From the sequence record PQ287644.1: a DNA stretch of 64,000 nt; one strand, given 5' to 3'. A program made the translations under genes and the position numbers. Shown here piece by piece: positions 1 through 64,000 of this stretch. The notes under the pieces were generated by a model, which was given only the letters and a program-made list of their open reading frames with translations, searched no databases and was not told where the DNA came from. How positions within the stretch are numbered: the first letter of the stretch is position 1; each line of letters starts with the position of its first letter.

Positions 1-1980
1 CATGTTCAACCCAGCACCGGGAGCGCCATCACTTCCTGGCATGGAGACCGGACCCACGTTATCCCAACGAGTTCCAGTATTCACCCAGAGGTCTTTATTC
101 AGGTCAACGTAGGCTTTACCTTGAGTTTCCTCGTTAATCGGAGGAGGATCGGCATCCGCAGGTGTCAGGACTTTAATGATGTCCAAGGACTTACCATTCA
201 GGCCATCCTTACCGTTCTCACCATCCTTCCCTTTAAAGACACCCAGATTCGCCCACGCATTCGAAATGAATCCATAGATCGCGTTTTCATCACGAACCGC
301 ATAGACCCATTGATCTTCAGGATTCGCAGGAAGATCCGCTACTGTGTCAACCACACCCCGAAGAACAATGTTGGTGCCGTTACGTCCATGGAGGCTGGCT
401 AGGAACTCCTCTTCACTGCCGGTGTTCCCTTTGGAAATCCAGAGTTCGTACGTGGACTGACCGTTGATACCGTCTTCCCCTTTAAAGGGGCCCAGGTCCA
501 ACCAGGTCGAACTCGCCGCACTCCATACGTACAACCGAAGGGTGTCTCGTGTCACATACCCATCTTGGTTAGCCGGAGGGTTGGGTAAGTTGTCCAGATC
601 AGCACGGGTCCCTACAGTCCCCAAGACATTCAGGTTCTCACCGGGTTCGCCTTTCATGGCCGCCCAGTAATCATCTTCCGTCTTACCTTGGTTCTCGGGT
701 TTATTCAACCAGACCTGAACACTGTTCAGGCCACCCGGTCCTACATCACCCTTATCCCCTTTAAACCCCCCCAGCTTCCGCCATGCGCTGTTCAGGTAGA
801 TGTACAGGGTATTCTCATCCTGAACCGAATAAACATCCTGTTCTACACCGGGGTTGGGGAGGTCATCTATGGTCGCTACGGTGTCTTTAACGATCAAGTT
901 ACGACCGTCAACACCGTTCTTACCATCCTCTCCTTTGAATTGACCCAGAATTACCCAGTTATTCTCAATCCACATACGGACCGTGTTGTCCGCGCGAACC
1001 GACCAGACATCCTGTTCGACCGCGTTACTCGGGAGTTCACTGGCCAGGTCTACCGCCCCTTTCACCACGATACTCTTACCGTCAGTACCGTCCTTGCCGT
1101 CTTTACCCTTATACTGACCGACATCAACCCAATCTGTACGGTCTGCAATGTAGATCCACAGGTGGCCCGTATCCAACGTCACCCAACCATGTTGATCAAC
1201 CGGGTCTTTAGCATTCAGCGCATTACGGTCAGCCACAGTTCCCTGTACCTGAAGGTTAGCCCCGCGTTCACCCCGAATGGCTTCCTGCCACTGTGTAATG
1301 GTTTTGTTCTCGTTACCGGGAATCTTCTTCCAGGTTTCGAACGCATCATCTCCCTGAGGGCCTTTATCGCCCCGTTGGGAATCCAGGAACTCCTGAAGAG
1401 TCTTTTCTTCATTCCCAGGAATCTCTTTCCACAGCTCGAAGGTACTCTTGCCGTCAGGACCTCGAATATTCAAACTTTCCCAGACAAACTCACCCGCTGT
1501 TTTACCCGGAACCAGAACATGGATATCATTCCGCCACAGGTAGGCATCCCCGGGTTTATTTCCTTCAGGCAGAGGGAGATCGAGGTTGTCGGGCCAAACA
1601 CCCAACAGGTTAATCCCCCGTTCCCCTTGCAAGGAACCCGAAGACGCCCATTCGGTGCCGTTCCATACCCGTAGGGCAAAGTTAACGAAGTAGGCCGTAC
1701 CGATCGGAAGCCCTTGGGTATCAATAGCCTCCAGTTCAGCTTCCGAATTGAGTTTGCCTTTAAGAACAACCCCTTGAGTTGAGAGGGATTCTAGATTCTC
1801 CTTCAGCCAGCGAGTCCGCGCATCCAGCACACGCGCTTGGAAGTTAGCCGCTCCCTCGCCATTGTCTCCCCCGCGAACCCGTACATCAGTCACCATAGCC
1901 GGGAGGTGTTCTTCCCATCGAGACTCCTCGACAATTGCCGGTAGTTCACCCGGCGTTACTGTTTCATCACCAATAGCCAT
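1..1980 (-). CDS. Tail fibre-like repeat protein, partial (runs off the left edge; absent from the ORF track)
   Basis: Manual translation from ATG 1980 (SD AGAGGA) gives MAIGDETVTPGELP...GAANFQARVLDARTRWLKE and stays open for 660 codons. It repeats V.G.V....LP.....QD.Y.V.....W...G.FKG modules linked by short G-X-X-G-X-X-G stretches. Confidence 0.85.
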   Translation of the reverse strand, partial: MAIGDETVTPGELPAIVEESRWEEHLPAMVTDVRVRGGDNGEGAANFQARVLDARTRWLKENLESLSTQGVVLKGKLNSEAELEAIDTQGLPIGTAYFVNFALRVWNGTEWASSGSLQGERGINLLGVWPDNLDLPLPEGNKPGDAYLWRNDIHVLVPGKTAGEFVWESLNIRGPDGKSTFELWKEIPGNEEKTLQEFLDSQRGDKGPQGDDAFETWKKIPGNENKTITQWQEAIRGERGANLQVQGTVADRNALNAKDPVDQHGWVTLDTGHLWIYIADRTDWVDVGQYKGKDGKDGTDGKSIVVKGAVDLASELPSNAVEQDVWSVRADNTVRMWIENNWVILGQFKGEDGKNGVDGRNLIVKDTVATIDDLPNPGVEQDVYSVQDENTLYIYLNSAWRKLGGFKGDKGDVGPGGLNSVQVWLNKPENQGKTEDDYWAAMKGEPGENLNVLGTVGTRADLDNLPNPPANQDGYVTRDTLRLYVWSAASSTWLDLGPFKGEDGINGQSTYELWISKGNTGSEEEFLASLHGRNGTNIVLRGVVDTVADLPANPEDQWVYAVRDENAIYGFISNAWANLGVFKGKDGENGKDGLNGKSLDIIKVLTPADADPPPINEETQGKAYVDLNKDLWVNTGTRWDNVGPVSMPGSDGAPGAGLNM

Positions 1981-1997
1981 TTAAGAAATTCCTCTGA

Positions 1998-3440
1998 TTA
2001 AGGGGTAAAGACAAGATGGGTGTTCAATTGACCCACCCGCACGGTGGTCGTTTGAGCGACCCCTTTCTTCAACACAATCATGACCCGGAGTTTCAAGGCC
2101 TTAGGGGCTCTGGCCAATTCAAGGATTTGGGTATCGAAGATCCCCGAGAGATCCCCTTGACGCAGGGGGTAATTCAGTTCAACGTTCTGACCCGAGCGTA
2201 CAGTTTGGACTTGATCGTCCTGGTAGGTTACTTCCAGTTCCAGTCCTACTTGCAAGACCGCTTCCGCATCGGTTTGAATCGCCCAACGACCCTGAGCTAC
2301 CAATTTCATCCCTACGGTCAGGTTTGTAATAGGGAGATCCTGTTCCATTCCCAAGGTCGGTTGATTACCGGTAGGCGTGCCCGTAAAGGACATCACCTGG
2401 TATTCGCCCCCTGAAGGGTTGGCTTCCTTGGTAATAGCGACGGTCAAACCGGTCAGTTGATTACCTCCAATACCGGTATTTGAGGCGATCTCTACTGTGG
2501 TAATGGTAGCGCCTCCCGAATTTCCAGCACTACCATCATTACCAGTCAGCAAAGGGTTAGGGTTAATGCTCCCGAAGAAGTGAGCGGTCTCCGGAGGTGT
2601 CGTGCTGAACGGAATGTAACTGGTCGGTAAGGTAATGGTATTCTTGAACAGCTTGCTCACCACAGCGGCAACATGGTTACCGATGATCTCGGCTCCTTTG
2701 GGACTTGGGTGTACACCGTCCCCCAACATGCCTGCCAGCGGCTTATTGACATTACCCGGCTCTACCATGTCATCCCAGGGGTTAACCACGATAACACCCC
2801 GTTTAGGCAGCTCAGAGAGCATCCACTGGTGCACTTGGTAATGAATAGCCAATTGTTCATCACTGATCCCAATAGCGGCTTGTTCTACCGGGGTTTCAGC
2901 GATCGCAATGACGGTCTTACCATTGGCCAGCAATGTGGTGTAAATCTCGGAGAGGTTATTGATCGTTTCATTGAACGTCTGGTTACGCAGACGGTCATTC
3001 CCCGAACCTAAATGGATAATCACGTCGAACTTATCCAGGGAAGCCAGGAGTTGAGGAAGGCGTTGGGCCTGCTGGGAAGTAGTATTTCCGTCGACACCGG
3101 CGTTCATGGCATCCGGGAAGGCTACGACTCCCTCGGTCTTCGCGCTGGTCCAGAAGGCCAGACCAACGTTACCTTTCACACACTGGTAAGCACGACTGTC
3201 ACCGTACACCACGATATTGCGGTTAAACGGCAGTCGGTCATTACTTACCGCATTGACTTTGGTGGTCAGGGTATTCACTTCTCCTAACAAATAACGGGTG
3301 CGGGCATCCAGCACGCGCGCTTGCTTGTTCGCGTTGCCGGTGCCTTCTTCGGTGGCTTCAACCTTGTCATCCGGCATCAGAGCCAGTAAAGGTTCAACCC
3401 ATTCCGGTTGTTCATTAATCACTACGGGATTGTCAGCCAT
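1998..3440 (-). CDS. Tail-associated SGNH/GDSL esterase with tail-fibre N-terminal anchor
   Basis: SGNH blocks VYGDS, NAGVDGNT, LGSGND and DGVHP; N-terminal NANKQARVLDARTRYL shared with the neighbouring fibre gene. Confidence 0.8.
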   Translation of the reverse strand: MADNPVVINEQPEWVEPLLALMPDDKVEATEEGTGNANKQARVLDARTRYLLGEVNTLTTKVNAVSNDRLPFNRNIVVYGDSRAYQCVKGNVGLAFWTSAKTEGVVAFPDAMNAGVDGNTTSQQAQRLPQLLASLDKFDVIIHLGSGNDRLRNQTFNETINNLSEIYTTLLANGKTVIAIAETPVEQAAIGISDEQLAIHYQVHQWMLSELPKRGVIVVNPWDDMVEPGNVNKPLAGMLGDGVHPSPKGAEIIGNHVAAVVSKLFKNTITLPTSYIPFSTTPPETAHFFGSINPNPLLTGNDGSAGNSGGATITTVEIASNTGIGGNQLTGLTVAITKEANPSGGEYQVMSFTGTPTGNQPTLGMEQDLPITNLTVGMKLVAQGRWAIQTDAEAVLQVGLELEVTYQDDQVQTVRSGQNVELNYPLRQGDLSGIFDTQILELARAPKALKLRVMIVLKKGVAQTTTVRVGQLNTHLVFTP

Positions 3441-3455
3441 GAGAATAGGCCCTGT

Positions 3456-4049
3456 TTAATACGTGAGGGTGCCGTCGTAACGGAATTGTCCGTTAAAACG
3501 AGGAATGGCGTCGTATTGGCTTTCTACGACAGCCAGGGTACCAGTAACGGTGTTGGAATCAATGGTGGCTTGAGTGAACTCCCCGTCGAGGGTAATTTCA
3601 TCATCCGTCAAGTCGTAGTAGCATTTGGCTTTGATCAGCGCTTTAATGTGTTCAGGGTTACGACTCCCTTTGAACACCAATACCGCACCTTCAATGATAT
3701 CTTCGTCTCGTTTGACTTGGTAAATACCTTCCACCCCCTGGGTTTGTAAAGTGTCCCAATCAACCGGATCGGGAGTTTCCAGCATGGAGACCTTATTCTT
3801 CACATAATCCGCTGGGAGGTACCGTTGGTTCTTACCGGTCAGTTTACCTTCGGAATCGATATTGACCACCCGAGCAAATTCACCGCCTTCTACCTCAACT
3901 TTCCTGAGGTCAGAGAGGGTAGTGTTGTCCAGGGTGAGTTGCTCTAATACGCTAACAATGTTCGGTTCATCGGAATAACGTTCTTTATTAAAAGCGATGA
4001 ACCGTTCCAGAAACAGTAGATCGTTTGGAAAGGCCATGGGCGTGTCCAC
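3456..4049 (-). CDS. Hypothetical protein, probably virion/tail-associated
   Basis: 197-aa ORF co-oriented and tightly packed with the fibre genes (start at 4049 or 4037). Confidence 0.65.
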   Translation of the reverse strand: MDTPMAFPNDLLFLERFIAFNKERYSDEPNIVSVLEQLTLDNTTLSDLRKVEVEGGEFARVVNIDSEGKLTGKNQRYLPADYVKNKVSMLETPDPVDWDTLQTQGVEGIYQVKRDEDIIEGAVLVFKGSRNPEHIKALIKAKCYYDLTDDEITLDGEFTQATIDSNTVTGTLAVVESQYDAIPRFNGQFRYDGTLTY

Positions 4050-4136
4050 AGAAGTAGATAGAGGGTTCGGTCATTAGACCATAAAATTGGTAAATAAAAT
4101 AGTACCCAAACCCATATTCTTCACTTACCTGGTTAT

Positions 4137-4176
4137 TTAACTTGAGGTTCTTTTCAAACCTACATCATTAGGGTGA
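4137..4176 (+). promoter_or_regulatory. Candidate early (virion RNAP) promoter, variant copy
   Basis: TTAAC at 4137, then AAACCTACATCATTAGGGTGA at 4156 (16/21 match to the copy at 52950). Confidence 0.55.
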
Positions 4177-4217
4177 AGCACAGACAGAGACCGTTTAACG
4201 GTCAAGGAGACTTGTCA

Positions 4218-4376
4218 ATGAATACCCTTCAGGCTAAAGTTGAAAGCCTGCGTCAAAAAGCTCGTCGTTATGCCCGTCAGGCGATGTGTTCCCTAGAACC
4301 GTCTTACCGGCAACATTACCGCCAACTGAGCTACGAAGCCAGCCGTATGGCGGATCGCCTTCAACGCCAACTGTGA
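4218..4376 (+). CDS. Small basic early protein (52 aa)
   Basis: SD AAGGAG upstream of ATG 4218; MNTLQAKVESLRQKARRYARQ. Confidence 0.65.
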   Translation: MNTLQAKVESLRQKARRYARQAMCSLEPSYRQHYRQLSYEASRMADRLQRQL

Positions 4377-4414
4377 TTGGTGTTTACCCCCCTTCCCCCA
4401 CACACAGGTGTGAG

Positions 4415-4645
4415 ATGAGCAACGTTATCGATATGTTCAGCTGGCGGGACTCGAAGAATAAGCGTTCGAGTCAGTTCTCAGTGCTTCATCGTGAGATCGA
4501 AGCACTGTACGTCATTCAGAACCGCGCGCTTCAGGAGATCGCTTCAGCGGATACGGTCTTGGCGTATGAACAAGCTAAACTCTTCCTGATGGATGTCAGG
4601 ATTGAAATCTACACCAAAACCATTGCGTTGAGTCAGTGTATCTAA
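4415..4645 (+). CDS. Small early hypothetical protein (76 aa)
   Basis: ATG 4415 with upstream AGGTG; MSNVIDMFSWRDSK; 3' part of track ORF 4286-4645. Confidence 0.6.
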   Translation: MSNVIDMFSWRDSKNKRSSQFSVLHREIEALYVIQNRALQEIASADTVLAYEQAKLFLMDVRIEIYTKTIALSQCI

Positions 4646-4651
4646 GGACAT

Positions 4652-4690
4652 TTAACGTCCAGTGGTAATCAGGTCTGTATTACTTGGGTG
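4652..4690 (+). promoter_or_regulatory. Early (virion RNAP) promoter
   Basis: TTAAC-N14-AGGTCTGTATTACTTGGGTG; contains the TATTAC core of phiKZ early promoters. Confidence 0.7.
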
Positions 4691-4731
4691 TTTAAGTACG
4701 CAACATTCATTCCTTTTTGGAGGTTTACGCC

Positions 4732-5211
4732 ATGGCTAAACAATCGAACTTCACCATCGCCAACTACAACGCCGTCCTGGAAGCTGTTAAAGCCAACAAC
4801 GGTTATGTGGTCGACGTTCACAACAATCGTCGCACTCCGTACCGTGCGGCTGGCATCGCTGCTCTGGTGAAGGGCGAAAGGGTTACCCCGGTGCTGCTGT
4901 GCCATGGTTCCTACTTCTGCCTGAACTCGCTGCACAAGGAAGCCGATGGTTCGGTGACCCTCTCCAGCTGGTCGGTCGGTGTTACCATCTTCACCCACCA
5001 ACACGGTGGGCTGGAAGAAGCGATCCAAGCCTACAACAAGGAGCAATCCGAGTGGGCGTTGTCGGGTGGTCAACTGATGCATGTACGCATCTTCGACTAC
5101 ACCGACGAAACCGCACCTGTGTTCGGCGAGCCAGTTGATCTGGCAGGCGAAGTCGTGGGTGCGCTGGCAGCACAAGAGCCGATCGCCAAGGTCGACATCC
5201 CTGCTCAATAA
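4732..5211 (+). CDS. Early hypothetical protein (159 aa)
   Basis: SD GGAGG before ATG 4732; strong C-ending codon bias. Confidence 0.8.
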   Translation: MAKQSNFTIANYNAVLEAVKANNGYVVDVHNNRRTPYRAAGIAALVKGERVTPVLLCHGSYFCLNSLHKEADGSVTLSSWSVGVTIFTHQHGGLEEAIQAYNKEQSEWALSGGQLMHVRIFDYTDETAPVFGEPVDLAGEVVGALAAQEPIAKVDIPAQ

Positions 5212-5256
5212 CGAGCAGTTTTCTGTACGTAATCTGACTTCATTAGGAGCAATGCC

Positions 5257-5664
5257 ATGAGTAATGTAATGCACGTTAGCACCATCGCCGGTCGTACCGC
5301 CCTGACGGTGATCACACCCGACGACCTGCCGGTTACCAACTGGATGGAAAATGTGCTTGCTGCACAGATCCAGAAAGTGGTTGACGAAGGTAAGGGTTGG
5401 CCCAACGACGCCGAGTTCAAGGTGGAGGTTACCTACCACACTTGGCCACAGGGTTGGGACCGGGAAGTGTACACGCACTTCTTTACCAACCGCGCCGAGC
5501 TGGACTCCTACATCAAGGACCAGCACGAGTGGGCCCGTTGTGAGGACAACATGGTGAAGATCAAGATCTACAACTGGGACCTCGGTCCGAACTTCATGGA
5601 AACTCGTGAGTTCGGTGGTCCTGAGTTGTGGAACAGCCCTCTGAGCCGTCCTTACTTGACGTAA
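5257..5664 (+). CDS. Early hypothetical protein (135 aa)
   Basis: SD AGGAG; same codon bias; followed by a terminator. Confidence 0.8.
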   Translation: MSNVMHVSTIAGRTALTVITPDDLPVTNWMENVLAAQIQKVVDEGKGWPNDAEFKVEVTYHTWPQGWDREVYTHFFTNRAELDSYIKDQHEWARCEDNMVKIKIYNWDLGPNFMETREFGGPELWNSPLSRPYLT

Positions 5665-5672
5665 GGCTAGCG

Positions 5673-5716
5673 CTACCTCCCTGCCACTGGCAGGGAGGTA
5701 GTACTCCTTTTATTTT
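5673..5716 (+). terminator. Intrinsic terminator
   Basis: 13-bp stem CTACCTCCCTGCC/GGCAGGGAGGTAG followed by a T-rich tract. Confidence 0.75.
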
Positions 5717-5764
5717 TTGCTTCATTTCCATTTTTATAGTTCACTCAACACAACGAGCAAAGTA

Positions 5765-5905
5765 ATGCCTGACACTAACAACGGTCCTGTGGAAATAAAG
5801 ATGGAACGTGTGCAGTTCAAAAGAATAAAAGTAAGGGGTCTTCGTAAATTCTGGTTACTCATCAAACGCTTACTGAGTAAGGACACCGATTATAAGAACA
5901 CTTGA
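5765..5905 (+). CDS. Possible small basic protein (46 aa)
   Basis: Short ORF filling an AT-rich gap; no clear SD. Confidence 0.3.
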   Translation: MPDTNNGPVEIKMERVQFKRIKVRGLRKFWLLIKRLLSKDTDYKNT

Positions 5906-5940
5906 CGAACGCATGGCTAAGTCAATGGAACTAAGGGTAA

Positions 5941-5980
5941 TTAACTTCTAGTTGTAATCAGGTCTATATTACCTTTGTGT
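5941..5980 (+). promoter_or_regulatory. Early (virion RNAP) promoter
   Basis: TTAAC-N14-AGGTCTATATTACCTTTGTG. Confidence 0.7.
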
Positions 5981-6040
5981 ATATTAAGGCGTGGTTGCCT
6001 TCCTATTTTTAAGACCGAATAAACACAAAGGATGTTATCT

Positions 6041-6388
6041 ATGAGTCAAGTCAAGAAAGCGATGAAAGGTGTTCTGAAAGGTAACAGTCGAACGGCCGAT
6101 AAGTTTGTATTACGGATGCCAGTTGGGCTACGTGATAAGGTTGGCGAACAGGCAACGGCGAATGGGCGGAGTATGAATGCTGAATTCATCATGCTCATAC
6201 AGGCTGCGATAGGCAGTGGGAACACAGGTGGAACCCAAATAAGGACTATTCCATCGGTAGGTGGGCCTGTTCGGGTTGAAGGACTTCCAGGCGTGGTAAC
6301 TGAATTGATACCGACACCGACTGGATTTAAGATCCGGGCAAAAACCTGTGAGGGAGAGGATATTTATTCGTTATGGGAGATTGTTTGA
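6041..6388 (+). CDS. AmrZ/Arc-like ribbon-helix-helix DNA-binding protein with a distinct beta-rich C-terminal domain
   Basis: [34 protein letters not shown] aligns with P. aeruginosa AmrZ [34 protein letters not shown] (recalled). ATG 6041 fits SD spacing better than 6032. Confidence 0.85.
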   Translation: [115 protein letters not shown]

Positions 6389-6389
6389 T

Positions 6390-6590
6390 ATGACTCGTTT
6401 CGAGAACTCGGATAAGGAAAAGAAACCCAGTGTTCCTTTGCAGAACAAAATCGGGTTTGCGGGGATAGGGTCCGACGATGAGCCCATGCTGTGGACACTC
6501 ACCCTCCCGGGTGAAAACTCGGTGGGTTACGCAGAACCCTTTCGACCTGAGAAAGAAGACCTGATCCCCCAACCGGTCTCTTTCGATTAA
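6390..6590 (+). CDS. Small hypothetical protein (66 aa)
   Basis: ATG directly after the stop of the RHH gene; SD GGGAG. Confidence 0.55.
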   Translation: MTRFENSDKEKKPSVPLQNKIGFAGIGSDDEPMLWTLTLPGENSVGYAEPFRPEKEDLIPQPVSFD

Positions 6591-6602
6591 AAATGTTGTA
6601 TG

Positions 6603-6657
6603 CCCCTACCCAGCCGAAAAGGGCTGGGTAGGGGGTTAATCTCTTTATTTTTTTTTT
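6603..6657. terminator. Bidirectional terminator between convergent genes
   Basis: 13-bp stem CCCCTACCCAGCC/GGCTGGGTAGGGG plus a T run. Confidence 0.75.
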
Positions 6658-7711
6658 ACTTCACTTTGGTAACACACGACGATCTGACCAGTTCGGTGAT
6701 GCCGATCATCGTAGCTGCCACCGTCTCGGTGATCTTATCCACCTCGACCACCCCACTCAGCAGTCCTTTCAGCTCATCGAGTCGCTTATTGAGGGCTTCC
6801 TTATCGGTGTCGTTACTGTAGTGGTTAATTTGACCTTCCACCTTGGCAATCTTGCTCTCCAGTACTCGGCGGGTCTCAAAGATGCTCACCCAACTGTTGG
6901 ACATTGCTTCTTCACAACGACCGATTTTTCGGACAAATTCCTTAGCGGAATTGAGGTCTTTGATCGTTGTCACTTTAGGCAAGCCGATAAGTCCATTCAC
7001 GTATTGCTGGATACCAATAACCATGCCATCCGCTACGCCAGAATCCTCACCTTCATCCGCCAGTTTCTGGTACTTCGCTTTACGCTCATTCAAACGAGCC
7101 ACCGCGGCTTCCAGTTTGGTGACCTGATTGCGCATTAGACTGCTGTAAATGATTCTGGACTCGAAGACTTCCTCGATCACCTTCTTGGCCTGTTCGGGTT
7201 GGTGTTCCACCGGAAGGGCTTTAATGTCGTCAAGTTTCTTAACCACGGTCTCCTTAGCACTTTGGTCCTCGATCTTGTTGGCGATCTGAGTGGCTTCTTG
7301 GAGAACAGGTCCCACGTTGGTGGTTGTCACCTTAGGACTCGCTACGGCGTCTATCGCCTTTTCAGCGGCCTTAGCGGATTCATCTACCTTATCCAGTTTG
7401 TCTTTAACGTTCTTCTTGAAGAGCCCACCGAAGATCGACTTGAACAGGTTCTTGATGTATTCCCAGGCTTTCTTAATCCCTTCGCCAATCGACGACAGGA
7501 AACCCTCATTCCCCGCCACTTCATTACGGGTCAGGTAACCCGCGGTATGGAGAACGGACTGAAGGTAACGCTGATTCGCGGTCAGGTCCATTCCTTCAGT
7601 TCCCATGACCGTATCCGAGAGACCATCGAGCACTTGCTCGATATGTTCCATTTCTGGAACACCGTCCATCGGTTCGTCTTCGTATTCAACCGTGTTGGCT
7701 TGCTGTTCCAT
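6656..7711 (-). CDS. Internal head protein, likely protease-processed
   Basis: Acidic propeptide, then AGNE|GFLSSIG, fitting the S/A/G-X-E cleavage consensus of the phiKZ gp175 protease; coiled-coil body. Confidence 0.7.
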   Translation of the reverse strand: MEQQANTVEYEDEPMDGVPEMEHIEQVLDGLSDTVMGTEGMDLTANQRYLQSVLHTAGYLTRNEVAGNEGFLSSIGEGIKKAWEYIKNLFKSIFGGLFKKNVKDKLDKVDESAKAAEKAIDAVASPKVTTTNVGPVLQEATQIANKIEDQSAKETVVKKLDDIKALPVEHQPEQAKKVIEEVFESRIIYSSLMRNQVTKLEAAVARLNERKAKYQKLADEGEDSGVADGMVIGIQQYVNGLIGLPKVTTIKDLNSAKEFVRKIGRCEEAMSNSWVSIFETRRVLESKIAKVEGQINHYSNDTDKEALNKRLDELKGLLSGVVEVDKITETVAATMIGITELVRSSCVTKVK

Positions 7712-7728
7712 TATTTGCTCCTTAAGGG

Positions 7729-10551
7729 TTAAAAGAGTGAGAGAACACTCCGGGAGGTATACAAGGAATGGGTTTCAGGTTCATCCCCTATATCAAACAT
7801 TTCTTGGCCGGTGATATTACCCAACAACTCATGACCCTGTTCTTTACTCATAAGAATGTCCACTTGTTCCTTAGACCATTCCATGATGTTAATACTGCGG
7901 GTCATAATGTTGAGTTTATCCCCGGTGTCCATATCCAAGAGTTTAAAGTAACAGGGAGCATCCTGGCCAGTACGCCAGGTACGGGCTTGGACCTGTTTCA
8001 CTTCATACTCCCGGAAAGGCGCATTCAACAGAATGGTCAGGTTCGCCATAATCAAGGGATACCCTTCCTTCAGGGAATCAAAGATCGCAATCAACGCACG
8101 GAGAGTGGGGTCTTTCTCAAAGCGTTTGATATTGGCGTCTCGTTCACTGCTGTTTTCACCGTATACTGTCACATTCGGATACCCGACCTTCGTGAGGTAT
8201 TCTTCACAGAGTTTAAGGGCGTCCACGTAGGAGGTAAAGATCAGAGTCTTCTTCTCCACGTTATCGATGAGCTCAGGGAGTCCTGCGTGCGCAATGGTGT
8301 CCTTAATAGCGTTAATACGGGCTCGTCCTAAAACGTTCCCTAAGGCCTCTCCACGCAGTTTTAGACCCAAGTACTTAACCGCAGACTTAATGTTCCTGAA
8401 ATCCTTCAGGGCGGTCCCTTTAAGGCCCTTCTCGATGTCTTCTTCCACCCGCTTACAGAACTGACTGTCTTGGTTATCCGTAAAACTGTTATACCCCCGG
8501 GTTCTGAACCGGTGAACAATCTGTTTGTACTTCAACAGATTCTCAACCGCTTTAGCATTCCCCTGGATGGACAGTTCATACGACGTCAGAACATCGTTGT
8601 AGAATTCCAAGAAGCTCGGCATGTGTTTCGTATAGAACGCAATCCGTTCTCCAATGTAAATCTGCATTTGGAGGCGAATAGCATCCAAGGTGTATTGATC
8701 CGAATTCGGGATCTTTACCTTAACCAGTTCCATAGGAGGAGGATCGCCCAATCCCACCAGTTCAGGGATCGTAAACTTCATACGTCCAATACGCCGGCTC
8801 AGCAAATCCATTAACGAGGGACGGTTACGTCCATAGGACGCCATAAAGAACTCCCGAGCCTTCTTATCGAAGTAGGGATCGATCATACAAGTCGTTGGGA
8901 AGATCTCACTCCCCTGTGCCTTTAGCGGGGTCCCGGACATCGGAAGGTGATGCCCGAACAGTTCCATGTCGCACCATTCGATCAACTTCCGTGTACGGGC
9001 TGCTTTAGGGTCATTGAAGTTCTGGGATTCATCCAGAATCATCTTCAAAGCGCCTTTATGCTTCTTACTCAGCGTAATGAGGAAGTTCTCCAAGTATTTC
9101 CCCATAACACTGGTCATGTAATCGTAATGGACGATGTAGAAGTCATACCCTTCTTCTAAGACCTTACCGCTGATACTGGTCCAGATACGGGGTGGAACCT
9201 TAAAGTGCTGGAGGGGTTGTTCTACCCAGACTTTATCCACAATGTTCATAGGGCAAAAGACAACCGTCGGAGCTGTATTGATCAATTGAGACCACGCCAA
9301 GGACGTAAAGGTATTGTGGGTCACGATGTAGTCATCCACCACATACAGCTTCTCGTCATTATCCAAGGCAATGCAGCAAGTCTCTTGATTCTCCACTTTC
9401 TCCCAGTGTACTAGCTTCAGTTGCAGGTCTTCATACTGGGAGAAGTTATACATTCCTTGAATACGGGGATTGTCTCCAATTAACCCAGTCATCATCTTGT
9501 CGACGTCTCGGTGCTTAAAGTCAACCTTATACAAACCGTTAACCAACACTGGCTCCGTAGCTGTTCCTCCAATGGACCACATTAACCGACGGAAGTTCTC
9601 CATCCCAATCCGGTTCTCGTGATACGCGGATAAGACGGATTCACTGATTAAACACCCCACGTGTTCAATCACCGATGTGACTATATTAAAGCGATCCCGA
9701 TACGGGAACTCCAATACGTTGTCCCCTATTACAACGTCGGTATTGACCAGCTCCCTTGCAGCGGCTTCAGACGAAGTATTACAAGGGACGCTGTATCCAT
9801 TGATCTCACCCACTAAGGGGAAGTACACGTCCTCTTTACGGGCTTTATGGAGTACTTCCAACGTGGTTAAGATTTCATCGATCCCATTCACCGTGGTTTT
9901 CCACAAATGATACGGATGAGAGTCAGCCGTTCTACCGTCTTCGAAATAGAAGCGATAAACTTCCGTGATCCCCTGAGGGTAAATACTCTCCACACACGCG
10001 GTATCACCTCCAGGGGTCACTACGATATCCTTGACCTTCAGGTCACCCAAGGCTTTCCACCCATTTGGGACTTTAACCCGGGTTGAGAGAGGCATGGCTT
10101 TCCCTGAACCTGGTTTAGCATCCAGCAGCATCCCTTTCAAGTGATAACTGTTCACAATGATCGGGTATTGCTGAAGAAAGTCCAACTGCTGAGGAAAGGG
10201 AACTGTGTTGAACTGATTCAGTTTCTTAAGATCAAAAGGTTTACCTCCCGGATTAACCGTATCTTTAATCCAGGTCTCGGTTTCAATGAGTTCCTTCAGT
10301 TCACTCAACGCTCGTCTGCGGGTACGAAGGTTCCGTATTTTGAGGAGTTCCCCCACAATGTGGTGCAATTCTACCAGGAAGAAGTTATGCACCTTAATGG
10401 TGTCCCAGGATTCGCGTCGAATCTGATGTTTCGTTAAGAGAGAAGTGCTGTAGAACTTCTCAATGTCTTTGGCTAAATCGTAATAGGACACACCCGTAAT
10501 GTGTACGTAGTCTCCCGTTTGTTTTATCTTAACTGAAAACAGTCCTAACAT
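7729..10551 (-). CDS. SNF2/SF2 helicase interrupted by an intein
   Basis: Walker A DAKPGSGK|T after splicing; ILDESQ; MSGTP; QVQARTWRTGQ. Confidence 0.9.
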   Translation of the reverse strand: MLGLFSVKIKQTGDYVHITGVSYYDLAKDIEKFYSTSLLTKHQIRRESWDTIKVHNFFLVELHHIVGELLKIRNLRTRRRALSELKELIETETWIKDTVNPGGKPFDLKKLNQFNTVPFPQQLDFLQQYPIIVNSYHLKGMLLDAKPGSGKAMPLSTRVKVPNGWKALGDLKVKDIVVTPGGDTACVESIYPQGITEVYRFYFEDGRTADSHPYHLWKTTVNGIDEILTTLEVLHKARKEDVYFPLVGEINGYSVPCNTSSEAAARELVNTDVVIGDNVLEFPYRDRFNIVTSVIEHVGCLISESVLSAYHENRIGMENFRRLMWSIGGTATEPVLVNGLYKVDFKHRDVDKMMTGLIGDNPRIQGMYNFSQYEDLQLKLVHWEKVENQETCCIALDNDEKLYVVDDYIVTHNTFTSLAWSQLINTAPTVVFCPMNIVDKVWVEQPLQHFKVPPRIWTSISGKVLEEGYDFYIVHYDYMTSVMGKYLENFLITLSKKHKGALKMILDESQNFNDPKAARTRKLIEWCDMELFGHHLPMSGTPLKAQGSEIFPTTCMIDPYFDKKAREFFMASYGRNRPSLMDLLSRRIGRMKFTIPELVGLGDPPPMELVKVKIPNSDQYTLDAIRLQMQIYIGERIAFYTKHMPSFLEFYNDVLTSYELSIQGNAKAVENLLKYKQIVHRFRTRGYNSFTDNQDSQFCKRVEEDIEKGLKGTALKDFRNIKSAVKYLGLKLRGEALGNVLGRARINAIKDTIAHAGLPELIDNVEKKTLIFTSYVDALKLCEEYLTKVGYPNVTVYGENSSERDANIKRFEKDPTLRALIAIFDSLKEGYPLIMANLTILLNAPFREYEVKQVQARTWRTGQDAPCYFKLLDMDTGDKLNIMTRSINIMEWSKEQVDILMSKEQGHELLGNITGQEMFDIGDEPETHSLYTSRSVLSLF
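9313..10098 (-). mobile_element. Class 3 intein (262 aa, Ala1) in the helicase P-loop
   Basis: Starts AMPLSTRV and ends IVTHN before Thr+1; WCT triplet (HLW, ETCC, VTHN). Confidence 0.9.
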
Positions 10552-10580
10552 TGAAGTCGTCCTTAAAGAAGGGGTTTAAA

Positions 10581-11747
10581 ATGCGTCAAGTAGAAGTAGG
10601 ATCCGTGGGCTATAACAACCTGGCTCGTCTATACGACCACCTGTGGGGTGGAGAATTGGTTGAGGTAGGCCAACGGGTAGAAGGGGAAACGGAATATCGA
10701 GATGTGCTGACCCTCGGAGATGTCGAGATCCATTACTTCTTTACCCTCAATAAAGAAGGTAAAGAAGAAGCCTACGTGCGGTATACCCGTGACAACGGTA
10801 CCCTCACGTTCCGACTGAACGAGAAGTGGACCCAATACCTCTTCAATGACGAAATCTTCACCATTCCAGAAGAGATCGTAGAGGGTATGGGGAGGGTCTC
10901 TATAGAGTTCCCCAGCAGTTGGTTACAGGTCGCGGCTAAACACCCCGCTGATGATGTGCTTCAAGATGACCTGAAAACCACGGATAAACTGGTGATTAAA
11001 CTCTCCAATAAACTCCGTCATGCCGTGGATGTTATCACCAAGAAAAGCAACCATTTGGTTGAATGGGTAGGTAAACGTGACCACGACCTCTACCTCACGT
11101 TCAAAACCAAGAAAGACGACCTTTCTTACTTTACGGTTCGGTTTGATAAAGTCTACCCTGAAGTCCCTAAAGAAGGGATTACCCTCGGGGAAGGGGAAAC
11201 GTTGGAGATCGATAACCCCGATGACCGTCAGGAAGTTAAGGACCTTATTAAGACTATCGGTGAACTGGAACACCAAGTGAACCGCCAGATTCAATATTAC
11301 CGCAAGCATGCGAACCTGACCGACGCGGGTAAAGCACTCTTCGAGCAGGAAGTCCGTACCCTTCTATTTGCTGCCAGTCACTTCAGTAAACGCATTTATC
11401 CTTTCAACAGTGTGCATGGTAAGGAATGGTTGGATAAGGCGGCTAACGAGATCCTGGAGCGCTTGTACGCCTATAAAGCCACCACAGACGTTCCCTTCGG
11501 GTTGGATGTGAACAGTTGGTTCGTGTGGAGTTATCCGCTGGATGGAAGTGAGCCGGTTAAGATCACGGATGAATCGGTTGACTTTATTGAGTGCGTACTT
11601 AATCGGTACACGGAGAGTTTTGTTGATATCCTGACGGGTTTCCTGATGGATTTGAACCACACGGAAGTCATCCGTCCGTATCACTACGTGGTGCCTGCTG
11701 ACCTCAGTGACGGATACTCGATCGGCTCGATTCGTCGAGTTAAATAA
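10581..11747 (+). CDS. Hypothetical protein (388 aa)
   Basis: SD GAAGGGG before ATG 10581; long ORF ending at a terminator. Confidence 0.75.
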   Translation: MRQVEVGSVGYNNLARLYDHLWGGELVEVGQRVEGETEYRDVLTLGDVEIHYFFTLNKEGKEEAYVRYTRDNGTLTFRLNEKWTQYLFNDEIFTIPEEIVEGMGRVSIEFPSSWLQVAAKHPADDVLQDDLKTTDKLVIKLSNKLRHAVDVITKKSNHLVEWVGKRDHDLYLTFKTKKDDLSYFTVRFDKVYPEVPKEGITLGEGETLEIDNPDDRQEVKDLIKTIGELEHQVNRQIQYYRKHANLTDAGKALFEQEVRTLLFAASHFSKRIYPFNSVHGKEWLDKAANEILERLYAYKATTDVPFGLDVNSWFVWSYPLDGSEPVKITDESVDFIECVLNRYTESFVDILTGFLMDLNHTEVIRPYHYVVPADLSDGYSIGSIRRVK

Positions 11748-11759
11748 CGAAAACGACTA

Positions 11760-11793
11760 TACTCCAGGAGAGCCCAACGGCTCTCCTGGAGTA
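11760..11793. terminator. Bidirectional terminator
   Basis: Stem of about 15 bp, ACTCCAGGAGAGCC/GGCTCTCCTGGAGT, between convergent stops. Confidence 0.7.
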
Positions 11794-11800
11794 GTCGGTA

Positions 11801-12433
11801 TTACGGTACACCCAATCGAGACTCTAGATCCTTAATGTATTCATCCCTGGCCACTAAGGCTGCTTCCAGATCCCGGATACGAGACAAATCATTACTGTCA
11901 TCCGTAATCGTGTTCTTGCGGGTGGTTTCAAACACATCATGCTCATTCTTCGAGACATACCCAATGACCGGTACAGTTCCCAAAGTGGATTTCCCTTCCA
12001 CTCCGAAATGGGCTTTGATGTAGGTATCGAAATGTTGCATCGCCAAGACGAGGTTATCCTTCATCTCGGGGGGTAATGCACCGCAGTCGGTGACAATACA
12101 CATGCGTTCGTACGAATACCCGTCTACCAAAGGGAAACTCTTTAGGTAGGTGGTCAGCACGTAGACCGGTGGACCACTCCGCGGTATTAACGACACCACC
12201 ACGGCGTTTTCACTGATCGCCTTTTCCAGTACCGCAGGGTAATCTGCTTCGCTGAGTCCAATGGGTTTAAAGACCCGCTCGTAGATCTTAATCTTCAATC
12301 CCTGCATTTCAGGGATCGTTCGAGTGGCCTCTACGGTGTAGAACGTATTGGGATTCACCACGGTTGAGAAGGGTGCGATAGCTTCAAACCGTCCGGCTGC
12401 ACCAATGGCTGGAATGATGTTTTGCTCAGCCAT
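11801..12433 (-). CDS. Conserved jumbo-phage protein, probably virion structural
   Basis: 210-aa ORF with SD GAGGA, coupled to the upstream gene. Confidence 0.7.
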   Translation of the reverse strand: MAEQNIIPAIGAAGRFEAIAPFSTVVNPNTFYTVEATRTIPEMQGLKIKIYERVFKPIGLSEADYPAVLEKAISENAVVVSLIPRSGPPVYVLTTYLKSFPLVDGYSYERMCIVTDCGALPPEMKDNLVLAMQHFDTYIKAHFGVEGKSTLGTVPVIGYVSKNEHDVFETTRKNTITDDSNDLSRIRDLEAALVARDEYIKDLESRLGVP

Positions 12434-12436
12434 TCA

Positions 12437-13783
12437 TTAATCCTCCTCTACAATCCCGTCTTGAATCATTTGCCACCGGGTGAACATCACGTATTTCACT
12501 TTACCAATACGCTTGGCCACACAGACCTTATCCAAGCGAGTCAGACGGCTGACCCCGGGAGGCAGCAAAGAGAACGGCGTAACCACTTCAGCGGCTGCTA
12601 CCAGGTCCTCCATTCCACGGATAAACGCCATAGTAGCCTCACCCATGGATCCAAAATCAGGATCCAGGGAGGGGATCAATTGGTACTGGGGAACAATTGA
12701 ACGAATCTTCTGCATCCCTTGACGGTTGTTCTTTTTAGCTACAAACCCAATCTGTACCGATTTATACAGCATGGGTAGGGTTTGGAAGGATTTTATGATG
12801 AAGTCTTCTGGTATTGTTGGGACCAAGTACCGCTTGGCAATATCGATTTCAGTCTCACGATCGACAATGGGGGAGAACGAGCTAGCGCCGGTGGTGCGGT
12901 CTACAATCCCAATCATGTCGAAACGGGGGATGGCATAGAACTCCAGCGGGTTGAAGAGATCGGGGATCTTTTCTTCCCAATCTTCACGGGGATACTTCGA
13001 ATCTTTCAAGATCTCATCTTGAATCTGTTCGTAGAGCTGATCTTCCGCCTCGGTACCATTACCCCAGGACAGGATAGACCAGTACCCCATGTTGAACTTG
13101 CCGGTGTTAACCAGGTCAAGTATCTGGAATTCTTCGACGTTGCGCTCTGTATAGGGCCAGCCTGCATTCCGAGTCGCTTCATGTTCACGTTGCGCGATGA
13201 CCGTCGGGGTTTCCCGTGCGAACCGCTCAGCAATCTGCTGATAGTTCATGGTCATCAGGTTGTCCATCTCGTTTAACGGGATGGGGTGGATAATCGTAAA
13301 CTGAACACGGGGATACTGGATCAGGAAGTACGCGTCAGCCATCCACAAGTAGAACGGTTGGTTATCACCACCCACGACATGATAGCCACGAACAAAGCTC
13401 GGTAGCCAGATCGTGTTATTGGTGACCATTTCACCAACGTCTTCAATCACAACATTGGTGGTGAATTGGGCTTTGAGTAGCGCAAGGGTGTTAGGACGAC
13501 TGTCAGTGATTTTCCCGCTTAGAGCTTGTTCATACAACCAGTTGGACACACCGATTTGAGCTTCAGCAATCGCTTGCGGCATAACAATCTCTGTTCCATC
13601 GGTTTCGGAATAGAAATTGACCAATACGGTTGCACTGGGAATGTTCGCAGCCAGGGTAAACTTACCCGGGTCTTTGGCGTAACTGTTGGACTTGTTCGAC
13701 AGCTCGCCAATAGGGGAGGTTGTGAGTAGACTGTTGTCGTGAAGCTTTGCTATACTTGCGAAAGAAAGGAACGTGGTACTCAT
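12437..13783 (-). CDS. Conserved jumbo-phage virion structural protein
   Basis: 448-aa ORF; position in phiKZ-like synteny (inference). Confidence 0.7.
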   Translation of the reverse strand: MSTTFLSFASIAKLHDNSLLTTSPIGELSNKSNSYAKDPGKFTLAANIPSATVLVNFYSETDGTEIVMPQAIAEAQIGVSNWLYEQALSGKITDSRPNTLALLKAQFTTNVVIEDVGEMVTNNTIWLPSFVRGYHVVGGDNQPFYLWMADAYFLIQYPRVQFTIIHPIPLNEMDNLMTMNYQQIAERFARETPTVIAQREHEATRNAGWPYTERNVEEFQILDLVNTGKFNMGYWSILSWGNGTEAEDQLYEQIQDEILKDSKYPREDWEEKIPDLFNPLEFYAIPRFDMIGIVDRTTGASSFSPIVDRETEIDIAKRYLVPTIPEDFIIKSFQTLPMLYKSVQIGFVAKKNNRQGMQKIRSIVPQYQLIPSLDPDFGSMGEATMAFIRGMEDLVAAAEVVTPFSLLPPGVSRLTRLDKVCVAKRIGKVKYVMFTRWQMIQDGIVEED

Positions 13784-13816
13784 GATTGGCTCACCGTTGA
13801 TGTAAGGAATACGCCC

Positions 13817-14272
13817 ATGGTTTTAGGTATTGCAAAGGAGATGGCGGATAGATTCATAGAATTCGTTCTTAAATTCTTCAAAGGGGAGTCTGCTGAAGAC
13901 CAACTGAGCAAAGCCCTTAAAGTTTCAGTACTTACTATTGCCCTGCTACTGTTTGGTTTGTTTGCATTGTTGAGTAACAACCTCAACCTGCGCATGGATC
14001 TGGCGGATGCTGAAATTGGTCTGGCTAAGATTAATATGCTCTTCGACCCTACTGTGGGGGAAGGGGGACCTTTAAAAGAGTTCGTTCGTATCAATGATGC
14101 GTTGAGTCGACAACTAGACAGTGTTAAGAATCAAAATATCATCTTGTCGAAACGAACCATTACTGCGACGGCTGAAAACAAGGTACTTAAGGAACATCTA
14201 CTTAAGGTCCTTGAAGAGAACAAGATTCTACAAAATAATAACCAAATGCTGTTGAGAAAATGCACACAATAG
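13817..14272 (+). CDS. Membrane-anchored coiled-coil protein (151 aa)
   Basis: SD AAGGA; hydrophobic VSVLTIALLLFGLFALL followed by a heptad-rich C-terminus. Confidence 0.7.
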   Translation: MVLGIAKEMADRFIEFVLKFFKGESAEDQLSKALKVSVLTIALLLFGLFALLSNNLNLRMDLADAEIGLAKINMLFDPTVGEGGPLKEFVRINDALSRQLDSVKNQNIILSKRTITATAENKVLKEHLLKVLEENKILQNNNQMLLRKCTQ

Positions 14273-14338
14273 GGACCGGTTAAATTCCACAAGGATGTGT
14301 ATCCCATGTACATGCACCTATTAGAATGAGTTAACGTA

Positions 14339-15850
14339 ATGGAAGCCATCACACCGTCTGTCAACTGGGTTATGTACCTCCTGGTAGGACATAACAGCAA
14401 GTTAAAGAAAAACGGCTACTTCCTGGGTGGTCATGGGTATTCTTACGATATCCAACAAGAAGGTAAGCGTAAGCTAACCAAGGATGTCCCGACGTCGGCG
14501 GGGTATTATACCGGTAATCCTCAGAAGACCAATACGGCTGTAACGATTCGGGATATTGTGTCGTTGACCGTAGTGAATGCGGAGAGTGAGCTGGAAGCCC
14601 TCTTGAAGGGATATTGGGAAGTCCTGAATGCCCTTACCACCGATCCCATCCTGAAGAACCTGTGTGTCATTACCGAACACAAAGTCTTGGAAGCCTTGAG
14701 TAAGGTAGATAAGAAGAACGTCGAAGACACTGAAGAGTTCAAACTCGGAAGACTGGTTTTAAGTGCAACAGAGCGAGCGGTGTTGTTAGACATCCTCACC
14801 TGCTTGGAAATAGCCAGTCAAACAGACCGTCGGGTGGTCTTCGATTTTCCAGGTGTTGCAGAAGGGGGTCAAGGGAATAAGGAAGCCGCCAAACAAAGGG
14901 ACCTTGCTGAAACAATCAGTCTGTTTGGGTTTAAGAAGGAAACCAACCTGGAAGTGGTTTCCCGTAAGGAGTATGAAAACCCAGAGGTGGAATTCAACAA
15001 GATCGTCAGTGCCTCTCGGTGGTATTTCAATACCTTGGATCCTGAAGCGTTCTATAAAGAACAACACGGGTATCGGGTGTACGGGTTTGGTAAAGTCGAA
15101 CGGGATAAAACGTACTACGGTAAGCTCACCCCGGATGTGACCTATTCCAAACTCTACACCAAACGACCCCTTCGTTTACTGGATAAGTTGTTTGACTTTA
15201 CGGTACAACGGATTGCCAATCCCGAGGGGTATTTGTCAGCAGGTGATCTGAACCACATTGTCACCAAGGATGTGGCGCGGTTAGTGGATCATTTCCCAGG
15301 GGTTCCTAAGGAAAAGGAACTGATCTCCCCTTTCACCAAACAGAACACGAAACCGGTTCTGATTGAGCTTATATCCCCGGTCTTGATGTCGTATCGGATC
15401 AGGGATTTCTTAATTGGGATGGATATTCTGTTTGAAGGGTTTATGAACAAGGATACCGAGAACAGGTATGGGTATCTGACGTTCTACATTATCACGGATT
15501 TGATTTACCAGAAGGAAGTCAATGGAAAAGGGGTGGAGAAACTTAAGCTGGATCCAGCCTTTACCCAGACTCGGGAAACGATCAGTTTAAAGGTCACTCA
15601 TCCCAGCGCAATTAAACCGGTAACCATCAAGCTGTCTATTGGGTACGACACCCCGGATCGCAACGCTTTTAATTCGATTACGGACCCTAAAGTTAAGGTC
15701 TGGTGTGTGACAGACACCCGGAACAAGGAAGGCTTGCGGTACGCGACGATTGTGGAGACGGATGAGTTTATCTATGTCCATACGTCGGCGATTGCTAACC
15801 TTCGGGTGTTAACCTTGGCGGAGTTAGGACGAAGTACTGATAAAGAGTGA
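14339..15850 (+). CDS. RNase H-like protein (phiKZ gp155 family), active site possibly degenerate
   Basis: GHGYSY, PTSAGY, ELEA and CVITEH motifs in RNase H order; syntenic with uvsX. Confidence 0.5.
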   Translation: MEAITPSVNWVMYLLVGHNSKLKKNGYFLGGHGYSYDIQQEGKRKLTKDVPTSAGYYTGNPQKTNTAVTIRDIVSLTVVNAESELEALLKGYWEVLNALTTDPILKNLCVITEHKVLEALSKVDKKNVEDTEEFKLGRLVLSATERAVLLDILTCLEIASQTDRRVVFDFPGVAEGGQGNKEAAKQRDLAETISLFGFKKETNLEVVSRKEYENPEVEFNKIVSASRWYFNTLDPEAFYKEQHGYRVYGFGKVERDKTYYGKLTPDVTYSKLYTKRPLRLLDKLFDFTVQRIANPEGYLSAGDLNHIVTKDVARLVDHFPGVPKEKELISPFTKQNTKPVLIELISPVLMSYRIRDFLIGMDILFEGFMNKDTENRYGYLTFYIITDLIYQKEVNGKGVEKLKLDPAFTQTRETISLKVTHPSAIKPVTIKLSIGYDTPDRNAFNSITDPKVKVWCVTDTRNKEGLRYATIVETDEFIYVHTSAIANLRVLTLAELGRSTDKE

Positions 15851-15854
15851 ACAT

Positions 15855-15892
15855 TATACCTACTGGGAGGTTCGCACCTCCCAGTAGGTATA
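15855..15892. terminator. Bidirectional terminator
   Basis: 17-bp perfect stem with a 4-nt loop between convergent genes. Confidence 0.75.
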
Positions 15893-15901
15893 CGTATGTT
15901 A

Positions 15902-16744
15902 CTATTTTGCTTTGGTTACAATCGTTTCAGTCTGCTCACGGAAGACAGCCGCCAGTTCGTTCAGGAGGGTCATCATCGCTCCACAGATGTCCGTAAACTC
16001 CACAAAACGATTAACCACCAACTCTACTTCAGTCAGTATCTTCTCATCCAGGACGAGGTCATTGGTTTTGATCTTCTCCACCAGGAGTTGCCCCAGTTCA
16101 TAGACCCGAGTCAATTCCCGACTGGCCATTTCAACATCCCGAGCGCCCAGTAGCTTGGCCGACACGTTGTAGGTTTCCAGTACGCTGTACAGTTCTTCGA
16201 AATTGACGTAAACTTCACCCAGGGTACACGTCTTGCGGTGGGGGTTGGATGGGAGACCTTTAAGGAACTGTTCGGAACGGTCCAGTACCGTATCGAAGTT
16301 GGTAATGGTCCAACGGAAACGGGTTTCAGGACGACCGGTCTTAATCAGTTGTTTAAGCCAATCGTATAGTCGAATTGCTTCAGTTTTCATACTACTGACC
16401 AGATAGACCCCATCCGTGGCTACGAATTGAGTATAGGCCATCATATTACCGAGGCCGGGTGTGTAGGTCTCCGGGACAATGACTGGCAACCCAGCGTTCT
16501 TAACAAAGAGAATCTCTTTCCGCTGGATCGTTTTACGGAACTTTTCAACGTCCAGAGTGATAACCGACTTTTCGAAGGCGGCCAGACGGCGGTCTATAGA
16601 GGCACCGAACTCAGAGAAGAAAAGACCCACACTTTCCCCTACACTGAGTTTTTCAGCCCCCAGGACTGAGAGAAGCTGGGGATTCTTGATCCGTTCGATG
16701 AAGTCTTTCGATGTAAAGGAATGTTCCATAACTGAAAATCTCAT
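15902..16744 (-). CDS. Conserved hypothetical/virion protein
   Basis: 280-aa ORF divergent from uvsX. Confidence 0.65.
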   Translation of the reverse strand: MRFSVMEHSFTSKDFIERIKNPQLLSVLGAEKLSVGESVGLFFSEFGASIDRRLAAFEKSVITLDVEKFRKTIQRKEILFVKNAGLPVIVPETYTPGLGNMMAYTQFVATDGVYLVSSMKTEAIRLYDWLKQLIKTGRPETRFRWTITNFDTVLDRSEQFLKGLPSNPHRKTCTLGEVYVNFEELYSVLETYNVSAKLLGARDVEMASRELTRVYELGQLLVEKIKTNDLVLDEKILTEVELVVNRFVEFTDICGAMMTLLNELAAVFREQTETIVTKAK

Positions 16745-16841
16745 GAGTATAGTTTGGGGAATGGGTTTTTACGCAGACCCATCTAAAACAGGGCGTTGCC
16801 CTTTCAGCTAAAGTTCATAAAATACGAGGAATAAGAGGAAC

Positions 16842-18311
16842 ATGAGTACGCCTCTTCTGTTTACCCAAGAGTTGGAATCGTCGGATACGTTGATTGTAAA
16901 TCTTCCGTTTTCCCCTATTTTCGATATGTTAAACACCGAGATCTTGATGAGTGCATCAGGGGTGGCGTATAACAACGGGGGTCTTTGTCGTAACAATGCG
17001 ATCGTCGGTGGGAACAACACCCAGAAGACCGGGATGACCGTACTGGGTATGGCACGGGTCCTGATTCGGTTTAAAGGGTCGGTTGTTTTCTTCTTTGATA
17101 TTGAAGCCACCTTCTCCGTAGACCGTCTGGCGGAAATGATAGATCGAGAGATCGGTATTCCCGGGTACTTCAATGAACAGATCCTCGGCAAACGCTTCTT
17201 CTACTTCTCTCGGAATGATTTGGTAAATCCCTGTGACGGCACCTTTGTTCATGATAAGTTCAAATGGTTGAAGGGGAAGATCGCCGAACAGATTAAAGCC
17301 AAAGCCGATATCTTCATGAAGACCCCCTTTATTGACAGTAAAGGCAACCCCGTTAAAATTATTACACCTATTCTGTGCGTGGTGGACTCTATCTCTGAAA
17401 TGCCCTTCCATCGGGTATCGGAACATTTCCAAGAAGGGGATGTTGATCAAGGCGGAGAGAAGAAGACACGAGACCTGGTGATTGGGAACCTCCGTCGCAT
17501 CGTCTATGAAGACGCCGATATCTTGGGTGGGGTATCGGGTTGTTACCAGATTTGGGTTGCTCAGGTTGTTGATAAGATCAACATGACTGGGCGTCCTGAG
17601 GAGAAGGAATCTATTTTCATCCGTCCGGGTAAGAAGCTGAAAGGTCCTAAGGCCATGATGCGTATTCCGCAGATCGGTCACGAGATCCTTAAAGGTTCAG
17701 TGCTTAAAGGCGGAAGTAATGGTCAAGAGTGGTTGTACCCGAATCCCTTTGGTAAAGATGTTATTGTGACTCCTGATGCCAAAGAAATGCCTGACTTGAT
17801 GATTTATAACAATCAACCCTATCGGAATAAAGCAGGGATGTCAGGCATTAACGCGTTCTTCATTGGTTCCCAGTCCATGGGGATTCAAGAAGGTCTGACC
17901 ATGTACCATGTACTGAAGACAGCTAAGTACTTCGGTTTGGAAGGGAGTGACCGTAGTCATCACTGCATTCTGTACCCTGATCTGAAGGTGGGACGTACCA
18001 CTGTATGGGAAAATACCATTGAAGACCGTAAATTCCTGCGAGCACTGACCATCATTTACCACTTGTGGTTCATGCAAACCTTCTGGCTGACACTCCCCCA
18101 CAAATACCGTCTGACTCCTCAGGCATTGTACGACGGTATTATTGCTCAAGGACTGGACTGGAACGATATTCTGGAGAACACGGTAGACTACTGGTACACC
18201 AATCCAGATATTGACAAGTACACTGTTACAACGTATGAACTCATTCGCATTGCACTGGGTGAACGTAAACCTTACTGGAAAGAGAAAGGTGCACCTAAGG
18301 CTATTGTTTAA
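16842..18311 (+). CDS. uvsX: RecA/UvsX-like recombinase
   Basis: Variant P-loop GGNNTQKT; FFDIEAT; Walker B CVVDSISE. Confidence 0.85.
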   Translation: MSTPLLFTQELESSDTLIVNLPFSPIFDMLNTEILMSASGVAYNNGGLCRNNAIVGGNNTQKTGMTVLGMARVLIRFKGSVVFFFDIEATFSVDRLAEMIDREIGIPGYFNEQILGKRFFYFSRNDLVNPCDGTFVHDKFKWLKGKIAEQIKAKADIFMKTPFIDSKGNPVKIITPILCVVDSISEMPFHRVSEHFQEGDVDQGGEKKTRDLVIGNLRRIVYEDADILGGVSGCYQIWVAQVVDKINMTGRPEEKESIFIRPGKKLKGPKAMMRIPQIGHEILKGSVLKGGSNGQEWLYPNPFGKDVIVTPDAKEMPDLMIYNNQPYRNKAGMSGINAFFIGSQSMGIQEGLTMYHVLKTAKYFGLEGSDRSHHCILYPDLKVGRTTVWENTIEDRKFLRALTIIYHLWFMQTFWLTLPHKYRLTPQALYDGIIAQGLDWNDILENTVDYWYTNPDIDKYTVTTYELIRIALGERKPYWKEKGAPKAIV

Positions 18312-18369
18312 ATAAAGGATGGGAGGATAGCCTGAGTCCTCCCATCCCGACTTTGTAAAGGACCCCCTC

Positions 18370-18744
18370 ATGGAAACAGCACCGTGCCCCACCACCATTC
18401 TCATTATGGCGGACAGTAACTTTATTAATCTTTGCCTGGATCCGTTCGACTACATCAGGCGGTTGAAAGAACGGGTGTCTGCTGTGCGGGAGGATAGCCC
18501 GTTGTTGTATACTGTCAGTGGTCGCTATGGTGTGAGTGCCATTGACAGTGAAATCCCGGTGATTGAAGTGAATGACCGGAATAAGACCCTCTTCAGTCAA
18601 ACCTTGGAGAACTGCTCCATGTTGTTTGATGAACTCCTGGCGATCAGTACGGTCGAGAGTGATCCCTTTATTAACTCCGCTAAAGAAGTGATTACGTTGG
18701 CCAACAAGACGTTTACACATTACAAATACCCGAGGAAAGTGTAA
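18370..18744 (+). CDS. Hypothetical protein
   Basis: 124-aa ORF with SD AAGGA; stop overlaps the next start. Confidence 0.6.
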   Translation: METAPCPTTILIMADSNFINLCLDPFDYIRRLKERVSAVREDSPLLYTVSGRYGVSAIDSEIPVIEVNDRNKTLFSQTLENCSMLFDELLAISTVESDPFINSAKEVITLANKTFTHYKYPRKV

Positions 18745-19421
18745 TGGCTGGTAACCGGAAGGCATTTGAAGAACATGTGTATAAAGCCTTTGGCCCTCTG
18801 ACCAAAGGGGGTGGCAATAAGAAGATTTATGAGAAACTCTTTGCCACTATGGACGATGACGCTTTTGAAGACTTCGTCCAGTGGTTGGAAAAAGGGAATC
18901 CGCTAGCGATTTGGGCCAGTAACTTTGTTCCTGAAGAGAAACTGAATTTTGATAACCTGATGAGACTCTGTAAACAGTTCGGTATTGAAGTTGAACACCA
19001 GCTGGTTATTTACGACGAAGACACCGGGATCAAGTCACTGACTGCTTATAAGGCGATTGTGGGACGTGCTGAAGTCCGTAAACAACGTCAGATGTTGTCC
19101 AAGAAGTTCAGTGCGGCTAAGAACGACTACGAAATCGATGACCTCACCGGTCAACCCATGGGGGACAGCCGGAGTGCGGGGATCAGCGGTCCTGAGGTTA
19201 CCGTACTGCGTAACCTGGGTTTGAACATCATGGCGAATGAACTGTACAACGTTAAAGGCGGCGACCAAGAGGCCTTTAAGGCGTACAAGAACGATTTGTT
19301 GACCACCGGTAAGACTACCACCAATGGGAGCCTGCGTAAAGGCTCGGGCACCAAGGTGCTGAGCACGGTCCACCACCTCATGCGTGGTCGTCATATCGAC
19401 ACTAACTTTAACCAGAAGTGA
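18744..19421 (+). CDS. rpoB: Virion RNA polymerase beta subunit, C-terminal part (phiKZ gp149-like)
   Basis: QMLSKKFSA...DDLTGQPMG...ISGPEV..L...G...ELYNVKGGD resembles the bacterial beta C-terminus (TQQPLGG...FGEMEV..L...TVKSDD). Confidence 0.75.
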   Translation: MAGNRKAFEEHVYKAFGPLTKGGGNKKIYEKLFATMDDDAFEDFVQWLEKGNPLAIWASNFVPEEKLNFDNLMRLCKQFGIEVEHQLVIYDEDTGIKSLTAYKAIVGRAEVRKQRQMLSKKFSAAKNDYEIDDLTGQPMGDSRSAGISGPEVTVLRNLGLNIMANELYNVKGGDQEAFKAYKNDLLTTGKTTTNGSLRKGSGTKVLSTVHHLMRGRHIDTNFNQK

Positions 19422-19430
19422 TATTTCCCC

Positions 19431-19844
19431 ATGGATAAACTCATTCATTTGTCGAATACCATTCAAGAAGTATGGTTAGACCTGTCAACCGGAGAAGCTC
19501 CTTCTCCCATTATTCAGAACTTCTCGTCGCTTATCAACCGTCCTTTGATCTGTTTTAATGAAGCCTATTCAGTCTTCATGAACCAAGTGGGAAGTAGGAG
19601 TGATCTCTTCGACAGTTGGGTCAGTATTCAAATGATGGTTATCACCCGCTTGGGCGAGCATCAGGTGGCGTTCAGTCAGTTCAGTCAAATGTTCAAGGAA
19701 GTCTTTAAGACCATTGAAGGGGGTAATGGACTGGATATTTCCGATGAGAATGAATATAAACGCTGGAGTTTCTTGATTGCTTTAGCGTTTAGGGTGTATA
19801 CCAGTCATTTCATTGTACCCCCACCTAAAGGACGTAAGGCATGA
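19431..19844 (+). CDS. Hypothetical protein
   Basis: 137-aa ORF in the operon; ATGA overlap with the next gene. Confidence 0.6.
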   Translation: MDKLIHLSNTIQEVWLDLSTGEAPSPIIQNFSSLINRPLICFNEAYSVFMNQVGSRSDLFDSWVSIQMMVITRLGEHQVAFSQFSQMFKEVFKTIEGGNGLDISDENEYKRWSFLIALAFRVYTSHFIVPPPKGRKA

Positions 19845-20623
19845 ATCGGGTATTAACCGCCTACGCGGATGTGGACAGTCTCTTCGATTATCGGAGGGGA
19901 TTGATTCAGAAGTGGTTAACACGAGACATGGCTGTTAGTGATGAAAACAGCTTGAGTGATGAAGCCTTTGCAGCGTATCAAGAGAAACGCCGGCTTCAAG
20001 GAGACACCCTGTGGGAACTTCATATTGAGAAGAACTACAGGGAGAGAAGGATGGATACGTTTAACTATCCGTTCTTTGGGTTCACCCGACAGATATTCAG
20101 GGAACTCTATCAGAAACGGAGCTTACGGGATTGGGGGTATGGGTATTACCCTACCGGGTTCCTGTCTAATTTCGTTAAGGTGATTATCGAGCATGAACAA
20201 CTGACCGATAAACCCATCGAGATCAAAGGGATTACCCTCACGATTAACTGTTTCCCTTATGTCATGGATACGGCCCTTAAGGAGGAGTTGATCGAGCACG
20301 TTAAGACTCGGTTAGGCTACCGGGTAGAGGTGAAGACCGTTGATGACGACATTATCAATGCGACACCCTCCTACTATCGACAGTTCGATTATGTCTTCAA
20401 ATACGACTTCCTGTTGAATGAAGACTATAAGTCCTTCTTTGAGAACGTCGGTAAACCGCCTATTCCTGATACGGCGTTTTTGGTTCCAGATCTCCTGGTT
20501 CAAGAAACCGAGTATTTGGAAGGGAGTATTTACGACCGTATCTTCGCCCAATCCATTGCGCTGGCTCCTGTATTGAAATTGATTCCGATCAACAAAGGTT
20601 TCTATGATTACTTGACGGACTAA
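19841..20623 (+). CDS. Conserved hypothetical protein
   Basis: 260-aa ORF followed by a hairpin at about 20634-20661. Confidence 0.65.
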   Translation: MNRVLTAYADVDSLFDYRRGLIQKWLTRDMAVSDENSLSDEAFAAYQEKRRLQGDTLWELHIEKNYRERRMDTFNYPFFGFTRQIFRELYQKRSLRDWGYGYYPTGFLSNFVKVIIEHEQLTDKPIEIKGITLTINCFPYVMDTALKEELIEHVKTRLGYRVEVKTVDDDIINATPSYYRQFDYVFKYDFLLNEDYKSFFENVGKPPIPDTAFLVPDLLVQETEYLEGSIYDRIFAQSIALAPVLKLIPINKGFYDYLTD

Positions 20624-20673
20624 CCCCTTTATTAACTGGGTGGGGAAATCCCCACCCAGTTATGTTCGCTTGG

Positions 20674-21186
20674 TCAAATTTCCTCACCATCGATACCCAC
20701 CAGTTGATTCCCCTGGACCAGCTCTTCTTCCGTAATGGGACTCAAGGTAGGATCCAGAGGCAGGGGTTTAGAGGGATCCAGTACGAAATGGGAGAACTCA
20801 AAGGTGGGGAGTTTAATCCCTCCACTTTGAATACGCTCCATAGCCTCCAGCATTTGGTTAAAGGCCAGTCGGTTGCCTTCGTTCTCTTTCTTCTTAGCCC
20901 GCTCTTTACGGTCATCCCGTACGGTCTTTTCAATCTGCGCAATAATCTGGGTGACCCCTTCCAGCAGGTGCGCATTCTTCGGATTATCCAAGTACGCAGA
21001 CATAGCGTATTCCAGAATGAAAGCCCGGTTACGTTGTACTACCTTAACCAGTTCTTCCTGTTCGATATCCTCCAGATTACCAGTCATTGCCTTACGGAGT
21101 TCTTCCAGAACCGTTTGCATTCTATCCATATCCAAAGGACCGGCTTTCTTCTTTTCCTTTTCGGGTGTGTCGTCAGGCGTTTCCAT
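20674..21186 (-). CDS. Conserved hypothetical coiled-coil protein
   Basis: 170-aa charged helical ORF. Confidence 0.65.
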   Translation of the reverse strand: METPDDTPEKEKKKAGPLDMDRMQTVLEELRKAMTGNLEDIEQEELVKVVQRNRAFILEYAMSAYLDNPKNAHLLEGVTQIIAQIEKTVRDDRKERAKKKENEGNRLAFNQMLEAMERIQSGGIKLPTFEFSHFVLDPSKPLPLDPTLSPITEEELVQGNQLVGIDGEEI

Positions 21187-21235
21187 GATTTTTCAGACCT
21201 ACATTATTCGTTTGAGTGGTTAGGAGTATGTGTAA

Positions 21236-21814
21236 ATGGCACTAACTAAACGGGCTCTATTCAGGTGGTTAAGCCGGATACCTGGTATAGGTAACCTGTT
21301 TAACCGAAAACTGGATTCCCTCACGATCGAGCAGCTGACTGAGATTAATCAACGGTTCTCTAAGGCTTCAGTACGGTTCGCAGCTCAGATCCAGGATCTA
21401 TACGATTGCTTAAAGCCCCTAAATACGTCCTTTGACATCGATCCGAGGGTCTACCTACCCTTACCTATTGAACTGTCAACAAAGTCCTCTAAGGACGCTC
21501 ACAGGCTGGTAGAGAGGGTACTGTCAGGTTACTCGTGGAACCCTGACGAACACTTCGTGAGTAACATGATCGAATACTACCCCAGTTTCCTGGACTGGTA
21601 CAGTAACGGTTACAGTCTCGACGGGTATTACCAGGGAATGGTGAAACTCATGGAACTGTATTGTGCCTTATTCCCCGTTATACCGAATGAGGACGATCCT
21701 GTTGAATGTCATCCTGTCGTAGAGAACTTCTTAACCAGCCGGTGGTTTAGGCTGATGGTTATTGACCTGATCAAAATACTGACTCTGGTACTTATCCAAC
21801 GTCGGGGAGGTTAA
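21236..21814 (+). CDS. Hypothetical protein
   Basis: SD AGGAG; 192 aa. Confidence 0.65.
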   Translation: MALTKRALFRWLSRIPGIGNLFNRKLDSLTIEQLTEINQRFSKASVRFAAQIQDLYDCLKPLNTSFDIDPRVYLPLPIELSTKSSKDAHRLVERVLSGYSWNPDEHFVSNMIEYYPSFLDWYSNGYSLDGYYQGMVKLMELYCALFPVIPNEDDPVECHPVVENFLTSRWFRLMVIDLIKILTLVLIQRRGG

Positions 21815-22249
21815 ATGGAAGCAAACAGAAAGAGACCCAAAGCCAGCCGGTTGGAGAGTATCTCCCACAAGTTTGTACGGGATGAAGAACTCAGAGATCC
21901 CCCCGCCCGGTTATTCCGGGCAATTCTGAACAAAGTGGTTCCTACCCCTCACAAGTGGAAGAACTACTTACGGGATTATCTGGAGTATGTGGTAACCACC
22001 CGAGATCCCCAACGGGCTAAGACCGAACGCATTACCCGGCAAGGTAACATTAAGGCAACCTATTTCCAAAGCTATACGTTAACCTTCCAGAAACTCTTGG
22101 AAGGGTTGTCTATCCTACGGATGAAATCTTGCAGAATCATCATCGAGGTTGTTGATGAACACGGTGAAATACTCACAGTGGAAGAAACTATTCGCATCGT
22201 AGAGAAGAAGCGTTTGGAGAAACCCATTGTGGATGAACCGGAAGAGTGA
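21815..22249 (+). CDS. Basic conserved hypothetical protein
   Basis: SD GGGGAGG; 144 aa; followed by a hairpin and T tract. Confidence 0.65.
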   Translation: MEANRKRPKASRLESISHKFVRDEELRDPPARLFRAILNKVVPTPHKWKNYLRDYLEYVVTTRDPQRAKTERITRQGNIKATYFQSYTLTFQKLLEGLSILRMKSCRIIIEVVDEHGEILTVEETIRIVEKKRLEKPIVDEPEE

Positions 22250-22316
22250 ATGCAGGAGTAGGTGCGCTAACGCACCTACTCCCTTCCCCTTTATTCTTTA
22301 TTTTTGGAGTGCCGCT

Positions 22317-23426
22317 ATGGGTATCCTTGACGGGTTCAATCTGTCGTCGGGTATTAATGCCTTTAAGAAAGAAACCGAAACCGCAATGCGGGGGGTTAAA
22401 AGTGAAACCCTAACCCCTATTGATGTCACCGCCAGTCGCCTTAAAGAAGGGGTGGCTCTTACTAACCCGAATGACACCACACTCAAGTCAACCATTACCG
22501 CGTACCGGAGTTCGGTTGTAGAAGCCCTAGACGGTGTTATTGGAGCCCTGTCAGGCGGTTTACTCAATACGAAGGACATTACCCGAGCCATTCGTATTGA
22601 TGGTAATGGGGTCAGTTTCAGTGACGATGACTTGATTACCGCGGCAGGGAATCAAATGGGTGTTAACGTCTGGGGTAAGAACGGCGTTAAGCAACTCATT
22701 GCAGACACCCTCACCGCAGAATTCAATCGACTCACTGGATTGAATGTGGGTCAAATTATCCAGGTCGGTTATGGTGACAAAGGTTCACCCTTCCGTATCA
22801 ATGACAGTTGGAGAACTCAGCTCGGTAGTGCCACCCTCGATATGCTCAGGGATTATACCGGTATTGATGAGTTTGTAGACGTCAGTGTTCAATCGGCGTT
22901 TTACAACGCTATCCTGTACAACTCAGCGATGTACGGGATGAGTGACAGTTATAAGACCCAATGGGATAACTACCCGTATACCTCTCTAAGACAAGATGCC
23001 TTTATTGAAGCCATTCAGTACATGATTACGAATGGGGATGTTGAGAGCATCAGTAAGGTCTTTGAACTCATTAATACCGAAGGGAAGAATACCTTACTGA
23101 GTAAATACCCGGATTTCATTGAAACCCTCTTTACCAAGTTCTCCTTCGACAGTCAGGTACACAGTGAAGAGCACCCCGCCATTCGTACGAAACTCTTAAA
23201 CGTCTTAGAAACGGTAGCGGGTAAAGAGTGGTATTACCGGGAGACCCAATTCGGTAAAGCGTACAACCTGGGGTTGGTATCGAACATCAGTGACGACATG
23301 GTAACCCTGTTAACGCCTGTCGAAGAGTTGATTCCCCTCTTAACCACCCGGGGGATCTTTCAGACTGAACGGGCAACGGATGTATTGAATCAATCCTTCC
23401 CGAATGCCCCTATTCGCATTAAATAA
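22317..23426 (+). CDS. Probable virion (tail/baseplate) protein
   Basis: SD GGAG before ATG 22317; 369 aa; ends at the convergent terminator 23438-23470. Confidence 0.65.
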   Translation: MGILDGFNLSSGINAFKKETETAMRGVKSETLTPIDVTASRLKEGVALTNPNDTTLKSTITAYRSSVVEALDGVIGALSGGLLNTKDITRAIRIDGNGVSFSDDDLITAAGNQMGVNVWGKNGVKQLIADTLTAEFNRLTGLNVGQIIQVGYGDKGSPFRINDSWRTQLGSATLDMLRDYTGIDEFVDVSVQSAFYNAILYNSAMYGMSDSYKTQWDNYPYTSLRQDAFIEAIQYMITNGDVESISKVFELINTEGKNTLLSKYPDFIETLFTKFSFDSQVHSEEHPAIRTKLLNVLETVAGKEWYYRETQFGKAYNLGLVSNISDDMVTLLTPVEELIPLLTTRGIFQTERATDVLNQSFPNAPIRIK

Positions 23427-23472
23427 CCCTAACGAAGACTCCCCTACCCCAATTAATGGGGTAGGGGAGTTA

Positions 23473-24525
23473 TTACTGAATAAGTTCTTTTGTAAACGTG
23501 TGTTTCTTGTGAGTAGGTCTCTTACCCTTTATGCATTTCAACACATTAGGGTAAATAAACCCAGCCTCCCTTAATTCTAACCACCCCCTGTACTCCGTAA
23601 CTACTCCGGTTTCAATATGCTTAGCAAAGTAAACCCATTTCTGTCTTGCTTCGCAAGGTCTGTCTTTCTGACTCCACTCGTAGTCCTGTATAACCTTTAC
23701 AAGCGCGGCGGAAGGGTTACGGTTGAACTTCTCAACACTCTCTTTAGGGATCTCCCTCCAGGTACACCCCCGGTACGTTTTAGTCTTACCTATTCTTACG
23801 CTATGCAGGGCTTTGTGATCAATACCCAACTCTTCGCATTCCCGTTGACCTACCACCACGAACTCAGTCCCGTTAAACTCAGGTATATCCACCACCGTAG
23901 CCACCATTGGGCGAACAGTCCGATGATCCATACCTGTGAGATTAACGATCAATCCATTTTCCCTGGCGTGTTTCATATTCTCAGCAGAGGAGGCCCATTC
24001 CAGGTTCTCGAAATCGTTATCGTCCTTAATGGCATTCTTGTGGTTAACCTCTAGTTCCCCAAGGGGATAGTTAAGCAAGTGCTGAGGAAGCGGGTTGAAC
24101 CGGTAACACACAAGACGATGAGCCGACATCGGATAACCATCGACTACCAACGTCTTGTACCCTCTTTGAGCAACATATCCACTGAGTGGTCGATAAGTCC
24201 TCAAGTCAAAGAAACGACCTTTGTTACTTACCATCAAGTAATCAAAGTCTCGGTATTCCTTCTTACTGGTACCCGCCTTGGTGTAAGGGAAATACTTCGC
24301 CTTCAACCACACCTCAAAGTCTGGGTCTTCCTTGAGTTTCTTCTTCAGGGCTTTGTTAACGACAGACGCAATGGTCTGGTCGTCCGCAATCCCTATCAGC
24401 TTTACAGCCAACCTGGGCAAAAGGTCCTTCAGGGTATTGAACTCCTTGAAGAATCGAGGGATGTTAACCTTCAACGCCTCAGTATAGTCCAGTTTGCCAT
24501 CAACTCTCTTTGCAGGTATTCTCAT
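23473..24525 (-). CDS. Free-standing HNH homing endonuclease
   Basis: SAHRLVC...VNHKNAIKDDNDFENLEWASSAENMKHA; NUMOD1-like C-terminal repeats (FIYPNVLKCIKGKRPTHKKHTF). Confidence 0.9.
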   Translation of the reverse strand: MRIPAKRVDGKLDYTEALKVNIPRFFKEFNTLKDLLPRLAVKLIGIADDQTIASVVNKALKKKLKEDPDFEVWLKAKYFPYTKAGTSKKEYRDFDYLMVSNKGRFFDLRTYRPLSGYVAQRGYKTLVVDGYPMSAHRLVCYRFNPLPQHLLNYPLGELEVNHKNAIKDDNDFENLEWASSAENMKHARENGLIVNLTGMDHRTVRPMVATVVDIPEFNGTEFVVVGQRECEELGIDHKALHSVRIGKTKTYRGCTWREIPKESVEKFNRNPSAALVKVIQDYEWSQKDRPCEARQKWVYFAKHIETGVVTEYRGWLELREAGFIYPNVLKCIKGKRPTHKKHTFTKELIQ

Positions 24526-24533
24526 GAAGAAAT

Positions 24534-24561
24534 CTCCTATTTATTTACCATATAATAGGAG
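24534..24561 (-). promoter_or_regulatory. SD-sequestering hairpin with TATG (candidate late promoter) in the loop
   Basis: Minus strand reads CTCCTATT-ATATGGTAAATA-AATAGGAG-N8-ATG. Confidence 0.65.
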
Positions 24562-24592
24562 GGGGCGTGAAACCCCCGAGTTTACTGGCTTT

Positions 24593-26784
24593 CTATCTTG
24601 CAAGAGGGCGTGAAAGGATCCTGGCGAGATCTGCCGCTATCGAGTCATTTATCTTAGCCGCGATGTTGTCAGAACGAATACTGGTCTTAATATCCGTGAC
24701 CACACCCGTCAGTTGACGGTTCAAACGCGACCACCGCAGAATGGTATCCAGGTAGTCCATCCCTGTGATACGACTGGCAAAGTTGTTGAACGCACTGTCA
24801 TCCGACAGAATACGACTGACCACCGCATTCGGATTAGTAAGATCCAGGATACTAATGGACCGATCAATGGGAAGGGTGACCAGGGGTTCCAGATCGGTAA
24901 TCTGTAAACTGGCCGTCATATTCAACGGTTTACGATCACGAGTCCACCCCGCATCTCCTTCCCCCAGGGTCAGATCCAATTGAGTCACCAGACCGGTACG
25001 GATGATTCCACGAGACTTACAGAAAGCTTTCACGTAGAAGGGGAGGTATGGGTTCCACCGCCTGAGGTATTACCGGCCACTAAGGGCAGTAGGAGGGAAA
25101 TCAATACCCAGATCTTAACAATCTGCTCATACGGGTGTGCGTAGTTACACACTGACTTAATGGTGTAGGTCTCCGTATGGAGATTGCAGGTGGATTCAGT
25201 CCAGTGGTCAGGGATCTTGACGTAACTGTTATTGGCAACAGCCAGGGGGATATTTCCAATAACAGACCCTGAAAGGGCTCCCATAGCCGCGTCTTTAACA
25301 ATGTTAATCAGTCCATCGACAATGGCTAAGCCAGTTTGACCTTTAGCCACATCGAAGGTGAAGTCATTGGTAGTGCGAACAATGGAATTGAACTTCTCCG
25401 CCATAGGCGATTGCCCAGTGCTATTAGAGAAGGAATCCCGAGTAGCTCCCCCGTTCCCCTCTACGCGGAAGGTGATCCCATCCATACCGCCAGATACAGC
25501 GGTTTTAACGAGGTCGTAAATATCTCCCATCCAGGTACGATCGTTAGGGTTGTCTTCGTAGTAGAACTGATCCCCATTGTTAATAGAGGGATTAGCGGTT
25601 ACTGAGGGGGTAGCGGGAGAGGGGCGTTGAGGGCGTTCGTTGGGGTTTACAGGAGGAGCTGAAGTACCATAAGACCCACCCGTTCCCATAGGCTGCATGG
25701 TGGAGGTGGGTTGTCCGTCAGGTCCGGTTGGAGGTTGTTCCAGTTCAAGGTTGGCAATTCCATATTGCTTATTACGTGCAGGGTCGATGTCTTGATAAGC
25801 GCCTCGGTTGAGGTAGGCACTGTCTTCTTCAACGTAGTTGGGTTCGTTATCACCCCGGTATTTACCGACTGTGCTCATTTCCTTTTCAATATACTCTTGA
25901 GAAGGTCTGCCAGCGGTTACTGAACGATCGAAGGTGACTTCTTGAAGGATTTGTTTGGCTCGTTCCAATTTCTGTTGGGGGGAGTTAATTGAAACGTCGT
26001 TGTCCATAGAGGCCAGACGCTCCAACATTACCCGGTGTTTACGCACCCCTTTATTGACCAACCGCATGAGGTCAATAGTCCCATCCTGGTTGATAGTATC
26101 CGGGAAGAGGGTAGACAAACTGGAAACGACTTTACTGTTGTCGTAATCGGGTTTAAGACCGTACAGGGGATCGGTCTGTTGCTGGTTCATCTTAGGTAGG
26201 ATGGGATCGATGTACCCCAGTTTCACCATGAAGTCATTCAGTACACCGGTAGCCACCATGGTGTACGCCCCAACCGCAGGCTTAACAGTCCAGAACTGAT
26301 GCTTGGGGGAATCTGCTAAGAATGCCAGGAATTGGGTGCTGATACTCAACAGCTGCATAGGCCAAAAGGCAATAGAACCGATGGCTTGTCCCATGTAGAA
26401 CGACAGACTGGGCGCCCGCCCTTTGTTCGCAATGATAGCCGCTGCGGGAGAGAACATGTTTGTAATGAATGACAACAGACCAGCGAACTGAGCCACGCCT
26501 GGGGTAATGGTTAAGAGGGTGGCGTTGTTGTCGTAGATCTCTTTATACATGGAGCCGAATCCCCCTTCTGGGGTGACCATTAACCGTCCGTAACGAGGAT
26601 CGGTCGCAGGGCTCCATTGAGGCACAGGGTTCACAAAGCGGTTATCCCCTGTTGCACTACTGAAAACGTTGAAATATTTGTCCCAATCGAGGATGTCTAA
26701 TACTTCACTCGGTGGGATACCGCGGGTTAACAGACGGAACGATTTCGTGATAATGTCCCGGTCGCGTGTCGTCACCTGAGCCAT
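24593..26784 (-). CDS. Baseplate/tail-hub protein (phiKZ gp182-like), about 730 aa; apparent -1 frameshift at the G run 25040-25043
   Basis: Adding one base joins ...GGTHTSP to FYVKAFCKSRG (track ORFs 25030-26856 and 24593-25033); SD before ATG 26784. Confidence 0.7.
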
Positions 26785-26852
26785 CGTGAATAAATTCCTA
26801 AGGTTAACTAAAAGAGGCGGGGAGTACATCAGTACTCCCCTATTAAGATGGA

Positions 26853-29800
26853 TCAATTCAAACGGACGGTTTTATCGGTTCCCTGATTCACCTGTTTGTC
26901 TTGCATCTCCGCCATCCGACCCAGTACCTTGTAGATCTCAGCCAGAATACTGTTCGTATCCGAACTGTTATCACCCAGTTTACCCAACGAGGCCTTAAGC
27001 TCAGCCACCAACGCAGAGTCATCGCTACGTGCGGTCGTGAGCGCCTCGGTACCCCGAGGGGACTGAGGAACAGGTTCAAATGGTGCAGACGGAACCGGTT
27101 GAGGTGCAGAGGGCGGTGGAGAACCCTCATTAGACCTCGGGGTCGAGATCGGGACATCCGTAGCCGGGTTACCAAAGGTGGGAGTAGGTGTAGGTGGAAC
27201 GTTCCGTTGCATCGGTCCTACCACACCACCGCCCAGTCCGGTGGTATCCTGCCCGTTCGCGGACTGTCCGCCTCGTACAGCGTTAAGGAACTTGTTCGCT
27301 GCTTCAGGGGACTTAAAGGCCGCGTGGATATGCCCGCCCGTACCGAGTGCCGTTCGACTGCGGTATTCATTGATGACTTGGAATTCCTGAGGGCTTAATC
27401 CTGCCCGACGAAGAATATCCGTTACAATGGCAACCGCTTGGTCACTTCCTTGTGCGCCATTCACCAGGGTGAAGTCTAAGGCCAGGCCTTTAGGATGAGC
27501 GCCTTTAGACCCCTTATTGACGTGGTAGGCGTCATTCAGTGCAGAGAAGTACCGGAAACCCGGAACTGTCTGTTGAATGATTTTACCCAGTTCTTCCACA
27601 GCAGGGTGGTGTTCACCCCCCGCAATGGCTTCAGGGGATTTCAGGCGCAATCCACTGCTACCCGGTGTATTGGTGTTAACGATCATCCCACCGTTATCAC
27701 CTGACCCGTATTGTCCCCCTCCGCCTCCCATGGTTCCATTCAGGGACGGCAGACTACCACCCACAACGCCCGGAGCCGGTCTACTGACTTGAGGACGCTG
27801 GGGTTCGCTGGGGGCTTCTTGACCGTACAGGTCGGACCCGGTTTGGCTCCCTAACCCACTCCCAGCCGTTTTATCAGCTGTGGTCAGTTCACCACTTTGT
27901 AGTTTCTTCAGGTAATTCAGATAGAGTGCATACCGCTGGGGCATTTCAGGTAACGGATTACCTCCATTCAATCCTGTTGCCGCTCTACCGAAGTCACCGG
28001 TTTGGCTAATACTCCTCAAGAGCTTAGAGTTCCTGAAGAAGTTCACCGCAATGGCTGCCATGACATTCGGATCGTTACTGGCCAGCTCTGGTCTGTTCTC
28101 CAGATCAATACCCAGCTCTTGCCCAACCCTCCGGTAATTAGCCCGACCCGTCAGCTGAATAAACCCACGTCCTCGGTAACGGTACCCATCACCGGCTTCC
28201 CTGTTCCCTAAGGAGGCGCCTTTACCCCCACCGTACACGGTATTGGCGATGGCCACTTCGCCGGCTTGTACGAGGGCTCTCGCCTGTTCCATGCTCTTCA
28301 CTTCCCTGAAGAGTTGAACCAAGCGTTCCGGACTGCTGTACTTCATGTTCTCAGTGGTCCGGGAATAGCCTGAAGACTCGTAGTTGGTAAGGGCGAGCAT
28401 TTCAGCGATTTCGCGAGGGTCCGTAAAGCCTTGTTTCAGCATCTCACGGATGATCAACTGCTCCGCCAACGGCTTAGGAACACTCACCCCTCGATCCGTT
28501 CCTTGGTTCGTACGCACACCGGTCATATCCAGATGACTGGTGTCCGAATCACCCGTAATAGGCGTGAAGCCAAAGGCATTCTCAGGGGTTCTGAACCGAC
28601 CGTCGCTGCTGTACGTATTCCCAGCGTCTCCGCCAAAGGTACCGTACATCCCTCCTAGAGCAGAATCTCTCCGAGACCGGAACTGTTCCGGGGTAGAAAC
28701 ATTCGCCTGTTGGTCGGTGAACCCACCCCCTACCCGGTGAGGACTGATCTTCTCAGCCCAGGTTTGGGCGTTGGTCTTACCCGCTTCCAATTCAGGGTCT
28801 TTGAGTTTAGCCTCTACTGACGCTTCCCCCAAGAGGTTCAACATCCTGTCAACTTTATCCGACCGTCCGGGAGAGGTTTCCCAGGCGAAGGGTGCTGCTC
28901 GCACATTCCACACCGAGATGGTAAAGCCAAAGACGCCATTGACTTGGGTTTGAGTCAGTTCCTTGGCGATCTCATACCGTGCGGTGGCGGAAAGGGTTCT
29001 CCAAACCACACCCGGTAGCCCCCGACGGTATTTCTTCATCAGGGTCATGTAGTTGGTCAGTACCGGCAGGAACCGATCCCTGAACCACTTACACCAGGCA
29101 TCCACGTACCGATCATCCACCCGGAAGGCGTCCTTGAACCGACCGAAGAGTTCACCTATGTTGCCTTTGAACACCATGTCATCCCCTTTCGCCATAAACA
29201 GGGATTCACAATGACGTTCCAACTTGAGGACAGCTTCGACCCGCCAGGGGACATCCTTATCATTCCCGTAGGTAGCCACCCGGATAGCAGTAAGCATATC
29301 CAGAGCTTTACCATCTGGCATCAGGTCTTGGATATAGATCTGACCGACAACCGCATTGGCGGTATACGCTTTCCCTAACCGATCGATTTCACCTTTAACC
29401 TCCTTCAGGCGATCGGTGGCCTCCATCTTCTCCCCGAAGTCTTTCCACTGGGTACTCCGGTCTTCCAGCTTCCGTTCCAGTTGAACCCGTTCCTTCTGAA
29501 GGGACTCCAGACTTTGGCCTTTAACCGTAGAAACAGCAAAGGGATCAATGCTGGGATCTTTAGCCCCGACATACTTCTTAAGGGCATCCAAGAGGTTACC
29601 CACCCGGATGATCGTCATTTGTTGATCAAGGAGAGGAGTCTCTTTGTCAATCTTAGCTACGATCTGGTACGGGGAAGGCACCAACCCACTGAGGGCACTG
29701 TGGGCTTGTTTGGCCACTTTGTACACGATTAAGTCAGACGAATCGTCATAGTCCTTCAACGATCGCAGTTTAACCGCATCCAAACAGGCCAAGTAGGTCA

Positions 29801-32800
29801 AGTAAACGGGTTTGAACCGTCCATTGAACCAGGTAAAGACTTCACCAATTTGATTACGGTCTTGAGGATCACCCACGAAGAGACGAAGGACTTCCTCAAT
29901 AGGCGCTTGCTTAGACAGCGACGCACGCCCATTTCCAATCACCACATGGTCTTTTAGCAGGTTCTCAACGTTGAGGATTTTAGCCGCCAGAGGACCTTGA
30001 GGATCTGAGAGACCGTACTGAACCATCCGTAGTTCGGTTTGTTTCCCTTTACCTGAACCAAACAGGGAATCCCATCCCCATTTAGAAGTCCCCAACATCA
30101 CCCCAAAGGGACTGTACATCGAAGACCCCAGGGCATCCGTAGTAGGACTCTTTCCTTTGACCTTCTCCAGAATCCATTTCGCAATGGTCTGTCCACCCAG
30201 TAAGCCCGCAGTGGCACCCACTTGTTGGTAAAGACTATTACCGGCTTTACCCACTTTAAGGATTTGGTCGGCGGTACCGAGTTTCTTCGTTTCTTCGTCA
30301 GTAGCGACCTGGTACATTTCGTACGCAGACAATGCACCTGCGCCAATCAAACCAGCGCGTCCTGCACCCAGTTTACCCAAGTGTCCGAGTCCACCCAGAC
30401 CATTCAATAACCCACCGAGTCCACCAGCGACGCCCTTAGCGATAATCGTCAACAGTTTAAGTCCCATACGACCGAACTTAAACAATGCACTGAACCCGCT
30501 CCAGAGGACCTCAGAACCCAGGAAGCTGGTCAGCCACTCGAAGCCTTTCTTAACACCCCCTACCAAACTGCTCAGGAGACCGAAGATACCGAACTTCTTC
30601 TTCTTACCGAGTTCTTTCTCATCCTTCATACCGAAACCGAAGTTTTCAGCAATCGAGATGATGGCGTTCTTAACGGTGTTGTCTTTCTCTTCCTGGAGTT
30701 TTTGCGCACGGTCGGCCAGGGAGTTAGCTCGGGTGGCATCATTGGACGACGCTGACCGACGGAACCGATCGGTGTTGTCCCCTTCCCCCGCTTTTCCTTT
30801 AGCGGCTCTAAAGCGCTCCAGGGCGTCTTTAAGCGCTGGATTCTTTTCCATAAGGGCTTCGGTAAGGGTAAGATCGTTTCGATCTCCTAGGGACCCTGGA
30901 GGGCCCTCTGGGGCATCTTGAGAACCAGGAGCTGGAGGAGTAAAGGGATTAGGGCTTCCATCCGGGGATTCATACCCCCAATGTTTCAAGAGGAGGTAAT
31001 AGATCCGATCCACGGAATTGACCACCGGAGAGTGATCCATACTGAACGGATTCTTAACCCTATCCCCCATGCCTTTCGCATACCCGCCCGCACGGTCTTT
31101 CAGTTTACCGAAGAGATCCAACCCGAACTGTCCGGCTTGTTTAAGCCCTGCACCCAGCTTGTTGATACTGGTCCCCATGGAGGTTTTAAGTCCACGGTCG
31201 TATTCTTCAGCCGTGATCAGGGTATTCCCTTCCTTGTCATACACAGGTCCATCGATCTCATCCCATCCCTGGAGTTCAACGAACCCGTCTCCACTCCGTT
31301 TGAAGTATTGACCTTTACCAAACCGACTCCCCAGCAAAACCGGTTCGTCTTCGCCTTCAATGTAAATATCCATCCGGTACAGACGTGTACGAGCTTTATC
31401 CCAAAGCCCTTTCACTCGGTTAACAGGATCCAGCCAGTTAAAGGCTTTCATAAAGAGATCCCGCACCTTATTCAGGCCTTTAAGGAATACTTCCTTGTTG
31501 TCTTCGGTAAAGAGTTTACCCGCTAAGCGGCTAGCGCCAATAACGGCTCCGTTGGCCAGGTCTTTAATACTCCCGGTAATCTGATCCCACCCCTGAATGA
31601 TCTTCCCGGTGAGCATATCCAGATACTCACCCTTAAAGAGTTTAAAGGATTCAAGGATCGGGGTATCAGACCCTTCTTCGTACAGGTCTTCCGTGTCCTC
31701 GGCTCGACGAGCAGCCGCTCTGGCACGCAACTTGTTATACGCCATCCCTAGCCCCAAGCCACCCCCCACCAGCGCAGCACCTTTCGGGTTGTAGATCGCC
31801 ATACCCGCCAATCCACCCAGTAGCCCACCCAATACCAACGGTTGGTTATCCAGGAGTTTGTCTATTCCCTTATTAAACAGATCCCCAAACGACGTACTCT
31901 TAATCCGTTCCAGAATACTCCGTTTCTGTTGTTGAATGACCTCTTCAGCTTCAGGGGTGGTTTTCTCGTAGGGTTGACGTTCCAAGATCTTGGTGAGGAT
32001 ATCGTTCCGATTCCCCCCCAGTTCTACCAGTTTACCCAGCAGGCTGTTCCCTTGAGTCACCTGGTCATTCAGAGTGGTGAACAGAGAAGACGGATCCGTA
32101 AGACCCGAACGACTTATACCCCCCTGCTCAATATGACCCCCGAGTTTATCCAAAGTTTCCCGTACACCCTGAAGGGTTTCATTCAACTGAGCGTTCTCAG
32201 CCGCAATCACACCTCCGGAGTCTCGACGCCCTCTTCCCCGTCTGCCAAAGGAACGGGTCTTACGCACCGCTTCTTCCAGAGGGTTGTCATACGTCATGGC
32301 ACGGTCAGGGTTATCAATGAAGGACTGGAGAACGTTCCGGAAGGTGTCCATATTGACTTCATCATGGCCATTTTCAGACTTGATGATGCCGGCTTCTTTC
32401 ATGACGTTGTAATACCCAGACGAACGCAACATATCGACGCGTTCAGCAATGTCCGGCATAAACCGACCGAGGAGGTTGGATTGTTCCGTTAGCTTAGCGG
32501 CTCGTTCTCGGGCTTGTTCTGTAGGAAGACGAGCAATAGCACTCGCCCTGTCCAGGGTGCTGCCTTCCTTAAAGGCCGTAAAGGCTTCCGGGGTAATATC
32601 AAAATTCCGTTGGAACAATTCCCGGATTTCATCTGCTACCTGACGGTTTACCCCTTTGGTCTCCAAGTTCATGTACAGGTACGGACTGAACCCTTTCCGT
32701 TTATCCGCATTCTGAACCAGTTGCATCGCCAATACACGGCGGGCTTCGTTGGACAATTCCTTATTGGGGTCAATGGAATCCACCAATCGAAGGGACGTAT

Positions 32801-34484
32801 CCGCTTGGGACTTGAATTGGTCTTTATCCATCACCCGGTTAAAGGTATCTGCTACCTTTTGGTTATGGCTGACCAACTTACCCCGCACGTAGTCATAACT
32901 CGATGCTTTAAGGGTATCATCCCCTGTACGGATCTTCTCAATCGACAAGTGAATGTGACTGAGCAGTTCGGGAATCACTTCATTCAGGGTACGGGAAGAC
33001 TGTTTGTTCCAGATCTCCGGTTCGTGGGCATCCATTAACCCGCGACGTTTCAGGCTGTAACGACTCCCGGTGGGTTGGTACATCTCATCCAACAACCCCC
33101 CCATGCCTTTATTCGCCCCTTTCTTCAGGGTGTTAATAACCGTCCATTCCACTTTACCCAAGGGTTTTTGACCTGAACGGAGCGTACTGAGGTATTGTTC
33201 GTAGTCCCCGTCCTCGTCAAACGAGGATCCCCAGTTGTGGTATTCCGAAAGGGTATTGACCATCCCTTCCGCATTACTGAGGTTATACGACGCTATGTTA
33301 CCCAAGTCCGTGAGTTGTGCGTATGCGTTATCCGCCCATTTCCCCAGTTCCGGGAATTGTTTCTTGAACTTAGCAACGTATTCCTTACCTTTCCGGGAAT
33401 TGATCATCCGGGGGAGGTTGCTAATGAACATTTGGGCTGCAACGTTACCCACCATGGTCCCTACATTGAGCGGCATGCCTTCCGACATCTCCGCTGCCAT
33501 GCGCATAGCACCAATCAGGTCACCTGCACCTCGGATTCCGTCCCCTCGCGCATCCTTACCGAACCGCTCGTTAATAAACTCACGTATTCCTCCAAAGGAG
33601 CCTTTAACCGTATTGAAGACCGATTCCCGAATGCTCTTACGCATCGCTTGACTGTGGGTGGTCTTTTCGTAATCACTCTTAGCGGAGTTCAGAGCGATGG
33701 TCTTCAGTTCAGCAATCATCCGGTGATTACTGGCTTCCATGAACTTGTAGAACTTCGCGCTGGTCAAATAGGAACGAGCCAACAGGTTCACCTTGAGGGT
33801 ATCGTTCCTCAATTGAACTTTACGTTGGTAATTCACCATTTGTTCCAGCAGTTGGTTACTCCGCCCAATACTCAGGTTCAGGGTATTCAACCCCCCAATG
33901 GTGCGGCCGCCTACCTCGGTCATCATGGTGGTAATGCTTTCACCCACCCCAATGACCGTTTCCCGCTCTAACAGGGAGTTGGCGTCTTCACTCCCCAGCA
34001 GGTCTTTCACATCATTTTCGTCCACATTTTCCATGGACGGGGTGTCACTCGCCGACGACGTATATGGCTTCCAACTGCTGAAGTCATTCTGACTGAACCG
34101 AGTCAGCCCACTGGCTACACCCCCGGTGATCTTATTAGGAGCTATTTTACCTAACTTATCACCACCCCGTTTAGCCAAGTATTGGAGGTCCACGACTGCA
34201 TCGTAGCTTTCACGTTTAAGTTCGTCTACGATCTCTCTCCGACGACGGTTAATATCCGACGCCGTCGTAAAGGCAGTCCCCCAGGTCTTAGGGAGGACCA
34301 TCTTCAGGGTGTTCAACCGAGCATCGGTGTCCCCTACTGTCTGATTCACTACACCTGACAAAAACCCGGTTGCTACCGAACGAATGAACCCCGGTTTCTT
34401 CCCATCGAAATCGGTATCGAAATCAATATCCCCGGTAAAGGGATCCTCTCCCCAATCGAAATCATCGAATGTGTTATCCGCCAT
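26853..34484 (-). CDS. Giant tail-associated peptidoglycan hydrolase (2543 aa; phiKZ gp181 position) with GH19 and M15-like domains
   Basis: YESSGY...GDGYRYRGRGFIQLTGRANY (GH19); NDAYH...GAHPKGLALDF...GGHIH (Zn peptidase). Confidence 0.85.
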   Translation of the reverse strand: MADNTFDDFDWGEDPFTGDIDFDTDFDGKKPGFIRSVATGFLSGVVNQTVGDTDARLNTLKMVLPKTWGTAFTTASDINRRRREIVDELKRESYDAVVDLQYLAKRGGDKLGKIAPNKITGGVASGLTRFSQNDFSSWKPYTSSASDTPSMENVDENDVKDLLGSEDANSLLERETVIGVGESITTMMTEVGGRTIGGLNTLNLSIGRSNQLLEQMVNYQRKVQLRNDTLKVNLLARSYLTSAKFYKFMEASNHRMIAELKTIALNSAKSDYEKTTHSQAMRKSIRESVFNTVKGSFGGIREFINERFGKDARGDGIRGAGDLIGAMRMAAEMSEGMPLNVGTMVGNVAAQMFISNLPRMINSRKGKEYVAKFKKQFPELGKWADNAYAQLTDLGNIASYNLSNAEGMVNTLSEYHNWGSSFDEDGDYEQYLSTLRSGQKPLGKVEWTVINTLKKGANKGMGGLLDEMYQPTGSRYSLKRRGLMDAHEPEIWNKQSSRTLNEVIPELLSHIHLSIEKIRTGDDTLKASSYDYVRGKLVSHNQKVADTFNRVMDKDQFKSQADTSLRLVDSIDPNKELSNEARRVLAMQLVQNADKRKGFSPYLYMNLETKGVNRQVADEIRELFQRNFDITPEAFTAFKEGSTLDRASAIARLPTEQARERAAKLTEQSNLLGRFMPDIAERVDMLRSSGYYNVMKEAGIIKSENGHDEVNMDTFRNVLQSFIDNPDRAMTYDNPLEEAVRKTRSFGRRGRGRRDSGGVIAAENAQLNETLQGVRETLDKLGGHIEQGGISRSGLTDPSSLFTTLNDQVTQGNSLLGKLVELGGNRNDILTKILERQPYEKTTPEAEEVIQQQKRSILERIKSTSFGDLFNKGIDKLLDNQPLVLGGLLGGLAGMAIYNPKGAALVGGGLGLGMAYNKLRARAAARRAEDTEDLYEEGSDTPILESFKLFKGEYLDMLTGKIIQGWDQITGSIKDLANGAVIGASRLAGKLFTEDNKEVFLKGLNKVRDLFMKAFNWLDPVNRVKGLWDKARTRLYRMDIYIEGEDEPVLLGSRFGKGQYFKRSGDGFVELQGWDEIDGPVYDKEGNTLITAEEYDRGLKTSMGTSINKLGAGLKQAGQFGLDLFGKLKDRAGGYAKGMGDRVKNPFSMDHSPVVNSVDRIYYLLLKHWGYESPDGSPNPFTPPAPGSQDAPEGPPGSLGDRNDLTLTEALMEKNPALKDALERFRAAKGKAGEGDNTDRFRRSASSNDATRANSLADRAQKLQEEKDNTVKNAIISIAENFGFGMKDEKELGKKKKFGIFGLLSSLVGGVKKGFEWLTSFLGSEVLWSGFSALFKFGRMGLKLLTIIAKGVAGGLGGLLNGLGGLGHLGKLGAGRAGLIGAGALSAYEMYQVATDEETKKLGTADQILKVGKAGNSLYQQVGATAGLLGGQTIAKWILEKVKGKSPTTDALGSSMYSPFGVMLGTSKWGWDSLFGSGKGKQTELRMVQYGLSDPQGPLAAKILNVENLLKDHVVIGNGRASLSKQAPIEEVLRLFVGDPQDRNQIGEVFTWFNGRFKPVYLTYLACLDAVKLRSLKDYDDSSDLIVYKVAKQAHSALSGLVPSPYQIVAKIDKETPLLDQQMTIIRVGNLLDALKKYVGAKDPSIDPFAVSTVKGQSLESLQKERVQLERKLEDRSTQWKDFGEKMEATDRLKEVKGEIDRLGKAYTANAVVGQIYIQDLMPDGKALDMLTAIRVATYGNDKDVPWRVEAVLKLERHCESLFMAKGDDMVFKGNIGELFGRFKDAFRVDDRYVDAWCKWFRDRFLPVLTNYMTLMKKYRRGLPGVVWRTLSATARYEIAKELTQTQVNGVFGFTISVWNVRAAPFAWETSPGRSDKVDRMLNLLGEASVEAKLKDPELEAGKTNAQTWAEKISPHRVGGGFTDQQANVSTPEQFRSRRDSALGGMYGTFGGDAGNTYSSDGRFRTPENAFGFTPITGDSDTSHLDMTGVRTNQGTDRGVSVPKPLAEQLIIREMLKQGFTDPREIAEMLALTNYESSGYSRTTENMKYSSPERLVQLFREVKSMEQARALVQAGEVAIANTVYGGGKGASLGNREAGDGYRYRGRGFIQLTGRANYRRVGQELGIDLENRPELASNDPNVMAAIAVNFFRNSKLLRSISQTGDFGRAATGLNGGNPLPEMPQRYALYLNYLKKLQSGELTTADKTAGSGLGSQTGSDLYGQEAPSEPQRPQVSRPAPGVVGGSLPSLNGTMGGGGGQYGSGDNGGMIVNTNTPGSSGLRLKSPEAIAGGEHHPAVEELGKIIQQTVPGFRYFSALNDAYHVNKGSKGAHPKGLALDFTLVNGAQGSDQAVAIVTDILRRAGLSPQEFQVINEYRSRTALGTGGHIHAAFKSPEAANKFLNAVRGGQSANGQDTTGLGGGVVGPMQRNVPPTPTPTFGNPATDVPISTPRSNEGSPPPSAPQPVPSAPFEPVPQSPRGTEALTTARSDDSALVAELKASLGKLGDNSSDTNSILAEIYKVLGRMAEMQDKQVNQGTDKTVRLN

Positions 34485-34514
34485 TGTTAATGCACTCCCG
34501 CATAAGGAAACCGT

Positions 34515-35955
34515 ATGAAACCGACTAACATTACCCTCTTAGACCCCCGGACGATTGTTCCGGGTGTCTTTAAACCTATTACGTCTACGGACTCATTTGA
34601 AGGGATGACTCAGAACCTCAATGATGATGGTCTCTTCTCCCTTGACATCTTCGGTAAACTGGGTAGTAAACAACGTGATAACACGGAAGCGTATATCGAC
34701 GTTAAACTTCCCATCTTCAATCCCACTTACCTAAAAGCCCTTATACAGATCAAAAGTCTGTATCATTCAATTTTGAAAGGATCGGAATACGCGGTATGGG
34801 ATCCCGAACTGAAGGATTTCATAAAATCGAACATCCTGGAAGGGGAAAAGGGTTTCGCTTTCTTCCTGAAACATTTTGATGAAACCGTCTTCTCCCTGAC
34901 CCCCTCTCATAAACGCAAACAACGGGTGGAACTGGCGAACCAATTCCGTAACACGGCGTTAACGGATAAGGTCCTGGTCATCCCCGCGGGTCTCAGGGAT
35001 ATCCAATTCAATCCAGATGGTTCCCACACCGAACCTGAAATCACCGAATTCTACCGCGCCTTAATGTTCCGGGTGAGGGTGATCCTCGGGAATAAGGAAG
35101 ATGCCCTGAACCCCCTTTACGATACCGTTCGGTGGGGGGTACAGAATGCTTTCTTGGAATTGGATAATTACCTCTTTGGTTTACTCCAGGGGAAAGGGGT
35201 GTTCTCCAGCGTCGTATGTCCACCCGGGGGTTCACAACAGCACCCGGAACGTCATTACCGCCCGTAAAGTCTCCAGGACACGTTTAGACTTCGACGACGG
35301 TGTAGGGCCTAACTCTGCGGACATGGGACTCTACCAAGCCCTGCTGAACTTCCCTTATGTCTGCATCAACGCGTTAACCAACGGCTACCTTTCCAACATC
35401 TTCACCCCCAGCTCTCAAACCGCTAAGCTGGTTAATACCAAGACCCTGGAATACGAATACGCTGAAGTCTCCCCCGATGTGGTAGAGAAATGGACTACTG
35501 CCACTGGGTTAATGAAACTCTTCAACGGGTTTGCTGATCCCTCCCTACGGAGTAAACCCATTGTCATTGAGTGGAGATACTTAGCCCTCATTTATGATGA
35601 TGGGGCTGATGTGTGTGTTCTACATGACATCAACGATCTCCCTCAAGGGAAAGACCGTAAACGGGTGAAACCTATCACCTACATGGAACTCTTCTACTTG
35701 AGTTGTCACAGTGTCATCGAAGAACAGATCACGGGACAAACCCGGTATCCCATTACGGGAATTGGTTCTATCTTCCCGGCTAAGGTGAACCTACGCACCA
35801 CCACCAATGCGAGCCAGAGGGTGATCCGTAATCCGATTGATTGGAGTGTACGGGAAACCTGTAAACGGTTCCCTAAACGCGAAGCGCATCCCGATTACTT
35901 CGATGCCATGTCCGTAGACCCCTCTAGAGAAGCTTTGCTCGACAGTGACCATGAT
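34515..35955 (+). CDS. rpoC: Virion RNAP beta'-like subunit, exon 1 (two apparent single-G deletions at 35196-35199 and 35226-35230)
   Basis: GLFSLDIFG; restored GKGGVLQRRMSTRGVHNSTRNVIT; ends LLDSDHD immediately before the intron. Confidence 0.85.
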
Positions 35956-35985
35956 TAGATAGTGATGCATGATATAAACTCACTA

Positions 35986-36040
35986 TACAACTCCTATTGT
36001 ATGCGGAAGTGTTCGCATTCGACCATAAGGAGTTGTAAAG
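35986..36040 (+). promoter_or_regulatory. SD-sequestering hairpin with internal TATG upstream of the intron HNH gene
   Basis: TACAACTCCT (35986-35995) pairs perfectly with AGGAGTTGTA (36028-36037); TATG at 36000-36003. Confidence 0.65.
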
Positions 36041-37312
36041 ATGCTAACGTGTTTTGGAAAGAAATACGTGTTGTCTACAACTAACACGGTTTACAATGTC
36101 ACCGATAAGACAGATGTTCCAGTCCATCGGATGACAGACGGGAATACGTTCTTCATCGCACGGGGCGATGGGGACGAACTGGTTAAGATCAAACTGGGGT
36201 TAATGATCCTCCATGGAGAAGGAAAGTTCCATCTTCCTATCTCTGAATGGGAACAGGTGAAAGTAGGTTTTCTGGATGACGATACAGGAAACTTTGCAGC
36301 GGATAACCTTTACTTGGTCTATCCTGAAGAGGGTATCCCTTACCCTGAACTTTCCGGGTACTACTACATCCCTGGGTTTGAACTCAACGCGATCAACCGA
36401 GATGGTGTGGTATACCGAACACTTAGAAAGAATCTTTACCCACCGTATCTGGGTGGTAAGACCGTTCCTAACAGTTTCTACCCCTTTGTTCGACTGGATG
36501 TGGTCAGTGGGGATGAACGCAAGTATGTCCACCGGTTACTGGCGGAGACCTTCGGTAAACCGCCTAAGGGCTACCCCAAGCTACTGGTCGATCATAATGA
36601 CGGTAACAAGATGAACTTCAAGCTCTTTAACTTGATTTGGGTTACCGCTAAGGACAACTCCTTCAAAGCGTACAACAATCAAGAAGCGAGAGCGGACAAT
36701 AATCCCCTGGAGGTTTTTGACAGGGAATTAGGTCAAGTCTTTAAGTACGTCAGTCAAAATGAGTTTGCTAGAACCATGGAGGTGGATTCTTGGTGCATTG
36801 GTCTGGTGCTCAAACGTCCTCGCTCGGTGTACAAGAACAGGTACGTTCTTCGTCGGAAGGGAGATACACGTGACTTCCAAGAGATCTGGGACTATAAGCC
36901 CCCTGTGGGTAAGAAGATCCTTGCCCGGAATGTCTTCACCGGTGAAATCACGGTGTATAATTCATTGGCGGAGGCCTCTAGAGCAACACAGGTAGGGACA
37001 ACAGGCATCCTGACGTCCCTGAGTAACACCAACCCGAGATCCGCCTTTAAAGACCTTCAATTCAAGCGGGAGTCTGACGAGACCCCTTGGCCCGATTTGA
37101 ATGAATACGAACTGGAATGCATCCGGCGCAAGATGCACCCTGCTACAGCTGTGTATGAAATGTTTGATTCGGTAACCCAGGAGACGTCGATTGTGTATGG
37201 CGTTGATGCAGTTACCCGAATCACCGGAGCCAATCCCCGTACCGTTATCGTTTGCGCACGAGAAGGTAAGTTGCTCCATTCCCGTTATCGTTTCAAGAAA
37301 CTTACACGTTAA
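36041..37312 (+). CDS. Intron-encoded HNH homing endonuclease
   Basis: YVHRLLAETF...VDHNDGNKMNFKLFNLIWVTAKDN, followed by about three NUMOD1-like repeats. Confidence 0.9.
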   Translation: MLTCFGKKYVLSTTNTVYNVTDKTDVPVHRMTDGNTFFIARGDGDELVKIKLGLMILHGEGKFHLPISEWEQVKVGFLDDDTGNFAADNLYLVYPEEGIPYPELSGYYYIPGFELNAINRDGVVYRTLRKNLYPPYLGGKTVPNSFYPFVRLDVVSGDERKYVHRLLAETFGKPPKGYPKLLVDHNDGNKMNFKLFNLIWVTAKDNSFKAYNNQEARADNNPLEVFDRELGQVFKYVSQNEFARTMEVDSWCIGLVLKRPRSVYKNRYVLRRKGDTRDFQEIWDYKPPVGKKILARNVFTGEITVYNSLAEASRATQVGTTGILTSLSNTNPRSAFKDLQFKRESDETPWPDLNEYELECIRRKMHPATAVYEMFDSVTQETSIVYGVDAVTRITGANPRTVIVCAREGKLLHSRYRFKKLTR

Positions 37313-37727
37313 CGAGTTTATATCCATCACTTAGTCCGGCTAGGCACGAAAGTCCTAGACCGTATTCCTCTGAATTGCTGGGAGTTCACAAAAGTCTGTT
37401 GGCTACAACGTAACTGGAAACAGTAAGCGTGAATGCGACCGAAAGGTAGAAAGAACAACAGACCTGACCTACGCTAACCAATACGGCTAAGGGTCGTAAA
37501 CAAGGGACAATCAGCCGCTAAGACGCTACCGGGTATTAGACCCTATGCGTAAAGTTCAACGACTAAGGGAGTTATGACCCTGTACACCTACCAAGGAAGG
37601 GGGTGGAAGTGGAGGTGACCTAAGGGGGAATAGACCTATTCCCTACGGTCAAGATATAGTCTGGCCCTGTTTAATAAACAGGCAGGCACCTGAGCGTGCC
37701 GGGTCCTAGTATGGACTGACCACCGCG

Positions 37728-37910
37728 GGCGATCAATTGTCGAGCCATTCTGTTGTAGCGGAAGACAGCAAACAACAGGCCTACGAACTCTTTGGGAAAC
37801 GGGAGTATTACATCAGTGGTACGGGTCGGTTTTTGTACGATCCGATCAATGAACCGATTCTCTTTATGTTTAAAGCAGCGACAAGCGGCTTAGAGGATAT
37901 TGAGGTATGA
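37728..37910 (+). CDS. rpoC: Virion RNAP beta'-like subunit, exon 2 (60 aa; absent from the track)
   Basis: GGC GAT CAA...: GDQLSSHSVVAEDSKQQAYELFGKREYYISGTGRFLYDPINEPILFMFKAATSGLEDIEV*; stop overlaps the ATG of the next gene. Confidence 0.85.
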   Translation, partial: GDQLSSHSVVAEDSKQQAYELFGKREYYISGTGRFLYDPINEPILFMFKAATSGLEDIEV

Positions 37911-40900
37911 GCAATCCAATTACGTATTCCGAGTTCTTTAAGCACTTTGTGCTGCGTAAGAAACAAGACGTTGTAAACCCTAAAGTCCTGGGTATTGGTG
38001 AAGTGATCCTTCCTAAGGGGAGTTTACTGCACTTCGTACCGAAGACGATTAATGAAAAAGGCCCTGGTAGTAGTGAAGCGTTTATCAGTAACTTCCCTAA
38101 AGAGGTCTTTATTGAGTTTGTGAGGGACGGGTATAAGCCGGTGATGGGGCATGGGCGTACAGTCGCTTATGACTACCCTAAGGCGGTTAAGGCGTACCGA
38201 GCGAGTCACTACATGTACAGCTGGGTGCGTGAGATCAGCTCGGTGTACAACAAAGAGAACGTGCTGGTCGTTAAGAACTACGGGATGATCCCCCAGGGGT
38301 TCGTTTACCGTCCGAGTATTTTCGTGAATTATGAAAAATACTACAACATGATGCACCTGCTCATTGAGAACGTCAATGCGGAAGCCGAGAAAGGGGTGCG
38401 TCGGCAGTATATGCGGATTGACCTGCCGTTGAACCTGCCGTCCCTGGTTGAGCTTGAGAAAGACTACGGGCGGTTTATCGATGGGTTTAAGGATGGGTAT
38501 CCTGTCCTGATGCGCAATATGCTGGAGAGTACGAAGGCTGAGAACTGCTATTGGCTGTTGGACCTACTGGGGTTCCTGTTTGGTCAGTATTCGTTCAGTT
38601 TGTTCGGTAAACTCACCGACCAGGCGTATAAGGATTTGCATATCCTCTTTACGTCTCAAAGTAAAGTCATTGTGGTACAACTGGGGCTGTTGAAGGGTTG
38701 GTTAGATGAGACAAATCCTAAAGACGAGAAAACCTACCCCTCTGCTCGGAAAGAGTTTGAAAGTCTGAAGACATTGACCCGCCATAATGCGGTTAAACGT
38801 TTCTATTTGGCTTTGATGAATCTTTCTCGTGGAGGCGTTCCTGAGAATGTACTCATTAAAGAGGAAACGAAAAATGTCATCCCAATTGCCGGAGAGAAAG
38901 GTACCGTTGACCAAGTGGCTGCGGGAACGTCACGAGAAGAAGAAGAAGAAACATCCAATCTTCCAGAAACCCGAGACCATACTGGCTCGGGCACGGTTCC
39001 CCGTGCTGATCGTCCTGCTGGTTCTATCCTTGATGTTTTCAGCCGAAGTGAAGGACCTAGCGAGGCACATGACGAAGAGCAAGACACAGCGGGAGAACGA
39101 GGTGTTGATTCAAATCTTGAAGAGTGGACATCGCCGGTAGATGATGAACTGCTGGAGGTGGAGAAAGTCCAAACCGAGATCAATACCAACAAGAATGTGT
39201 TTAAGACGCCTGAGAGTGGTGTAAAGCGGGCGTTGGAGGAGCGGGCTAAGGAAGGTACGCTGACGGTGGCTGAACATGATTTCTTCATGCGTAAAGCGAC
39301 CCGTTATCAGCACATTGAGATGGAGAACGGTCAAACGTTCGAAGAGTTCATTCAGATCAAACCCGAAGAGGTTAAAGACCTGGGTGGAGAGATTGAAGGT
39401 GAGTTTCTCCCCGTACTGGATGAGAGCATGTTGCGGAGTCGTGCCAAATCCCTCAAGATCGAATATCCTCAGAAGTTTTTACACCGGGATATTGGTCGAA
39501 TGGTGTTGGGTCTTCAGAACGCTGGCTTTGCGATGAACGACTACCGGCGTGAGAAGGTCGTCAGCGTAGAAGGCAGTTACGAGGTCCACAGCATTCAGTT
39601 GCACGAAGTCAATGGTGATCAGGTCACTGTACATACTCGGCTACCTACGGTGCTGAAAGACGGCACCTACGTCATTGATGGTGTTAAGCAACACATGCAA
39701 CTGCAACGTCGGGAGAAACCCTTCCGGAAGATCAGTCCTCGGGAAGTGGTACTGTCGAGCTACTACGACCGTAAGCTCATGGTGAGTCGTAGTCCGAAGA
39801 TGGTGGATAACCTCTCTACGTTCATGGTGAAGCAAATCTCCCTCCAGAGTAAGCGGAAAGGCTATACGGTCACTAAAGGCAGTACCTGGGATCGTTCCCT
39901 TAAAGCCCCCCGGATTTACAGCATTCTGGCTCGTCAGTACAAGTACATTACTGTCGACGGGTTGGTATTGGACTTCCGGTTGAAGGATCTCCTGGAACTC
40001 CACCCTGAGTTCAAAGCCTATACCCGCCCTGATCGGTTCTTGATCGGGGTAAAAGACGGATTACCCTTGATCATTGATGATTACGGTAACCTGTACAAAG
40101 GGGAAGAGGAACTCGGTACTGTTGAAGACTTGCTTGGTATTGATGTTCGTAAAGCGCCTTTGGAACACGTGGTGATTAACATCAGCGGGTACTCGTTCCC
40201 GTTGGGGGTGGTTCTTTGCTTCTACTTCGGTATTGATGAACTACTGCGTGTGATTAAAGCCACGACGCGTTCAGTACCCGTAGGGACCCGTCCTAAATTG
40301 ACTGAGGATGAATACGCGATTCAGTTCAATGACGAATACCTGATCTTTAACCGTCGGGAGAAGCTCACCACGTTGATCTTCGGTGGAATGCCGAAGTTGA
40401 ACAACATCAGTAACTTCAGTCGGAGTGATTTGAATAATAACAGTATCTGGAGTGCGTTAATGGGAGACCCTCGGGTTCGTCCGTCTCAGTTCCAGGAAAT
40501 GAAGAACCTTTTCGATCTCTTTATCGATCCCATTACGAAAGACCTCTTGAAAGAGATGAAGCTGTCTGAAGACTTCCATTACTTGCTGATTGATGCGGCT
40601 AAGGCATTGGAAACGGATTACAGTCGACACGAGGTGGAGATTGAAGAGCAGCGCATTGTGGGGTATGAACGCTTCGCAGGTCATCTCTACACGGAATTTG
40701 TAAAGTCCATTCGTCAATACCGGAATAAAGGGAAAGGGCGTAAACACAAACTGGACTTTAATCCGGATGCGGTTATTATTGCAATTGGTACCGACCGGTC
40801 TACGAACTTGGTGGAGGAAGTGAATCCGGTTCACCAAGTGAAAGACCAAGAGGAAGTGACGTTTGGTGGAACAGGTGGTCGTAGTGAAATCACCATGGTC

Positions 40901-41107
40901 AAACGCGCACGGACTCAGCTGGAGAGTTACAAAGGGGTCATCAGTGAAGCCAACAAGGACAGCGGTAAAGTGGGGTATGTGACCTACACCACCTCTGATC
41001 CGGGTATCGCTGATTTCCGAGGCAATGTTGATCCCAAGAACAAACGTACTCCTACTGGTGACGGTTCGGTTACCATGAACCTGATGTACGGTGGAACGCA
41101 TGACGAT
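37907..41107 (+). CDS. rpoB: Virion RNAP beta-like subunit, exon 1 (phiKZ gp178-like)
   Basis: EVNPVHQVKDQEEVTFGGTGGRS...SYKGVISEANKDSGKVG...GGTHDD, matching the beta core and fork region. Confidence 0.85.
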
Positions 41108-41522
41108 TGAGCTGTTGTGAAAACAATAGATCACTCAGTCCAACCAGGGAGTAATCCCTGGTTGCCATTACCTTTAATTGCGGGAACCTACTGAGAGCCT
41201 TATCTACCAAACCCGAGCAGGAAACCAACGGGTGGCCAACCATAACGGGTTGGGGACGGTAATAACGATAAGGATTGGGGAACCCTACGCAGCGAAGCAC
41301 CTACGTATTGTCGAGAGGACAAGATAGGGTGAACGTTCAACGACTACGGATGAAATTTCCGGTAGAGGTGTCAGGATGATACTTCCAAAAGTAAGGTTGC
41401 CCTGTATGCTTGAGGTGTGAATAACACTGAGTACAGGGATGAAATATAGTCTCGTCATCTAAGGGAAAACCTTAGAGCGTGGTGCTACGCGCACCGGCGG
41501 ATAGGATATCCGTGAAGAAACG
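41108..41522 (+). ncRNA. Group I intron (415 nt), no ORF
   Basis: U|...G boundaries; AATTGCGGGAA 41176, ACGCAGCGAAG 41287, GTTCAACGACTACGG 41335, AAATATAGTCT 41442; P7 GACTA/TAGTC; P2 and P8 stems visible. Confidence 0.88.
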
Positions 41523-42641
41523 GTCAAACGAGCAGTATTCACATCGACTCAGGCCTCTCAAGCAGTGATGGCTAAGAACTACGAGATCGTTACCCTGAGA
41601 ACGGGTTACGAGAACGTACTGGCTCACCGGACCTCTGACCTCTACAGCAAAGTAGCCGCTGAAGATGGTAAGGTCACTAAAGTGGAGAATGATCGCTTAC
41701 TCGTCGAATACAAGGATGGAACAACGGACTCGTATCCCTTGGGGTTGGTGATTGGGGAAGCCAGTGGGGAATACCATCCTCATAACCGTACCACGGATCT
41801 GAAGGTCGGCGATACCTTCCGTAAGGGAGATGTCATCGGTTGGGATGAAAACTGGTTCGGTCGAGATCCCTTCTGCCCAGGGCAAGTCGGGGTTAAGATG
41901 GGTAAAATGTGCCAGATCGTTATGGTGGAAGATCAGGATGTGTACGAGGACTCTATTGCAATTTCGAAAGAATTGGCGATGGAAGCACGTACCCCATTCA
42001 TTAAACCCAGTCGGTTTGCCGAGGACGTGTCAAACAACCTGGTAATGCGGGTTAAGGTAGGAGATTACGTCGAACAGGACACGATTTTATGTGATATCGA
42101 AGAGCCTCACTTGGTGGAGGGCGAGGAGCTTCCTGAGCTCGAAGCAGACATCAACAAACTCGGTATCAAACAGATCCGTTCGAAGCATCATGGAAAGATC
42201 GTACACATCGATGTTCGGTACAACTCTCCCTTAGACAAGATGTCTGACTCGTTCCGTTCGTTCATTGTTCAGAAGGATAAGGAAACGAAACGGAAAGGGT
42301 TGGTGGAAGGAACCGGTGTCGAGAACAATGCCATTTCCACGATGTTCAATCTTAATCGTCCCATGTTAGGTCCAGGTAAGGCGTTCATTACGTTCTACAT
42401 CGAGTCGTTAGACCCGAGTACCAATGCGGATAAGTATGTCATTGGGAACCAGATGAAAGCCACTGTGGGTCGTATCATGGAAAGACCGCTTAAGACCGCC
42501 AGTGGGATTGTCATTGATGTGAAGTCGAGCTTTAAAGGGATGTTTAACCGAATGGTGCTCAGTTTGAGGAACAAGCTGGTTGCTAACGAGTATGGTTACC
42601 AAATCACTCGCCAGGCCATTAAACTCTACAGAGGTAAATAA
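41523..42641 (+). CDS. rpoB: Virion RNAP beta-like subunit, exon 2
   Basis: VKRAVFTSTQASQAV continues HDD (compare bacterial HDDANRALMGSNMQRQAV); EDSIAIS and ADKYVIGNQMKATV double-psi motifs. Confidence 0.85.
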   Translation, partial: VKRAVFTSTQASQAVMAKNYEIVTLRTGYENVLAHRTSDLYSKVAAEDGKVTKVENDRLLVEYKDGTTDSYPLGLVIGEASGEYHPHNRTTDLKVGDTFRKGDVIGWDENWFGRDPFCPGQVGVKMGKMCQIVMVEDQDVYEDSIAISKELAMEARTPFIKPSRFAEDVSNNLVMRVKVGDYVEQDTILCDIEEPHLVEGEELPELEADINKLGIKQIRSKHHGKIVHIDVRYNSPLDKMSDSFRSFIVQKDKETKRKGLVEGTGVENNAISTMFNLNRPMLGPGKAFITFYIESLDPSTNADKYVIGNQMKATVGRIMERPLKTASGIVIDVKSSFKGMFNRMVLSLRNKLVANEYGYQITRQAIKLYRGK

Positions 42642-42643
42642 CG

Positions 42644-43521
42644 ATGAACTTCCGGACGAAGAACGGTTACCGAGACCTGCAAGCGTTGGTTAAGGAACTG
42701 GGTCTTTATACCGGGCAGATTGACGGTGTGTGGGGAAGGGAACTTCCTCCTCCACTGAAACCCTGCTCCGGGGGTATGCCGAGGTGGTGGGTAAGAATAC
42801 CGGAGGTATCGGTCTCCCCACCACCTCGGATGCCAGTGGTTATAACGTCATTACAGCGCTCCAGCGTAATCTGGCCTTCTTGGGTCTCTATTCCCTGACT
42901 GTGGATGGTATTTGGGGGAATGGGACCTTGAGTGGCTTGGATAAGGCATTCGAGGTGTACAAGGAGCGTTACCGCACGCCGACCTACGACATTGCGTGGA
43001 GCGGTAAAGTCAGTCCTGCCTTTACGGCGAAAGTGAAGGATTGGTGCGGCGTTCATGTGCCGAATCACCGAGCTCCTCATTGGCTGATGGCCTGTATGGC
43101 TTTCGAGACCGGTCAGACATTCAGTCCGTCTATTAAGAATGCGGCAGGTTCTGAAGCATATGGATTGATTCAATTCATGAGTCCAGCCGCCAATGATTTG
43201 AATGTTCCGTTGAGTGTGATTCGATCCATGGATCAGTTGACTCAATTGGATCTGGTCTTCAAGTACTTCGAAATGTGGATGAAACGGGGTAAGCGGTATA
43301 CCCAGTTGGAGGATTTCTATCTGACGATCTTCCATCCAGCCTCAGTAGGTAAGAAGGCTGATGAAGTCCTCTTCCTTCAGGGGAGTAAAGCGTATCTCCA
43401 GAACAAGGGGTTCGATGTAGACAAGGATGGTAAGATCACCCTGGGTGAAATTTCTTCTACATTGTACACCACGTATTACAAAGGTCTGTTGCCTGAAAAT
43501 CGTCACGTTATTTCGTATTGA
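42644..43521 (+). CDS. Modular endolysin (peptidoglycan-binding repeats plus lytic transglycosylase), EL188-like; apparent -1 frameshift at 42732-42735
   Basis: GQIDGVWG and LTVDGIWGNGT PG-binding motifs; LMACMAFETG and AYGLIQF catalytic motifs; one extra G gives a 292-aa ORF. Confidence 0.9.
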
Positions 43522-43552
43522 TTCACCTTCTTTTCCGTAGGAGAGTTTCCCT

Positions 43553-43729
43553 GTGAAAGCAGAACTAATCAACAATGTCATTGCACTGGCGAATACCGCG
43601 GAGTTCGTTAAACAGACGATCCGTAAGGTAGGACTGGAATACATCGCGCCGCTGGATCCCAGTATTCAGGCTGAGAAGATCAGCAAGGCCCTCACGAAGC
43701 GTGTTGTTAAACAAGGAGCGAACCAATGA
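43553..43729 (+). CDS. Small hypothetical protein (58 aa; below the track cut-off)
   Basis: SD TAGGAGA, GTG start; ATGA overlap with the next gene. Confidence 0.6.
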   Translation: MKAELINNVIALANTAEFVKQTIRKVGLEYIAPLDPSIQAEKISKALTKRVVKQGANQ

Positions 43730-45276
43730 TCAGTAAGGACAGCCTGGCGTTGGCAGAGAACATCGCCGTCGCGCTCCCTGAAGGCACTGTAGTCCCGTCC
43801 ACCCCGATCCTTCAGGGGTTGAATACCCTGAGTTATGGAGCGTTCCCGTACGAGGAGGACTTCCGGGATAAGGTGGTTGAAGTGACGTCCGAGATCACGG
43901 AGCATTCGGCAGCGATTGAGGCGGGGAGTGACAAAGCCGCTGAGACCATCCGCGGTGCGTTCGAGATGGTCAAGTCCTACGGTGTCCCGATGGCGGACGC
44001 CGTCCAGGAGAAAGTGGGTCTGCTGTACAGCCGAGGTGATCTGAACTGGGCGTCGTTGCGTCATTTCAATATCACGTACATCAATGTCTCGGATCCGTTC
44101 TTTGACTCTGCTATTTATCCCACTGAAGTCAAGAACAAGGCGCTGTCGTTTGACAGTGTGGGTTTGGATGTCCTGAAACGGTTGGAGTTTGAATTCGCAA
44201 CGGAACAGGAGATCCGGGATTACGTGGCAACGTCTCACCCAGAGATTAACGCCATCCTGGATTCCAAACTCGAAGATATCGTGTACGCGTTCTACGCGAT
44301 TACGATGCTGGCCGATCTCAAATCCCTTTTCCACTACAAGGGTGAGGCGACCTTTGACTTCACGCGTGTGAAATCGGTACGCCTTAACCTGCTGCTGAAG
44401 ACCTACGTGATCTTGACGAAGATGTACAGTCAGGAAGACCCGGCGTTCCTTGTTAAGGGGTCGCTGGAAGATTACCGGGAATATATCAACCTGCTGTGGA
44501 ATGGGATGACCCATTACCTCATTGCGTTGAAGAACACGGTTCAGCTTTACCGTAACCGTAAAGCGGCTATCTACGAGGCCGAAGCCTCTAAGTTGGTGGA
44601 CTTTAAACCGGTTGATGCCCTGGACGTTACCGTTAAGGGATTGAGTGGTAATGTCGTCGTGTATTACAGCGATGAGGTCCTCAAGACGGTAACCGGTAAC
44701 GGGGGGAGTTTGAACGACTGTGTGATCGCCTCGATCTATGGGCGTCTCACCGGTCGTCCGAATGGCTTCCTGGACCTCATCAATAACCCTGACCTGGTTA
44801 AAGACTTGACAGCTGACTACTTCGAGGGTATTCACCGTCCACTGAACCAAGATGCCCGTAAACATTTCATTAACAACAGTGTTGGGGCTATTGTTCAGTT
44901 CCTGAATGAACGGGAAGAAGCTCGGGCGGCGTTGTATGAGCATTTGGATGCAGAAGGGTCTTCGGTCCGTACCCTCATTGAAGAGAACCTGAGCGGTGAC
45001 CTGGACGTTCTCTACACCCTCTACGAGAACGACGTCCGCAAGAGCAGTGGCGTTGAACCTGTGAGCATGGAGATTGAGGCTCAACGGGCGAAAGAGGTCA
45101 TCTTCCAAACCAAACTCGTCCCTAACTTCTTGAAGTTGTTGGGGTGTGAACTGGCTGCGGAGATCATTGAACTGACCTTTGTTAAGCTCGGTGAAGAAGA
45201 CAACCTCAACAGCAAGCGTGAACGCCTCCATGGGGCGTTGATTGAACTGCTGGTGGGTGAACTGCTGGGAGTTTAA
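43726..45276 (+). CDS. Conserved head protein (phiKZ gp177 position)
   Basis: 516 aa; first of the conserved trio ending in the protease (synteny inference). Confidence 0.65.
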   Translation: MISKDSLALAENIAVALPEGTVVPSTPILQGLNTLSYGAFPYEEDFRDKVVEVTSEITEHSAAIEAGSDKAAETIRGAFEMVKSYGVPMADAVQEKVGLLYSRGDLNWASLRHFNITYINVSDPFFDSAIYPTEVKNKALSFDSVGLDVLKRLEFEFATEQEIRDYVATSHPEINAILDSKLEDIVYAFYAITMLADLKSLFHYKGEATFDFTRVKSVRLNLLLKTYVILTKMYSQEDPAFLVKGSLEDYREYINLLWNGMTHYLIALKNTVQLYRNRKAAIYEAEASKLVDFKPVDALDVTVKGLSGNVVVYYSDEVLKTVTGNGGSLNDCVIASIYGRLTGRPNGFLDLINNPDLVKDLTADYFEGIHRPLNQDARKHFINNSVGAIVQFLNEREEARAALYEHLDAEGSSVRTLIEENLSGDLDVLYTLYENDVRKSSGVEPVSMEIEAQRAKEVIFQTKLVPNFLKLLGCELAAEIIELTFVKLGEEDNLNSKRERLHGALIELLVGELLGV

Positions 45277-45279
45277 TGA

Positions 45280-46008
45280 ATGGACGTTACTTCTCTCGTA
45301 CGAGACCGAAGTAAGATCCGTAAGGCGTACACCCTCCACGACGATCACAGTGTCACTGCGAATCGTCCTCTGGAAGTTCATATTCCCAAACGTTTTACTG
45401 AACATGGGTTAGCGTTTATTGGGGATAAGGTGACCACTACGTTAGTGGCGGGTGTTGTCATCCCGGGGGAGTGTTACTCCCCTTGGGTGGCGTTGACGGA
45501 TGTCACGATGGTCCCTATGAACGTTCGGGAGACGGGTATTGACGGCGTTCAGTACCTTATCCTGGAGTTTGAAGAAGGGGATACCCTTATTGAGAACCTT
45601 CGGTATATCCAAGACCCCAATAAGCCCTACTTCTATTTCACTGAGTTTGACCTCTACGCGAAGATTCCTTGGTACTTATCAGACAATGATGTCACCTCCT
45701 TGTTTGATAACGCTAAGATACAATCAGGCAGTGAAGTTGGTGATACGCCGCAACACATGCGGATCTTTAATTCCGTTATGATGCGGGATCCGGATAACTT
45801 GGACAATCCGTATCGTAACAGTCAAGCCATGCTAGACGGTCGCCCTCCGGTATGGGTGGGGTTGAATAACAGCTCGATGCTGATTGACGGCACCTACTTG
45901 AAACTCACCGGGGGTTTCCTCCAAGACAACACGGTGGCTGCTATTATCAAGCAAGACACCAAAGTAACCGATCTGGAAATGATCGTTAAAGGGGTCCCAG
46001 ATGAGTAA
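45280..46008 (+). CDS. Candidate fifth virion RNAP subunit (phiKZ gp176 position)
   Basis: Synteny; C-terminal VWVGLNNSSMLIDGTY loosely resembles the beta' C-terminal LLGITKASL region. Confidence 0.5.
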   Translation: MDVTSLVRDRSKIRKAYTLHDDHSVTANRPLEVHIPKRFTEHGLAFIGDKVTTTLVAGVVIPGECYSPWVALTDVTMVPMNVRETGIDGVQYLILEFEEGDTLIENLRYIQDPNKPYFYFTEFDLYAKIPWYLSDNDVTSLFDNAKIQSGSEVGDTPQHMRIFNSVMMRDPDNLDNPYRNSQAMLDGRPPVWVGLNNSSMLIDGTYLKLTGGFLQDNTVAAIIKQDTKVTDLEMIVKGVPDE

Positions 46009-46864
46009 TACTTTAACCTTTGAGAATACCCTGCTGGCGAACAGTGGTAAACGCGGTATTCTCAAACCCATGGACAGTTCGGGGTACTACCGGATCAATG
46101 CGGGAGGGTTCAATATCCCTAACCGTTCCGGTATTACCTACCGGGTGAATGACTACATTCGTGAGTGTGCTCGTCCAGGCAGTGACTTTGACCGTCGGGT
46201 GAACGAAGGTCAGATGTATTGTGAAATCGGTCACCCACCTCAGTATTACAAGATCTTGGTCAACGGGGAAGTGGTTCGCAAGCAAATCACGGATCTCTTC
46301 GAATGGATTAACCGCCTTCGGACCATTGACTTTGATAATGTCTGTGGTCATATTCGTAAAGTTCATTGGATCTTTACGGGTGGACCGAATGATCCGGTTT
46401 ACAATGACATTGAAGTGATTCCGTGGGCGAAGAACCCACATCATAAGCAACTGCTGCAAGAAAGTCTGGATAATCCGGATATCAATACGGCGTTTAGTAT
46501 CCGTACGGTAACCAAGCCTCAGAACTTTGGCGATAAAACGCGCGAGGTGGACTACTGGAGCACGTATGACGCTGTCATAGAGCAGGGTATACTCCGTGCC
46601 TGTAAACACCTCACAGCGGGCTTGGAGAGCCTTCTGGACGACTATTCCGCTGAGGGTGGGGAAATGGAGTTCACCACGACCATGGAAGAGCTCTTCTTTA
46701 TCTGTGATCAGAAGATGCGTTCACCTGAAGTGGCGGAACGTTATGCGGGTACGGAAAGCTTTGTTCGAGTACAGGAAATGCTGGATGATCTTCGTAGACG
46801 AACGCCTGCTCAATCCAAACCTGCGCGGTTGATTGTGTCCAGTTCGTTGGATGTGTTCCGGTAA
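46001..46864 (+). CDS. Prohead protease (phiKZ gp175 / T4 gp21 family)
   Basis: CEIGHP and TAFSIR catalytic His/Ser motifs; C-terminal AGLE candidate autocleavage site. Confidence 0.85.
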   Translation: MSNTLTFENTLLANSGKRGILKPMDSSGYYRINAGGFNIPNRSGITYRVNDYIRECARPGSDFDRRVNEGQMYCEIGHPPQYYKILVNGEVVRKQITDLFEWINRLRTIDFDNVCGHIRKVHWIFTGGPNDPVYNDIEVIPWAKNPHHKQLLQESLDNPDINTAFSIRTVTKPQNFGDKTREVDYWSTYDAVIEQGILRACKHLTAGLESLLDDYSAEGGEMEFTTTMEELFFICDQKMRSPEVAERYAGTESFVRVQEMLDDLRRRTPAQSKPARLIVSSSLDVFR

Positions 46865-46879
46865 GCCTGAGCCAGCACG

Positions 46880-46909
46880 CCTAGCCTTGGGGTCTACCCC
46901 AAGGCTAGG
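46880..46909 (+). terminator. Terminator hairpin
   Basis: CCTAGCCTTGGGGT/ACCCCAAGGCTAGG followed by a T-rich tract. Confidence 0.65.
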
Positions 46910-46982
46910 TTATTAATTTTAGCTGTTTGTTTATTCTTATAGTCCGTTGCGGCTATCTATCTAAACCAGAAGGAATTTCCTT

Positions 46983-47651
46983 ATGTTGATTGAAAAGCTT
47001 AATTTCCAAACCCTGGTGCTTCATCTGCGTGAGGTGAAGGGAGGGTTTAATGTTCTCCAGGTATTGTGGGAAACCGCCCAGAAGGAATGGGAACGTTCCA
47101 AGAATGCTGATACAGACATCCATTTCATCAAAGGGGTGTTTACTTCCACTCAGAAAACCGATGCGGTCCGGATCTATGTGGCGAAGCTGGCTAAGCTGTA
47201 CATGAACACCGTGGGGGTACTGCCGGGGATGTGGTCCAAACATACTCTGACCCATGAGCATGTTCTGACCAAAGCCACTGTGGACAAGATTTGTACCATG
47301 GAAGTGAACAGTTCCGAACAGTTGTTCGAATTGGTTGCCACCCGTGTATTGGGAGTTGATAAAACCCTGGTGGAGTATATCCTGACCGATGAAGACAAAC
47401 CCCAGGATCGTGCCCGTATCCTGATTAACTACCTGGGGTACCGTGTGGATGAACCGGGTGTCCCGGAAGAGGACTACCCTGACCTCATCAGTAGCCTGAG
47501 TGAGTTGATCAGTAACAATGGGTTTACGGATGAGTTCTTTGAGAATCTGCTGAAGGAAGCAGAAACCTACTTCGACAGCGGATCGGTTGATTTCCAACAA
47601 ACCCCGTTGGATGTGTTGGAGAACTTCCTGCACCAACCCTCCAAGCAATAA
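46983..47651 (+). CDS. Conserved hypothetical/head protein
   Basis: SD AAGGA; 222 aa. Confidence 0.65.
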   Translation: MLIEKLNFQTLVLHLREVKGGFNVLQVLWETAQKEWERSKNADTDIHFIKGVFTSTQKTDAVRIYVAKLAKLYMNTVGVLPGMWSKHTLTHEHVLTKATVDKICTMEVNSSEQLFELVATRVLGVDKTLVEYILTDEDKPQDRARILINYLGYRVDEPGVPEEDYPDLISSLSELISNNGFTDEFFENLLKEAETYFDSGSVDFQQTPLDVLENFLHQPSKQ

Positions 47652-47673
47652 GGGGTTCTGCCCAAAAGATTTC

Positions 47674-47694
47674 AAGTCTATATTACTTGGGTGA
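47674..47694 (+). promoter_or_regulatory. Early (virion RNAP) promoter core
   Basis: AAGTCTATATTACTTGGGTGA; the upstream TTAAC box is absent. Confidence 0.65.
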
Positions 47695-47790
47695 GCGACA
47701 TCAGGACCTACCTGACGAGGGCAGTACACCACTTCCCTTGCTTTGTCTTGGTGTCGCCACACCACCACTTTTGGACAGTAAGAGGTTGTT

Positions 47791-48231
47791 ATGTCGATCA
47801 ATAAAGAATACGGCGAATGGATGGAAAAGGGTGTTAAGGGTCTGGTAGACGCGCACGACTACAACAAGGCCACCAACCACATCACGTTCGATTCGGAGAA
47901 GGTGGAACTGCCTAAGGGTGTTACCCAAGACAGTATTCTCCAGCACGTCAATTTCTTCAATGATATCAGCGCGCAGGTTGAAACAGCCACCTCCCAGATC
48001 GCCCGGAGTCAATTCGAAAACAACAAGGAACTGACCACCGTCGACGGTACCCTGAACCTCGGGGGGTTGAACATCAATTCCCAGCATCACCTGAAACAGA
48101 AAGTGGGTGAAGATTATCTGTGGGGGCAAAGCACCACCGCAGTCGATTACACGCATACCGAAGAACAAGCCGTTTGGTTGGAAACCCAACGTACGGCCAG
48201 CCAGGAACAGGCTGCTAAGCTGTTCGAGTAA
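47791..48231 (+). CDS. Early hypothetical protein (146 aa)
   Basis: SD AGAGG; first gene after the promoter. Confidence 0.8.
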   Translation: MSINKEYGEWMEKGVKGLVDAHDYNKATNHITFDSEKVELPKGVTQDSILQHVNFFNDISAQVETATSQIARSQFENNKELTTVDGTLNLGGLNINSQHHLKQKVGEDYLWGQSTTAVDYTHTEEQAVWLETQRTASQEQAAKLFE

Positions 48232-48501
48232 ACCGGTAGGGGATTGAGCACCCCGGTGTACGACAAGCGGAACTTGGACTGTACTAACTGACCATCACCG
48301 CCTCAGGACCGGTGTGTAAGTTCTCGTTGGTTGAGTTCAGCACGATTAAGGATCCATGTACACGTAACCCGGTGCTCGAGTTCGCCCTCGACGCCAATGG
48401 CCGGTCGGTCTTACGGATGAGTTTGTCCGTAAGACCGACCACACCGATGGACATATCCTGTGTATCTCGCGGGACTACAGTGACCCGGAGCTTAAACTTA
48501 A

Positions 48502-48741
48502 ATGAGTATCAAAGCCCTGTTGTTGGTGACCCTCACGTTAGCCGCCAATGAACCCCGCGTTGTCACCACGACCAACGTCCTTGACAGTGCGGACGAATGT
48601 GTACCAGCGACGCGACAAATCGCTGAGCACCACAATCTACAAAACCACATCTTCTCGCAGGGCAAGGAATACCTCAAAGCTCGTCAATCCACCGCTCAAG
48701 GTAACATTACCTTGAGCATCAGCTGTAAGGAGCTTAAGTAA
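48502..48741 (+). CDS. Small secreted/membrane protein
   Basis: Signal-like MSIKALLLVTLTLAA; two Cys. Confidence 0.6.
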   Translation: MSIKALLLVTLTLAANEPRVVTTTNVLDSADECVPATRQIAEHHNLQNHIFSQGKEYLKARQSTAQGNITLSISCKELK

Positions 48742-49121
48742 TGCAATACACCCAAGAGAGTTTGGCTGAGACTCCAATGGAGCAGCGTATCGAAGCGATG
48801 CTGTTCGGGCTCCAAACCCTTACCTTCCATATGAACGCGTCAATCGTCGAGTTCTACATCAGTGATGTTGAGGTTAAGCTGAAGGCCCAGCCGGGTGCCC
48901 TGGTCGCCGACATCGTTGTCGAGCGCGATGGAGAACTGTTGGTGCATTACCGCGCCCGTTCCGAAGGCACCACCATTTCAATACCGAAATCCAGCGTTGA
49001 CGAAAAGAATCTCGTCGAGTACCTCGAGAAGTTCTTGGTTATGGTAACCTACGCCATCCACCGATCGTTTATCAAGGAACACTGCGATAACCGCACTACC
49101 CTCATCCCTCCCCAAGAGTAA
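48741..49121 (+). CDS. Hypothetical protein
   Basis: SD AAGGAG; 126 aa. Confidence 0.7.
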   Translation: MQYTQESLAETPMEQRIEAMLFGLQTLTFHMNASIVEFYISDVEVKLKAQPGALVADIVVERDGELLVHYRARSEGTTISIPKSSVDEKNLVEYLEKFLVMVTYAIHRSFIKEHCDNRTTLIPPQE

Positions 49122-49137
49122 TCTTACCTAGGGGTAG

Positions 49138-49545
49138 TTGCCTACCCCTTCCCTATTCCAAGGACTGTTCGAGATGAAACGTTTATTTGAAGCCATCAAT
49201 TGGGAGGACAATCAACGCGGTATCCCTATTGGTATTAAGAACAACCTGTATTTCCGGTTTGATTATACCCGTAAGGGTGAAGGCTGGGAGGTTACTCTCT
49301 GGAATGCGGAAGGTACGATTGCTCGGATTGAAGATAGTCCGAGTGGGTTCTCATTCTCCAGTTACCGAGTGGATCTCGTAGATGCCGAGTTGTTGGCTGA
49401 GATCCATACCCAATTGAAAGATCAGATCGATAAAGTTAAACCCACTGAACTGATCGAGGTAGGGGGGTTAAAGCATCTGAATCACATCGTCTTTACGGAA
49501 CCAGATGCGGAAGAAGGGTCTCTCGCGCCTTATGATCCAGCCTAA
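49138..49545 (+). CDS. Hypothetical protein (start uncertain)
   Basis: ORF within the early operon. Confidence 0.6.
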   Translation: MPTPSLFQGLFEMKRLFEAINWEDNQRGIPIGIKNNLYFRFDYTRKGEGWEVTLWNAEGTIARIEDSPSGFSFSSYRVDLVDAELLAEIHTQLKDQIDKVKPTELIEVGGLKHLNHIVFTEPDAEEGSLAPYDPA

Positions 49546-49572
49546 CCGATTTCAAGACCACGAGGGGTACCT

Positions 49573-49878
49573 ATGCTAAGTAATCACATCATCACGTTCG
49601 AGATGGCACTGGAAGCTGAACCTTCGGTGATTCGGACGTTTGAATATAAACCCTTGAGGGTTATGATGGGGCAGCTTGAAACCTTCATTGTCATTGAACA
49701 GGGGAAGGAGGGTGTGGTGTATGCCACGATCGAAATCCCCAGTGACGGTGATATTAGCGTGAATATCGAAGGCAGTCCGTTTAGCCGTAAAGACACTGAA
49801 AAAGCCCTCTCGCTGATCTTTGAACAGATCTCAGAGAAACTCAAAGCCGCAACACCCCCCGCTTCCACTCTCAACTAA
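49573..49878 (+). CDS. Hypothetical protein
   Basis: SD GAGGGG; 101 aa. Confidence 0.65.
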   Translation: MLSNHIITFEMALEAEPSVIRTFEYKPLRVMMGQLETFIVIEQGKEGVVYATIEIPSDGDISVNIEGSPFSRKDTEKALSLIFEQISEKLKAATPPASTLN

Positions 49879-49890
49879 GAGGTTTATTCC

Positions 49891-50709
49891 ATGATCGTCC
49901 CTAAACAAGTGGTTAAAGAGTCGCACGAATTCAAGAAGTACGGTGAATTCACCTACGGGGTTCATTCTCCCAGTGTCGAAGCCTTGGTGCCTGTTAATGA
50001 GGCCACGATCTTGGGTCAAGAAGCCACCCTCAAGATCCTGAACGAACTGGATAGTGCAGTCATGGGTTCTGTTCGTTCCCTGAACAACCAGTATGAACTC
50101 TTCCGTCAAGGGATTGCCTACGGTCTCCCGTACCGTATCAGTACCGACGGGAATATCGAGTTCGCAGTGTACCAACGTACCAAGAAAGCTGGGGATCAAC
50201 GCCTGAGTAGCTGCTTGTCCCTGGCCCCCGGGGGTCATATCGAGAAGGAAGACATTTCCTACTACCCGGAAGCTGATAAGTTCTACGGGGAAACTTCGGT
50301 GATCGATTGGGCTTATACCGTGGAGGCTAACCTCCGGCGTGAATTCCTGGAGGAGATCACCTTCTATTCGTTTGATCGGGGTGATATCACCGAAGAAGTT
50401 ACTCAGAAGGCGTTTCCTATTGGGTTCGTAATGGATAAGGGCGAACCCGGGCACGTTGGGAATATTCACGTCGGTGTCATCTGTCTAGTTCCAGTGGTTG
50501 AACACAACGCCACGTTCGATATGTCCAACGAAGTGAACAACAAAGAAATGGGGTGGTTTACGGTCAAAGAGTTGGTCGCCCAACATACCGGCGAAGACGC
50601 CCACATCAAGTCGGATGACGGTGAACTCGTTCGCTTCGAACCCTGGTCAGGTTTGATCATCAACCGGATTGACCAGATTGTGGATATCATCAAGGGGCAG
50701 GGTCAGTGA
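49891..50709 (+). CDS. NUDIX-family hydrolase/phosphoesterase
   Basis: YQRTKKAGDQRLSSCLSLAPGGHI...NLRREFLEEI (split NUDIX box). Confidence 0.7.
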   Translation: MIVPKQVVKESHEFKKYGEFTYGVHSPSVEALVPVNEATILGQEATLKILNELDSAVMGSVRSLNNQYELFRQGIAYGLPYRISTDGNIEFAVYQRTKKAGDQRLSSCLSLAPGGHIEKEDISYYPEADKFYGETSVIDWAYTVEANLRREFLEEITFYSFDRGDITEEVTQKAFPIGFVMDKGEPGHVGNIHVGVICLVPVVEHNATFDMSNEVNNKEMGWFTVKELVAQHTGEDAHIKSDDGELVRFEPWSGLIINRIDQIVDIIKGQGQ

Positions 50710-51041
50710 GAGGGGATTCCTTCTGTACCAAAGCAACCAGTAAGACGCTTTTGGACACGTTCTTCCAACTGTTGGAGGTTCTTAAAGAACAGGGGAAGGA
50801 TCAAGCGACCACGGTATACCAGACCGAAAGTCGTAACGGGTTGACCGCTGTTATCAGTCCGAATGGGGTTTGGTTCTACCATTTCCCATCCCGGGAAACA
50901 CCGGTGGCTAAACTGACCTCTACAGGTGAATATGTCTCTTTGGGTATTATTAGCCTGTCCACGCGAGAGCGGGTCGCCTTCTACGAGGAAGATCTCACCG
51001 TGGTACTTAAAGAGATCATTGCTCACTATCAACCGCAATAA
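50706..51041 (+). CDS. Hypothetical protein
   Basis: GTGA overlap; followed by a 13-bp hairpin at 51051-51079. Confidence 0.6.
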   Translation: MRGDSFCTKATSKTLLDTFFQLLEVLKEQGKDQATTVYQTESRNGLTAVISPNGVWFYHFPSRETPVAKLTSTGEYVSLGIISLSTRERVAFYEEDLTVVLKEIIAHYQPQ

Positions 51042-51107
51042 CCAGACGATCAGTAGGTAGGGGATACCCCTACCTACTGGTTTCTTTATTTATTTGGAGG
51101 AAAGAGA

Positions 51108-52025
51108 ATGGCTGTTATTAATTTGGCTTGGAGTGGTGGGGTGGAATCTGTGGCGATGTATCATAAAGCCATGAAAGCCGGTCATACAGTGAATCCTTGC
51201 TTGGTGAATGCCACAGGCAGTGCGTGCGTGACCTTGGTGGAATTAATAGCACTCGCTAAAGTGGAAGACTATTTCAGAGATCACGCGGATGACTACCCAG
51301 GGTCCATTGGAAAGACCTTCGTGATGATGGACACGAGTATGAGTATTCCTTCCACTTACACCATTGATAGCAATAGACAGAGTCCATTCGTTCATATAGC
51401 TAATCAATCCCTGAATGTGGTATTGGGGATGATGCAAGCGTCTCGGAGTAACATTCACCTATTCCCCACCACGTGGGTAGGGTTCATACAAGAAGACACC
51501 TCAGAACACACGTTAAACATCAATGAATGGAGTGAAGCAGATTACCAGGTACTGTTGAATCTTCCCGCCACACTCGGTAAATTGGCGGGTACGGATATAG
51601 GGTGTCGTCCATTCATAGCCCCATTGTGGGATATTCCTAAGCGAATCCTTTACAACGATCTTCCCGGAGAGTTGAAAGAGCTAGTACTCCCCAATCTCAT
51701 TTCACATTGGTATACTCTAAAAGAGAACGATGAAGTGGTCCTTACGGTCTCTAAGGAGAAGGAAGTAGAGTGGGAAAGGGCAGGTATCCCTCTACCGACT
51801 CAACGCTTTGTCTTTCGTTTGAAAGACTCCACCCCTGCGATGAGGTTATTGGTAGGGTTGCCCACCCCTAAAGACCTAGAGATAGAAGATGATCTTGGTG
51901 GAACACTGCATGAGATCACCCAGGGTATCATCAGGAGGAAATCCGGTTACTGGATGAACGATTATGAAGAAGTTAAGGGGGTTTATCTGGATGTGATTAA
52001 TGATATCTTACGGAGTAGAGAATAG
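51108..52025 (+). CDS. QueC-like PP-loop ATPase lacking the Zn-binding Cys cluster
   Basis: LAWSGGVES; WVGFIQED; FIAPLWDIPK follow the QueC layout. Confidence 0.6.
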   Translation: MAVINLAWSGGVESVAMYHKAMKAGHTVNPCLVNATGSACVTLVELIALAKVEDYFRDHADDYPGSIGKTFVMMDTSMSIPSTYTIDSNRQSPFVHIANQSLNVVLGMMQASRSNIHLFPTTWVGFIQEDTSEHTLNINEWSEADYQVLLNLPATLGKLAGTDIGCRPFIAPLWDIPKRILYNDLPGELKELVLPNLISHWYTLKENDEVVLTVSKEKEVEWERAGIPLPTQRFVFRLKDSTPAMRLLVGLPTPKDLEIEDDLGGTLHEITQGIIRRKSGYWMNDYEEVKGVYLDVINDILRSRE

Positions 52026-52048
52026 CCTTTAACACTGGAGTATTCGTT

Positions 52049-52228
52049 ATGGCTAACAACGATGTTAAAATCGACCGTAAACTACTGGAATCCCTCGGTA
52101 AGGTTTACGATCATATTCCTGAAGAACGCCGTCCGTACGACCCCAGCAGACCTGAAGGGGATGCGGGTATCCTCAAGACGTATGAGAAACCCAAGCAATT
52201 CAACTTTGAAATAAAAATCGGGAAATGA
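52049..52228 (+). CDS. Small hypothetical protein (59 aa; below the track cut-off)
   Basis: SD GGAG; MANNDVKIDRK; stop overlaps the tmk start. Confidence 0.6.
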   Translation: MANNDVKIDRKLLESLGKVYDHIPEERRPYDPSRPEGDAGILKTYEKPKQFNFEIKIGK

Positions 52229-52878
52229 CTATGAATTTCGCTAGTCTCTACTCTGGGATGTTTTGTGTGGTGGAAGGGTTGGATGGAACGGGTAAGACCA
52301 CTGTTGTTAATCGCATTGCGAACTGGTTAGTAGAACGTGGTGTGGATGTGGTTAAGACCCGAGAACCAGGTGGGACTCCGTACTGTAACCGTATCAGGGA
52401 ATTGCTCCTGTCGCTGGATGAGGGTGGAGAAGGCCCTTGCCAAATGACGGAACTCCTGTTGTTCAATGCGGCTCGGGTACAACACCTTGAAACCTTGGTT
52501 AAACCCAGCTTACAAGCCGGGAAGTTTGTACTCTGTGATCGGTATGTGCATACGACCATAGCGTACCAAGGGGAAGCCAGGGGATTGGGCGTGGGGAAGA
52601 TCCTGGAGTTACACCGCTTACTGACCCAAGACTTCTGGCCTCACTTTACGTTCATTTTGGATGCGCCGGTTGAGGTGGTGTTGGAACGGGTCTATCAACG
52701 GGGTAGTATGAACCGTCTGGATTCTCAAACGGTTGAATTCTATGAAAAGGCCCGTACAGCGTATCGTCGTATGGGGCAGACAGGCCGTGATTGCGCACTC
52801 ATTGACGCCACTGTGAGTGAAGACGAGGTGTTCAATCAAATGACCACCTATCTGGAACGCCTGTGTAATAAATATTAG
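52225..52878 (+). CDS. tmk: Thymidylate kinase
   Basis: VVEGLDGTGKTT, TREPGGT, LLFNAAR, VLCDRY. Confidence 0.95.
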   Translation: MTMNFASLYSGMFCVVEGLDGTGKTTVVNRIANWLVERGVDVVKTREPGGTPYCNRIRELLLSLDEGGEGPCQMTELLLFNAARVQHLETLVKPSLQAGKFVLCDRYVHTTIAYQGEARGLGVGKILELHRLLTQDFWPHFTFILDAPVEVVLERVYQRGSMNRLDSQTVEFYEKARTAYRRMGQTGRDCALIDATVSEDEVFNQMTTYLERLCNKY

Positions 52879-52887
52879 AACACATCG

Positions 52888-52919
52888 CTACTGCCTAGCC
52901 GTAATGGGCTAGGCAGTAG
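52888..52919 (+). terminator. Terminator hairpin
   Basis: 13-bp stem CTACTGCCTAGCC/GGCTAGGCAGTAG. Confidence 0.65.
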
Positions 52920-52930
52920 GTTGTCGTATT

Positions 52931-52970
52931 TTAACTTGCATGTTCTTTGAGGTCTATATCACTAGGGTGA
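52931..52970 (+). promoter_or_regulatory. Early (virion RNAP) promoter
   Basis: TTAAC-N14-AGGTCTATATCACTAGGGTGA. Confidence 0.65.
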
Positions 52971-53014
52971 ATAAGGCATTGGTTTCCTTAGTCAATTAAA
53001 GGAGGATATGCTCT

Positions 53015-53542
53015 ATGCTGGCGATACTAGACGAAAGTCTTGAGTTGGCTAAACGTTTCGAAAACGTGATAGCCCGCATAGATAACTCAATGGATTTTAA
53101 TCCTGAATGGAGGAGCTTAGGGAATATGTACGAGGGTGCTGTAGGACTTCAACTCCCAGTGGGTAAAGTCTTTAAAGCACTGGATCCTAAGACAGGTCGT
53201 CGTCTTATTTTGATCGGTACGGACTGTGGTACCGTGGTGATCTTTGAACATAACGGTCGTGACAAGACCGGATCCAAGTTTGCCTTGGCGTATAATGCCG
53301 ACCCTGCCTTAGACTTTATGTTGGGAGGAAGTCGGCTATCAATCGCCCAATTTAGTCTGGCGATTACGGATTATGATATCGAAGAGAACATCGGTATCAG
53401 TCTCCGTCGCCTGACTCAACAGGTGAACCGGAGTACGCAGGAAAAGAACAAGGAAGAGAAGATCATAAAAACCCCAAAGGAAACACCCCCGTCTAAAGTA
53501 CTGTCAGGGTTCTTTGGTTGGGGGAGTCTGCTTAACATCTAA
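53015..53542 (+). CDS. Early hypothetical protein
   Basis: SD GGAGG; 175 aa. Confidence 0.75.
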   Translation: MLAILDESLELAKRFENVIARIDNSMDFNPEWRSLGNMYEGAVGLQLPVGKVFKALDPKTGRRLILIGTDCGTVVIFEHNGRDKTGSKFALAYNADPALDFMLGGSRLSIAQFSLAITDYDIEENIGISLRRLTQQVNRSTQEKNKEEKIIKTPKETPPSKVLSGFFGWGSLLNI

Positions 53543-53597
53543 ACGAATGAAACCCAACATCCACAAGGATGTACTTTCGCACACATGAGGATACTCC

Positions 53598-54053
53598 ATG
53601 AAAACGTTTTTCCTGTCTGTTTTAACTCTCTTCACTTTCCTGTTCCTGCAACTGGCCAATGCGGCGGGTAATGAAGAAATCATGTTCAACTGCACCTTGA
53701 AGGACGGTGCTGAGGTCAAGCTGACCCAGATTCCTCAAGGTGATCTGTGGACCCTGACTATCGGGTACCCGGAAAAAGTCCAAGTCAGTTTTACCAAGCC
53801 TGGTAATGACATGGGTAGACAGTTCTCCTACCACCGCGAAAGCAATCTCGCTACCCGTGAAGTCTTCATGACCAACCCGACGGGTAACTGGTTCTATACC
53901 CTCGGAGTGGATGATAACGGTAAGGCTAAAAGCGGTTATATCCAAGTTATGAACAGCGGAACAGAAACAGCCTACGAACATTGTGTGACGGGAAGCCTTC
54001 GTGAGCAGTTCGAAAAAGAAGGCGCCTTTGTTAACATGACGGTCGTAGATTGA
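53598..54053 (+). CDS. Secreted/periplasmic beta-rich protein with two Cys
   Basis: Sec-type signal MKTFFLSVLTLFTFLFLQLANA; FNC near the N-terminus and EHC near the C-terminus. Confidence 0.75.
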   Translation: MKTFFLSVLTLFTFLFLQLANAAGNEEIMFNCTLKDGAEVKLTQIPQGDLWTLTIGYPEKVQVSFTKPGNDMGRQFSYHRESNLATREVFMTNPTGNWFYTLGVDDNGKAKSGYIQVMNSGTETAYEHCVTGSLREQFEKEGAFVNMTVVD

Positions 54054-54123
54054 ACCTGTTGGGGGAGTGAGCGTTCGCTCCCCCTGTTCCAATCTTTATT
54101 TTTTTCTAGAAGGGATACCCCCA

Positions 54124-54804
54124 ATGGAAGCCGATGCAAAAACCCTTGGAGAAATCAAGTTACTGTCTGACATCAAACTTATCCTAGGCGGTAGAATTCC
54201 CACGGATTTAGTACACAAGGTCTTTAACCACTTGAAGCATAACCATCAGGATGGGTATGACCACTACTACTTGCTGGATTCCCTCAACGTCGCTAAGCGA
54301 CTAATAGACCACCAGGATAATCTAACAGAACACGATGTTTTGCTTATCTACACCATTATCCTGTTGCTTGAGACGGGTCGCCCTATCACGAAACGTCATC
54401 CCTATGAAGTCTCTCCAGGAGTAGGGTGGATGTTTCTTCGGTATTATGCGGACGGGGTCTTTACACCTGAGGATGAACGTTTCATTTCACAATCCTGTCG
54501 GCCTATCAAGGCAGATACTATTCGAATGTCTTCCTACACCTTCGTTGAGCTGGTCATTCATACCACTAAGCGCTTAACGGATGTCGTCAATCAGAAGTAT
54601 CAAAAGCTGTATGATGAGTTCGCTGTACTCACCGGATTACCCCCTTGCTCTAAGAAATTGAATAAGGCCTTTTTGGAGGAATATGGTCCTAAAGGTAATC
54701 TATGGGATGGGTTCACCGCTTCAACTAAGGATATTTTTGCTTTAGAAATATCCAACTTCAAGAAGAAAGTCGGTCCATTCGTGGACGAACTTAACGTTCA
54801 ATGA
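54124..54804 (+). CDS. Hypothetical protein, possibly a degenerate HD-domain fold
   Basis: YDHYYLLDS...ILLLETG pattern resembles H...HD(IG) with the metal ligands altered. Confidence 0.55.
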   Translation: MEADAKTLGEIKLLSDIKLILGGRIPTDLVHKVFNHLKHNHQDGYDHYYLLDSLNVAKRLIDHQDNLTEHDVLLIYTIILLLETGRPITKRHPYEVSPGVGWMFLRYYADGVFTPEDERFISQSCRPIKADTIRMSSYTFVELVIHTTKRLTDVVNQKYQKLYDEFAVLTGLPPCSKKLNKAFLEEYGPKGNLWDGFTASTKDIFALEISNFKKKVGPFVDELNVQ

Positions 54805-54816
54805 GAGGGTTAACCA

Positions 54817-55221
54817 ATGTACAACGTTATCGCAAATGCGGTGCTTCTGACCACATATGCTGTAATCGTGCTGCTAGTTGTTCAGCGCTATCTAGAAGCT
54901 AAGGGTATGCGTTACTCCATTAAGCGAATAGAGAACGGTCGTATTTTTAGCTTCTCGTTAGGAGTATACGGAGGGAAGATACGGATCTTGCATTCTCCGG
55001 ACTGTACAGACCCAATCTTCAAACGTCGTTATGATGGATGGGAAGTGACCTTTCCTGAACACTTTACGGAAGAGCAGATGGACCATTACATCATGCACCA
55101 CGAACCCTTTGGGGAACACAATGCGTCTCATTCGAAGGATTTTGTTGTCTTCAGAGAAGTCATGATTCGCAAGAACAATGAGGTTTCGTGCGTAGATGGG
55201 AATATCTTCTGCCAAGCGTAA
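54817..55221 (+). CDS. Membrane protein
   Basis: N-terminal hydrophobic helix; SD GAGGG. Confidence 0.65.
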   Translation: MYNVIANAVLLTTYAVIVLLVVQRYLEAKGMRYSIKRIENGRIFSFSLGVYGGKIRILHSPDCTDPIFKRRYDGWEVTFPEHFTEEQMDHYIMHHEPFGEHNASHSKDFVVFREVMIRKNNEVSCVDGNIFCQA

Positions 55222-55234
55222 TGAACCCATACAG

Positions 55235-55268
55235 TACCCTCCCTACCCCGCAAAGGGTAGGGAGGGTA
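55235..55268. terminator. Bidirectional terminator
   Basis: 14-bp stem TACCCTCCCTACCC/GGGTAGGGAGGGTA between convergent genes. Confidence 0.7.
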
Positions 55269-55287
55269 TGCAGTACACCTTTTTTGT

Positions 55288-56196
55288 TTAACCCATGTAC
55301 AACTGACCGGCAGTGCCGTCCACTTGGGCTTTCTGATCGATCATCCGTTCGATGGTACCGGATGGCGACGAGGTGACAGCCGCAGAACGCTGTTTGAAGC
55401 CCGGAGGGGCAGCAATGGCATCCGGGTTGTACAGCGGAAGGAGTTTCAACATCTGACGAGCAATCTGTTTCACAGCCAGGGTATCGAATTCCACCAAACC
55501 GGTGAACTCCATGGTGATCTGACGGATTGCACCTTCTTCGCTCTTGTTACGCTTGATTTCAATCGGAACAGAGGTACGGGGCATCATACCAACCACCAAG
55601 GCAGCGTGGGCGATGTCCTTCATGGTGTGGGTGGGTTCGAAGTAGATGCACGAGACCGATACTTCATCGATCAGCATGTCACCCGGATTATCCAGGATGA
55701 CAATCTTGGCGTTCAGGACTTCCGAATCCATGACCAGCCATTGTTGCCAGACCTTGAACATCTTGGTGAACACTTCACCGATGCAATCGTAACCAGTATG
55801 CGTGACTTGACCCATCGAACGGGTAGCGCCCGACGGAATGGAGAGTACGTGACCCGTCCATTCCATTTGGGCAAACTGAACTTCAGTCATGTCACGGAGA
55901 CCTTCGAACGACTGAGAACGGTTTTCAAACCACGCCTTACACAGCGAATGCAGTGCAGTGCCACCCGGCAGTCGGGAGAAGGCAGCAGGAGTCGAGAGGA
56001 CAATACACCACCCCATTTGACTGACGTGAGGTTGTGCACTGACATACTCGAAGACGTTACCAGCCCAACCGTACATACCCCCGAATTGGGCGTTAATAAC
56101 CGGACGGTTTTGCAGGTCCAGAGCCCGTACGAAGGGATCGGACTTCGGGAGTAGGGTCGTACTGGACCGATGAGGGAAGTTCGTTTCATTAGCCAT
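55288..56196 (-). CDS. Tail tube protein (phiKZ gp30-like)
   Basis: Directly downstream of the sheath; 302 aa, beta-rich. Confidence 0.8.
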   Translation of the reverse strand: MANETNFPHRSSTTLLPKSDPFVRALDLQNRPVINAQFGGMYGWAGNVFEYVSAQPHVSQMGWCIVLSTPAAFSRLPGGTALHSLCKAWFENRSQSFEGLRDMTEVQFAQMEWTGHVLSIPSGATRSMGQVTHTGYDCIGEVFTKMFKVWQQWLVMDSEVLNAKIVILDNPGDMLIDEVSVSCIYFEPTHTMKDIAHAALVVGMMPRTSVPIEIKRNKSEEGAIRQITMEFTGLVEFDTLAVKQIARQMLKLLPLYNPDAIAAPPGFKQRSAAVTSSPSGTIERMIDQKAQVDGTAGQLYMG

Positions 56197-56206
56197 CTTT
56201 CATTCC

Positions 56207-58375
56207 TCAGGCCGCAGTAGTGGCCAGATCCTGTTGGTTGTAAGCGTAGAGATCGAATTCCATCATGTACTTGGCTTTGTTAAACCAAGCGTGGAGAATC
56301 ACACGCAGTTTCGCACGGGATCCGAGCGTTCCAGTTTCGTAGAACGTTTCTGCGACGATGTTGGAGACTTCACCCCCTACTGCGTTACGGCACGCGCTCT
56401 CGATCTCGTCTTTCATGATGGAGGCGTAGTTATCTGCGGTGATGGTACGGTCACCACAAACGATGCGCCATTGATCCGCGGAGATCTTCTCCATCGCCAC
56501 GCACAGGAACGGGTTAGCCAGGTCCTTGAGGACCGAGTCGGGGTTCGGGTGGATGGTGGGGAGACCCGGACGGTACGTTTGAACGTTCCAGTCCCAAGGC
56601 TTCAGGGAGATATGGCCGTTGCTGAAGTTCTCAGCCGCCACTTCATCTTCTTCGAAGACGATGTTGGGGGAGTGCATCAGACGGAGTTTACGGTTATCCG
56701 CATGATCCGGTGCGTTCGGAGTGACGATCAAACCGTCGATGTTACCTGCCCATAGCGCAAAGGCATAGGCCAGGTCGATGTTACCCGAGAAGTACCAGCC
56801 GGTCGGTTCATCGGTGACTTTCGCTTCGATGAGGTTCACAGCTGCACGGCAGGCTGGGGTACCCCACTTCTCAGACTCGACCGTCATGCGCAGTCGATTG
56901 GTGATCATTGCAGCCCGAGAATAGATTTCTTCGAGACTGTTCTTCTCACCCGGTCTCCAGACACAGGCGTCTGCTACAACCAGAATGTCCTTACGGGCAC
57001 CCAGGAACTGTTCGGCGATATCTTTTACTTCTTGGGAATAACCAATATCCCAGAAGATCGATTGACGGTTACGGGTGGTGTCTTTCATTTCCACACCATT
57101 CACGTAACTGGTCAGATCCGCCACCATCAGTTTGTTGGTGATTTCCCACGCCTGAAGGTGAGTGAGAGGACGCTCGGTGTTAGCCAGCAGACCAAAGGGA
57201 TCGTTGACTGTCGGCTTGGTAACGTAATCAGGTACCTTACCGTCCTTATCCAGGAACGGCGAAATACCGCCCGAGGATTTAATAGCGCCGCTCAGGTCCC
57301 ACTTGATAACACCCGAGGTGGTGATGGCGTAGTAAGGCGCGCCGTTGTGGTTGGTGCAGGTGAACGGGTTCATCTGCTTGTAGTACTCACCGGGAACACC
57401 GACTTCTACCAGGGTATCGTTTTCCGGCTGTTCCACCACATACATCATCTGACACAGGGTGTCGATGTTGTCCTGGTAAACGACCAGGTCGTTGAACGGA
57501 GCCGGAACCGGGTTACCCGGGGCGTTCTTGTTACGACCAGTAAAGGAGCCGAAACCCGTTTGCAGGCTGTACTGAACGCCGTTGAGGGACACCGGGAACA
57601 GGGTGAACTTGGCACTTTCCTGTTGGAGGGTGGTTTTCGAATACACACGAGTCCCATCGACTCCATCGGTGAACTGACGGAGGTCGTAAGGGAAAGTCCC
57701 CGTGGACCGAACGAATTCGGAAATGGAACGCCAATTCAGCGCGTCCGCACGGACACCCAGGTTAAGGCCCGACTTGTTGTATTCGTCACCGACACCGGCC
57801 ACCCCTTCGAACAGGGGGAGTACCAGGGTTTCAGGGGTATCACCACTGGCGGCGATGATGCGGACTTCGAGCGCGCCGGGTTCTTTACCCGCTGCGGCAT
57901 CATCGATTTTGATTTCGATGTTCAGACCGTTCGGGTAGGTTTTACCCGGGATCGGAATACGCTCGCCGTTTTCGTTATACTTCCAACGGCCGTTGGCATC
58001 CCGTTCGTAGGCTTGAACTTCCACTTTCTGAACAAACGCAGAGAGCGAGGCTTTCGAGACCACTTCGTTGACCGAGAGGCGGCGAATGCCGATGGTGTTC
58101 TGGCGACCCAGGGCGAGCGCCTGGATCAGGACCGACGTTGGGCCGTAGTAGGGCGACTTCTCGTCGAAAATGTCACCAAAGATCTTTTTGACGTCTTGGG
58201 GGGCTACCCATTGGGTGCCTGCTTTAGACGCCAGTTTTCCTTTGGGGAAGATACCGTGGATAACAGGAAGGTGGAGCGGGGTGGTTGGCGGGGACGTGTC
58301 ATATTCTGGAATAGAGTTGTCCCGAATCCCACTAATGTCCACCTTTCCAGGGACGATTCTGTTGAAAACAGTCAT
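56207..58375 (-). CDS. Contractile tail sheath protein (722 aa from ATG 58375)
   Basis: SD GAGG; MTVFNRIVPG...PLHLP..H.I..KG N-terminus; IFWDIGYS...WGTPACRA C-terminal sheath motifs. Confidence 0.85.
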   Translation of the reverse strand: MTVFNRIVPGKVDISGIRDNSIPEYDTSPPTTPLHLPVIHGIFPKGKLASKAGTQWVAPQDVKKIFGDIFDEKSPYYGPTSVLIQALALGRQNTIGIRRLSVNEVVSKASLSAFVQKVEVQAYERDANGRWKYNENGERIPIPGKTYPNGLNIEIKIDDAAAGKEPGALEVRIIAASGDTPETLVLPLFEGVAGVGDEYNKSGLNLGVRADALNWRSISEFVRSTGTFPYDLRQFTDGVDGTRVYSKTTLQQESAKFTLFPVSLNGVQYSLQTGFGSFTGRNKNAPGNPVPAPFNDLVVYQDNIDTLCQMMYVVEQPENDTLVEVGVPGEYYKQMNPFTCTNHNGAPYYAITTSGVIKWDLSGAIKSSGGISPFLDKDGKVPDYVTKPTVNDPFGLLANTERPLTHLQAWEITNKLMVADLTSYVNGVEMKDTTRNRQSIFWDIGYSQEVKDIAEQFLGARKDILVVADACVWRPGEKNSLEEIYSRAAMITNRLRMTVESEKWGTPACRAAVNLIEAKVTDEPTGWYFSGNIDLAYAFALWAGNIDGLIVTPNAPDHADNRKLRLMHSPNIVFEEDEVAAENFSNGHISLKPWDWNVQTYRPGLPTIHPNPDSVLKDLANPFLCVAMEKISADQWRIVCGDRTITADNYASIMKDEIESACRNAVGGEVSNIVAETFYETGTLGSRAKLRVILHAWFNKAKYMMEFDLYAYNQQDLATTAA

Positions 58376-58484
58376 GGCAACCTCGTGGGGGAAAAGTTTG
58401 AAGCAATCGTATGAACCCATTTTCAGGGCCGTACAGTGTAATAAGGCACTGTCACATAACATGTTATTTTAAGGAATATCTACC

Positions 58485-59363
58485 ATGCTGATCAATGCCT
58501 ATGACACCACGGTCGGTAAAGTGATCCGGGCGTCTCACCACGTGGACGAAGTCATTAAAACCCTTCATCTGACCAATAATCTGTCTCCCACTAAGAAAGA
58601 CAAGGTGTACGTTATTACGCACGCCACCAGCGTTCCATTTTCAACCATCGCCTTTCCGATTACCTTGCAGACCCATACCCGCCAAACCATTACGGTGTAT
58701 GACGAACGTCCGTACCGGGATAAACAGAACCGAGTCACGAACCAGAATGATCTGACCATCATGCGACTGGCGGCGTTTCTACAACAGGATGTTGCCGAGT
58801 TGAACTTCGGTCCGGTTAAGCTGAGTCGCAATATGGTAACCAAAGCCTTTAGTGACGCGCTAACCCAACGGTTAACGACGCGGGGTGGTTTGGATATCGT
58901 AGAGTCTTCGACCCTGAAGGTGTTGATTGGGTATTATGTGGTTAGTCTTCAAGAGAACCCGAACAATGACCTGGTCTTTGTGGTTGAGAATGTCCTGCGT
59001 AATGTGTACGGGATGGAGAAAGACTTTGTATTGGGGGTCATTGCTGATCTCCCTCATCTGAGTAAGCTGGAAGACCTCCTCAGTGAGATTCGTAAGAATC
59101 CTGTGTTGTATAAACTCAAAGGGATGGGTCTTAAGGACTTCATTGCTGTGGTGGGTGGATTGGTTTTCACGGGGCTGGGGAAACAAGTCTTTGAAGCTGC
59201 GTCTGAAGCACCTTGCTTGTTGACAGCCTTTGTCTATGGAGCAGCACGTTTCAGGGCGCTGAATAAAACACCACTGGGAATGGCTTTGGACCCTAAGTAC
59301 AACAAAGGGATCCTGGATACCTTCCTTAAGAACATCGATTACACGTATGATCTCAACGGGTAA
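58485..59363 (+). CDS. Conserved virion protein (phiKZ gp28 position)
   Basis: MLINAYDTTVGK start; divergent from the sheath gene. Confidence 0.7.
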   Translation: MLINAYDTTVGKVIRASHHVDEVIKTLHLTNNLSPTKKDKVYVITHATSVPFSTIAFPITLQTHTRQTITVYDERPYRDKQNRVTNQNDLTIMRLAAFLQQDVAELNFGPVKLSRNMVTKAFSDALTQRLTTRGGLDIVESSTLKVLIGYYVVSLQENPNNDLVFVVENVLRNVYGMEKDFVLGVIADLPHLSKLEDLLSEIRKNPVLYKLKGMGLKDFIAVVGGLVFTGLGKQVFEAASEAPCLLTAFVYGAARFRALNKTPLGMALDPKYNKGILDTFLKNIDYTYDLNG

Positions 59364-59368
59364 CAGTT

Positions 59369-61981
59369 ATGACCATGAAAGGGTTTGATACGGATAACCC
59401 ATTGCTGGCCTACGCGACAGACCACCTGTGGGGTAACCCGGAAGAGAATAACCAGTACCAGGTGCGTACAGTACGGCTCAGTGACTACTACGGAGATGTG
59501 GACAACTTCTCCTTTATGGGCAAATGGCGGAGTTTGCCTAAGCGGGATACGTTTTATTACGTCTTTTCTGTAGGGGGGTTGGATGCGGGCTATTGGAACT
59601 TCCATACCAACTTACTGAAACGGAATCCCTTAGACCGGTGGATGAACCTGGCCGAGCTGTGTAAACGCCGGGGTGTTCAGCTGGATATCTACAACACCAA
59701 AGGGTACCAGTACAGCCGGAATAAAGCTTGGGTCATGATGACGTACGATAAGCTCACGTTTATCGCCCTGGAGAAGTATAACACCTACCCCATGCCAACG
59801 GGTCAGGAGATGTTCTTTCGATGCTACACCGCTTCCAGTGAGGTGGCGAAGAATGAACAAACCGCGAATGCTGCCAGTAACCCGTACGTCTATGAGACCA
59901 TGGTGTACGAGAGTCAGGCTGAACTGGCGGTCTTTAATAACCGGTACTTAGCCTGTAAAGGCAAACCTGGGTTTACCGGGGTAACAGTGAATGGGGTCTA
60001 TTGGCACGGTAATCCAGGGTCGATTCCTAATTTGGTCCTAGGGGACGTAGTGGAGTTCTTCCATGACCCCACTGTGATCCGTACGGAGCTGTACGCGTAC
60101 AACACCCTGCAAGACTTCTATTCCACCTTGGATAAGAAACGGAAACTGATCCTGCATCCTCCTAAACGCCCAGGGGACTTTACCCTTCGGTATTTTGATG
60201 ACAATGATTACTACTTGTTGGGGAAAGGGTCGACGGGTCTGTATTTCCACCGGAATGCGGTGAGTACGATTCGTCAATTGACCCATGTGGATGTTGCCAT
60301 TGCGGATGACCAGATCCAAGCCGCCAGTAATTACCACAAGGACCTCAGTGAGGTGAAGGATATTCGTATCCTGGTATTGGTTCGTAAAACGGATTGGGAA
60401 TACCCTTGGCCGCATGATAATCAACGGATCCGCTACCTGTACCGGATGACTGATGAAAACATCCTTAAAGCCATGACAGGTGATCGAGCAACGGTGCCGG
60501 AGTGGACCGCTCCTAATCTGGAAGCTGGGGTGGTGATGAGTTTTACCCGGAGTCAAATGAAAGCGTTGACCGTAGAGGGTGCTCGTAAAGCGGTGGGGTA
60601 CAATGCGGCAACTCGGGTCCTCAGTGAAACCCCCCTTAAAGCGGTATACGAGGCGGGTGGTCGAGGGGTTGAGATCCCCATCAGTTACCGAGTCAGTTGT
60701 ACCGCTTGGGAACATGATGAGAACGGGTGCCTGTTGGAATACCACAATGTCAACAATATTCGGTACTACGCACCTCGGAATCCGAAGTGTCAACTCGTTG
60801 AGTTCACCTGTGGTCAATACGGACGAACGTTGGACTATGTGGTAACCAATACTGATCTACCCTTAGACCCCTTTGATGGGTTCAGGGTGTATACCAGTCA
60901 TTTCAATGTGGATCGAGGGGAAATCACCGGTGCGTTAACGGATGTCACTGGGGATAAGAAGATCTACGAGGTGGTTAATGAGGTCTTAGTCTGGAAAGGA
61001 TTGGATCCCGTTAACCAACGTGGGGTGGTAGTCTTCAATACCCGGACCTTGGCCTATGGGTTTGAACTGGATCACATTGATCACAGCTTGAGCTTTGCCA
61101 TTACCCACATCTATGAACCGGGTGGATTGGCAGTCCCTTTGATTCCTGCTCAAATCGATATTTGGATGAACGGTCATCCATTGATTGATAATGTCGATTG
61201 GATCTTTGACAACGGGTACTGCTACATCATCAATAAACAGTTCATTCGACCGGGTGCTCAACAGTTTGTGGTGCGTTGCCATGACCTGTGGGAGGATAAG
61301 GAACGTCCTAAGGTAGAAACCGAACTCGGGTTTGTGGACGGTGGGGTGATCGGACGGTTTAAACGGTATAACCTGAGGGAAGACCGGGTGACGCGTACCG
61401 TCATTGGAGGTCGTTTGGTGGTGACGGACGACGTACCTACGGCCGAGCTGTCTTCTCCAGATAACCTCTGGAATCACCTCAATGGGTTACCGTACATGGT
61501 CAAACATGTCTTCCAACCCATTAAGTATGTCGTACCCTATGACAACTTCCCAGGGTATAAAGAGAGTCGGGAGATTGATCAACGGGTGAGTGATTACTTA
61601 ACGGAATACTGTCCTAAGCCGTTGGTGGATCCGGTGATACCGACCCTTCAGGATAAGTACCGGTTGTTCAGCCCCTTCCTGAATGTGGTGGTGAATGCGA
61701 TTAAGAACCGGTTGTTGGTGGTTCCGAATCGGGTAGACGGTGAAGAGACGTACAGCCCTCAGTTCATTGAGGAACAGGTCAGTTCGTACAAGTGGTGGTT
61801 AAAGTACGACCCGGTGATCCGGGAATACGACCTCCGCTATTTTGCCGTTATGCCCTACGCGAATGATGAACTGCTCTCGGTAACACCTAACCAGTTTGTC
61901 TTCATTAAGCAAGTGAACGACCTTTACTTGAAGTCTGTCTGTGTCATTGAAGGCCACTTTGAAGTAAGTAACAGTGACTAA
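59369..61981 (+). CDS. Baseplate/virion structural protein (phiKZ gp27 position)
   Basis: 870 aa; synteny. Confidence 0.7.
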   Translation: MTMKGFDTDNPLLAYATDHLWGNPEENNQYQVRTVRLSDYYGDVDNFSFMGKWRSLPKRDTFYYVFSVGGLDAGYWNFHTNLLKRNPLDRWMNLAELCKRRGVQLDIYNTKGYQYSRNKAWVMMTYDKLTFIALEKYNTYPMPTGQEMFFRCYTASSEVAKNEQTANAASNPYVYETMVYESQAELAVFNNRYLACKGKPGFTGVTVNGVYWHGNPGSIPNLVLGDVVEFFHDPTVIRTELYAYNTLQDFYSTLDKKRKLILHPPKRPGDFTLRYFDDNDYYLLGKGSTGLYFHRNAVSTIRQLTHVDVAIADDQIQAASNYHKDLSEVKDIRILVLVRKTDWEYPWPHDNQRIRYLYRMTDENILKAMTGDRATVPEWTAPNLEAGVVMSFTRSQMKALTVEGARKAVGYNAATRVLSETPLKAVYEAGGRGVEIPISYRVSCTAWEHDENGCLLEYHNVNNIRYYAPRNPKCQLVEFTCGQYGRTLDYVVTNTDLPLDPFDGFRVYTSHFNVDRGEITGALTDVTGDKKIYEVVNEVLVWKGLDPVNQRGVVVFNTRTLAYGFELDHIDHSLSFAITHIYEPGGLAVPLIPAQIDIWMNGHPLIDNVDWIFDNGYCYIINKQFIRPGAQQFVVRCHDLWEDKERPKVETELGFVDGGVIGRFKRYNLREDRVTRTVIGGRLVVTDDVPTAELSSPDNLWNHLNGLPYMVKHVFQPIKYVVPYDNFPGYKESREIDQRVSDYLTEYCPKPLVDPVIPTLQDKYRLFSPFLNVVVNAIKNRLLVVPNRVDGEETYSPQFIEEQVSSYKWWLKYDPVIREYDLRYFAVMPYANDELLSVTPNQFVFIKQVNDLYLKSVCVIEGHFEVSNSD

Positions 61982-61992
61982 AGGGGATATTC

Positions 61993-63717
61993 ATGTTTGA
62001 CAACAAACCCAGCACGAGTGCTGAGCGAGCGGTAGCGGGTACTGATTTGGCTCCTGAGAATGACGGCCAACGGTACAGGATCCATTACCTGCCTGACATC
62101 TATGATCCGGACAAGCATCCGCCGGAGGACATTGTTAAGTACGTGGTTCCCCGGGAACGGGAATTGGTGATCGATGTACCCAATAAACAGTTCCTGGAGG
62201 TGATTCATGTGGATTACCAGGGGAAGACCTTGAAGTCTACCTTGGTCCCGTGGGAACCGCGGACCAGTGAGGACGGTACCACGACCGAACAAGACTGGAT
62301 CTTCGGTCTACGAGGAGGTCCTCTGTTGGGTGAAGCCTTGCTGAGTGTGGACTACAGCCAACGACCTAACGTAGCGCGTGTTGACAGCACCATTATGCGA
62401 CCCGGGGCAGCGTACGCTAAACTCTACCTCGGTAACGACGCCAGTGATAACGGTCGGATCATCAGTGCTCAGTACGACAAGTCGGCGAATATGATCAGCA
62501 ACAAGGTACCTACCAAGTTGGCTGAGATCGTAGACCGTACAAACCTGGAGATTATGACCACCGGTCCTTTCAGCGTCACAGAGAACGAGGAGGCCCTGAA
62601 AGACGGTACGCGCTGTACGTTGGTGTTCTATGACGAGGGGGGTAACTTCATTCCCCCGGTTCAACCTGTAATGGTCCAACATTGCGCATACATGCGGGAT
62701 CACCAGATTGGTACCAAGTATGTCACGGAGATTGAGCTGCTCACGCCGTGGTTTACCAATACCGTCAATGCGGAGAAGATTATCATTCCGGTGAACGTAT
62801 TGGTAACGGCTATTGAGTTCAGGGCGGTGATTCATTACTCGGATGGCAGTACCAGTGCGCCCATGCCGGTGAACGGTGAACGGTTCAACCTGTATGGGTT
62901 GAATGAATGGCGTCCTACCTGGCCGGGTCAAGAGGGTGAGATCGTTCTGACCCTTAAACTGGCAGCGAATGAACAGCATTACATTGCCAAACCCGGGAGT
63001 CCCGATCACATCAGTCGAACCTATTCGGTAGAAGCCGGTCCTGTTAAAGGCGCGTACTCGCCGAAGATCTACACCTTCCCGCAATGGGATCCGAGTATTT
63101 CGGGGTATCGACTCCAACATTGGCTGTTGGATCTGGATCGGAAAACGGCCATTGATGTGACCGCTCAAGTGAAGTTCAATGAGAAGAGTGAAGTCTGGCG
63201 GCCTTCTGCCTACGGGGTTGCTCAATCGTTGATCTTTAACTTGAACCTGAGGGATGTATCGAGTCAGTACGAGAGTGTGATCTTCCGGCAGTACACCACC
63301 ATTGTGTTGTATAAAGACATCAATGGGCCGGGTAAACGCTTTGACGTGTCCTTCTCGCAGAATAAACCGTCGTACGAAGCGAAGTTCATTGTCGCTAAGA
63401 ACGCCGGAGCTGCTACCACGGTCAATGTGGCCAACGGGTACGGTAATCAAACGGATTGGCTGAAAGCGTTGTATTGGGGGGTCGAACCTAGCTTCAATCG
63501 GTTCGATGAAGAGAAAGCTCCTTTACCCACACATTTCTACCTGGTTCATGAAGACGGGCGTTCCTGGCGGTATCCGATCTCGGATTGGAATAAGAACAAC
63601 GCCATCAACATTGAACTTCAGAAGGGCAAGACCTGGTTCCTTCGTTGGGTGGAACGCCAAACGTCTGGTGATGAGAAGCAACTGGCCGTTACCGGTGTAA
63701 CGGTTGAATTTCCTTAA
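61993..63717 (+). CDS. Baseplate/virion structural protein (phiKZ gp26 position)
   Basis: 574 aa; synteny. Confidence 0.7.
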   Translation: MFDNKPSTSAERAVAGTDLAPENDGQRYRIHYLPDIYDPDKHPPEDIVKYVVPRERELVIDVPNKQFLEVIHVDYQGKTLKSTLVPWEPRTSEDGTTTEQDWIFGLRGGPLLGEALLSVDYSQRPNVARVDSTIMRPGAAYAKLYLGNDASDNGRIISAQYDKSANMISNKVPTKLAEIVDRTNLEIMTTGPFSVTENEEALKDGTRCTLVFYDEGGNFIPPVQPVMVQHCAYMRDHQIGTKYVTEIELLTPWFTNTVNAEKIIIPVNVLVTAIEFRAVIHYSDGSTSAPMPVNGERFNLYGLNEWRPTWPGQEGEIVLTLKLAANEQHYIAKPGSPDHISRTYSVEAGPVKGAYSPKIYTFPQWDPSISGYRLQHWLLDLDRKTAIDVTAQVKFNEKSEVWRPSAYGVAQSLIFNLNLRDVSSQYESVIFRQYTTIVLYKDINGPGKRFDVSFSQNKPSYEAKFIVAKNAGAATTVNVANGYGNQTDWLKALYWGVEPSFNRFDEEKAPLPTHFYLVHEDGRSWRYPISDWNKNNAINIELQKGKTWFLRWVERQTSGDEKQLAVTGVTVEFP

Positions 63718-63729
63718 GGAGGAAACAAA

Positions 63730-63915
63730 ATGACCAGTACGGTTAACGTAACCGCTCATTGCGCCGAAGATAAGGAGGTGGTGGTTCGGGTCCAGACGCC
63801 TGAAGATATCTCGCAAGAGGTTATTCTTCAGAACGGCGAGAAGACGGAAGTGGTGGTGTTCGGCGCTAAGCACGTCATCATTCACGAACGGACTCGGTTG
63901 GAACCCGAGGGTTAA
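63730..63915 (+). CDS. Small hypothetical protein (61 aa)
   Basis: Strong SD AAGGAGG. Confidence 0.7.
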   Translation: MTSTVNVTAHCAEDKEVVVRVQTPEDISQEVILQNGEKTEVVVFGAKHVIIHERTRLEPEG

Positions 63916-63939
63916 CAGCGGTTGATCCTATAGTTAAAG

Positions 63940-63968
63940 AGTAACCCTGGGCATCGCCCAGGGTTACT
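63940..63968 (+). terminator. Terminator hairpin
   Basis: 13-bp stem AGTAACCCTGGGC/GCCCAGGGTTACT. Confidence 0.65.
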
Positions 63969-64000
63969 TGATTGTTATAGGGTTTTCGTGGAGTTGATGT

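Follow-up and report, generated by a model that had tools for sequence, protein, structure and literature searches.

The closest described relatives of the gene analyzed here are the host regulator AmrZ (AlgZ) of Pseudomonas aeruginosa and AmrZ-like proteins encoded by phages. AmrZ reads bases through K18, V20 and R22, with R14 required at algD only, and among ribbon-helix-helix (RHH) proteins it is unusual to find a valine in the middle position of the ribbon (Pryor et al., PMC3325190). AmrZ homologs of mobile elements repress type I-F CRISPR-Cas, and one of them, from the lytic jumbo phage PaBG, lowers Csy complex levels (Borges et al., 10.1101/673095); this study bears out what an earlier reading of the present DNA, made from the letters only (hereafter the sequence-only reading), had stated about such homologs. 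Furthermore, Gp53 of phage PhiPA1019, which is made early, binds the promoters of fleQ, pslA, amrZ and ftsZ, and its DNA binding is abolished by mutating R15, R21, M35 or N36 (PMC13650114).

The stretch of DNA analyzed (64,000 nucleotides of PQ287644.1, referred to as the window) is 100% identical to the Elvirus phage HHBS8_1 (Chimalliviridae), and the gene under study is a homolog of ORF163 of phage EL, in agreement with the jumbo-phage origin proposed in the sequence-only reading. The three peptides quoted there were located at residues 16-27 (a 12-letter peptide), 43-49 (RSMNAEF) and 75-92 (an 18-letter peptide) of the product. The open reading frame (6032/6041..6388, + strand) has two possible ATG starts, at 6032 and 6041. 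The sequence AAAGGA at 6027-6032 lies 8 nt before ATG 6041 and overlaps the alternative ATG 6032, and the start of ORF163 in the EL record is at the position equivalent to ATG 6041, which is the likelier start. Comparison of six EL-like lineages found the gene undamaged in every one, with dN/dS of 0.30-0.44, and this, together with the Pfam Arc match described below, indicates that the reading frame is more than a product of chance. The features of the locus are listed in Table 1.

Table 1. Features of the RHH-SH3 gene and its surroundings (window coordinates)
Feature	Position	Strand	Details
Intrinsic terminator closing the upstream operon (ORF161/162 homologs)	5672..5715	+	14-bp GC-rich stem, T-run
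Non-coding leader, terminator to start codon	5716..6040	+	325 nt, almost invariant
Putative small basic ORF in the invariant leader	5765..5905	+	46 aa; annotated in HHBS8_1, MIZ-Pa99, GXNNE2 and PaBa1
Phage promoter motif	5938..5981	+	TTAACT 5941-5946; GTCTATATTACC 5962-5973; inferred transcription start G 5979
Palindrome AAGGC-N6-GCCTT, candidate operator or 5' untranslated region hairpin	5986..6001	+	Perfect; GGC/GCC half-sites, AT-rich outer flanks
RHH-SH3 protein gene, EL ORF163 homolog	6041..6388	+	115 aa; stop codon included
Arc/AmrZ-type RHH domain	6077..6220	+	Residues 13-60; reading residues K21, V23, R25
Predicted SH3-like beta domain, C-terminal	6248..6385	+	Residues 70-115; AlphaFold2, Foldseek, hhalign
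ORF164 homolog	6390..6590	+	66 aa; starts 1 nt past the RHH gene stop; dN/dS 0.13-0.47
Bidirectional terminator separating the operon from the convergent ORF165 homolog	6603..6658	.	13-bp GC-rich stem, A-run and T-run flanks

RHH domain and its distance from AmrZ

The N-terminal part of the protein matched Pfam Arc (PF03869) over residues 16-56 with a score of 53.6 bits (cut-off 20.4; E=1.9e-14). The top match among solved structures was AmrZ (3qoq, E=2.7e-8), with residues 15-56 of the query aligned on residues 15-56 of the chain. Because position 4 of the 3qoq chain is Met1 of AmrZ, residues R17, K21, V23 and R25 of the phage protein correspond to R14, K18, V20 and R22 of AmrZ, and the earlier statement that this DNA-contact set is kept was confirmed by the alignment. 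S13, R28 and N43 of AmrZ likewise have counterparts in the phage protein (S16, R31 and N46). Both are Arc-type RHH proteins in which the N-terminus is extended, and they share the S-R...K-x-V-x-R reading set and the equivalents of R28 and N43. In contrast, the Y11/E25 pair, the prop of the N-terminal loop in AmrZ, is lost in the phage protein (G14/V28), as is the H39-E51 salt bridge between dimers (G42/Q54), and the phage protein, unlike AmrZ, is phage-encoded and lies behind a phage promoter. The AlphaFold2 monomer contained the RHH helices at residues 30-41 and 45-58, with the ribbon (residues 21-27) not built as a strand, as expected without a partner chain.

Arc and Mnt of phage P22, which are parts of temperate-phage immunity circuits, resemble the phage protein in fold (RHH) and family (Pfam Arc), in phage origin and in dimer-of-dimers logic, but are much weaker matches than AmrZ (E 2.1e-5 for Mnt and 0.22 for Arc). 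The sole match in the NCBIfam scan, which was below threshold, was TprA (NF052309), a transcription factor for the conjugation of an integrative conjugative element (ICE) and another AmrZ-like RHH protein of mobile elements, and it was confined to the RHH part (E 3.5e-8). Since its score of 33.8 bits is far under the 150-bit cut-off, the phage protein is not a TprA member.

The RHH domain is 43-49% identical to that of AmrZ, for which the orthologs of P. saxonica and P. helleri, checked against 3qoq, served as the comparator; these were the species in which the genome scan for AmrZ orthologs found one, P. aeruginosa not being among them. The corresponding values for the mobile homologs named by Borges et al., those of PaBG and phi3, are 70-82% (PaBG 82%, phi3 80%), and the RHH of the Noxifer homolog is 78% identical to AmrZ. 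At 43%, the phage protein lacks the high RHH identity of a close mobile copy of AmrZ. Ranked by RHH identity, AmrZ was 147th of 169, with more than 140 other Arc-family clusters closer to the phage protein, and the nearest RHH neighbors in cluster look-ups were metagenomic proteins. The R-K-V-R set was present in 65 of 178 related proteins and therefore marks the subfamily, and the proposal of the sequence-only reading that the protein mimics AmrZ in particular was not sustained.

Relatives of the protein were gathered by a full HMMER search (a word-indexed protein search gave six matches). In IMG/VR, relatives were encoded on 213 viral contigs, and 14 of the best 80 were on contigs longer than 230 kb. 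A gene for an SNF2-type helicase is kept beside the gene in a relative at 42% identity.

All four residues essential for DNA binding by Gp53 are present in the phage protein, as R25, R31, M45 and N46. The numbering of the Gp53 residues (R15, R21, M35 and N36) agrees exactly with that of SM1_0115, and judging from protein length, genome length and these four residue numbers, SM1_0115 is probably the ortholog of Gp53. Gp53/SM1_0115 is an RHH protein of a lytic P. aeruginosa phage with the same two-domain build as the phage protein, and its early expression has been demonstrated in PhiPA1019. SM1_0115 is 34% identical to the phage protein by BLASTP (query residues 13-109) and 33.7% by tblastn (residues 9-109, 88% of the query). 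PhiPA1019 itself differs in being a 94-kb siphovirus-type phage that presumably depends on the host RNA polymerase.

C-terminal domain and variation among EL-like phages

BLASTP gave no alignment to AmrZ past residue 64, and hhalign assigned a probability of 0.1% to the AmrZ C-terminal tetramerization domain (residues 67-108). In its place, the AlphaFold2 model, which was of moderate quality as a whole (pLDDT 68), contained strands at residues 76-79, 82-92, 95-102 and 107-113 (pLDDT 70-76), and the best Foldseek matches of this region were SH3, eIF5A/EF-P and Tudor barrels, all of them weak and none reaching E 0.001; a Foldseek search of BFVD gave nothing informative. These results agree with the earlier description of the AmrZ C-terminal region as replaced by an unrelated beta-rich, SH3-like segment, the fold being a prediction of AlphaFold2 and Foldseek. 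When the C-termini alone were compared by hhalign with those of PaBG, SM1, Noxifer and others, the probability was 90% (E 1.6e-6, 37 columns), and the domain is common to PaBG gp302, Noxifer gp106, SM1_0115 and many metagenomic proteins. The C-terminal domain is thus a predicted SH3-like barrel with homologs at the C-terminal end of other phage AmrZ-like proteins, and not a one-off replacement.

PaBG gp302 (PaBG_00302) has the same build, an RHH followed by a beta domain of the W-x-P..G..V..G-V-I type, and is likewise from a lytic P. aeruginosa jumbo phage, in which its gene lies in a run of small unknown genes. It differs in the closeness of its RHH to AmrZ (82% vs 43%), in belonging to a Baikalvirus, outside the Chimalliviridae, and in its C-terminus, which was left unaligned by pairwise BLAST and was aligned only by profile comparison. 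As the order of an RHH and then the shared small beta domain was found in the phage protein by both alignment and hhalign, it is an added member of the already known family of phage AmrZ-like regulators and not a new kind.

Comparison of the EL-like phages indicated that EL, GXNNE2 and PaBa1 carry R25W and G29E, at positions where arginine is 99% conserved and glycine at least 90% conserved in the family. Replacing the equivalent arginine by alanine abolishes function in AmrZ (R22A; PMC3325190) and in Gp53 (R15A; PMC13650114), suggesting that DNA reading is not maintained throughout the genus. In addition, residues 1-64 hold most of the substitutions among EL-like phages (all 10 in phiRU and five of seven in EL), and dN/dS of the gene (0.3-0.44) exceeds that of the adjacent ORF165 (0.15). 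These observations would fit an accessory gene for which DNA reading is dispensable, with a constrained SH3-like domain acting via protein contacts and a drifting RHH whose key arginine some lineages of the genus have lost; the Foldseek matches include the Tudor domain of UvrD, which binds RNA polymerase. We consider this explanation unlikely, since the window lineage, MIZ-Pa99, phiRU and P0008, a distant ortholog, retain all contact residues, no part is better conserved than the RHH in the alignment of the wider family, and the Foldseek matches are weak.

Transcription unit, promoter and leader

The homologs of ORF163 and ORF164 form a self-contained two-gene unit, with its own copy of a promoter motif and a strong terminator on each side. 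The upstream terminator folds at -31.9 kcal/mol (z -6.2), and GXNNE2 has a different hairpin and T-run in the same place. The downstream terminator folds at -32 kcal/mol (z -4.8) and gave hairpin matches on both strands.

The promoter motif is present in six copies in the window (4158, 4673, 5962, 21197, 47676 and 52952), all of them on the + strand. With a position-weight matrix built from the window's own sites, these copies scored 38-48 bits, as compared with 6.8 for the next-best site and a maximum of 16 in shuffled sequence. The copy at 4158 is annotated in EL as a 'putative phage promoter', and a sigma-70-type scan also flagged 5941-5970. In phiKZ-type phages, sequence analysis can recover a single motif, the early promoter used by the virion RNA polymerase (PMC7598289; PMC5312081). 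Hence, of the early promoter ascribed to this gene in the sequence-only reading, a promoter-like element behind a strong terminator was found, and the term early is suggested by analogy with phiKZ-type promoters only.

The leader between the upstream terminator and the gene had two variable columns out of 325 in the six EL-like phages, as compared with 32 out of 348 in the gene (gene dS 0.10-0.17), and its conservation exceeds that of every neighboring gene. No Rfam family matched the leader, and folding of 5716-5960 gave no structure signal. Only a weak stem (z -1.75) is predicted at 5960-6050, and a transcript beginning at the inferred start would lack half of the stem's 5' arm. The small ORF within the leader had no Pfam or PHROG match.

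The palindrome in the leader was flagged by the terminator scan as a weak hairpin and is invariant in the six phages; its exact sequence occurs once in the window, and GGC-N6-GCC occurs six times in the 64 kb. It is possible, though doubtful, that the protein is a phage-directed regulator, mainly an autorepressor acting on this palindrome past its own promoter, with no selected effect on the host. Such a role is consistent with a window-unique palindrome whose GGC and GCC half-sites follow the promoter motif and precede the ribosome-binding site, within an invariant leader. Chromosomal amrZ orthologs have GGC-N5-GCC upstream of their own gene, AmrZ represses itself (PMC3325190), and Arc, Mnt and AmrZ all act in this manner at their own genes. 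However, there is one site only, with N6 spacing and without an A-tract linker, and the chance of any GGC-N4-7-GCC in 60 nt is about 3%, which makes the site suggestive at best. The palindrome is also invariant in the R25W lineages, along with 300 nt around it, and its conservation is therefore not palindrome-specific. Moreover, as the phage DNA of Chimalliviridae is enclosed, an autorepressor would need to be imported, and no leader comparable to this one precedes the homologs of PaBG, SM1, Noxifer and L017.

The second gene of the unit had no family match in the searches run. RHH proteins serve elsewhere as centromere binders or antitoxins, PHROG families 2685 and 795 are labelled 'partition protein ATPase', and a small ORF follows the gene, so that a partition protein (a ParG/omega-type centromere binder) or the antitoxin of a toxin-antitoxin pair was considered. 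Such a function is extremely unlikely: the protein is 115 aa long and has no ATPase motif, no ParA-type gene is annotated nearby, there are no iterated repeats (iterons) upstream, the ORF164 homolog matched neither a toxin nor any other family and is absent beside P0008, and the phage is lytic.

Possible role in the infected host

The product of 6041-6388, a two-domain member of a phage-borne family, is with a probability of roughly 0.5 a transcription factor acting mainly on host promoters. The protein would dimerize via its RHH, and each beta-ribbon would read a GGC-type half-site in an AmrZ-like manner. The SH3-like domain may replace the AmrZ tetramerization domain in joining two dimers, and the spacing of the half-sites would then probably be different. 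Early transcription of the gene would be by the virion RNA polymerase. As the protein would appear in the cytoplasm at a time when the phage DNA is enclosed, host promoters overlapping the AmrZ regulon would be its likeliest targets. This targeting is argued by analogy with PaBG gp302 and PhiPA1019 Gp53, and the leader palindrome may be a second, autoregulatory site. Rewiring of a host regulon by the phage protein, as the sequence-only reading had suggested, is plausible by homology, whereas its completion within minutes and a poisoning of host AmrZ, both also proposed there, would be hypothetical.

Several observations count against a host factor, namely RHH identity to AmrZ of just 43-49%, a widespread K-V-R head, the loss of AmrZ contacts, and R25W. 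Host transcription is, moreover, dispensable for phages of the phiKZ type (PMC13282480).

A narrower function, in which the protein was selected to shut off host type I-F cas transcription as a dedicated CRISPR-Cas repressor, by analogy with the amrZ genes of PaBG, phi3 and JBD68, appears very unlikely. The homologs of these three elements do repress (10.1101/673095), the architecture of the phage protein matches that of PaBG gp302, and a host spacer matches EL but no other phage of its nucleus-type cluster (PMC11448039). However, the DNA of Chimalliviridae is shielded from DNA-targeting CRISPR-Cas by the phage nucleus (PMC11797060), and the RHH stands much further from AmrZ than those of the three active homologs. 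Within the set of Borges et al., one of six homologs failed complementation and three of six did not repress (10.1101/673095), and a transcription block imposed after infection would presumably be slow to affect ready-made Cas complexes.

A more far-reaching version of action on host promoters is improbable as a whole. It holds that the phage DNA is enclosed from injection, so that a cytoplasmic early RHH-SH3 factor would meet the host chromosome alone and would be a dedicated host-gene regulator; that the R25/W25 split would reflect a switch in activity or its loss; and that the leader would represent a cis-regulatory module, small RNA or small-protein gene, so far undescribed, with a link to the factor.

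In conclusion, the Elvirus genus of nucleus-forming jumbo phages joins the carriers of AmrZ-like regulators, and these phage proteins have in common a second, SH3-like domain that is absent from host AmrZ. The gain is incremental, since the general idea has been published for PaBG (2019/2020) and for Gp53 (2026). The natural R25/W25 variant pair and the unusually conserved leader provide a descriptive way to ask whether phages of this kind, though not dependent on host transcription, tune it nevertheless.

The RHH gene and its reading head

The open reading frame claimed in the sequence-only reading was present (6032 or 6041 to 6388, + strand), and the peptides quoted from it were located at residues 16-27, 43-49 and 75-92 of its product. 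The motif AAAGGA lies 8 nt 5' of the ATG at 6041 and is overlapped by the alternative ATG at 6032, and the 6041-type start is used for ORF163 in the EL record; therefore, the protein was taken to be 115 aa long. Over window bases 4000-9000, identity was 100% with Pseudomonas phages HHBS8_1 and HHBS47_1 and 96-97% with EL, MIZ-Pa99, PaBa1, phiRU and GXNNE2/A8. Elvirus is a genus in Chimalliviridae, the nucleus-forming jumbo phages, and the gene is a homolog of EL ORF163 (CAG27257.1).

In public records the gene appears as a 'hypothetical protein', as a 'transcriptional regulator' or, with a label taken from PHROG, as a 'partition protein ATPase'; this last name is clearly an error, since the protein has 115 aa and carries no ATPase motif. 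The MIZ-Pa99 record has two minus-strand ORFs annotated across the gene and ORF164, replacing both, and its taxonomy line reads Straboviridae despite 97% sequence identity to EL.

Residues 16-56 matched the Pfam family Arc (E 1.9e-14; 53.6 bits, cut-off 20.4), a ribbon-helix-helix (RHH) domain. The top match among solved structures was the host regulator AmrZ (3qoq, E 2.7e-8), with Mnt (2.1e-5) and Arc (0.22) behind. A chromosomal ortholog from P. saxonica (L008:1501-1824, 108 aa), which scored 100 bits against 3qoq, served as the AmrZ comparator. Position 4 of the 3qoq chain is Met1, and therefore R17, K21, V23 and R25 of the phage protein correspond to AmrZ R14, K18, V20 and R22. These four contact residues had been named correctly in the sequence-only reading, and all have their equivalents here, as do AmrZ S13, R28 and N43. 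In AmrZ, K18, V20 and R22 read two GGC half-sites, alanine substitution of each (K18A, V20A, R22A) weakens binding and abolishes repression, and R14 is of importance at algD only (Pryor et al., PMC3325190). In contrast, the Y11/E25 pair, which keeps the N-terminal loop of AmrZ in place, is without a match (G14/V28), as is the H39-E51 dimer-dimer contact (G42/Q54).

The designation of the protein as a mimic of AmrZ held in part: the reading head is of the AmrZ type, but it marks a broad, mobile-element-rich subfamily and not a copy of AmrZ. In BLASTP, 25/51 residues were identical to the AmrZ ortholog, and the alignment ended at residue 64. Over 49 columns, RHH identity to AmrZ was 43%, compared with 82% for PaBG and 80% for phi3 (both mobile homologs named in Borges et al.), 78% for the phage Noxifer homolog and 91% for metagenomic P0073. 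Searched exhaustively with HMMER, 1.84 billion representatives yielded 1075 matches with E <= 1e-3, the best 150 of which all exceeded 41.6 bits, against 37 bits for AmrZ; by RHH identity to the phage protein, AmrZ ranked 147 of 169. Among 178 related proteins, the three reading positions held K in 130, V in 101 and R in 176, and the full R-K-V-R set occurred in 65. The K-V-R head of the phage protein argues for GGC-type half-sites.

The C-terminal domain

The C-terminus had been described as unrelated to that of AmrZ; it indeed showed no resemblance to this part of chromosomal AmrZ orthologs (hhalign probability 0.1%). An AlphaFold2 model of moderate quality (21-sequence alignment, mean pLDDT 68) contained two helices (residues 30-41 and 45-58) as well as four strands within residues 76-113, where pLDDT was 70-76. 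The top PDB match in Foldseek was a designed SH3 domain (TM 0.66 on target, rmsd 1.9 Å, 44 columns; E >0.001), and other top matches were the N-domains of eIF5A and EF-P, PetP and the UvrD Tudor domain; no PDB match attained E 0.001. The predicted strands and barrel matches support, at moderate confidence, the SH3/KOW-like assignment made earlier.

The SH3-like domain also occurs outside this phage: in the alignment, a W-x-P..G..V...G-V-I...L-x-P pattern is common to the protein, PaBG gp302, Noxifer gp106, SM1_0115 and many metagenomic proteins. Similarity of the C-termini to these relatives was not detected by pairwise BLAST; profile comparison of the C-termini alone gave a probability of 90% (E 1.6e-6, 37 columns). 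P0073 (132 aa, from a 62-kb contig), in which an RHH domain so close to chromosomal AmrZ is fused to the phage-type beta domain, looks like a recent fusion of a host-like head with a phage-type tail. Seven stretches of P0022, a metagenomic predicted protein of 3201 aa, match the RHH-plus-beta-domain unit; tandemly arrayed copies may have been read through as a single ORF, or the gene may have been called with the wrong genetic code.

Leader, promoter motif and transcription unit

Features in and around the RHH transcription unit (window positions)
Feature	Position	Strand	Remarks
Terminator, strong hairpin and T-run	5672-5715		Ends upstream operon; z -6.2
Leader	5716-6040		Terminator to ATG
Basic ORF, 46 aa	5765-5905		Within leader
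Phage promoter motif, 44 nt	5938-5981	+	TTAACT, then GTCTATATTACC, then G six bases on
Perfect palindrome AAGGC-N6-GCCTT	5986-6001		Within leader; unique in window
RHH gene	6041-6388	+	
Terminator, 13-bp stem between A-run and T-run	6603-6658		Ends unit against convergent ORF165; z -4.8
SNF2-type helicase gene	7729-10551	-	940 aa

Among six EL-like phages (the window phage, EL, MIZ-Pa99, PaBa1, phiRU and GXNNE2), 2 of the 325 leader columns vary, compared with 32 of 348 in the RHH gene (dS 0.10-0.17) and 6-15% in the genes flanking the leader. The edges of the invariant block are the terminator end and the start codon, and the promoter motif also lies inside it. No Rfam family and no folding signal accounted for the parts of the block beyond the ORF, promoter and palindrome, or for 5716-5937. 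The GGC/GCC half-sites of the palindrome resemble GGC-N5-GCC upstream of chromosomal amrZ orthologs, but are one base further apart and are joined by a linker that is not rich in A/T. Autoregulation at this palindrome is a rival explanation for the role of the protein. Within the GXNNE2 equivalent of 5257-5715, the ORF162 homolog is a different one and another hairpin occupies the terminator position, a local replacement halting exactly at the leader.

Further copies of the promoter motif, which was derived from the window's own sites, lie at 4158, 4673, 21197, 47676 and 52952, all on the + strand; every copy precedes one or more genes of unknown function, and three of the six (~44 nt; 4158, 4673, 5962) lie inside 2 kb. 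With a position-weight matrix the six copies scored 38-48 bits, the next-best site 6.8 and the shuffle maximum 16. The 4158 copy is the 'putative phage promoter' of the EL record and the sole copy annotated as a promoter there. The suggestion that the gene has its own promoter is thus well supported. In phiKZ-type phages, only one class of promoter can be recognised from sequence, namely early, AT-rich promoters that serve the virion RNA polymerase and have the start 6 nt further downstream (PMC7598289, PMC5312081); by analogy, we infer that the RHH gene is transcribed early.

The nearby SNF2-type helicase, for which Pfam recovered Helicase_C only, aligns in two blocks with a 685-aa homolog. 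Its ~260-aa insertion just after the P-loop, ending in THN followed by T, looks intein-like.

Relatives, variation and possible action on the host

AmrZ homologs have been reported on 14 Pseudomonas mobile elements, including obligately lytic myoviruses; five of six tested complemented an amrZ deletion, and those of PaBG (a lytic phage of 258 kb), phi3 and JBD68 lowered Csy complex levels (Borges et al., 10.1101/673095). Gp53, an RHH protein of 126 aa expressed early by the 94-kb phage PhiPA1019, binds the fleQ, pslA, amrZ and ftsZ promoters and changes the motility, biofilm formation and division of cells, and its DNA binding is abolished by R15A, R21A, M35A and N36A (2026; PMC13650114). SM1_0115 is very probably the Gp53 ortholog, because it has 126 aa, belongs to a 93-kb phage and carries R, R, M and N at exactly these positions; all four are matched in the EL-type protein (R25, R31, M45, N46).

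In IMG/VR, 213 viral contigs encode relatives with the ADKFV[VL]R[LM] strand, and 14 of the best 80 exceed 230 kb. P0008, an ortholog at 42% identity, adjoins an SNF2-type helicase, as the window gene does. About 20 contigs of 12-15 kb (L052, L055, L062, L075-L092), with a near-identical RHH match <=1.8 kb from a contig end, seem to form a single family of small elements.

All six EL-like lineages retain an intact ORF, with pairwise dN/dS of 0.30-0.44 (neighbouring ORF165, ~0.15). EL, GXNNE2 and PaBa1 carry R25W and G29E; R25 and G29 are kept in the window phage, MIZ-Pa99 and phiRU. The equivalent of position 25 is R in 176 of 178 relatives, and alanine there abolishes function in AmrZ (PMC3325190) and Gp53 (PMC13650114). 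Substitutions are concentrated within residues 1-64, leaving the SH3-like part best conserved. These sequences suggest either that the EL lineage has lost or altered its DNA reading, or that DNA reading is not the part under the strongest selection. A rival reading is that the RHH domain is dispensable and function resides in the SH3-like domain. A partition or antitoxin role was not supported.

The domains, the family, the contact residues and the insulated two-gene unit are established. In the proposed mechanism, the protein would be produced early and, as a dimer of dimers, would read GGC-type half-sites, the SH3-like domain linking its dimers where AmrZ uses its C-terminal domain. In Chimalliviridae the phage DNA is enclosed by the nucleus, which shields it from DNA-targeting CRISPR (PMC11797060); because of this enclosure the protein would meet the host chromosome first, and it could act on promoters overlapping the AmrZ and Gp53 targets. 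The same shielding weakens CRISPR repression as the selected role, in favor of which EL is the one phage of its cluster with a matching host spacer (PMC11448039).

In conclusion, the idea that phage-borne AmrZ-like regulators act on the host, including in a lytic jumbo phage, is already published, and the EL-type protein joins this family as a new, diverged member. What it adds is modest: an SH3-like domain common to the phage proteins, the R25W split and the invariant leader.

Follow-up and report, generated by a model that had tools for sequence, protein, structure and literature searches.

Genes and exons at the locus

Over bases 34400-38100, the window (the whole 64,000-nucleotide stretch analysed here, from record PQ287644.1) has 100% identity with Pseudomonas phage HHBS8_1 (PQ287644.1) and 97-98% identity with phage EL and seven other Elvirus records. 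Judged by this identity, the source of the window is HHBS8_1, an EL-like Elvirus and a giant (jumbo) phage. The genes at this position correspond to EL gp183 (the tail lysin gene, on the minus strand), gp184, gp185 and gp186, and the gp184 homologues in phages OBP, N1M2 and SXP01 are annotated as the beta' subunit of a virion-associated RNA polymerase (RNAP). The synteny with the tail lysin gene, together with the annotation of these homologues (N1M2, OBP and SXP01), suggests that the beta'-N product is packaged in the virion. The coding features are listed below.

34515-35955, plus strand: first exon of the beta'-N gene for the virion RNAP (homologous to EL gp184), with ...LLDSDHD at its end; from homology and a profile match to AR9 beta' and bacterial beta'
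35956-37727, plus strand: predicted group I intron of 1,772 nt, opening with an in-frame TAG and ending in a terminal G; from the Rfam match, P1, the terminal G and covariation
36041-37312, plus strand: ORF for a putative intron-encoded HNH homing endonuclease, 423 aa (EL gp185), in the terminal loop of the extended P1; from Pfam, I-HmuI, dN/dS and homologues
37728-37910, plus strand: exon 2, 60 codons and a stop, GDQLSSHSVV...EDIEV; from tblastn against uninterrupted homologues

The sequence observations of the initial annotation all prove correct. The beta' ORF stops at LLDSDHD, with TAG at 35956-35958 directly after the end of exon 1, and the terminal base of the element, G37727, is followed by GGC GAT CAA, which opens a previously unlisted frame of 60 codons with its stop at 37910. 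The end of this frame overlaps the ATG (37907) of the beta gene downstream. In tblastn searches exon 2 shows 54-73% identity with the C-terminal ends of uninterrupted homologues, and separate searches with the exon-1 tail and exon 2 gave matches that directly abut in the intron-less phages Aphrodite1 (15514/15515), SXP01 (248250/248251) and OBP (259512/259513). Roughly 290 beta'-N homologues came to light in this way. Because the two exon ends are adjacent in intron-less homologues, ligation would give ...LLDSDHD/GDQLSS... (the slash marks the junction) and restore the DxDGD motif, which is the junction peptide DSDHDGDQ that the initial annotation had proposed. The joined EL product aligns residue for residue with intron-less homologues, and its length of 541 residues compares with 518-550 in the homologues.

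Translated alignments across the junction read ...GGDYDGDQLNS... and ...GGDFDGDALSA... in homologues, and ...GSDHDGDALSA... in RisingSun, the closest intron-less relative. The His at the Phe position, to which the initial annotation had drawn attention, is real; since the intron-less Erwinia phage RisingSun has it as well (GSDHDGD), it is unrelated to the intron and, by these alignments, is a lineage trait shared with RisingSun. A profile built from gp184 and four homologues matches the N-terminal subunit of AR9 beta' (7S00/7S01, E 1e-11) and bacterial beta', and aligns the end of gp184 with the AR9 loop ...LSGDYDGDVLN. The interrupted motif thus corresponds to the Mg-binding DxDGD loop (DYDGD in AR9), as had been stated. 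The five-sequence profile was required for this result: on its own, EL gp184 matched nothing in a PDB sequence search, and Pfam searches with the single beta' pieces and exon 2 were likewise empty.

Compared with EL and HHBS47_1, exon 1 in the HHBS8_1 record lacks 1 nt at each of two places, ~35195 and ~35226, and is thereby broken into two ORFs that overlap; the initial annotation had overlooked both deletions.

The element has been partly noticed by others. The GenBank entry AJ697969 notes on EL ORF185 that it "contains putative intron-encoded HNH endonuclease"; this is the same element as that in the window (98% identical), and the entry flags the ORF alone, without intron boundaries, exon 2 or a joined CDS. 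Likewise, these three items are absent from the feature tables of EL (two records), HHBS8_1, HHBS47_1 and GXNNE2, where only the nuclease ORF is flagged. The feature names under the match in MIZ-Pa99, IR-QUMS and GXNNA8 describe the same separate pieces, and the phiRU record carries no annotation. None of the EL-like records inspected has the two exons joined. The inspected annotated records give a beta' that is cut short, without the last two residues of the catalytic motif, and beyond it no more than a small isolated ORF. This matters for annotation: in the EL-like records inspected, an essential virion enzyme is left without its joined coding sequence. Our literature searches found no paper on the EL beta' intron, and the papers and records searched held no definition of its boundaries or exon 2, nor a description of the three-site pattern reported below.

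Predicted ribozyme core and splice junction

In a 2.1-kb search, positions 37309-37681 match the complete Rfam group I model (RF00028, Intron_gpI, model positions 1-253) with 46.2 bits and E 4.6e-10 (E 1.4e-8 when the whole window is searched), in agreement with the ribozyme core that the initial annotation had placed after the HNH ORF. With this score the match falls 3.8 bits short of Rfam's curated gathering cut-off (50 bits), so that a default Rfam scan of the window at that cut-off returns nothing and the intron surfaces only with E-value thresholds. Related introns are present in the same gene of six other jumbo phages: VP4B, PDCC-1, FishSpeaker, Vibrio phage 2 TSL-2019, Raoultella phage VB_ZK_P1 and Klebsiella phage phiKp_32. 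They match RF00028 at 34.5-53.9 bits, three of them above the gathering score (FishSpeaker 53.9, TSL-2019 51.7 and VP4B 51.2 bits). The RNA elements of the window intron are as follows.

35953-35957, plus strand: 5' strand of P1, exon GAU and intron UA, with the 5' splice site after U35955; pairs with 37332-37336
35961-35979, plus strand: 5' strands of the P1 extension, AGUGAUG (35961-35967) and GAUAUAAAC (35971-35979); from duplex energy
35986-36037, plus strand: hairpin whose 3' strand holds AAGGAG, the Shine-Dalgarno sequence of the HNH ORF; from RNAfold of 35980-36060, -23.9 kcal/mol
37316-37331, plus strand: 3' strands of the P1 extension, GUUUAUAUC (37316-37324) and CAUCACU (37325-37331); from duplex energy
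37332-37336, plus strand: internal guide sequence UAGUC; G37334 pairs with U35955, and GUC is invariant in all eight introns examined
37340-37358, plus strand: P2 hairpin, 7 pairs, of which 5 show compensation in relatives
37365-37684, plus strand: catalytic core; from the Rfam alignment, RNAalifold and P3 duplexes
37365-72 with 37610-16, plus strand: P3
37376-81 with 37511-16, plus strand: P4
37385-37508, plus strand: P5 with a large extension
37522-51, plus strand: P6
37561-65 with 37657-61, plus strand: P7
37566-37581, plus strand: P7.1, covarying
37585-37605, plus strand: P7.2, covarying
37617-50, plus strand: P8
37662-84, plus strand: P9
37685-37727, plus strand: P9.1 (37685-37700), P9.2 (37702-37717) and the 3' tail to the terminal G37727

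The covariation evidence comes from RNAalifold and from duplex calculations. RNAalifold on the seven aligned cores yields P2, P4-P6, P7, P7.1, P7.2, P8, P9, P9.1 and P9.2, with 82 pairs, 47 of which have changes on both sides; the P3 duplex is found in all seven cores although their sequences differ. A P7.1/P7.2 pair is typical of subgroup IA phage introns, and the window intron, with P7.1 and P7.2 between P7 and P3, is presumably a member of that subgroup. Catalysis by this core is predicted.

It is very improbable that the element is instead a decayed remnant that no longer splices, with beta'-N assembled non-covalently from two polypeptides, one of 481 aa and one of ~57 aa started at TTG 37737. 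Such an arrangement would fit the splitting of jumbo-phage RNAP subunits into several genes, the TTG-initiated ORF at window positions 37737-37910 (annotated as a hypothetical protein in GXNNE2) and the Rfam score below the gathering cut-off. However, the break would then sit inside the five-residue Mg loop, Gly-Asp-Gln would be lost, and no Shine-Dalgarno-like sequence was seen upstream of the TTG. Moreover, compensatory changes keep the core helices paired in relatives that have diverged, conservation of the ribozyme part between the window and GXNNE2 amounts to 97%, and the homologues always have a single uninterrupted ORF across the junction point. Exon 2 itself lacks an ATG, and inspection of the bases upstream of it revealed no Shine-Dalgarno-like sequence. 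Given this, the in-frame TAG at the start of the intron and the division of the Mg loop, it follows logically that virion RNAP production would depend on splicing, as the initial annotation had proposed. An intein reading was also considered and rejected, as the intervening sequence opens with TAG and its exon frame is interrupted by stops.

The 5' splice site is placed by the U35955.G37334 wobble in the pairing of GAU/UA with UAGUC. In the relatives the splice-site pair is G.U, except for G-C in PDCC-1, and every intron compared has GAT as the preceding codon and GUC in the guide. P1 includes just three exon base pairs. Beyond a small bulge, it continues into the P1 extension, in which 35961-35979 pairs with 37316-37331 at -23.4 kcal/mol (shuffled mean -8.6). 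Energy minimisation gives the extended-P1 helix in six of eight introns (both introns of the window, phiKp_32, PDCC-1, TSL-2019 and VB_ZK_P1); VP4B forms it without exceeding shuffles, and FishSpeaker by hand pairing only. At the 3' end, G is the last intron base in all six relatives, as it is in the window.

Splicing of the group I intron at some other junction is more improbable still. The short P1 might allow it, as might the further G at 37725, 37728 and 37729 and the further U at 35952 and 35956, and hand inspection found no convincing P10 between exon-2 GGCGAU and the bases 5' of G37334. Since P10 is weak or missing in some functional group I introns, we do not treat its lack as disqualifying. 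Against another junction, GACCATGAT/GGCGATCAA (35955/37728) is the sole nearby combination of U(-1) and terminal G that is in frame and gives D-G-D, and 35955 is exactly the position at which U.G pairing with the guide's invariant G occurs. In addition, phiKp_32 has the same site and the same junction with a compensatory change: the +2 pair covaries between the two introns at this site, being A-U in EL and G-C in phiKp_32.

These results make it very likely that 35956-37727 is a mobile group I intron lying between the second Asp and the Gly codons of the DxDGD loop, with an HNH homing nuclease in its P1 loop and with the beta'-N exons joined by splicing. The structural reading of the initial annotation (a group I intron, an HNH ORF inside it, the exact junction and a restored DxDGD) is likewise supported at the sequence level by the covariance-model match, the covariation and the exon adjacency. 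In the pre-mRNA, exon GAU and intron UA would pair with the guide UAGUC (37332-37336), the U.G wobble marking the 5' splice site, and the long P1 extension would close around the 1.27-kb nuclease ORF, bringing the guide beside the core (P2-P9.2, 37340-37717). Guanosine-initiated splicing would then join U35955 to G37728 and release the intron after G37727, and the spliced mRNA would encode a 541-residue protein with ...LLDSDHDGDQLSS..., whereas in unspliced RNA translation would end at the TAG that opens the intron. Four public runs over the region show flat depth through exon and intron, Nextera/TruSeq adaptor ends and no joints; they are thus probably DNA and uninformative on splicing. In phiKZ, long-read transcriptomics by ONT-cappable-seq detected no splicing at the intron nucleases predicted there, gp179 among them (PMC10914365), and such predictions can therefore fail in this phage group.

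The HNH nuclease

The 423-aa ORF recognised by the initial annotation as HNH contains Pfam HNH_3 (PF13392, E 4.7e-11) at residues 161-207, and residues 40-97 of I-HmuI (1U3E) align over its catalytic motif (E 1e-3). It is intact in all nine EL-like records and, with dN/dS of 0.11-0.32, is under purifying selection. The nucleases of the related introns share 30-37% identity with it over the full length. An IMG/VR search with the nuclease alignment returned EL, PDCC-1 and TSL-2019 alone, all of which were already known.

The helix that closes the P1 extension ends in the nuclease ORF in EL and in a short loop in the ORF-less introns of phiKp_32, at the EL site, and VP4B, at a neighbouring site; the nuclease ORF is thus an insertion in the P1 loop. 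These observations bear on a third possibility, namely that the ORF is a free-standing homing endonuclease gene between two genes and unrelated to the flanking RNA. A precedent is phiKZ gp179, a free-standing HNH gene between phiKZ beta'-N and beta, which is a distant homologue (25.6% identity, E 8e-10) and at which splicing was not seen (PMC10914365). We consider this the least probable of the three alternatives, given that the flanking coding pieces are the two halves of one conserved protein, that the ORF is bracketed by both P1-extension strands, and that versions without the ORF occur at the same and at the neighbouring site.

Within the mobile intron, the ORF would encode an I-HmuI-type HNH endonuclease with its Shine-Dalgarno sequence buried in a hairpin, and this predicted hairpin suggests that translation of the nuclease may be restrained. 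The timing of its expression and its specificity are inferred. When phages co-infect, the nuclease most probably nicks the same conserved stretch in alleles that lack the intron. Nicking would lead to homing or, where recombination fails to repair the cut, to damage of the competitor's polymerase gene. The phage collection searched contained no Elvirus allele of the beta'-N gene without the intron, and so homing was not observed.

In the closest experimental parallel, PhiPA3 gp210 nicks the intron-less vRNAP gene of phiKZ, which confers an advantage in competition (Birkholz et al., Science 2024, PMC11620839; bioRxiv 10.1101/2023.09.30.560319). That the EL nuclease may likewise target the polymerase genes of competitors, as the initial annotation had suggested, is consistent with the gp210 analogy (PMC11620839), the HNH motif aligning with I-HmuI and the purifying selection. 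Splicing and cleavage would both be expected from the structure, the conservation and the same analogy. As an enzyme directed at the 15 bases of the virion polymerase gene that are conserved most strongly, the nuclease would be a candidate weapon of the PhiPA3 kind. Work on phage therapy makes use of EL-like phages, which also occur together with phiKZ-like phages.

Related introns in polymerase genes

Introns in jumbo-phage RNAP genes are established, as the initial annotation had stated for phiKZ-like phages, and so is the flag of a putative intron-encoded nuclease by the EL submitters. PMC2919709 cites 201phi2-1 gp273/274 as a mobile intron in an RNAP gene. Like the element in the window, PhiPA3 gp210 and the 201phi2-1 intron belong to jumbo Pseudomonas phages and combine a group I intron with an HNH nuclease after a conserved Asp of a virion RNAP gene. 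The PhiPA3 gp210 intron, however, occupies the DD site of the beta gene rather than the DxDGD loop of beta', and the activity of its nuclease has been shown by experiment (PMC11620839), whereas the EL-type element is known here from sequence. In the window the DD site holds a second, ORF-less intron at 41108-41522, which splits the adjacent beta gene after DD. It has the same P1 design as the beta' introns, a likeness short of demonstrated homology. Nucleases beside the beta-gene intron cores of the phiKZ-like phages PA7, fnug and W10-2 are ~26% identical to that of the window, and we take them to be of the gp210 type.

The DNA-polymerase intron of SPO1/SP82 with I-HmuI (1U3E) and the I-BasI intron of Bastille are likewise phage group I introns with an HNH_3-type nuclease. 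They too are inserted in conserved codons of a polymerase motif, and the catalytic stretch of I-HmuI aligns with the window nuclease, but the host gene is another one and the nuclease has 174 aa against 423 aa in the window. The ORF of the SPO1 intron, unlike that of the window, is not known to lie in the P1 loop. RNAP genes of phiKZ-related giant phages are often split by self-splicing introns, and the RNAP subunit genes of Bacillus phage AR9 and of Staphylococcus jumbo phages are further examples (Lavysh 2016, cited by bioRxiv 10.1101/2020.12.14.422802). These belong to another phage lineage and apparently to other sites, and splicing was shown experimentally for AR9, whereas it is predicted for EL. 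The window intron is real, and it is a rather ordinary case of a kind of phage parasite that is already known (PhiPA3 gp210, 201phi2-1, AR9); its interest comes mainly from the pattern of sites that its siblings occupy.

Among the introns compared, each of the three Asp codons of DxDGD is followed by an insertion point, and at all three points there are homologous introns that carry homologous nucleases. Vibrio phage 2 TSL-2019 has its intron at D/xDGD (GGD/YDGD), EL and phiKp_32 at DxD/GD, and VP4B, FishSpeaker and VB_ZK_P1 at DxDGD/Q. The intron cores are 56-72% identical among themselves, except for VP4B and PDCC-1 at 92%. The exon-1 tails of phiKp_32 and VB_ZK_P1 are 100% identical over about the last 200 residues, while their introns are 66% identical and their sites 6 nt apart, which argues for independent invasions rather than a slide from one site to the other. 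The PDCC-1 record looks like a recombinant of two siblings, lacking the four codons (YDGD) between their sites.

These patterns leave it quite possible, although we advance the idea tentatively, that the EL intron is one of several sibling mobile introns whose guides require no more than the Asp codon GAU, which sit with homologous HNH nucleases at each of the three Asp codons of DxDGD, and which compete with one another. If so, several intron lineages would compete for one catalytic motif and exclude each other from it, with occasionally lethal crossovers, and the three alternative insertion points would offer a natural system for shifts in intron site choice and sibling exclusion. A core-motif scan of IMG/VR gave more than 100 loci, mostly introns in unrelated genes; the loci in RNAP genes were L023, L024, L098 and L105 only, and are partly incomplete. 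One of them, the metagenomic phiKZ-like gene L098, carries an ORF-less intron at LGAD/, that is, at the D/xDGD site.

A second group I intron, in the beta gene

To the group I intron in the beta'-N gene of the virion RNA polymerase (intron 1) is added a second one (intron 2) in the adjoining beta gene, which is split in the window as follows.
37907-41107: beta gene exon 1, ending in ...GTHDD
41108-41522: intron 2, a 415-nt group I intron without an ORF
41523-42641: beta gene exon 2, beginning with VKRAVF...

Intron 2 scores 39.3 bits against Rfam (E = 2.3e-8), and its P1 helix pairs exon GAU and the following intron UGAG with CUCAGUC, the G lying at 41138; the exon GAU is the same as in intron 1. 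The beta gene of Elvirus GXNNE2 is unbroken, and because HDD and VKRAVF are contiguous there, the boundaries of intron 2 are confirmed. GXNNA8, like GXNNE2, is absent from the list of intron-2 matches. The published site of the PhiPA3 gp210 and 201phi2-1 introns lies after two conserved Asp residues (D1072 in phiKZ gp178), and, judged by this published description, the intron 2 site appears to be the same. The two pieces of the EL beta gene were read as separate ORFs in PMC2919709. When the core of intron 1 is used as a query, two places match in each of EL, phiRU, MIZ-Pa99 and IR-QUMS, and one place in each of HHBS8_1, HHBS47_1 and the GXNN records; the additional place may be intron 2 or a third intron.

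Integrity of beta'-N exon 1 and the intron-borne nuclease

In comparison with EL and HHBS47_1, exon 1 of beta'-N in HHBS8_1 shows two single-base deletions (one G in a G run and one A, at about 35195 and about 35226), which fall within the conserved GKGGVLQRRMSTRGVHNSTRNVITA stretch and split the exon into overlapping ORFs at 34515-35267 and 35146-35958. Both deletions are private to the HHBS8_1 record, and sequencing error is their probable cause; should they be genuine, the beta'-N gene would be dead, spliced or not.

A stable hairpin at 35986-36037 (-23.9 kcal/mol for the region 35980-36060) sequesters the Shine-Dalgarno sequence of the intron 1 nuclease ORF, and this predicted fold may keep translation of the nuclease from the pre-mRNA low. 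In phiKZ, a free-standing gene encodes a protein distantly homologous to the EL intron nuclease, at 25.6% identity (E = 8e-10).
NC_004629.1, 186666-187505: PHIKZ179, free-standing HNH gene between the beta'-N and beta genes

This homology hints that free-standing and intron-borne forms of the nuclease may have been exchanged at this RNA polymerase locus.

Sibling introns and insertions elsewhere in RNA polymerase genes

In the jumbo phages phiKp_32 and VB_ZK_P1 the tail of exon 1 is identical, as compared over roughly its final 200 residues, and the two phages carry different members of the intron family at sites separated by 6 nt; the two intron cores share only 66% identity. Photobacterium phage PDCC-1 bears a hybrid intervening sequence.
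phiKp_32 locus (L009), 2479-2858: ORF-less intron after D-F-D
VB_ZK_P1 locus (L008), 1017-2753: intron with nuclease, after D-F-D-G-D
PDCC-1 locus (L005), 1180-2899: hybrid intervening sequence

In the PDCC-1 sequence, the 5' part and nuclease show 100% identity with the TSL-2019 intron, inserted after the first Asp, and the core shows 92% identity, across the aligned core, with the VP4B intron, inserted after the third Asp (mostly 86-98% by 50-nt bin). The four codons YDGD that separate the two sites are missing throughout the 5.3-kb locus, and the exon ends in GAC, not GAT. The hybrid is either a destructive recombinant of sibling introns or an assembly chimera.

RNA polymerase genes are also interrupted by group I cores at further places in four metagenomic jumbo-phage contigs of IMG/VR.
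L024: near the GK.G...R.V region of beta'-N
L023: at the beta DD site
L098: after LGAD
L105: inside or directly past DYDG
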